This document shows positions 1 to 32,302 of a DNA stretch of 32,302 nucleotides, piece by piece. The notes under the pieces are model-generated. The model was not told the origin of the DNA, searched no databases, and worked only from the letters and a program-made list of their open reading frames with translations. The translations under genes and the position numbers were made by a program. This DNA is from Candidatus Methanoxibalbensis ujae (lineage in GTDB: Archaea; Halobacteriota; Syntropharchaeia; Alkanophagales; Methanospirareceae). Location: NCBI GenBank assembly GCA_026134085.1, contig JAOQIN010000020.1, positions 1-32,302 of the forward strand. Direction: 5' to 3'. Each line of letters starts with the position of its first letter. Within the stretch, counting starts at the first letter, position 1.

Positions 1-404
1 CTGTTTTAGTTTATTGCTGAGCTACTTGCGAGGTATAGGTGTTGTGCTTGACCTGTGCCCGTTCACGGAGAAGTTCCCTATTGAATAATACTGCCTTACA
101 GTAGAGTGAATTCAGGTGGAGAGATGTGAGATCCTTCCAATTTTGTTTTCTTGCCGCCTCTCGGTTTTCCTGGCGATATATTTTCGATAGCTAAACCCGA
201 CCCCCATCTCCTTACTGTATTTTCACCCTCCCGGAATGGGTCTTGCAGAACAGAAAGATAAAAGAGTTGCTATTCTGAATGTGGTGAAATGCAAAAACAA
301 TTCTATTAAAAAAGAAGTTTATTAAGCAAAAAGACAGCGTCGTTGGCGTAGATTTAGAATGCAGTACTTCGCTTCACAATAGTGGAAAAATCACCGAAGT
401 TGAG

Positions 405-905
405 TGACACTCTCCACGTTTAAAGGGAGATTCCCTGTTCGTCTGCTTCATCCTACCGGGAGCTGAGTCAACAGACCATGCCATTGAGAACAAGGGCTCG
501 TTTCGTTTGATGATCCAGTCTGCATTCAGTTCCACGCATTTTAAACAAGCCTTCCGTTTTGCCTCAAACCTTCCCAAGCTGCTTTATCAATGAACTTTGA
601 CGGGTGATAATGCAGCTTTCTTATCCCTTTCAAATAATACACAGCATTCTCTTCCTCAGCTCTTATCTCTCCTGTGCAACAAATCGTCAACCCCCTTTTC
701 TCCTTATGCCCAATTTTAAACTTCTTTGGCTTTCTTAACTTTCTCCTTATAGTGTTCTGACTCTTCTGAGCTTCTGAGCCCCTTCTCATAGAGCTCCGGT
801 CTTTTATCAGCGGAGGAAACGGTGGCAATCTACCTTATTATTGATTGTTACCCTGAATCTAAAAAAGAAGTGTTTCACCTCCCCTGATTCATCCCACGGC
901 TAAAA
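405..905 (-). mobile_element. tnpB: Degenerate IS200/IS605-family element (tnpB remnant with many internal deletions and frameshifts)
   Basis: Minus-strand frames give TnpB-like pieces in the expected order: IATVSSADKRPELYE, IRRKLRKPKKFKIGHKEKR, VDDLLHR, AEEENAV..LKGIRK, KFIDKAAWEG, GLFK, ELNADW. The right-end-like GAATCTCCCTTTAAACGTGGAGAGTGTCA ends at 405, and the left-end-like TTTAGCCGTGGGATGAAT lies at ~887-904. Confidence 0.75.
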
Positions 906-947
906 CGTTCTCTTGCATCGCATATAGCATCGCATATATGAGCTCAT

Positions 948-1170
948 ATGTTGCCAAAAGGACGGAGAACGAGCAAGAGAATACAGAGACTGTGGAAGTG
1001 TATAAGAAGGATAAACGATTGGATCTCTCATAATCTCAGCAGGAGAACAGTTGAAATCGCCAAAGAAAACAATTCTATGAAATGGAAAAAGAGACCTTAT
1101 CCAGTTGAAGGCAAAACAGAATAACAGAAAATGGATTAGATTAGCAGGAGAGGGGCAAAATCGTTAAGCA
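948..1170 (+). pseudogene. tnpB: Second tnpB fragment (central helical region preceding RuvC-II)
   Basis: Frame from 948 reads LPKGRRTSKRIQRLWKCIRRINDWISHNLSRRTVEIAKENNSM, matching the TnpB pattern 'R..D..H..SR.IVE.A.E'. It then degenerates. Confidence 0.6.
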
Positions 1171-1261
1171 GGACAGTGGTTGCAGACACTCTAATGACAC
1201 TCTAATGCATCAATGAATCTGTGACTGTTGGCTGTGATTGTTGGCCTCCGCACGGGTTGCG

Positions 1262-2149
1262 TCACCCAGTCCTATGAGGCCCGGGGTGCTGACGATCCTG
1301 CTCATACAGTTCCTTCCTGCGTGCTTCAAGCATTTCAATTGGGCGACCTGCGAACTCAGCGGCTGTGAGGACTTCTGCGTTTTTATCGGATGCATATGCA
1401 TACACATCGGCGATGCGCTCTCTGTAGTTGAGATCACGGAGCAGATGGTGATCTATCACCACTTTCTCTGCGACATCAACAATCCGCTTCAGGTTCTCAA
1501 TTGAGCGTTCCAGACTCCTCTTTGAATACCGGTAGCCGAGCATGTATGTCATCGGACCGTCAACAAAAACCACATCAGGCGATGCGCTCAGCACGAATGA
1601 AACCTGCTCTTCAAGCGAAGGCCCTTCAACATCGCTCGTATAAACGAATTTTTCGCCACCGCACGCGATGCAGACCTCAACAACAAAACCCAGCCTTCTG
1701 TCAGTGCCATGAAACACCGCATTTGAAAATTTTATCGTTGTGGAACCGTGCCTGAACTCATGACCATCCGCTGTTTCAAGTGATCTCGGAACTCCTTTAA
1801 GCATTTCAATGAAATATTCCGCACGCTCATGCTGGCTTTTGTTTATGTTATATGCGGGATCCTTTACATAAACAACTTTATCCCTGTATATCTCAGGATT
1901 TTGAGGATTGTGGTGGTCATAATGGTAATGTGTCACTATAAGAACATCAGCATCCTCAGCCACCTCCACTATTTCAGACCATAACTCTCTCATTCTCTTT
2001 TCTTCTGTCTGATGAGGTGCAAGGTTGTATCTTAAAGGCGCGAGTGACACACCAGCATCTATCAAAATGCGAATGTCCGAAGACTCAACAAACGTCGCCA
2101 TTGAGCGCACTCCAAAACTGTCAAACGCAAGCGGCTTTATCTCAAGCAT
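1262..2149 (-). CDS. MBL-fold metallo-hydrolase (archaeal UPF0282 family)
   Basis: N-terminal LAFDSFGVRSMATFVE, THYHYDHH metal motif, SDVEGP, DHHLLRD, C-terminal LEARRKELY. Confidence 0.9.
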   Translation of the reverse strand: MLEIKPLAFDSFGVRSMATFVESSDIRILIDAGVSLAPLRYNLAPHQTEEKRMRELWSEIVEVAEDADVLIVTHYHYDHHNPQNPEIYRDKVVYVKDPAYNINKSQHERAEYFIEMLKGVPRSLETADGHEFRHGSTTIKFSNAVFHGTDRRLGFVVEVCIACGGEKFVYTSDVEGPSLEEQVSFVLSASPDVVFVDGPMTYMLGYRYSKRSLERSIENLKRIVDVAEKVVIDHHLLRDLNYRERIADVYAYASDKNAEVLTAAEFAGRPIEMLEARRKELYEQDRQHPGPHRTG

Positions 2150-2809
2150 CTCCCTGTTTTTTTTTGTTTGTGTTTGTTTTCTTTTTTTCTTTATGTTTTT
2201 TATTTTCTGTTTTTGTTTTTTTATTTTTTATTTTTGTTTATCATAGAACATATCATGAAACAACCTGCTGCTCCAAGTGATGCAGGTCAGCTTCAAGCTG
2301 CTCTCGGATGCCCACTCATAGAGCCTCCGACATTGTTGTTTTCGTTTTCTCAGCCTGAGGCTTTTTTGCTTCACATCTACGCCACAGGCTTCTTGATGCT
2401 GCCGACGCCTTTTGAGAGCCCTCCATCCTTATAGTCCTTATCTTATCGTCCCTATCAGAAAGCAAGGAGTTCCGTCATGTCTGAATGCGTTTTTGTATCA
2501 CATAGACTGTCAGTGGAGTAATCTCCGACGAAAGAGAACCCGGAGGAATCTCTCACATTTCTTCTGCCAGTCTTATGTTCACATCTCACGTTCATTCATG
2601 TTCATAGCCCATCATTCGACATAGGATTTACCAGCAGGATTTACCATTCATTTTGCTAAAAATTTCCTTTTTTCTTTCAGAAGGTTCACATGTGACTCTA
2701 TGGCTGATTTGAATAAAAAAGACAAAAGACAGAGAGAAGAATTAGATGAATTTACTTGTTTGGGTGTTCCCCTTGAATGCTGTTACATAAAGCGGCTGGT
2801 GTGGAAGAT

Positions 2810-4099
2810 ATGGAAGGAGATGAAGGAGAAAATATTGTGAAGATCCTGAGGCTTTCAGGAGGCATCTGCGCTGTTTCAGGTGTGATGGCTGGCGGCGTGA
2901 GAGATGGAAGGAACGGTCTCGCACTCATAGTCGGAGGGGGTCCGGCAGCAGGAATGTTCACTGCGAACAGATTGAGAGCTGCGCCTGTTCTGATAACTGC
3001 GAAGAGAGTCGGTTATGGAAAAATATCAGCAATTATAGCGAACAGCGGCTGCGCAAACGCATTCACTGGCGATGAGGGCTATGAGAAAGCGATAAAAATG
3101 GGCGATCTTGTATCTTCAAGATTCAATATCCATGCGGATGAAGTGGCAGTCGCATCTACAGGACCAATAGGCAAGCCACTTGACATGGATCTGATCACAA
3201 AACAGTTTCAAAAAGTTGCAAAATCGCTGTCTGATGGACCTGAGGGAAGTTCAGCAGCTGCGAGCGCGATAATGACAACCGACACTTACAGGAAGGAAGA
3301 AGCTGTTGCCGTTTTTGTCAGAGATGCCGGGCAAAGTGCAGGCAGCGCGGGTGGGAGAAGTGCTGAGAGATGTGTTGCGAGGATAGGAGGGATTGCCAAG
3401 GGTTCTGGCATGATCTTCCCTCATCTGCAGGAGGCGACAATGCTCGCTTTCATATACACTGATGCGGCACTGAGCGCCGAAACACTGCGGAAATGCCTGC
3501 GAGAGGCGGTGGAGAACTCCTTCAACATGATAGTTGTGGACGGAGACATGAGCACGAATGACATGGTTCTTCTTGTATCATCCTCCACAAACGATTCATC
3601 AACTTCATCGGCGATGAGAGATGAGGGCGATGAGCGCGAGATGGCAGCCTTTCAGAAGGGACTTGACTTTGTATGCATGTCGCTCGCGAGGATGATCGCC
3701 CGTGATGGAGAGGGTGCAACGAAATTCATGGAGGTTCATGTGAGAGGTGCCGCTTCCGTTGAGGATGCCCGGAGGGCTGCCCGCGCAGTTGCGAGAAGTC
3801 CGCTCGTGAAGTGCTCGCTTTTCGGAGAGAAGCCGTTTTGGGGGCGAGTCATTGCCGCTCTCGGCGCTTCAGGTGTTGAAATAGAGAGGAAAAAGCTGAA
3901 AATGTGGGTGAGCGGCAGCAGAAGCGACAGGATTCTCGTAGCCTCAGATGGGAGAATATTGAATGTGATGGACGCGAGGCGTATGCTGATGGGCGCTCGT
4001 GAAATCCGCCTTGAGATTGATCTCGGTGTCGGGAACTCATCAGCAACAGCATGGGGCTGTGATCTCTCATATGAGTATGTGAGGATAAACGCCGAGTGA
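2810..4099 (+). CDS. argJ: Ornithine acetyltransferase / N-acetylglutamate synthase ArgJ
   Basis: Motifs NSGCANAFTG, STGPIG, IMTTDT, GIAKGSGMI, autocleavage ATML, DGDMSTND, RDGEGATK, AWGCDLSYEYVRINA. The ORF is open from 2777; ATG 2810 is the likelier start. Confidence 0.95.
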   Translation: MEGDEGENIVKILRLSGGICAVSGVMAGGVRDGRNGLALIVGGGPAAGMFTANRLRAAPVLITAKRVGYGKISAIIANSGCANAFTGDEGYEKAIKMGDLVSSRFNIHADEVAVASTGPIGKPLDMDLITKQFQKVAKSLSDGPEGSSAAASAIMTTDTYRKEEAVAVFVRDAGQSAGSAGGRSAERCVARIGGIAKGSGMIFPHLQEATMLAFIYTDAALSAETLRKCLREAVENSFNMIVVDGDMSTNDMVLLVSSSTNDSSTSSAMRDEGDEREMAAFQKGLDFVCMSLARMIARDGEGATKFMEVHVRGAASVEDARRAARAVARSPLVKCSLFGEKPFWGRVIAALGASGVEIERKKLKMWVSGSRSDRILVASDGRILNVMDARRMLMGAREIRLEIDLGVGNSSATAWGCDLSYEYVRINAE

Positions 4100-4147
4100 C
4101 TCTTTTGAGTATGTGAGGAGATTGCTGAGAGGAGGGAAAGGAAAGAG

Positions 4148-4867
4148 GTGGTGAGCATGCAAAGCGCATGTGAATCCAAACCCTGGAAACATTGGCGGCA
4201 CATCACGAAGCTTGACCCTGACAGAGAAATTTCAGAGGAAGATCTGAAAATCATAGTTGAAAGCGGGACGGATGCGATAATGATATCGGGAACGCAAAAT
4301 GTCACAGCTGAAAATGTGAATCATCTTGTTTCTATGCTCTCATCATATGATATCCCAAAGATTCTTGAGCCATCAAACCCAGAATCAATTATTTATGAGG
4401 GTGTTGATTATGTGTTTGTCCCTTCCGTTCTGAATGCTGATGTGAAGTGGTTGAGAGATATTCATGTGAAATGGATAAAATCGGATGATATAAGGTGGGA
4501 TATGATCGTTCCCGAGGCATATATCGTGCTGAATCCTTCATCTGCGGTGGCAGTCCTGACGAATGCGAATACAGCGCTTGGTGTGGAGGATGTTGTCGCC
4601 TACGGTATATTCGCGGAGCGTTTCCTGCGTTTTCCCATTGTCTATATAGAATACAGCGGGAAATTCGGAGATGTTTCCATTGTCAGAGCATTGAGGGAGG
4701 CTTTGAGCGGAGCATCATTGTTCTACGGCGGCGGGATAAATTCAGCGGAGCGTGCGGCGGAGATGCTGAAGTATGCGGATGTCATAGTCGTCGGGAATGT
4801 CGTGTATGAAGATATGCAAAAATTCATGGAAACTGTTGTGACAGGGCAACAGCAGCCGGAATTGTGA
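4148..4867 (+). CDS. pcrB: Geranylgeranylglyceryl/heptaprenylglyceryl phosphate synthase (group I, PcrB-like)
   Basis: WRHITKLDPD, SGTDAIMISGT, EAYIVLNP, IVYIEYSG, LFYGGGI, ADVIVVGN. Confidence 0.9.
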   Translation: MVSMQSACESKPWKHWRHITKLDPDREISEEDLKIIVESGTDAIMISGTQNVTAENVNHLVSMLSSYDIPKILEPSNPESIIYEGVDYVFVPSVLNADVKWLRDIHVKWIKSDDIRWDMIVPEAYIVLNPSSAVAVLTNANTALGVEDVVAYGIFAERFLRFPIVYIEYSGKFGDVSIVRALREALSGASLFYGGGINSAERAAEMLKYADVIVVGNVVYEDMQKFMETVVTGQQQPEL

Positions 4868-4963
4868 GGTGCGCTGTGCGCTGTGCGTGCCAGATGTTAA
4901 ATGTGTCGGGATGTGCCACCATATGATTATTTTGAAGTCGGAGCAAGATAAGGAGATGGGGAT

Positions 4964-5458
4964 ATGACGACTGTGTATGATGTGCCTGCTGAGGAGCTTG
5001 TAAAAGCGGTTGCGGAGAAGCTGAAAAAGATGCGAGCGATTTCGATGCCGAAGTGGTGCATTCATGTGAAGACCGGCTGTCACAAGGAGCTGCCGCCTGC
5101 ACAGCCTGATTGGTGGTATATTCGGTGTGCATCAATCCTCCGTCAGATTTACATACACGGCCCCTTGGGAGTCTCGCGATTGCGCACGAGATATGGCGGA
5201 AGGGATCGTAGAGGTGTGAAGAGGGAGCATTTCAGGAAGGCATCTGGTAAGATAATAAGGGCTGCGCTGTCTCAACTTGAGCATGCGGAGCTTGTCGTGA
5301 AAACAAAGGAAGGTCGTAAAATATCGCCCAAGGGGCAGTCACTGCTTGACAACACCGCACATGAGATATTTATGAAAATTAAGGAACGCTACACTCCTGT
5401 GTGGATCAGGAAACCCATTGCGGCTGCCGAGGGAGAGGAAGAAGAATCTCAAACATGA
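4964..5458 (+). CDS. rps19e: 30S ribosomal protein S19e
   Basis: MTTVYDVPA, VKTGxHKELPP, DWWYIRCASILR, GVSRLRTRYGGR, GRKISPKGQSLLD. Confidence 0.97.
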   Translation: MTTVYDVPAEELVKAVAEKLKKMRAISMPKWCIHVKTGCHKELPPAQPDWWYIRCASILRQIYIHGPLGVSRLRTRYGGRDRRGVKREHFRKASGKIIRAALSQLEHAELVVKTKEGRKISPKGQSLLDNTAHEIFMKIKERYTPVWIRKPIAAAEGEEEESQT

Positions 5459-5526
5459 CTGCGCTGTTGCCTGAGATGCTGAGTTGCCTGAGATGCTGAG
5501 GAGGTGTGAGGACGGGAGGTGCTGAA

Positions 5527-5874
5527 ATGTCATCTGAAGAAGAGATTGAGATGTTGCGAAAAAAGAAAATGGAGCAGTTGATGATGCAGCAGCAGTTGCA
5601 GCAGGTGGGAGCGGCGATAGAGCAGGAGGAGAGGAGGAAGCAGGAGGAGGAGGCAAAACGGATAATACTGAGACAGCTGCTCACGCCTGAAGCGAGGGAG
5701 CGCCTCACGAACATAAAACTTGCAAAACCGGAAGTTGGTGAGCAGATAGAAAACATGCTTGTGACGCTCGCACAGAGCGGAAGGATAAAGACACGAATAA
5801 CTGATACACAGTTGAAGGAGATCCTCAGGCAGATAATGCCCAGGAAGCGTGAGATAACAATCAGAAGAATATGA
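5527..5874 (+). CDS. DNA-binding protein, PDCD5/TFAR19 family
   Basis: [40 protein letters not shown]. Follows rps19e, the usual archaeal arrangement. Confidence 0.93.
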
Positions 5875-5898
5875 GATCAATCATATAAGAAGAAGGCG

Positions 5899-6711
5899 AT
5901 GAAGTGGCGGATACCTGAGAACCATCCGAGATATGAGTCTTTGAAGCGGAGGGAAAGACTTGTTGAGTGTTTTTTCAGAGGAATCACCGACATTCACGGG
6001 CTTATCGCTCACGGCAGGGGAGAGGCGTTTGACTATCTTATCGGTGAGCATACAACCGAATCTGCGATGAAAGCAACTGAGGTAGCAGCAGAAATCTTGC
6101 TGACAGCGAGAAAACCTGTTATATCTGTGAACGGAAATGTGGCAGCTCTCGCCCCTCATGAAATTGTCAGCCTGAGCAATGTCACAGGTGCGCGCATAGA
6201 GGTGAACCTCTTCCACAGAACCGAGGATAGAGTGATGCGAATAAAGAAACTGCTTGAGAAATACGGTGCAAGAGATGTTCTCGGAGAGAATGCGGACATC
6301 CATATACCGGGATTGAAACACACCCGCGGCATGGTTGAGCGTGATGGCATTTATGATGCTGATGTCGTGCTCGTCTCCCTTGAGGACGGTGACAGGTGCG
6401 AGGCCCTCGTCAATATGGGAAAAATTGTCATCGCAATAGACCTGAATCCCCTGTCCAGAACAGCTCAGAGCGCAACTGTCACAATTGTTGATGATGTCGA
6501 GCGCGCATTGCGAAATATGATAGAATTCGTCAGAAAAAAACAAAATGAAATGAAAAAGAACAAAAACAAAATGGAAGAAACAAATAAAAAAAATAATTTT
6601 CAAAAAATATTAAATGGATATGATAACCGCAAAATATTGAATGAGGTTTTGGAGCATATTGTGCGCAGATTGCTGAGTCTGGCGGAATCCGATACTGATA
6701 TGCTGATATGA
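5899..6711 (+). CDS. pps: 4-phosphopantoate--beta-alanine ligase (archaeal phosphopantothenate synthetase)
   Basis: IPENHPRYESL, GLIAHGRGEAFDYLIGE, PVISVNGN, EVNLFHRT, LEDGDRCEAL, IDLNPLSRT. Confidence 0.92.
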   Translation: MKWRIPENHPRYESLKRRERLVECFFRGITDIHGLIAHGRGEAFDYLIGEHTTESAMKATEVAAEILLTARKPVISVNGNVAALAPHEIVSLSNVTGARIEVNLFHRTEDRVMRIKKLLEKYGARDVLGENADIHIPGLKHTRGMVERDGIYDADVVLVSLEDGDRCEALVNMGKIVIAIDLNPLSRTAQSATVTIVDDVERALRNMIEFVRKKQNEMKKNKNKMEETNKKNNFQKILNGYDNRKILNEVLEHIVRRLLSLAESDTDMLI

Positions 6712-6795
6712 TATGATCAAATGAGATGTGAATGTTTATGGATTTGTGGTGTAGAAGCGCATGCTGTCGCAGTATGCGGATGAGAGGTTGATAGG

Positions 6796-7323
6796 ATGAG
6801 GGGGAGGATGCGCAGGAGGAGATGTGTCAGGTTCATGCCTTATTTCTGGTATTTTGAGCCTCGTGCCCCTCCTTCAGCGCTTGATACACAATCATCACAG
6901 TCACAATCATCACAATCATCACAATCACCACAATCATCTCAATCGTCACAGCCACCACAATCATCACAACCTCCACAAACACAGGCATCGCCTGGCGGAG
7001 AGCAGATATTGAGGATTGAGGAGCTTGAGAGCATTCGTCTGAAAGACCTTCTCGGAATGACGCAGGAAGAGGCTGCGAGGTATATGGGCGTTTCACAGCC
7101 GACATTCCACAGAATACTCACCGAGGCACATCGTAAAATAGCCAAGGCGCTTGTTGAAGGCAATGCGATAAGGATAGAAGGAGGTAATTTCGTGCTTGTC
7201 AGGGATGAAAGAACTCCTCATACGACGCCTCCAGACACATCAACGACAAAACCGCCAGATCGCTCTCCAGCACCGCCTCATGCTCAGCACATGAGATGTC
7301 GCAGGCATGGCGCTTGGTGGTGA
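6796..7323 (+). CDS. DUF134 (UPF0251) HTH DNA-binding protein with Ser/Gln/Pro repeat insertion
   Basis: EELESIRLKDLLGMTQEEAARYMGVSQPTFHRILTEAHRKIAKALVEGNAIRIEGG; Arg-rich N-terminus. Confidence 0.9.
   Translation: MRGRMRRRRCVRFMPYFWYFEPRAPPSALDTQSSQSQSSQSSQSPQSSQSSQPPQSSQPPQTQASPGGEQILRIEELESIRLKDLLGMTQEEAARYMGVSQPTFHRILTEAHRKIAKALVEGNAIRIEGGNFVLVRDERTPHTTPPDTSTTKPPDRSPAPPHAQHMRCRRHGAWW
6886..6982 (+). repeat. Imperfect 9-bp tandem repeat (ACAATCATC-type) within the DUF134 gene
   Basis: About ten imperfect units encoding QSS/QSP/QPP. Confidence 0.9.
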
Positions 7324-7437
7324 CTGTTTCTTTCATCGTTCTATCGTTCAGGCACACATCGCATGGACGGGGGCAATGGGATGATGCCTCACACAAACAC
7401 ACCTCATATAAGAGTGTGAGCGAAAGCTCATAATAAT

Positions 7438-7869
7438 ATGGCGCCATCTGTGTTTGATGAGGTGTCTGAGGAGGAAAAGAAAGCGGATAAAGAACACACG
7501 AAAGAGCACGGGGATTTCAACATAACCCCAAGAGACATTGTGGCGTTTGAAGCCGGCATAAAGCTCGGTGCACTGTATCATCAGTTCATCGGAACTCCTC
7601 TCAACTCAGAAACAGTGAGCAGGCTTGAACAGACGATAGAGCGCAGTGTGAAACTTCAACCATTTGTAAAAGATGTGTATGTGAGGATAGATCGCAACAA
7701 ATTGCGTGCGCGGAAAAACCGCTTTGGCTACTGTGAGCTTCAGGGGGATATGATTGATGTGCAGATAAGGGTATCTTATAATGATATTGAGGCATATGCA
7801 TGTCTTCAATACAACGAAAACATGAAATATCCTCTCATGTTTTTGCAGAAAATCGTTGTGAAAAAGTGA
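7438..7869 (+). CDS. mptD: Archaeal dihydroneopterin aldolase
   Basis: AFEAGIKLGALYHQFIGTP, IERSVKLQPFV, FGYCEL, YPLM. Confidence 0.9.
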   Translation: MAPSVFDEVSEEEKKADKEHTKEHGDFNITPRDIVAFEAGIKLGALYHQFIGTPLNSETVSRLEQTIERSVKLQPFVKDVYVRIDRNKLRARKNRFGYCELQGDMIDVQIRVSYNDIEAYACLQYNENMKYPLMFLQKIVVKK

Positions 7870-7986
7870 AGTGGTCGTGAGAAAGTAAAAATAGAAGTAA
7901 TAATATTAAAATAATAAAATAAAAAAATAAAACATAAAACAAAAAAGAAAATCACTGCGTTCTGCACTGTGCGCTGCAGTGCGCTT

Positions 7987-8749
7987 CTTTCAATCCTACC
8001 ATAGTCCGTGTTTAACTCTATAACCAGCGGCTCACTCCATTCATATTCGGATCTTTCAATCCTACCATAGTCCGTGTTTAACGCTTCACTTATTATGTGT
8101 TTTATTTCGTCTATATTCTCTTTCAATCCTACCATAGTCCGTGTTTAACCAGGGCAACGATGGAATAAGCATAGAGAGGATCATAGACTTTCAATCCTAC
8201 CATAGTCCGTGTTTAACATAAGGTATCACCTTACAACAAATGGCGAAGCAGAGCTTTCAATCCTACCATAGTCCGTGTTTAACGGAGGCCGAAGAGAAAG
8301 CCAAGCAGTCCTTCAAGGCTTTCAATCCTACCATAGTCCGTGTTTAACGAAGTCTAATGAAAGCGCTCGCTCTCTACATCTCTTCTTTCAATCCTACCAT
8401 AGTCCGTGTTTAACCTATTTCTTCCCTGTTTAGGTCGTATTGCTCTTTTATGTCTTTCAATCCTACCATAGTCCGTGTTTAACCCGTTATTATATAGTTG
8501 TTTGAAGTTTAAATAATTTGCTTTCAATCCTACCATAGTCCGTGTTTAACATAATTCCTCCTGATGTACTTGCAAAAGCTGCCTCTCTTTCAATCCTACC
8601 ATAGTCCGTGTTTAACTGAATTTGATACCTACATCTGCTACATACCAGTAATTCTTTCAATCCTACCATAGTCCGTGTTTAACTCTTCTTCCAACTGCTT
8701 TATTTTGTCTTCTCTACGCCTTTCAATCCTACCATAGTCCGTGTTTAAC
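7987..8749 (-). CRISPR. CRISPR array: 12 identical 30-bp repeats, 11 spacers of 35-39 bp
   Basis: CTTTCAATCCTACCATAGTCCGTGTTTAAC starts at 7987, 8053, 8120, 8188, 8254, 8319, 8385, 8454, 8521, 8587, 8654 and 8720. The reverse complement GTTAAACACGGACTATGGTAGGATTGAAAG ends in the canonical ATTGAAAG handle of archaeal type I-B/III repeats, which gives the orientation. Confidence 0.99.
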
Positions 8750-8880
8750 AGCCTCTGATATTTCTCATTTCCCCGTATATCGGGGATCTCCTTTCTTCCT
8801 CAGCGATGCCTCCTCTCGAATCTATGATCATGCCCCCCATATATAAAGGTTGCCGACGATTGAATCTTATTATTGAGCAT
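8750..8880 (-). promoter_or_regulatory. Putative CRISPR leader with TATA box
   Basis: Non-coding stretch 5' of the array in its inferred orientation; TTTATATAT on the minus strand at 8847-8839. Confidence 0.6.
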
Positions 8881-8942
8881 CTTCAGTATTCAGCTCTCTT
8901 ATATGAGAGAGGTCAGAATGAGCAGAGTGCCGAGGGGAGGAG

Positions 8943-9998
8943 GTGGCAGCGGGAGTGAGGAGATTGGGGGTTGGAAAGGTTGATTATGATCTGCTGGAGC
9001 ATTTGATAGGATATGGAGGGGTTGAGGATTCAAGCGTGTTGGTGAGGTCTCGCATAGGAGAAGATGCGGCAGTTGTCTCAATATGCGAAAAATTGATCGT
9101 TGTGAAAACTGACCCGATAGTCTGTGTTGAGGAGGACATCGGTTATTATGCACCCATCATAAACGCGAACGACATCGCTGTGATGGGTGCTGTGCCTCGC
9201 TGGTTTCTTGCGACCGTGCTTCTTCCGAGAGATGCTGACGAGCGTCTTGCAGATAAAATATTCAGGCAGATGGACGAGAGCTGCCGAATGCTCAAAGTTT
9301 CAATCATAGGAGGACACACAGAGGTTGTTGCAGACCTTGAGAGACCGATAATCGCGGGCATGATGCTCGGCACTGTTGAGCGTGAGCGGCTTGTGACGAA
9401 ATCAGCAGATGAGGGAGACGCTGTTCTGCTTGTCAAAGGCATCGCAATTGAAGGAACAAGCATAATAGCGAGGGAGAGAGCAGAAGAGGTTCGCAAAAAA
9501 CATGGCAGCAGTTTTCACGAGCGATGCTTGAATTTCGTGCGCACACCCGGCATATCTGTCGTGAGAGAGGCAATGATAGCGAGAGACTTCGCATCCGCAA
9601 TGCATGACCCCACAGAAGGCGGACTGCTCGCAGGAATTTACGAACTTGCAGCCGCTTGCGACAAAGGTGTGATCATATGGCTTGATAAAATTCCGATATA
9701 CGAAGAAACAAAAATATTGTGCGATGATTTTGGATTGAATCCTCTCGCTATATTTGCATCAGGAGCACTTATTGTAACAGTTAATCCCGATAAACTGGAA
9801 TATTTATATCAAAAATATGAAAAAGAGGGAATAAAAGCTGTCAAAATAGGAGAGATAACGGCGAAAGAGAGCGGGATGTGGATGATAAGAGGAAATGAGA
9901 AAGTGCCTTTGAGGTTTTCAGCTAAGGATGAGGTGAGTGTGAAGCTGTTCTCTTCATCAGCACTCAAATCATCATATCATTCATCATATCATTCATGA
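8943..9998 (+). CDS. AIR synthase-family (HypE/ThiL/PurM-like) protein
   Basis: GEDAAV, KTDPI, INANDIAVMGAVP, GGHTEV, AMHDPTEGGL, ASGALIV. Confidence 0.88.
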   Translation: MAAGVRRLGVGKVDYDLLEHLIGYGGVEDSSVLVRSRIGEDAAVVSICEKLIVVKTDPIVCVEEDIGYYAPIINANDIAVMGAVPRWFLATVLLPRDADERLADKIFRQMDESCRMLKVSIIGGHTEVVADLERPIIAGMMLGTVERERLVTKSADEGDAVLLVKGIAIEGTSIIARERAEEVRKKHGSSFHERCLNFVRTPGISVVREAMIARDFASAMHDPTEGGLLAGIYELAAACDKGVIIWLDKIPIYEETKILCDDFGLNPLAIFASGALIVTVNPDKLEYLYQKYEKEGIKAVKIGEITAKESGMWMIRGNEKVPLRFSAKDEVSVKLFSSSALKSSYHSSYHS

Positions 9999-10057
9999 CC
10001 TGATTGACTCATGAGGATGAGGACTCACGAAGACTCACGACACGACTCATCTCATCA

Positions 10058-10474
10058 TCAGCGTGACATGATCAGAGCATCTTCGTCGCCGTAATAATTG
10101 GGAATTCTCGTTTTGAAAGTGAAGCCGAGTTTTTTGTAAAATTTTATTGCGGTTTCATTGCTCTCTCTCACCTCAACAACAGCTTTTCCTCCAGTTCTTT
10201 TCAGCACTTCATTCATAAGAGCCCTTCCTATGCCCTTTCTGCGCATTGACGGATGGACTGCAACGGATACAACATGTCCATCATCGTGAAATATGATATA
10301 TCCAACCACACGCCTTCGCTCTTCATCCTCGCATACAAGAAAATTCCGCGGAAGTGCAAACGCATAGAACATGAATGTGAACCTGCTGTAAGGGGTTTTT
10401 GGAAAAGCTTTCTTCTCTATCTCCATTATATCATCCAGATCTCGGCGCTCAAATCTCCTTATCCTCACCCGCAT
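10058..10474 (-). CDS. rimI: N-terminal acetyltransferase, RimI/Ard1 family (GNAT)
   Basis: IEKKAF, VAVHPSMRRKGIGRALM, EVRESNETAIKFYKKLGF, YYGDEDALIM. Confidence 0.88.
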   Translation of the reverse strand: MRVRIRRFERRDLDDIMEIEKKAFPKTPYSRFTFMFYAFALPRNFLVCEDEERRRVVGYIIFHDDGHVVSVAVHPSMRRKGIGRALMNEVLKRTGGKAVVEVRESNETAIKFYKKLGFTFKTRIPNYYGDEDALIMSR

Positions 10475-10554
10475 CTCTCATCCCGCCTCCCTTCTCATTT
10501 GTGATGTGCATAATGATGCGATGTGCTCGTGATGTGCATAATGATGCGATGTGC

Positions 10555-11403
10555 TCACAGCCGCATATGCTTGTAATCATTCAATGTCCTTCTCCTCATT
10601 TCGCCATCGGGGAAAACAGTTATCCATCCGCTCCTCCGCTCAATCCTGCGCTCAACCACGCAGCTCCTGCCTATGACAGCATCACTGAGATGCTTAGATG
10701 CGCGTGCATATGCACGTTTGAGGTCCTCCTCAGTTGCATCTCTTGAAATGTTCTCGCTGCTCATATGAGATCTAAATGGATTTATGCGAAAATCTATGCG
10801 CTCTTTGCTTATTTTATAAAGCGATGACACAAATTCAGCAATCTTTTCTATCTCATCATCACCAATAACATCAGGAATGAGAACGGTGTTTATTATGATT
10901 TTTGTCTTCTTGCTTGCATTTTTTATGTTTTCAATAATATTTTTGTTCGTGAATCCCGTATACCATATGTGAAGTGATTCATCATACGCCTTCATATCGA
11001 ACATCACCTCGCTCAATCCGGCTGATATCAATTCATCAAGGTAATCATCATCAAGCAAGAAACCGTTCGTGTCCAATATGATTTTGGAAGCGATATTTCG
11101 CAATTTTCTGACGAGATTTACCAGATATTCCCTGTGTAATGTGGGTTCTCCTCCAGTTATGACTGCTTCTTCAACATGATTGCATCCGTAATAGCGAATT
11201 ATTGCGTGATTTATCAGTTGTGATAGCTCATCAACACGCATACATTTGCCAACAGTATATCTTGCAATGCTGAAACAGCCCTTGCATCTGAAGTTGCACC
11301 CGGAAAGCGTGATCCACACGCGTGGTTTCACCTCGGAGAGTGTGATGAAGGGGACATGCCTGCATTTTTCTGCAATCGCTGCCGCGGCTTCATCACCGCT
11401 CAT
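10555..11403 (-). CDS. Radical SAM protein (PFL-activase-like)
   Basis: GCNFRCKGC (CX3CX2C), ITGGEPTL, LDTNG, FDMKAYD..H..YTG..N..I.EN. The ORF is open from 11472; ATG 11403 chosen as start. Confidence 0.88.
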   Translation of the reverse strand: MSGDEAAAAIAEKCRHVPFITLSEVKPRVWITLSGCNFRCKGCFSIARYTVGKCMRVDELSQLINHAIIRYYGCNHVEEAVITGGEPTLHREYLVNLVRKLRNIASKIILDTNGFLLDDDYLDELISAGLSEVMFDMKAYDESLHIWYTGFTNKNIIENIKNASKKTKIIINTVLIPDVIGDDEIEKIAEFVSSLYKISKERIDFRINPFRSHMSSENISRDATEEDLKRAYARASKHLSDAVIGRSCVVERRIERRSGWITVFPDGEMRRRTLNDYKHMRL

Positions 11404-11525
11404 GTATTTAGATTGTGATTCATAATACAAAGGCGCGCCACAGCTCAGGTGTGAAAATGAGGCAGGCGGCACATTACATCATAATATAACAGGTGTCATC
11501 CAAATCTTATATGGTGATTGGGATC

Positions 11526-11822
11526 ATGGCAAATATCAAAAATTTTAAGGAGAGGGGAGGGAAAAGGAGAGGAAATCTGCAGATAATCGCTGACATTCTG
11601 CGTGTCCTGGAGGACAATGGAGGTGCAGCCAGGAAGACTGAGATTGTTTACAGGGCCAATCTGAACGCAAAGCGTGCAGGCGTTTATCTCAACCTCATGG
11701 AGGAGAGGGGTTTTATCAGTCGTGACAATTTTTTATATTACATAACTGATAAGGGCAGAGATTTCCTGGCGAATTACCGGCAGATAGAAACAATATTGGA
11801 AGCGGCGTCGTGTGATCGCTGA
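11526..11822 (+). CDS. Archaeal winged helix-turn-helix protein
   Basis: RRGNLQIIADIL, KTEIVYRANLN, YL..M..RG, YYITDKGRDFL; divergent from the radical SAM gene. Confidence 0.88.
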   Translation: MANIKNFKERGGKRRGNLQIIADILRVLEDNGGAARKTEIVYRANLNAKRAGVYLNLMEERGFISRDNFLYYITDKGRDFLANYRQIETILEAASCDR

Positions 11823-12131
11823 GATTGAGATCATACAGCGTTGTGATTTTATCCTGTTGTTTGTTGTTTGGAGTGCGAGGTTGCACATCAGGGGCTTGAG
11901 CCCCGCCGTGAAGCTCTGGCTCCGGGCATCATTCCGAGCGGAGATGAATGACGCTTTCGCCAAATTTGATTCAGCCTTATTTATATGAGTCTCCGATTGA
12001 GCGGGATTTTGTGGGAAGGGAGATAAAGGAAAAGAATTTGCGTCGTCGCTTGGATTTTCTCAGCGGCAAGGTGTTGGTGGATAAGTGCTGGAGGACAGGT
12101 TCTGGAGGATGCACGAAATGCCTGTCCGAAG

Positions 12132-13265
12132 TTATTCATCCTCATGACCATGACGGCCGACGAGCGGGCAGACAGGGTCCTCAGCGAGGAAATCTCCGTG
12201 AACTGCAAACGCCCTTGAGCGGCAGCCGCCGCATATGTTGAGATATTTACACGATGAGCAATAACCTTTTATCGCCCTCTCCCGCAGTTTTTTGAACTCC
12301 GAAGAACTTCTGACAATTTCAAGAAAGCTTTTCTCGCGCAAATTCCCGACTTTAAGAGGCAGATAGGCGCATGGTGCCACATCTCCGTTGGGAAATATGT
12401 GGAAACGTGTGATGCCCGCTGTGCAGCCTACAAATTTTCTGCTCAAATTGTCATCAACAATGCCACATTCATGGAGAAATGCCCAAAACTGCGGGTTACA
12501 TATGGGCTTCAGCCATACTCCCGTGTGAGGCTGCATGCGCAGCACGAGGTTGAAGAATGCTCGGTCCTCTTCAGCAGAGAGACAGGCGTCTGAGATGTTC
12601 CTGCCGCGACCGACTGCGATCAGATAGATGAGGTATATGCGAAATGCATCAAGCTCATCGGCTAAGCGAATTATTCCGGGAATCTCCCCGTAGTTCAGCC
12701 GGGAGACTGTTGTGAACAGCTGAAATGCGAGACCTGCACGCTTGCATGCGCTTATCCCTTTCATCATCTCAGCGAATGCTCCACTCACACCTCTGAACTC
12801 ATCGTGGAATGATCCCACGCCGTCAATGCTTATCGCAGCCCGCTCAAGACCTGCTGATTTGAGCTTTCTTGCCACATCCTCGTTTATGAGCGTGCCATTT
12901 GTCGCCATCACAACCTGCATGTCAAATGATGCTGCATACTCAATCAGATCGTATATATCCTCACGGATAAGTGGCTCTCCACCGGTGAATGCAAACTTCA
13001 CATGCCCCATTTTCGCAGCCTCCTCTATCAGCGACATGCATTCGTCCGTTGAAAGCTCTTCATCGGGAAAATCGCTTATTGAGCAGTGCTTGCATGACAG
13101 ATTGCATCGCTTCGTAACGGCAATCACAACTTCAGCAGGCATATACGAGAAGCAACCAGTGCCGACAGTGTCGTTCGCGAATACCTTATCGCTGTTTGCG
13201 GCAAACCACTCCCTTATCGTCAACTTTTCTTCAGTCTCAGCCGCTGACAGTGCATCCAGCTGCAT
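12132..13265 (-). CDS. Radical SAM/SPASM protein (NirJ/AhbC/AhbD-like)
   Basis: CNLSCKHC, FTGGEPLIREDI, ATNGTLI, AISIDG..HD.FRG; SPASM GCTAG...GDVAPC...CSSCKYLNICGGCRSRA...DPVC. Confidence 0.88.
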   Translation of the reverse strand: MQLDALSAAETEEKLTIREWFAANSDKVFANDTVGTGCFSYMPAEVVIAVTKRCNLSCKHCSISDFPDEELSTDECMSLIEEAAKMGHVKFAFTGGEPLIREDIYDLIEYAASFDMQVVMATNGTLINEDVARKLKSAGLERAAISIDGVGSFHDEFRGVSGAFAEMMKGISACKRAGLAFQLFTTVSRLNYGEIPGIIRLADELDAFRIYLIYLIAVGRGRNISDACLSAEEDRAFFNLVLRMQPHTGVWLKPICNPQFWAFLHECGIVDDNLSRKFVGCTAGITRFHIFPNGDVAPCAYLPLKVGNLREKSFLEIVRSSSEFKKLRERAIKGYCSSCKYLNICGGCRSRAFAVHGDFLAEDPVCPLVGRHGHEDE

Positions 13266-13806
13266 CCTTCATCATCACCTCTGTTCTCCTCAACATTCAT
13301 CTCGCACCATGCGATATATATAGCGCCGACTTCGCGCCCACCGCAGCATTCAGCCTCAACGCACAGCATTCAGCCTCAACGCATAAGAGAATAAGAGATG
13401 AATTATATAATGAATCCGGAAAAGTTTACTTCAGATGGTGAAGGAATGGGAGGAATGATGGAGGAGTTGCGGTAATTATTGCCCAGCGCATGAGGTATAA
13501 ATATTGAGAGAAATTCTTACCAGTGGATTACAAAAAATGAGTGTGTTATAGATTGAGATTGTGGTTCGTAGTTCTGCTTTTCCGATATTATAATATTAAT
13601 ATTAAAGCGAATTAATAAATCAAATAATTAAACCAAATCAAATAAATTATGTCGGATCAAATTCCTAATATTAAACTAAATAATAAAACAATAAAATAAT
13701 AAAAAAACAAAAAAGAGCAACAAAATCAATGACCCAATGAGGAGCGCCTGAGCCTGTTGCCCTGCGATTGATGTTGTTACAGCTGAGTGGGCAGTATACA
13801 GATAAA

Positions 13807-14913
13807 ATGAGCATAACTGCGGAGATAAGGAGGATAGAGGAGGAGCTGCGCAATACACCGTACAACAAGGCGACAGAACACCACATAGGCAGGTTGAAGG
13901 CGAAGCTCGCGAGATTGCGAGGCGAACTGGAGAAGGAGCGGAGTCGTCGCAGCGGTGGAGGTGCGGCGCCTTTCAGGAAGGCAGGGGATGCCACTGTTGT
14001 TCTTGTGGGATTTCCCTCGGTTGGCAAGTCAACACTCCTGAACAGCCTCACGAACGCGTGCTCCGCGGTAGCGGAATATGATTTCACAACGATCTCAGTT
14101 GTGCCGGGAATGCTCAAATACAAATCCGCCGAAATTCAGGTGCTTGATGTGCCGGGCATCGTTGAAGGCGCTTCGTCAGGACGCGGTCGTGGCAGAGAAG
14201 TGCTCTCTGTAATCAGAAACGCTGACCTCATAATAATCGTAACAGATGTCCTTCGCTGTGATGTTCAGAAAATCATTGAGGAGCTGCGAAACGCCGGCAT
14301 CCGCATAAATGAATCTCCGCCAGCGGTGAAGATAGTGAAAAAGGCAAAAGGAGGAATATCTATATACGCTGACGAAATCCAGATTGAGGAGAAAACATTG
14401 CACGCAATACTAAAAGAATACAAAATACACAACGCAGATGTCTTCATTCGCGAGAAAAACATCACAATTGAGCGCTTCATAGATGCAATAGAGGGGAACC
14501 GCAGATATGTACCCGCCATAATTGCGGTAAACAAGATAGATATGCTTGATGACGGAGGAGCAGACGGGATCACGAGAATAATTGAGCGCATAAAAGGCGT
14601 TGATAAAAGTTCAATTCTGCCGATTTCAGCGGAAAAAGGGACGAACATAGAGATGCTGAAGGATATGATATATGAGAAGATGAGATTCATACGAGTGTTT
14701 TTGAGACCTCCCGGAAAACAGGTGGAGAAGGAGCCTATGGTGCTGCGTGAGGGTGCAAAAGTAGGCGATGTGTGCGATAAAATACACGGAAATATGAGGA
14801 GCAGGTTCAAATATGCACGTGTATGGGGAAAATCTGTCAAATATGACGGTCAGCGTGTGGGAGCGGAGCACGAGCTGTGCGATGGCGATACGGTCTCAAT
14901 ATTCGTCAGATAA
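13807..14913 (+). CDS. DRG/Rbg1-family (OBG superfamily) GTPase with C-terminal TGS domain
   Basis: TPYNKATEHHIGRLKAKLA, GFPSVGKSTLL, YDFTT, DVPGIVEGA, NKID, ARVWGKSVKYDGQRVG. Confidence 0.95.
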   Translation: MSITAEIRRIEEELRNTPYNKATEHHIGRLKAKLARLRGELEKERSRRSGGGAAPFRKAGDATVVLVGFPSVGKSTLLNSLTNACSAVAEYDFTTISVVPGMLKYKSAEIQVLDVPGIVEGASSGRGRGREVLSVIRNADLIIIVTDVLRCDVQKIIEELRNAGIRINESPPAVKIVKKAKGGISIYADEIQIEEKTLHAILKEYKIHNADVFIREKNITIERFIDAIEGNRRYVPAIIAVNKIDMLDDGGADGITRIIERIKGVDKSSILPISAEKGTNIEMLKDMIYEKMRFIRVFLRPPGKQVEKEPMVLREGAKVGDVCDKIHGNMRSRFKYARVWGKSVKYDGQRVGAEHELCDGDTVSIFVR

Positions 14914-15186
14914 TGCCGCTTCAGGCCATACATGCCTCATCATCTAAAGCCTCTTTACCCAAAACGCCGTCCTATCCAGTCTGCTCATCTGTCCCATCTC
15001 GCATGAGCGGGCGAAAGAAGACATGGCTTATGCACAGTATGTGCAGCAGACTTTCGGTTTTTGTGCGAAAACCTAAATTTTTTAGAACAACTTATTTCAA
15101 AAACTAAATTCAAATTGAAGTTATGGGAGCATTATTGTATGGAGGGAGCAATAAAGCGGTGCTTGACGGAGGTGAATGGTGGCGGA

Positions 15187-15462
15187 ATGCGTAAGAAGTT
15201 GAGTGATATGGTTCCCGGTGAGAGAGGAAGGGTTTTTCGTGTGGATGGAGAGATTCGTCGCAGGCTGATGGACATGGGCATTGTCAGGGGTGCGACTGTT
15301 GAGCTCGTGCGCAGAGCTCCGCTTGGAGATCCGGTTGAGATAAGCGTAAGAGGATACAATCTGTCGCTGCGTGGATCGGAGGCTGAGAAAGTTCATGTGG
15401 AAATATATGACAGCAGCGAAACTGAGATGGACGATACCGAGGCGTTGAGGAGAGATGAGTGA
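15187..15462 (+). CDS. feoA: Ferrous iron transport protein A
   Basis: IRRRLMDMGIVRG, RAPLGDPVEISVRGYNLSLR..EA. Confidence 0.93.
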   Translation: MRKKLSDMVPGERGRVFRVDGEIRRRLMDMGIVRGATVELVRRAPLGDPVEISVRGYNLSLRGSEAEKVHVEIYDSSETEMDDTEALRRDE

Positions 15463-15503
15463 GATGAATGAAATGAGTGAGATGAGTGAAATGAGGTGAT
15501 GAG

Positions 15504-15974
15504 ATGCGATCAAGAGGCAGGATATCTGGATTGAGGAGTTTGATAGAGCATTTGAGTGAGGATTTGAAGCATTTGCATTCTGATGTTGAGGATCTGAAAG
15601 AACAGGCAGAACAGAGCGAGACAGCAGCAACCGAGGAGTTCAGGAGGCGCCTCAATGAGGTTGACGAGCATCTTCACGATATTCTGAGGCACAGTGATGA
15701 GCTGAGAAGTGCTGTTCCTCTTGCTTATCTTTCTGATGGTGATGAGGGAGAGATTGTTGAAATCAGAGGTGGTGGGGGCATCACACGCAGGCTCATTGAC
15801 ATGGGATTCACTCCATCCACAAAAATTCGTGTGCTCAAGTCCTCACCGCCCGGACCCATGCTTCTCAGCGTGAGAGGAGCGAGGATCGCGATAGGCAGAG
15901 GTGTCGCGATGAAAATATTTGTGAGCTGTGACTGCGATCATAAATCATCCTGCGATCATAAATCTCAAATGTAA
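15504..15974 (+). CDS. feoA: FeoA-domain protein with His/acidic helical N-terminal extension
   Basis: C-terminal half RRLIDMGFTP..GPMLLSVRGARIAIGRGVAMKI is FeoA; the first ~70 aa are extra. Confidence 0.85.
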   Translation: MRSRGRISGLRSLIEHLSEDLKHLHSDVEDLKEQAEQSETAATEEFRRRLNEVDEHLHDILRHSDELRSAVPLAYLSDGDEGEIVEIRGGGGITRRLIDMGFTPSTKIRVLKSSPPGPMLLSVRGARIAIGRGVAMKIFVSCDCDHKSSCDHKSQM

Positions 15975-16006
15975 ATGGAGAATGGAGAAGAGTTGAAGGA
16001 GATGAG

Positions 16007-16723
16007 GTGAAAATGATAACCGCTGCACTCATCGGAAATCCCAATGTCGGCAAGACGGCTCTCTTCAACAGATTGACGGGTATGAAGCAGCATGTCGGAA
16101 ACTGGCCGGGCGTTACTGTTGAGAAGAAGGTGGGAAAATGTGTGCATAAAGGTGAAGAAATTATAATTGTTGATCTTCCTGGCATTTATAGTTTGACTGC
16201 AAATGCGATAGATGAGTTGATTGCACGAAATTATATTGTTGAGGAGCATCCTGATGTTGTAATAGATATTGTTGATGCGACAAATTTGGAGCGCAATCTG
16301 TATTTGACTCTTCTTCTGATTGAGCTTGAGGTCAAGTTGGTTGTTGCGTTGAACATGTGGGATGTTGTTCGTGAGCGTGGCACTGGGATAGATGTCAAGA
16401 TGCTCAGTGCATTTCTCGGCTGTCCTGTTGTTCCGACTGTTGCGACAACGGGTGAGGGAGTTGAGGCTTTGAAAGATGCGATCTTGAATGTTGCGAAGGA
16501 GAAAGGTGGGCGGAGAAAAGTGTTTTTCTCGTATGGAAGGGACATAGAGGCGTTGATAAAGCGTGTTGAGGAAGTGTTGCGCAGGGACAGGAGCATCGCA
16601 TCAAAATATCCCACGAGATGGTTCGCGATAAAACTCATAGAGCGTGATGAATGGGCATTGAAGAAAATAGAGGGAAGTCCCGTGAGGCAGATGGTGGAGG
16701 AAGCATTGAAGGAGGTGATATGA
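16007..16723 (+). CDS. feoB: FeoB N-terminal GTPase domain (stand-alone ORF)
   Basis: GNPNVGKT, VGNWPGVTVEKK, DLPGIYSL, NLERNLYL, ALNMWD; ends at TGA 16721-16723. Confidence 0.92.
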   Translation: MKMITAALIGNPNVGKTALFNRLTGMKQHVGNWPGVTVEKKVGKCVHKGEEIIIVDLPGIYSLTANAIDELIARNYIVEEHPDVVIDIVDATNLERNLYLTLLLIELEVKLVVALNMWDVVRERGTGIDVKMLSAFLGCPVVPTVATTGEGVEALKDAILNVAKEKGGRRKVFFSYGRDIEALIKRVEEVLRRDRSIASKYPTRWFAIKLIERDEWALKKIEGSPVRQMVEEALKEVI

Positions 16724-18046
16724 GTGAGCGCTGCCCTCAGCGACGGGCTCAGTGACGGGGACACTGAAGCTCTTATTGCGGAGAGGCGATATGAGATCAT
16801 ATCAAAGATAGTTTCTGAAGTCGTTAGGGAAAAGAGGAGGGAATGGACAAAAACAGACCTTTTTGATCATGTTTTTCTGCATAAAGTGCTCGGCATACCA
16901 ATATTTCTTGCCTTGTTATGGGCAGTATTCCAGTTCACATTCACATTTTCTGAGCCTTTTATGGTGATGATAGAGATTTTCTTTGGATGGCTCGGCACAG
17001 TTGCAGCGCAAAATATTGAAAATGAGATGATTGCATCGTTTGTTTCTGACGGAGTATGCAATGGTCTTGGATCTGTCCTCGTGTTTGTGCCTCCCATATT
17101 TTCGCTGTTCTTCGCGCTTGCGGTGCTTGAGGACAGCGGATATCTCGCGAGGGCGGCATTTGTGATGGATCGTTTGATGTACAGAATGGGTCTTCACGGA
17201 CGCTCTTTCATACCGTTGATGTGTGGTTTTGGTTGTAACATACCTGGAATAATGGCAACCCGCAGCATAGAGAGCGAGAAAGATCGCATGATAACCATAC
17301 TGGTAAACCCGTTGATGAGCTGTGGAGCGAGGTTGCCTGTTTATGTGCTCATTTCAGGTGTGATATTTGGAGGAGGTTATGCAGCTGGAACTGCTATATT
17401 CTGCATATATGTGCTTGGAATCGCGCTTGCAGTCATCATGGCGCTCATATTCCGCAGGACAATTTTCAGGGGAAAACCATCTGCGTTCGTGCTTGAGCTG
17501 CCGAGATACATTATGCCGACTGTGCGAAGCACGCTGATTCACACGTGGGAGCGCGGGAAGTATTTCCTGATGAAGGCTGGAACGATCATTTTCGGCGTGA
17601 TGATTGTTGTATGGTTTCTGACAGTGATGCCGTGGGATGCGACGAATGGCGGTGAAATCATAGAAAAATCGCTGATCGCTCAGTTCGGGAAGGTCATTGA
17701 GCCTGTTTTCAGACCATTTGGATGGGATTGGATGGCAGCTGTCGCCCTTTTCTTCGGTTTCCTCGCCAAGGAGGTTGTTGTGGGCACTTATGGACTGCTT
17801 CTCGGCGGAGGGGAGGAAGAGGAGGCTGTGAAGGATGCTCTCGCAGGCGTCTTCACGCCGCTTACAGGTTTTGCGTTCATGGCATTCACACTCATCTATG
17901 TGCCATGCGTCGCGGCAGTCGCAACAATTTACAGGGAGACAAACTCATTGAAATGGACAATATTCGCAGTGGCATATCTTGTCGCGCTTGCATTCATCGT
18001 CGCAGCAATCATAATCGGCATCGGACACCTGCTTGGATTTTCATGA
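16724..18046 (+). CDS. feoB: FeoB transmembrane (gate/permease) part (stand-alone ORF)
   Basis: LEDSGYLARAAFVMD, GFGCNIPG, MSCGARLPVY, AKEVVV, YVPCVA; GGAGGTGA SD at 16711-16718 precedes the GTG start. Confidence 0.9.
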   Translation: MSAALSDGLSDGDTEALIAERRYEIISKIVSEVVREKRREWTKTDLFDHVFLHKVLGIPIFLALLWAVFQFTFTFSEPFMVMIEIFFGWLGTVAAQNIENEMIASFVSDGVCNGLGSVLVFVPPIFSLFFALAVLEDSGYLARAAFVMDRLMYRMGLHGRSFIPLMCGFGCNIPGIMATRSIESEKDRMITILVNPLMSCGARLPVYVLISGVIFGGGYAAGTAIFCIYVLGIALAVIMALIFRRTIFRGKPSAFVLELPRYIMPTVRSTLIHTWERGKYFLMKAGTIIFGVMIVVWFLTVMPWDATNGGEIIEKSLIAQFGKVIEPVFRPFGWDWMAAVALFFGFLAKEVVVGTYGLLLGGGEEEEAVKDALAGVFTPLTGFAFMAFTLIYVPCVAAVATIYRETNSLKWTIFAVAYLVALAFIVAAIIIGIGHLLGFS

Positions 18047-18189
18047 TTTCCGCTGCGCCGTATGCATGATTGGATGATTGGGATTGGATGATTGGAGATT
18101 GGATGTTGGATGATCGCATGATTGCATGTGTTCTCGGCGGACAGGCGGATAGAGGAGGCGGATACAGAAGGATAAAGGAGGAGAATAAA

Positions 18190-18606
18190 ATGGAAGGATT
18201 TGAGATGGGAGGAAAAATATATGCGGCAGCTCTCGGTGCTCTTTACGCTGTTTTCGGCGTTATTGAGGTTGTGTTTGTGTTTTCGGGCACCGATGCACTG
18301 ATTCCAGCAGACTTCTTTGGAGGTCTCGTATCACTTGTCATCGCTTCAACATATCTGGCAGGAGTCAGGGACATGCGTGAGAACGATTTTCGCGGCATCG
18401 CAATGCTCATGGGAGGGCTTTTCCTCTCAGTCGTGTTCGGCGTCCTGTATCTGATGCTCATGTGTGCTGATTTTCTTATGTATGTGCTCGGAGAATCTGA
18501 GGAGTTCAGCGTGATCGCATCGCTCAGACCTGAGATATGGCTGTTCGTCGCCGCAATCCCTCTCGCATATCACACATGGCGCATGCTTAAGGATGTTCCC
18601 TGGTGA
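18190..18606 (+). CDS. Hypothetical membrane protein (about four TM helices), last gene of the feo cluster
   Basis: Hydrophobic segments; ATG 18190 preceded by AAGGAGG. Confidence 0.75.
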   Translation: MEGFEMGGKIYAAALGALYAVFGVIEVVFVFSGTDALIPADFFGGLVSLVIASTYLAGVRDMRENDFRGIAMLMGGLFLSVVFGVLYLMLMCADFLMYVLGESEEFSVIASLRPEIWLFVAAIPLAYHTWRMLKDVPW

Positions 18607-18689
18607 TTTAGGAGATTTAGGTGATTGAGCCCGGTAGATGCGATGAGTGAATTCCGCACTTGACGCCGTGGAGAGCGGGAAGAAATTCA

Positions 18690-19200
18690 AACTATCTCAT
18701 ATTTACGAGAGCCGAGAGCGTTCTCAATGGCTTTATATGCTTGACATTTTCCGGCTGAATGCCGAGAAGAGAACATGCGAAGCAGTCAAGTGCCACGACA
18801 TCATAACTTGCGATGATCATCCCGACACAGAACACTTCGCCACTGAAAGGACCGCCTCTCACACATATCGCATTACAGTCAAATCCGGCGCCCTGTTCAA
18901 CTTGAATATGTGATCATGCAACCCGGTGACATGAAAGCGAACCCTCTCAACATCGGGAATACAGCCTTTCATGTTCTTCATACCGGGACTCACCCTCGCC
19001 ATACGATGCTCTCTGGCACATTTATTGTAATCGCATTCAGGCACATCCCTGAATATGATACCTTTCCTGTGCAGAAATGCGAGAATGCATTCCAGAACAT
19101 CGGGATGCGTTGTCACACCCCCTCCAACTTTAGCAGTTGCGATGTTTGGCCTCACGATTATGTCAGCATTTTTGCTCAAATTAAAATATGTGACCCTGTG
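18690..19200 (-). pseudogene. DUF362-family protein pseudogene
   Basis: Fragments IIVRPN..GVTTHPDVL, KNMKGCIP..FH..GLH..PDL.VM and, in another frame, GPFSGEVFCVGMIIASYDVVALDCFACSLLGIQPENVKHI; frameshifted and internally deleted. Confidence 0.75.
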
Positions 19201-19370
19201 GCATCGGCGATGGGAGCGGCGATGGGAGGTTCCTCAGCCGCCTCATGACCTGACGCCATTGGATGTCCCATCTCCACCCAACAGAAGAGTGAGCTCACAC
19301 CGTCCACACCGTCTTTCTGCGACGGGTCGTCCGGCGATAAAACCAGCTCTCTCAGCCTTGCAGGTTGCAT

Positions 19371-19463
19371 TTCTTAAGACCTCATTTAAGCTTAAAAGGT
19401 AAAACACCTGCTGAAGCTTGCGGAATTGATTTGAATATAGAATTTTCATTCCACCAACAATAA
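19371..19463 (+). pseudogene. Inverted C-terminal fragment of the IS6 transposase
   Basis: Plus strand reads FLRPHLSLKGKTPAEACGIDLNIEFSFHQQ*, the continuation of ...IYYNFL that ends on the minus strand at 19476. Confidence 0.8.
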
Positions 19464-19475
19464 GTTAACAGAAAC

Positions 19476-20170
19476 TAAGAAATTATAGTAAATAAACCAG
19501 CCATCCAACCAGATCTTAGCTGTTTCCTCACTTTTCAAACCTCTTAAAGTTTTAATCCTTTAAAGTTCCATGTAATCTTTTAACAACATTATTTGTTTCT
19601 CTTGCTTTAATTCCAGCTCTTCTCACGAATTCAACTCTATGCTCTTTATACCTGCTATAGAAAACTTTCTTGAAACCTTTTTCATAAGCCCATAAACCAT
19701 CTACAACTACTCTTTTTGGTCTTTCAACCGATCTTTCTTTCGCTTGTTTAAACAACTTTATTACTTCCTCTATTGTTCTTTCCCCAGATAAATGAGTAGC
19801 AATCAAAAATTTAGTATCAGCATCGATTATTTCCCAGAACCATTTATATTCTCCATCGCACTTTATCATCGTCTCATCAACATGGAATTTCCCACTTAGT
19901 TCAACTTTCAGATTATCAACCAGATTGTTACTTGGCTAACCTTAACTCCAAATATCTTCGCTATTTGTCTTTGAACTTTTCTAACTGACAAACCTTCAAA
20001 ATACAAATCCAAAGCGGTGACTATGACTTTATCTTTTGTTCTCATTTTAACAAAAGTTTCATTATCAACAAACTTATGCTTACAATCTTTACAGAAGTAG
20101 CACCGCTTTCCTTTGCTTTTTCCGTATTTGATTACGTTTTCTGAGCCACAGTATTTCCTTATTTTATATC
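19476..20170 (-). pseudogene. IS6-family DDE transposase pseudogene with N-terminal zinc ribbon
   Basis: KYCGSENVIKYG..YFCKDCKHKF, ALDLYFEGLSVRKV, FHVDETMIK, IDADTKFLIA, VVDGLWAY, NNVVKRLHG (expected catalytic Glu is Lys), KTLRGLKS..WFIYYNFL. Breaks near 19920 and 19552; start degraded. Confidence 0.9.
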
Positions 20171-20276
20171 ACCTGCATACCTTCTACGATATATTTAATA
20201 CAAGTATTTAAAGTTTTCGGTTTTATTGCTTCTGAGAATTACCAAAGTATCGACTTTATACTATAGGTGATGAAGA

Positions 20277-20645
20277 ATGAAAAGGGTATTGGTTAGCATT
20301 CCAGATGGAGCTTGGAAAATAATTGAGAAAGAGCTATTAGAGCTGCTAAAAATAAGCAATGCCTACCCTATTTATAGTGCATTACTTATGATTCTTTGTT
20401 TCGGCTGGATTTTTATAGTAGGTGTCCCGGTGGTAATTGTTATGACAATTATGGGCTATACTCCTTATCAATTTGACCATGCTGGTATTCTTTATATAGT
20501 TTGCTGTATCTTTGCATAGATCTCAATTCCTGTAATAGTGAAGTATTCAAAAGGGATGCATTTTGCAAAAAGGCTGTTATACATTTATATCATCGCGCAA
20601 TTGATAATGGGAGTGGCTATTGCAATATACCCTCCATTTCATTAA
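20277..20645 (+). pseudogene. Chimeric remnant: RHH/CopG-like N-terminus fused to a membrane-protein fragment, with in-frame TAG at 20517
   Basis: MKRVLVSIPDGAWKIIEKEL fits the RHH beta-strand/helix A pattern. A hydrophobic frame continues past the TAG (ISIPVIVKYSKG...IAIYPPFH) to TAA 20643-20645. Confidence 0.55.
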
Positions 20646-20659
20646 GGAGATGAACCATA

Positions 20660-21076
20660 ATGAAAATTATGAGGAATGAGATGGGAATAATAACAGACGT
20701 CAAATACGGAATGCTGTTTGGATTTATAGGCTTTGCTTTAACTCTTATTAGCTGGTATTTTGCAACAGGCGCGCTTGACCCAAGATTTCCCGCTGTGATA
20801 GGAGCGGGACTTTTTGGTGGAGGATTTTTAGGCTCATTAATGAGAAGGTTACATAGGGAAGGGGAGGAAAGAAAGGCGAATTTTATTTTTCTTGCTGTCA
20901 TTTTGATTGCAACCATTCTTTTAATTGCCGATTGTATATCTGACATCCTAATAGGAAACTGGAAAAGCACCCTAACCAATTGGAAAATATTGAGGTTTAT
21001 TTCTATATTTGCTTCTGTATACTTAATATGTTACATGATTTTGCGAATAAAGAAGTCAAAAGATGTAAAAACATGA
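20660..21076 (+). CDS. Hypothetical membrane protein (about four TM), island cargo
   Basis: 138-aa hydrophobic ORF with AGGAGA upstream; no recognisable family. Confidence 0.7.
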   Translation: MKIMRNEMGIITDVKYGMLFGFIGFALTLISWYFATGALDPRFPAVIGAGLFGGGFLGSLMRRLHREGEERKANFIFLAVILIATILLIADCISDILIGNWKSTLTNWKILRFISIFASVYLICYMILRIKKSKDVKT

Positions 21077-21118
21077 ACCGCTCGACTCTTCGCAACTTCG
21101 TGCCTTGTCTCGCTCCGC

Positions 21119-21184
21119 TCTTAACAGCGGATAAAAGGGAAATCAGAGCTCAAATTGCCTACGGCACTTCGTTTAACGTTGTCC
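21119..21184 (+). other. attC-like site 1 (right arm partly deleted)
   Basis: TAACAGCGGATAAA (21122-21135), inner hairpin TGCC-TAC-GGCA, terminal GTT at 21178; lies just downstream of an ORF. Confidence 0.5.
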
Positions 21185-21248
21185 GAAATTCACTCCGCCC
21201 CGCTTGAAAAAGAAAATTATTTAAAAGAAAAGGAGGTAATAAATTACG

Positions 21249-21905
21249 ATGAAGACCAAAAATTGGACTCCAAGGTTCATAGCTTTATCCATCGTTTGTT
21301 TCTTGGTTGGTGTAGGCATTGGTTTGCTTGGCTATCATTATTTTCTCAAACCGCAATTAGCAGTTTATGAAGGTCTTACCCAAGGCAACACTTCAACCAA
21401 CTGGCAAATTACGAAAATAGAACCAACCAAGGAAATGGTTGAAAAGATCGTGTTTTACGAAAATGGCAAACAAGAAATTATAGACCTAAAATCTGAAGAT
21501 GGAAAAGGGATAGCAAGTTTGCTTACTCGCAAACTTCATGAATTAAATTTACAAGCAAGATGTGTTTTTAGCGAAGAAGATATTGAGAAAATAAAGCAAA
21601 AAGACAGAGTTGTGGAGTTAATTTTCAAAAAACCCGTGGATATCACAATTTCACAATGGGTTGAGCCAGAAGAAAGATACCATATTCCGACGGATGAGAA
21701 GGGATACAGAATTTTGGAGAATGTTGAAACTGCCATATTTATTTTGGAAGATAATCAAGAAAGAGGATCAGAAGCACATATTTTAGTCGGTCATGGAGTT
21801 GAAGGAAGAATAGGTTATAGTTGCTGGGCAATAAATATCAAAAAAGAAGGAAAACCAGAATTGGATAAAAGTTGGATTGATGGAATAAATAGACTGATGA
21901 AATAA
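21249..21905 (+). CDS. Hypothetical secreted/membrane-anchored protein, island cargo
   Basis: 218 aa; basic N-terminus plus one hydrophobic helix, then a soluble domain; own TATA-like TTATTTAAA and GGAGGT SD upstream. Confidence 0.8.
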   Translation: MKTKNWTPRFIALSIVCFLVGVGIGLLGYHYFLKPQLAVYEGLTQGNTSTNWQITKIEPTKEMVEKIVFYENGKQEIIDLKSEDGKGIASLLTRKLHELNLQARCVFSEEDIEKIKQKDRVVELIFKKPVDITISQWVEPEERYHIPTDEKGYRILENVETAIFILEDNQERGSEAHILVGHGVEGRIGYSCWAINIKKEGKPELDKSWIDGINRLMK

Positions 21906-21988
21906 ACAGGCACTTCATTATTCAAAAGATGCTCGAGGGTAAACTCTTCGGAAAGCCTCGCTTTCCTAGTCCTCGTTTCACTCGGAGA

Positions 21989-22062
21989 ATATAACAGCGG
22001 ATAAACGGTTCACCTTCGGCTCGCCCAAACCCACTTCGTGGGCTTATTCGCAATTGTTTATA
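21989..22062 (+). other. attC-like site 2
   Basis: ATATAAC-A-GCGGATAA ... TTATTCGC-AATT-GTTTATA imperfect palindrome with inner CCCAC-TTC-GTGGG hairpin; same 14-mer as site 1 at 21992-22005. Confidence 0.55.
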
Positions 22063-22117
22063 CCAACAATAAGTTAACAGAACCAAAAACATCAAAAAAG
22101 AAAAAAGGGAAGTGCAG

Positions 22118-22816
22118 TCAGATGCCTGACACCAGATCCAGCAGTGCGTTTTTAGGATTTTCCGCTTTCACGACGCCTGAAGCGAGCAGAACTCCATCAG
22201 CGCCGAGTTCAACAGCAGCACGCACATCTTCTCCGCTTGTGATTCCTGCGCCACAGAGCACCACACAGTCTTCATGCACTTCTTTAACCGCCTTCACAGT
22301 GTCTGACACGATAGCAGGGTCAACTTTTGAGACCGCTCTTCCAGTTCCTATGAGCTCAGGAGGCTCAACAGCAACGGAGTAAGGCCTGAGCGCAGAAACC
22401 GCACGACTCACTCGCACATTGTTCGTGCATACGATTGTCAGCATACCGATTTCAGCAGCTCTGCTCACAATAAACTCTATGTCCGCAAGCTTCATGCGAT
22501 GTTCGGAGTGATTCACAAGAGTCCCCACAGCGCCAGACGCCTTCACAGCCTCAAGTGTCACGAATCCCGTGTGACTTCCCGGAAATACAGCATCAACATG
22601 CTGCGCGAAACATGGAATGCTCACGGCGGATGCCACCTGCGCGAGAAACACCTGCTGCGGACATATCGCGATGCTCACTCCCTTTTCTGATGCGACCTCT
22701 TCACACACCCTTGCAAGCGCCATTCCCCGCTCTCCAATGGATTCCTCATACGCTTTCACATTGATCACAATAACAGGCGTCTCAATCCTCTCCATATCCT
22801 CAACATCTCCTGCCAC
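22118..22816 (-). CDS. tpiA: Triosephosphate isomerase (archaeal type)
   Basis: INVKAY, AQHVD, GSHTG, VNHSEHR, AVEPPELIGTG, LCGAGI, GVLLASGVVKA. Confidence 0.96.
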   Translation of the reverse strand: MAGDVEDMERIETPVIVINVKAYEESIGERGMALARVCEEVASEKGVSIAICPQQVFLAQVASAVSIPCFAQHVDAVFPGSHTGFVTLEAVKASGAVGTLVNHSEHRMKLADIEFIVSRAAEIGMLTIVCTNNVRVSRAVSALRPYSVAVEPPELIGTGRAVSKVDPAIVSDTVKAVKEVHEDCVVLCGAGITSGEDVRAAVELGADGVLLASGVVKAENPKNALLDLVSGI

Positions 22817-22885
22817 ACATATTCACTCTCATCACACACATATTTGTTCATCCTCAATTTCAATTGCTCAAGCCTGCAACTCGTG

Positions 22886-23629
22886 TCATAAAATACGTTT
22901 CACTTCTCTTATGTTTTTCACCCAGTATGTTGGTCTGCAGCGCCTCAATTTTTCGGGATTTCCTGAGACGAGTATGGCGTCAATACCCGCGTTGTTTGCA
23001 GCGAGAACGCCGAGCGGGCTGTCATCAACGAGAATTGCTTCTTCCCTTCTCACATTTAACTCTTTAAGGACGAGATCAATCAGGAAAGGATTTGGCTTTC
23101 GCAGAGATAATCCTCGCAAATCACTGCTGCGACCGTGCCAAACGGAGAAATACTTGCTCAATCTGAAATATTCAACTGCAAAATCAACACATTCCTGCTG
23201 CGCATCGCTCACCACTGCAAGCAGAAATTTGCCGCTCAGATATCTTATCACATCTGCCGCACCATCGCAGAGCATGATGTTCCCGCTCATCATCGCCAGT
23301 TTCTTGGCTGCTATCACATCACGCTCCCTGTTGAGCCAGAAATCATGCACATCAATGTTGAAACGCTTGCAAAATTTCTTCACGCCCTCCTCGTTCTCCG
23401 CGTGCAGCGGTGCGAGGAAGAGTCTGTCAATTTCACTGCGTGATAAATGAATTGCATAGCGGCTGAGAGTCTTCTCAAATGCTCTGTATGCCCATTCATA
23501 AGCCACTTCAGAACGACCGCGTGAGTTCAAAATAGTGTCGTCCATGTCAAATATGACGAGCCTGTATCTTTCTGCTTTCATATCCTCTCCAACGCCTGCA
23601 ACATCCCCCCTCATATTTGCTGTTGACAT
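22886..23629 (-). CDS. HAD-superfamily hydrolase (phosphoglycolate phosphatase-like)
   Basis: FDMDDTILNS, VVSD, RKPNP, VDDSPLGVLAANNAG; true start may be ATG 23581. Confidence 0.85.
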   Translation of the reverse strand: MSTANMRGDVAGVGEDMKAERYRLVIFDMDDTILNSRGRSEVAYEWAYRAFEKTLSRYAIHLSRSEIDRLFLAPLHAENEEGVKKFCKRFNIDVHDFWLNRERDVIAAKKLAMMSGNIMLCDGAADVIRYLSGKFLLAVVSDAQQECVDFAVEYFRLSKYFSVWHGRSSDLRGLSLRKPNPFLIDLVLKELNVRREEAILVDDSPLGVLAANNAGIDAILVSGNPEKLRRCRPTYWVKNIREVKRIL

Positions 23630-23737
23630 ATTTGCATGATAATGAATAAAAGATAAGATAAAATAAAAGCGGGGGGATAGAGAAAGGAAAAGAAAAATTT
23701 ATATTTTCGCACCTATGCTTGTACTGGTGTTGTATCT

Positions 23738-24154
23738 GTGGTGGTCGTGACCAAAGAAGTGCATCTTCGCACGGAGGGGGAGGTGCAGATAATAGACATA
23801 ACCGATATTGTGAATCGTGCGCTTGATGAAAGCGAGATAGAGAACGGCATCGTCACAGTATTTGTTCCGGGCTCAACAGCCGCAGTCACAACCATAGAAT
23901 ATGAGCCGGGTCTGTTAAATGACCTGCCAGCTGCGCTTGAGAGACTCTTTCCGAAAGACATTCAATACGAGCATGAGAAACGATGGCATGACGGCAACGG
24001 GCACTCACATGTCCGCGCAGCATTTTTGGGTCCTTCCCTGACGATCCCCTTCAGAAATAAGCGCATGATGCTCGGCACATGGCAGCAGCTCGTGTTCGTG
24101 GAACTAGACAACAAACCGCGCTCAAGAAAAATCATATTGCAGATAATCGGTTGA
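23738..24154 (+). CDS. yjbQ: YjbQ/UPF0047 family protein
   Basis: IIDITD, FVPGSTAAVTTIEYEPGL, YEHE..DGNGHSH, LGTWQQ..ELD. Confidence 0.92.
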   Translation: MVVVTKEVHLRTEGEVQIIDITDIVNRALDESEIENGIVTVFVPGSTAAVTTIEYEPGLLNDLPAALERLFPKDIQYEHEKRWHDGNGHSHVRAAFLGPSLTIPFRNKRMMLGTWQQLVFVELDNKPRSRKIILQIIG

Positions 24155-24250
24155 GCTCAGTTTCAGTTAGCTCAAACCAGTTAGCTCAGTTGAACTCAGT
24201 TGAGCCCATTAAACATTAAACACCGCTCCCCAAAACACTCCAAAACACTC

Positions 24251-24991
24251 CTAAAGAGGAGTTATCTCCGTGCATATTGTTCTTCTGCCCAGCAGCACGT
24301 CAGCCACCCTTTCGGGATGTTTTCCGCTCACGATTATACATCTCATGTTGTTCTCCTTCAGAAATCCCGGCAGCGCCTCATCAACACATCCGAACAATCT
24401 GCGTCTTATGATTTCATCCGCGCTTATCCTCCTCATGACAACGCGCTGTCTGTCGTAAATGCCATCAACATCAGTAAGCTTCACAAGCCTTTTAGCACCG
24501 AGTCTCATAGCGACGAACGCTGCGATTGTGTCTGAGGTGACATTCCACGAATGTTCAAGCCTGTCATCCTCCCTCAGCAGCTGAAAAGGAAGAAAAACAG
24601 ATATTCCTTTCTTCGCAGCGTGAATTTCATCAACTCGCTCAACGAATACCTTTCTCTCCGTCGAATCTTTGCTGTCATCTGTGCTTTTATGCTGTCGGCT
24701 TGAATCTGTGCCTGCCGAGTCTGTGAATGAGTCTGTGAATGAGTCTGTGAAGAAAAACGCATATTGATGCATTGCAAGGACAGCCATCCAGTGCGCTGCG
24801 TCATCGGACACATCGTTTTCAAATGCTATTTTCCTCACAAACGATGCGAAAGGGCCGCCCCCTGGAACAACAACAATGTTTAACGCGTTCTCATAAGAGA
24901 AGCGCTTCAGAAATTGAATGATCTCCCTGCTGTATCTGAAAAGGCTGCCCCCTATCTTCAGAACCTCCAGCCTGATTGATGCTTTCTGCAT
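24251..24991 (-). CDS. mfnE: Amino-acid-kinase-family protein, MfnE-like (methanofuran biosynthesis kinase)
   Basis: LKIGGSL, VVPGGGPFA, AHWMAVLAM, HSWNVTSDTIA, TDVDGIY; start reassigned to ATG 24991. Confidence 0.75.
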   Translation of the reverse strand: MQKASIRLEVLKIGGSLFRYSREIIQFLKRFSYENALNIVVVPGGGPFASFVRKIAFENDVSDDAAHWMAVLAMHQYAFFFTDSFTDSFTDSAGTDSSRQHKSTDDSKDSTERKVFVERVDEIHAAKKGISVFLPFQLLREDDRLEHSWNVTSDTIAAFVAMRLGAKRLVKLTDVDGIYDRQRVVMRRISADEIIRRRLFGCVDEALPGFLKENNMRCIIVSGKHPERVADVLLGRRTICTEITPL

Positions 24992-24993
24992 GT

Positions 24994-25749
24994 TCACATG
25001 GATGCGATTATTGTTGATAGCAGAGATACGATAAACACTGCGCTGAATCCGCAATCTGCCACCGCGCCTCCTATATTTATGAATGCACTTCCATGTTTTT
25101 CCTTTGGAAAGGAAACGAGCGTTATCAGAATACCCGTGCAGATACCGAGTATGGCAGGCACGAAGACCAGGGATGCGAGGCATGTGCAGTTGCATTCAGA
25201 AGGTGCGAGTATAATCGCGAGCGGAATTGCCAATATGCCCACATAACTCGGAACAACAATTCCTATGCCCGTCCTGAACTCTGAGAGCGAGTATGCGATT
25301 ATTGTCATCAGAAAATATGAGAGTGAGCACTCAAAATAGGGCACTCCCTCGGAAAAAAGCAGGAAAATCGCAAACACAACAGGAATCAGAAATCCGCCTG
25401 CATTGAGCGTAACTGTCGTGTTGTATGCGCGCGCCGACCCCTCTCGCACCTCCTCCAAAACTCGCACTTTGTATATCTCGCCGAGAACTTCCAACGCCTC
25501 ATCGCCCAATCTCGGCTTCCTCGTCTTCATTTCAAACAGCGGTATCTCAAATATGCTGCCCAGGAGCATTGCAGCGCTTACCACTAAAAACATGCGGGCA
25601 CCTGAATCCTCCCAGCAGCAAAAAAAACATGCAATGAGCACCACCGCATAAAACATAAATGTTCTCAGTTCCTGCCTGTTCACAACACCCCTTCTCATCT
25701 CTCTCATCCTGACGCAGGAGACTCCCTCTTTGCGCTTCGTCTGGCACAC
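24994..25749 (-). CDS. DUF1614-like membrane protein
   Basis: LLGSIFEIP, TTVTLNAGGFLIP, GIGIVVP, INIGGA..FSAVF; start uncertain. Confidence 0.72.
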   Translation of the reverse strand: MCQTKRKEGVSCVRMREMRRGVVNRQELRTFMFYAVVLIACFFCCWEDSGARMFLVVSAAMLLGSIFEIPLFEMKTRKPRLGDEALEVLGEIYKVRVLEEVREGSARAYNTTVTLNAGGFLIPVVFAIFLLFSEGVPYFECSLSYFLMTIIAYSLSEFRTGIGIVVPSYVGILAIPLAIILAPSECNCTCLASLVFVPAILGICTGILITLVSFPKEKHGSAFINIGGAVADCGFSAVFIVSLLSTIIASM

Positions 25750-26080
25750 ATCACACCGTCAGGTCACCGCTATGAAACGCTATGAACACGGGCTCCGCAC
25801 ACACCATATCTTTTGAGGCCGGCTCAGCCCCTCAGCCGAGCAGCCTGCCACACCCACGCCCGATATCCCTTCAGATGTTTGAAATTTAATGGTTTTCTCC
25901 TAATTCAATTCACTGCTCAAAAAGTCGGTGACCGCTAAACTTCTCAGCGACATTTCAAAATCATCATTTGTCCCCGCCATTGAGATGAAATGTGTGAGAT
26001 GACTCGGAATTTCAGCACTGCTCCCGCATAGCCGCTTATCGCTTCCTTGATTTGCTTTTGGCTTTTTATGTGAATCCATC

Positions 26081-26130
26081 CACCATGTGGATCTTTGCAC
26101 CATGTGGATCTTTGCACCATGTGGATCTTC
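26081..26130. repeat. 17-bp tandem repeat CACCATGTGGATCTTTG (about three copies)
   Basis: Directly visible at 26081, 26098 and 26115. Confidence 0.9.
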
Positions 26131-26294
26131 ATTCACCATGTGAGTTCCCATTCCCATTCGCCATATCACCATATTCTCTCCCGCCCGCATGCCACTTATT
26201 GACATAGCTGAACTGCGCGCATGCAAAAGAGGTGTTTAAATAATGAGAAGCAACTCATAAATGGAAGGAGGCAGAAGGAGGGAGGGGGACAGAG

Positions 26295-26981
26295 GTGAAG
26301 GTGAATGCGGATATGTTGTTTTCACTGAGGAAGCTTGCGTTGCTCGGTGCGATGGAGCAGCCCATAAAGCTTTCGGCTACGCACTTTTCTGAGGTGCTGG
26401 GGTCAAGCATCCAGACGGCTGCGAGGAGGTTGCAGGAGCTTGAGCGTGAGGGTCTTGTTTACAGGCGGCTTACGGGTGACGGGCAGTGGGTCATGCTTAC
26501 GAGACGCGGCATAGATATGCTGAAAGCTGAATGCCTGGAATACAGGCAGATATTTGTGAGGAAGACGAGAATGGAAGTTGAGCTTGTCGGTCGTGTGATA
26601 ACGGGTCTCGGTGAGGGAAAATATTACACAACGCTTGAAGGTTATAAGAAGCAGTTCAAAGAAAAACTTGGATTTTATCCGTTTCCGGGAACGCTGAATC
26701 TGAGATTGGACGCACACAGTGTTGAAGCACGAAGAGCGTTGGAGTGGGGAAATGCGATCGAGATAGAAGGCTTCAAAACTGAAATACGAACATTCGGCGG
26801 CGGCAGATGCTATCCATGCCGCATATTACACGAGCGCGCACACAGCATACGAAGCTTCGTGATAATCCCCGAAAGAACACACTATCCCAATGACATCATT
26901 GAGATAATATCTCCCGTCTACCTGAGAAAGGAGCTCAACCTCAAAGATGGCGATGAACTGCGCATCCGCATTCATGTCTGA
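26295..26981 (+). CDS. ribK: CTP-dependent riboflavin kinase with N-terminal wHTH (RbkR-type)
   Basis: HTH SIQTAARRLQELE; GRVITGLGEGKYY, PFPGTLN, PERTHY, EIISPVYLRKEL.LKDGD. Confidence 0.94.
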   Translation: MKVNADMLFSLRKLALLGAMEQPIKLSATHFSEVLGSSIQTAARRLQELEREGLVYRRLTGDGQWVMLTRRGIDMLKAECLEYRQIFVRKTRMEVELVGRVITGLGEGKYYTTLEGYKKQFKEKLGFYPFPGTLNLRLDAHSVEARRALEWGNAIEIEGFKTEIRTFGGGRCYPCRILHERAHSIRSFVIIPERTHYPNDIIEIISPVYLRKELNLKDGDELRIRIHV

Positions 26982-27086
26982 GCTGCGTTTGACATGTTAT
27001 GTCACATGCACAATACATATAAAAAATATGATGATAATCAAAATATGTATGAAAAATGAGAGAGAAGGAGGAGGGAGAATATAAGA

Positions 27087-27818
27087 ATGATGCCGCAAAC
27101 TGTGCTCAGGGGCATAGAGGATTTTCGCAAGGGAAAAGTGGTTCTGATATATGATGCGGATGACAGGGAGCGTGAGACTGACATAGCGATGCCGGCGTTT
27201 GCTGTGACGCCGCGTGATGTTGCGTTTTTCAGGAAGTTTGGCGGAGGGCTTATATGTGTTGCGATACACCCTGTTGCTGCGGAGAAGCTTGGATTGCCTT
27301 TTATAAGCGATGTTTTGCGCTGTTCAGCGGAGAAATTCACATCACTTCAGTGTCTTGTGGAGGAGGAGGGAGATGTTCCGTACGACAGGCGCTCATCATT
27401 CTCGCTCTGGGTCAATCATCGCAACACATTCACGGGAATCACAGACCGTGACAGGGCTCTCACGATAAGGCATATAGGAAGAGCTGTTGAGAGGGTGCTT
27501 GCAGGCATGTCATACGAATTCTGCAGCGAATTCAGAACGCCCGGGCATGTGGCGATCCTCCGTGCCGCAGATGGACTTCTGGCTGAACGGAAAGGACAGA
27601 CAGAGCTGTCAATCGTTCTCGCGATGCTCGCCGGCGTTCCTCCTGCTGTGGTTATCTGCGAGATGCTTGATGAGGAAAACGGAAAAGCTCTTTCAAAAGC
27701 GAAAGCAGAATCCTTCGCAAATTCCCACAAAATCACTTTCCTTCAGGGAAGAGACATAGAAAAAGCGTTTGAAATGCTGCCCCCTCTCTCATCACTTTAT
27801 AACATCTACCTCATATAG
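27087..27818 (+). CDS. ribB: 3,4-dihydroxy-2-butanone-4-phosphate synthase (archaeal type)
   Basis: YDADDRERETD, GGLICVA, SSFSLWVNH..TFTGITDRDRALT, FRTPGHV, GQTELS, ICEMLD. Confidence 0.95.
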   Translation: MMPQTVLRGIEDFRKGKVVLIYDADDRERETDIAMPAFAVTPRDVAFFRKFGGGLICVAIHPVAAEKLGLPFISDVLRCSAEKFTSLQCLVEEEGDVPYDRRSSFSLWVNHRNTFTGITDRDRALTIRHIGRAVERVLAGMSYEFCSEFRTPGHVAILRAADGLLAERKGQTELSIVLAMLAGVPPAVVICEMLDEENGKALSKAKAESFANSHKITFLQGRDIEKAFEMLPPLSSLYNIYLI

Positions 27819-28000
27819 ATCCTATAATAAAATGAGATCCTATAATAAAATGTCGTAATCTCATGAGTAACATTTTCTTTCAATACAATGTGAAATGATG
27901 TTCATTTTTTGTGAGAAATTCTTAAGAGGAGAGGATGAGAACAACTATGCAAAGGGGTGTGTGTCCTTTTCTGCGCTATGCATGTTTATTTTTTCATTTT

Positions 28001-28240
28001 TTATTTTTTCAACAGCATCTCAGGTGAGATGACTGATGATTTCTTTGCAGCCGCGGAGACGAGCTCGGAAAGAAGCACAAAAATAGCCTGCTTGTGCTCT
28101 TCCTTGCTGCGATGCACCTGAAACGGCGATATGTCCAGCGATTTATATCGCACGAAGTCACATGCCAGACCGTTCTTCTCGCAGAACTCCTTCAACTGCA
28201 CAAGAAGCATGTGAAGATGGATAATCTCCTCCTTCTTCAT
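28001..28240 (-). CDS. UPF0058 family protein
   Basis: MKKEEIIHLHMLL, YKSLDISPFQVHRSKEEHKQAIFVL. Confidence 0.88.
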   Translation of the reverse strand: MKKEEIIHLHMLLVQLKEFCEKNGLACDFVRYKSLDISPFQVHRSKEEHKQAIFVLLSELVSAAAKKSSVISPEMLLKK

Positions 28241-28318
28241 CTTCTATATATACGCAATCTTATTATTTAAGATTTGTGCATAACTGTTAAATTGAGCATT
28301 GGAGTATGAGATGAACAA

Positions 28319-28390
28319 GCCGCTGTAGCTCAGTGGTAGAGCGGCTGACTCGTAATCAGCAGGTCGTGGGTTCAAATCCCACCAGCGGCT
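28319..28390 (+). tRNA. tRNA-Thr (anticodon CGT), no intron, CCA not encoded
   Basis: Acceptor stem GCCGCTG/CAGCGGC, D arm GCTC..GAGC, anticodon arm GCTGA-CTCGTAA-TCAGC, T arm GTGGG-TTCAAAT-CCCAC. Confidence 0.97.
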
Positions 28391-28429
28391 TGATCGGTTG
28401 CTCTTTTGTCAATGCGATGGTGATACGAG

Positions 28430-29974
28430 ATGGCGGGGGGAGAAATGACGAGCGATGTGAATGCCGGCGCAGCGGCGAAGGGACTGCCGCGTCGTGACGA
28501 TTTCAGTGATTGGTATTCTGAGATCCTGTGGCGTGCTGAGATAGTTGACACGAGGTATCCCGTGAAAGGTGTGTGTGTGTGGCAGCCGTTTGGATTCAAG
28601 ATGCGAAGTCTCATCTACAGCATATTGCGTTCTCTACTTGACGACAGCGGTCATGAGGAAGTGCTTTTCCCGCTTTTGATACCGAGGAGTGAGTTGATGA
28701 AGGAGGAGGAGCACATAAAAGGGTTTGAGGGTGAAGTTTTCTGGGTGACGAGAGGGGGATATGAGGAGCTTGATGTGCCATTGGCACTGCGACCCACATC
28801 TGAAACCGCAATATATCCCATGTTAAATCTGTGGATAAGGTCTCATCGAGACCTTCCGATCCGCATATATCAGGTTGTGAATGTCTTCAGATATGAGACA
28901 AAGCACACGAGGCCTCTTATAAGGGTTCGTGAGATAACATCTTTCAAGGAGGCGCACACCGCGCATGCGAGTCGTGAAGATGCTGAGGAGCAGGTGCATG
29001 TTGCGGTTGAGATATACAAACGCTTCTTTGACAGATTGGCAGTTCCTTATATTGTGACGGAGAGACCCGAATGGGACAAATTTCCAGGCGCAGAACGAAC
29101 AATTGCGTTTGACACACTCATGCCAGATGGCAGGACAATGCAGATAGCCACAATTCACATGCTCGGCGACAAGTTCGCACGCACATTTGATATAACATTT
29201 GAAGATTGTGATGGAAACCGAAAATTCGTGCAGCAGACGTGCTACGGAATTTCAGAGCGCTGTGTTGCGGCGGTCATCGCCGTTCATGGCGACGATCATG
29301 GCTTGGTCCTGCCGCCTGAGGTCGCGCCTGTTCAGGTTGTCATAGTTCCGATAGTGTTTTCAAGGGATGAAATGCGTGATGATGTGCTCTCAGTATGCTC
29401 TGAATTGAGAGATGCACTTGATGATGCGAACATACGCGTGGTGCTTGATGATTCAGATGAGCGACCGGGTGCAAAGTTCTATAAATGGGAGATGAAAGGG
29501 GTGCCTCTTCGCATTGAGGTTGGTCCGAGAGACCTGAAAACGGGAAAATGCGTGTTCGTCACGAGACATGACCTCAATAAATTCCATGTGAATCTCTCAA
29601 CAGAGGAAGTCGTTGGCATGGTGAGGAAAACACTCGCTCGCATATATGAGGAAATGAAAGCGAACGCGTGGCGCAGGTTCAACGATATGATAATATCGCT
29701 CTCAGCAGAAACGACAGCTGCTTCATCAGCGGAATCAGATGCATCAGATGCATCATCAGATACATCAGCATCAGATGAAGATGTGCTGTCTCTCATAGGT
29801 GCAAAAATGAGGGGTGGCATCGTAAATGTTTTCATGTGCCCCAAATGTGGGAAGGCGCTGAAGGAGCTCACAGGCGCATCCGTCCTCGGAACTCCTTTTG
29901 ATGGCAGAAAGAAAGGAAAATGTGTCGTATGCTCGCAGGAGTGCGCTGAACTGTATGTGGCAAGAACCTATTGA
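28430..29974 (+). CDS. proS: Proline--tRNA ligase (archaeal/eukaryal type)
   Basis: [65 protein letters not shown]-terminal Zn site and ARTY. Confidence 0.97.
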
Positions 29975-30356
29975 GAAGGCAGAATGGCTGTTTCCGGTGG
30001 AGGATTCACCTCCTGAATCAGATCGGCTTGGTGACGGTGACCGCCCACGCGCATTTTTCATCAATTTGTGCGCCTCTTCTCCGAATCCTCACCTCATCCT
30101 CTAATTCCCGCTTTGACCTCTAAGTCAAATCAATTCACACATTTCATCTCAGAATGTCCTGCATGCGGTTTGAGCTGAGCTTGAAGGTTGACAATCTCAA
30201 CTTCCATTCCTATATAGGAGGAAAAAAAGTGTTTTAGATCCCGGTATTTTCTCTATTTTATTTTTCATGTCGCTGTGTCGCACAAATGAATCAAAAACCA
30301 CATCACAATCGCATCATCTCCTGCTCGGTTGGAAGCCTGACCCTGCCTTCAAAATC

Positions 30357-31166
30357 CTAAAAAACTGCTATACCCCCATAGCCCACGACATTTGAACGCT
30401 CTCCGGTCACATCGCCGCTCGTCGCGTATTTCAGCAGCATGCCTTTTGTCGCACCGATTTTTTTTGTTGCCACGATCATTGCACCGATAGGTCCCACGCC
30501 GCATGCGGAGGAATTCACCTCTCGCACAACTCTATAAAATGCAGATACATCCAATGCGCATACAGCATCAATCACCCGTTTATCACTCTCATGTGCAACA
30601 TTTTCGGGTTTATAATGTGTGAAATCTGAGGATGCTATCACAATCACCCTCTTATTCATACTCATAATCACATCTGCAATGCAGTCTCCAACTTCTTTTG
30701 CGGTTTCTTCATCATGAATGGCCATGCAGATGGGGACGAATTTGAAATTTTTGAAAATGTGTTGGAGGAATGGAAGTTGAACCTCTATTGAATGCTCCTG
30801 AGCGTGTGCGCTTTCCTCAATGTCTATGATTGTGCCTCTCAATGCGTTTATGAACTCCTCGTCAACATGGACCTCGCCGAGCGGTGTGAGCCATGTTGTG
30901 GCGGATGTGGCGACAGCTGAGCCAGCGAGGTAGTGGTTCGGTCCGAGTATCACGAATGTATCCGCCTGCGGCATCCTCGCGTAAACAGAGGCAGCAACGC
31001 TTCCCGAGTACATATAGCCGGCATGCGGGACAACAGCACCCTTCATTTCCGCAATTACATCACGGCTCAACCCGGAGAAGCACGCATCTATCTGCCTTCT
31101 CAATGCGGATTCGCTCCCTTCATAAAATATACCTGCCACCGCAGGTCGCCTTATTCCCGCTCTCAT
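30357..31166 (-). CDS. MEMO1 family protein (AmmeMemoRadiSam protein B)
   Basis: RRPAVAGIFY, PHAGYMYSG, LGPNH, EHSIEVQLPFLQ, ASSDFTHY, SACGVGP, YATSGDVTG..VVGY. Confidence 0.93.
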   Translation of the reverse strand: MRAGIRRPAVAGIFYEGSESALRRQIDACFSGLSRDVIAEMKGAVVPHAGYMYSGSVAASVYARMPQADTFVILGPNHYLAGSAVATSATTWLTPLGEVHVDEEFINALRGTIIDIEESAHAQEHSIEVQLPFLQHIFKNFKFVPICMAIHDEETAKEVGDCIADVIMSMNKRVIVIASSDFTHYKPENVAHESDKRVIDAVCALDVSAFYRVVREVNSSACGVGPIGAMIVATKKIGATKGMLLKYATSGDVTGERSNVVGYGGIAVF

Positions 31167-31224
31167 TTGTCTCCTCCTCCCTCTCATCTCGTAGGGCGTC
31201 TGTCTCATTCAACCGCAACTGTTT

Positions 31225-31752
31225 TCAACTGCAAACGCGATCCTCATCGCCACCGCTGTTGCATCTGTTTTCTGTATTTCTGCCGCTTTTGAGAATTCTG
31301 CTTATAGGAATCTGCCACAACATCAGCTCCCTTGTGATATTTCCGTATCCTCTATCCTGCTCGTGATCGCATCTTCCGTCGCCATCTAATTCAATTACTG
31401 ATATATCATCATCCTCATCTTCATCATCATCCGAAATTTCAATTTCATCAATGTCCTCTTCATCCTCATCCACTTCCATCAGATTGACCTCATCCACGTT
31501 TATCCCCAGTCGCTCAAGCTCTCTGACCGCCTCATCCTCGCTGATTTCCTTGTGGAACGAGATGCTGTACAGGGATGCGCCATATCGCTCCCAACCCGCA
31601 TCTGCCAGTTTCTCCATTATTGTTGCAATGTGATACAGCCGCTCCTTCAACTCGTCGCCGAGCGCTCTGATCTCGTCTGGCGAGACACTCTCAAGATCTC
31701 CTATCTCCCACTCAGGCTTGCCAAAGAGGAAAATGTCAACTTCAACACCCAT
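31225..31752 (-). CDS. Hypothetical protein with acidic Asp/Glu-rich tract
   Basis: 175-aa ORF with GGAGGTG SD; globular-looking first ~90 aa, then a D/E-rich region. Confidence 0.7.
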   Translation of the reverse strand: MGVEVDIFLFGKPEWEIGDLESVSPDEIRALGDELKERLYHIATIMEKLADAGWERYGASLYSISFHKEISEDEAVRELERLGINVDEVNLMEVDEDEEDIDEIEISDDDEDEDDDISVIELDGDGRCDHEQDRGYGNITRELMLWQIPISRILKSGRNTENRCNSGGDEDRVCS

Positions 31753-32302
31753 GCCTTGGCACCTCCCCCTCGCTCATCTCACCTCTCCCTTATCTACAAC
31801 ACTCCTCAAATAAATGCAGGAAAATCTGTTAATGCTGTTCAGAGTCAGGCTGTGTCTCAACCAGACACAGCGATCATTGCTTCGTTATCTTCAGCACTGC
31901 GCGCATCCTGATGCAGCGCAGAATAAAAAAAGAATGATAAAAAAAGAATGAAGGAAAAAAGAATATGATACGGATCGTCATCTTCCGATGAGTCTATAAA
32001 AATGTTGCTGAGAGTGCCACCGCAATCGGTGGATGAATTGGGAGGAGGTGGATACTTGATCTGAAAATTATCCAACAGAGAAAACCCAGATAATCCAGAA
32101 TTACTTGATGAACTCATGCCTGAATTTCGCAATGTGTTCAGGAAGTCTCCTTCCCAGAACCCACAATGCCCGTCAGGATGAACTATAAAGAGGGATACAT
32201 CGGAAGACGGTCGGGATATCTGTCTCAGGAATTCCCGCGGCAGACTTGAAGGGAGCGATTTGGATTTTGTCTCTACAACGCAGGGGTAAGTATGACATGG
32301 GA

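Follow-up and report, generated by a model that had tools for sequence, protein, structure and literature searches.

The window, i.e., the whole 32,302-nt stretch analysed, contains at positions 19,369–22,084 an island which is almost certainly a transposon carrying gene cassettes. Judged from comparisons of sequence, it would be a decayed IS6-type transposon with attC cassettes, and the fuller copies of its family are rather probably mobile integrons that are loaded and emptied by a XerA-like recombinase and moved by a DDE transposase. The copy in the window is a dead, decayed, and internally rearranged relic, whose value is that of a pointer to its family; the family, and not the local relic, is the finding. 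Archaeal cassette arrays are mainly known as integrase-less clusters and, to our knowledge, no vehicle has been described for them; the family is a candidate for this role, as its transposon occurs in the bins of numerous archaeal phyla. Its recombinase of 269 aa is a candidate for the enzyme acting on such arrays.

The initial annotation placed the start of the island exactly, at 19,369, and rightly described it as richer in AT than its flanks (the binned GC content is 33–38% at 19,501–22,000 and 46–50% in the flanking bins). It also had two identical 21-bp termini enclose the element; the identity is correct (19,453–19,473 and 22,062–22,082), but the copies are direct repeats rather than an enclosing inverted pair, the left one being the right terminal repeat in flipped orientation. 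The left terminal repeat (IRL; 22,063–22,084, minus strand) comprises 22 bp, starts with GG, and lies 33 bp from the stop codon of tpiA; the flipped right terminal repeat (IRR; 19,453–19,475, minus strand) faces the same way and reads GT, not GG. In the 1.99-Mb host genome (completeness 89%) the 23-nt terminus matches at these two positions only, even at four mismatches; a search for second copies of the terminus or the transposase, which had been proposed with the annotation, found none there.

On the minus strand, the island encodes a pseudogene of an IS6-type DDE transposase with an N-terminal zinc-binding motif (19,476 to approximately 20,170), recognized as such in the annotation and matching PF13610 (36.3 bits; cut-off 27); it has suffered frameshifting deletions and the exchange of the third catalytic glutamate for lysine (VVKRLH versus VVERLH in intact relatives). 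All further genes are on the plus strand. The first is the 5′ stub of a conserved gene for 50 aa, possibly a ribbon-helix-helix (RHH) protein (20,277–20,335), joined to the next open reading frame (ORF) through a 1,576-bp deletion; that a gene remnant is present was seen correctly, but its designation as RHH is to be taken as a lead, intact copies having no match in Pfam, while in its Atlas neighbours (score 0.90) RHH_1 is found in 12% and 43% of the members. The small ORFs annotated on this strand are present, three in number and none of them with a Pfam family: the remnant of an ORF for a membrane protein of 124 aa, its start deleted and its frame interrupted by a stop (20,336–20,643; intact in the sister-strain contig L085), and two pieces of cassette cargo, a hydrophobic ORF of 138 aa (20,660–21,076) and an ORF of 218 aa with one N-terminal hydrophobic segment (21,249–21,905), which has homologues in loci L033 and L034. 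The two related AAC…GTT hairpins of the annotation are members of the attC-type family (plus strand; 26.2 and 45.4 bits with our HMM), but both have suffered damage, and their folding does not surpass that of shuffled sequences (z = 0.2 and −0.25). In attC-type site 1 (21,119–21,185) the right arm is partly deleted and the crossover triplet GTT (21,178–21,180) is followed by a typical cassette start; intact kin of this site reside on host contigs C70, C23, and C12. Site 2 (21,989–22,062) has an altered or shifted R′ box (GTTTATA, 22,056–22,062), which abuts the left terminal repeat, a junction common to the family. The start of the last cassette in the window fails to match its own end. As had been noted, the island contains no tyrosine recombinase gene; an attI-like site is absent from the window, none of the family type was found in the host genome with our own pattern, and an Rfam scan of 19,000–22,500 gave two chance-level matches and nothing relevant.

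Relatives of the element, searched by an exact 20-base match to the terminus, occur in 119 metagenome stretches and 59 stretches of representative genomes. The titles of these records name Bathyarchaeota, Archaeoglobales, Thermococci, Thermoplasmata, Methanobacteriaceae, Methanosarcinales, Aenigmatarchaeota, Micrarchaeota, Iainarchaeum, Baldrarchaeota, and others, and three are labelled bacterial; such host labels are those of metagenome bins, and several of the contigs with the terminus are 26–139 kb long. The annotation had suggested looking in related archaeal genomes, which was fruitful elsewhere but not within the class of the host, where none of 78 relatives has the terminus at up to two mismatches and three have transposase homologues, at 28–36% identity. 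The fetched loci contain 206 ends, 151 without duplicates and 147 after dropping those with more than three mismatches; these 147 distinct ends comprise 56 fused to an attC R′ box, 55 on the side of the transposase, 8 that open into an abrB-type gene, and 28 others. Nineteen inverted pairs of ends span 0.24–4.9 kb (the loci L066 and L197 probably represent a single element); their terminal inverted repeats start with GG, and 11 of the 19 are flanked by an 8-bp target duplication that agrees at seven or all eight positions.

The transposase of the family has 284 aa with an N-terminal zinc domain, and that of one relative (P0002) passes the model for IS6 transposases (NF033587, transpos_IS6) with 153 bits at a cut-off of 125. 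A DDE transposase, repeats starting with GG, and 8-bp duplications place the family in the broad IS6 family in the sense of ISfinder, with which it also shares a G at position 7 of the ends (PMC7986276, PMC6807381); it deviates by the zinc-finger transposase of approximately 284 aa, 22-bp ends, a length of 0.24–4.9 kb, variable cassettes, and a recombinase gene. It falls outside the strict IS6/IS26 family of Harmer and Hall (2019), which has a short transposase without zinc finger and 14-bp repeats and from which these authors exclude archaeal and long forms (PMC6807381). In the accessible part of their review of IS6, Varani et al. name one passenger-carrying member, ISDsp3, with one hypothetical gene (PMC7986276), and in a literature survey with subscription journals mostly outside its coverage no paper on the architecture of a cassette-carrying IS6-type transposon was found. 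The relatives bear out the annotated archaeal IS6-type element with cassette cargo; “transporter IS”, as it was called, understates a family whose fuller copies have a recombinase and an attI-like site.

The order of the element is IRR, transposase gene (tnp), two small genes, recombinase gene (int), attI-like site, cassettes, IRL; it is fullest in L179, with IRR, tnp, a small gene, a second small gene, int, and an array. The tyrosine recombinase gene between transposase and array is intact in L030 and broken in L077, L078, L179, L196, L152, L038, and L103, and int, tnp, and array are found together in L077, L078, L179, and L196; no copy was found in which tnp and int are both intact and the two ends are present as well, the genes being broken in most copies. 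Upstream of int, about 85 conserved bases stop exactly at a GTT and then diverge into cassette-type starts, which identifies this stretch as an attI-like site. In L072, L074, L078, and L050, elements flanked by target duplications, int remnants are accompanied by the attI-like site, and the first cassette differs between them. Different cassettes thus stand behind the same attI-like site and before the same IRL.

The recombinase (P0067, 269 aa) is 72–88% identical across phyla. It scores 214.9 bits with the model for archaeal XerA (NF040815), just below the cut-off of 220, and 192.7 bits with that for integron integrases (TIGR02249; cut-off 265); alignment to IntI1 and IntI2 revealed that it lacks both IntI insertions. 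Its best match in the structural database is archaeal XerA (PDB 4a8e, 5hxy), with which it is collinear and free of insertions, while a structure model from the single sequence (mean pLDDT 55.7) was set aside. What distinguishes it from archaeal XerA, apart from the score, is its patchy distribution and its association with arrays and an attI-like site. Archaea have many close relatives of the enzyme, and in the phylum of G079 these occur in 29 of 251 genomes; none was detected in 301 genomes of the class of G082 (E 1e-60), in 31 genomes of the phylum of G080 (E 1e-70), or in the host genome (E 1e-40), and viral contigs contain no close relative. In loci of the same recombinase clade from another phylum, the attI-like GTT lies 74–133 bp upstream in 22 of 30 loci (four of the other eight have too little sequence and four no match), as counted with a pattern that was written after viewing these 30 loci and has no control. 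One of the loci, L272, has eight attC-like sites over 14 kb; a repeat-like end follows within 400 bases downstream in 3 of the 30, and L247 has the two small genes and an end. On this evidence, most of these recombinase platforms look sedentary, the enzyme's relatives in other archaea adjoining arrays outside transposons, which suggests that one was captured by the transposon. In a phylogenetic tree, the transposon-borne enzyme is found among archaeal recombinases adjacent to attI-like sites; since this clade is weakly supported (89/47, 86/91) and the tree was rooted at its midpoint, no order of events relative to IntI is drawn from it.

Mobile integrons of bacteria likewise travel on transposons, class 1 in Tn402 and class 2 in Tn7. 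With these the archaeal family shares the recombinase gene divergent from its attI(-like) site, the cassette array with its crossover at G^TT, a platform moved by a DDE enzyme, and a sedentary donor pool; unlike them, it is archaeal and has a single transposase of the IS6 type, a recombinase without either IntI insertion, an array that ends on a half-site overlapping the terminal repeat, and attC arms whose pairing sets in close to the AAC and leaves a bulge of 4–6 nt before the GTT. Several hallmarks of integrons are present in the relatives, namely an attI-like site beside int with G^TT and attC sites with R′′ and R′ boxes and folding arms; cassette starts complementary to their own R′′ are more frequent than in shuffled sequences (10 of 28 cassettes), though the last cassette of the window is not among them. 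The family probably works like a mobile integron yet is not classed as an integron, because its enzyme lacks the IntI-specific insertion by which integron integrases are defined, and which is reported to be essential for integron function (PMC8138268, PMC7790495).

It is conceivable, albeit unlikely, that a canonical IntI provided in trans moves the cassettes of the transposon, the XerA-like gene having a different function or no part in the process. In keeping with this scenario, Ghaly et al. (2022) describe six archaeal IntIs with the extra domain and report that IntI1 recombined archaeal attC sites (PMC9668308); moreover, Escudero et al. tie single-strand recombination to the I2 helix, which is described as an innovation for this process (PMC7790495). 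Against it stands the arrangement in the 22 of 30 loci, where the Xer-like gene is divergent from the crossover and about 90 bp away, which is the geometry of intI and attI, as well as the host itself, which has 39 attC-like matches and a single tyrosine recombinase match, an Xer-type remnant, in a genome that is 89% complete. Archaeal arrays of attC-separated ORFs as such were found in metagenome-assembled genomes by Ghaly et al., mostly as CALINs without IntI, and in this respect resemble ours, whereas their six integrases carry the IntI domain; in the available main text of that study, “insertion sequence” occurs zero times and “transpos” once (PMC9668308), and the accessible part of Badel et al. 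makes no mention of cassettes (PMC8371274). A natural enzyme without I2 helix at an attI-like site makes the I2-helix idea testable by the standard assay.

The left end of the element is where transposon and array meet. There, attC sites of 31 different sequences all join the element at a single base on the inner edge of the terminal repeat, an edge overlapped by the fixed R′ half-site G^TTATA. The GTT is followed by ATA in 26 of the 31, although the left box of the respective attC predicts ATA in only 9 of 31; the downstream half therefore belongs permanently to the element, and exchange at G^TT affects what lies upstream. The bottom strands of these terminal attC sites have a median folding z of −1.85 (below −1.5 in 20 of 31); their arms pair nearly from the AAC onward, with the bulge of 4–6 nt before the GTT, a geometry which looks non-canonical. 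The start of a cassette complements the left box of its own attC in 10 of 28 cases versus 4.3 in shuffled controls (p = 0.004) and fails to do so in 18 of 28; with a longer alignment, 8 of 28 score higher than 95% of the non-cognate pairs. Because no empty attI–IRL junction was seen among the 56 R′-fused ends, the stub of a cassette, rather than the downstream half of attI, may be what forms the fixed half-site. One end is R′-fused in 15 of the 19 inverted pairs and in none are both, which, together with the target duplications, means that the attC is inside the transposing unit. Of the two options that the annotation had considered for the IS end, being built onto attC fits and targeting it does not, the site being on the inner side of the repeat and the target duplications outside.

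Elements keeping a fixed register with the site of a tyrosine recombinase are known: attC-targeting IS1111 elements, group IIC-attC introns, and members of the IS1202 family beside dif. All of these insert into or beside the site, whereas that of the family described here is inside the element and travels along.

The position of the attC also bears on the possibility, quite unlikely in our estimate, that an IS6-type element passively took up pieces of arrays by means of its transposase, its left end having cut in beside attC R′ boxes without any site-specific recombination inside. Such passive capture would agree with an int that most copies have lost or retain in broken form and that the window lacks, with the missing empty attI–IRL junction, with eight ends that have non-cassette cargo beside the left end and 28 that are unclassified, and with the many attC sites of the host genome which are outside any IS. 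It does not agree with an attC inside the repeat instead of on the target side, with 31 different attC joined at the same base to a constant downstream half, or with the duplication-bounded elements in which int remnants and the attI-like site are followed by different first cassettes.

If the fuller copies are mobile integrons, as we consider probable, an ancestral element would have captured a chromosomal integron-like platform. New cassettes would enter at attI through recombination at G^TT, and excision would change which attC becomes fused to IRL; the XerA-like enzyme, although devoid of the IntI insertion, would recombine probably on folded single strands, and the DDE transposase would move the whole platform. 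The lineage of the window would have lost int and attI and moved on with frozen cargo, its right end later being inverted into tnp by intramolecular transposition, followed by decay. Fuller copies of this kind would make the family an archaeal counterpart of the bacterial mobile integrons. Whether archaea indeed own mobile integrons, with a half-site in the left end, arrays ferried between phyla, and a Xer-type enzyme acting on folded attC without I2 helix, we regard as evenly poised; if they do, the family would be a living example of the state before IntI, and many “integrase-less” archaeal attC clusters would be arrays with an integrase that current tools miss. As genes for a DNA methylase, a DNA glycosylase, and a helicase are among the cargo of the relatives, this route could move genes of defence and repair among uncultured sediment archaea.

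The history of the relic itself can be read from the sister-strain contig L085, which aligns to the window at 89–99.6% identity (gaps counted) and keeps 1,576 additional bases of cargo as well as many small segments deleted in the window. Both sequences have the left copy of the repeat, then inner sequence of the family's right end, and then the C-terminus of the transposase on the opposite strand; in the window, this inverted piece with C-terminal transposase codons (recognized by translation and by aligning it with L085 and the uninverted L079) spans 19,369–19,442 on the plus strand, and 101 bp of IRR inner sequence are deleted. The alignment to L079 confirms the flip of the right end, and the 8-bp duplication ATTTCTTA stands at both inversion junctions, 19,369–19,376 and 19,476–19,483; the second copy (minus strand), at the joint of the flipped end with the transposase gene, coincides with an 8-bp overlap in the L079 alignment. 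As read from these alignments, the right end is flipped into the element's own transposase gene with an 8-bp duplication. The inversion probably arose by intramolecular transposition, with the original right flank lost afterwards; inversion and duplication are compatible with cointegrate (copy-in) transposition and no proof of it. Contigs from other studies repeat the inversion (X4, X7) and the deletions (X2). An interpretation of the direct repeats as attL and attR was rejected, the left copy carrying IRR inner sequence and the transposase C-terminus.

Near tpiA, no attC, cargo, or transposase is present within about 1.5 kb in 19 of 19 relatives, none of which is of the same genus; cargo and hairpins at this locus in relatives without the IS, which would have spoken against the annotation, were hence not seen. 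The empty site was not recovered, the closest relative belonging to a different genus and having other genes after tpiA, and contigs of four sequencing runs contain no junction that skips the island. Nor is the copy at 22,062 an unrelated second insertion, as the annotation had allowed for: complete relatives that carry the same cargo, such as L034, have it as their true left end. L034, complete and flanked by a duplication of 7/8, is inserted at another site, with a backbone identical in kind and cargo that overlaps; between L085 on the one hand and L033 and L034 on the other, backbone or cargo is 77–91% identical at different insertion sites, and none of the three has int or attI. That the direct repeats stem from two unrelated events (a simple IS plus another insertion, or an integrated circle that left attL and attR) with cassettes of local chromosomal origin would agree with the orientation of the repeats and with the loss of the original right flank and its target duplication from the window. 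It is nevertheless very improbable and largely refuted by L034 and L085, the left copy carrying right-end sequence and the tpiA regions of the 19 relatives lacking cargo and attC.

The host genome has 39 attC-like matches of at least 18 bits with our HMM (7 of which are seeds of the model; the best match in the reversed genome has 16.3 bits), the HMM as well as the attI patterns being built from the family's own sequences. The annotation had also advised looking for an IntI/XerC-like integrase elsewhere in the genome; an intact one was not found, but the single tyrosine recombinase match, on contig C7, is a decayed Xer-type remnant followed by attC sites. A second Xer-like type, intact and followed by arrays, is present in relatives within the class, and cassettes could in the past have been exchanged between the element and the arrays of the host. 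One viral contig matches the R′–IRL junction, without features by the scans used.

The left edge of the island (19369..22084), a decayed IS6-type transposon carrying attC-type cassettes, is the exact breakpoint of a 168-bp stretch (window 19201-19368) which is 98% identical to positions 9324-9491 of contig C7 of the host genome (G000); the final 27 bases of this stretch are found again close to the ends of contigs C8, C14, C24, and C65 of the same genome, and palindromes close to it may resemble IS200/IS605 ends. It appears that the 168-bp stretch has replaced the 5′ end of a DUF362 gene, which persists as a minus-strand pseudogene (18625-19200) with numerous small deletions when compared with L085, the sister-strain contig harboring a fuller copy of the island.

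Among related loci, elements of 0.24-1.6 kb without an intact transposase gene (L093:912-1151, L057, L072, L050, L043, and L194) carry a single attC or one to two cassettes and are likely non-autonomous derivatives. A sub-lineage (L053, L067, L080, L081/L090, L091, L117, and L135) encodes an abrB/MazE-type gene inward of the left end, together with additional cargo of the non-cassette kind; its member L090 is a complete element flanked by a perfect 8-bp duplication. attC matches opposite to the array orientation or adjoining the right (transposase-side) end (L083:920-989, L095:1619-1685, and L155:9927) suggest inversions or secondary-site cassette insertion.

In the host's class, a second type of Xer-like recombinase with an N-terminal extension (L204-L221, L278-L281) is followed downstream by attC arrays in the orientation of the gene, with five sites in L279. 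The host itself retains a worn-out sedentary array of this type at C7:15608-18750, where a tRNA-like sequence precedes a decayed Xer-type recombinase, with a methyltransferase-like ORF and attC hits lying beyond the recombinase. A further recombinase clade (L265 and L266) shares 43% with P0067, the intact XerA-like tyrosine recombinase, and L265 has its own attI-like GTT upstream. Contigs L251, L254, and L255 terminate at the attI-like GTT or one base past it, the pattern that a first cassette differing among members of the population would produce.
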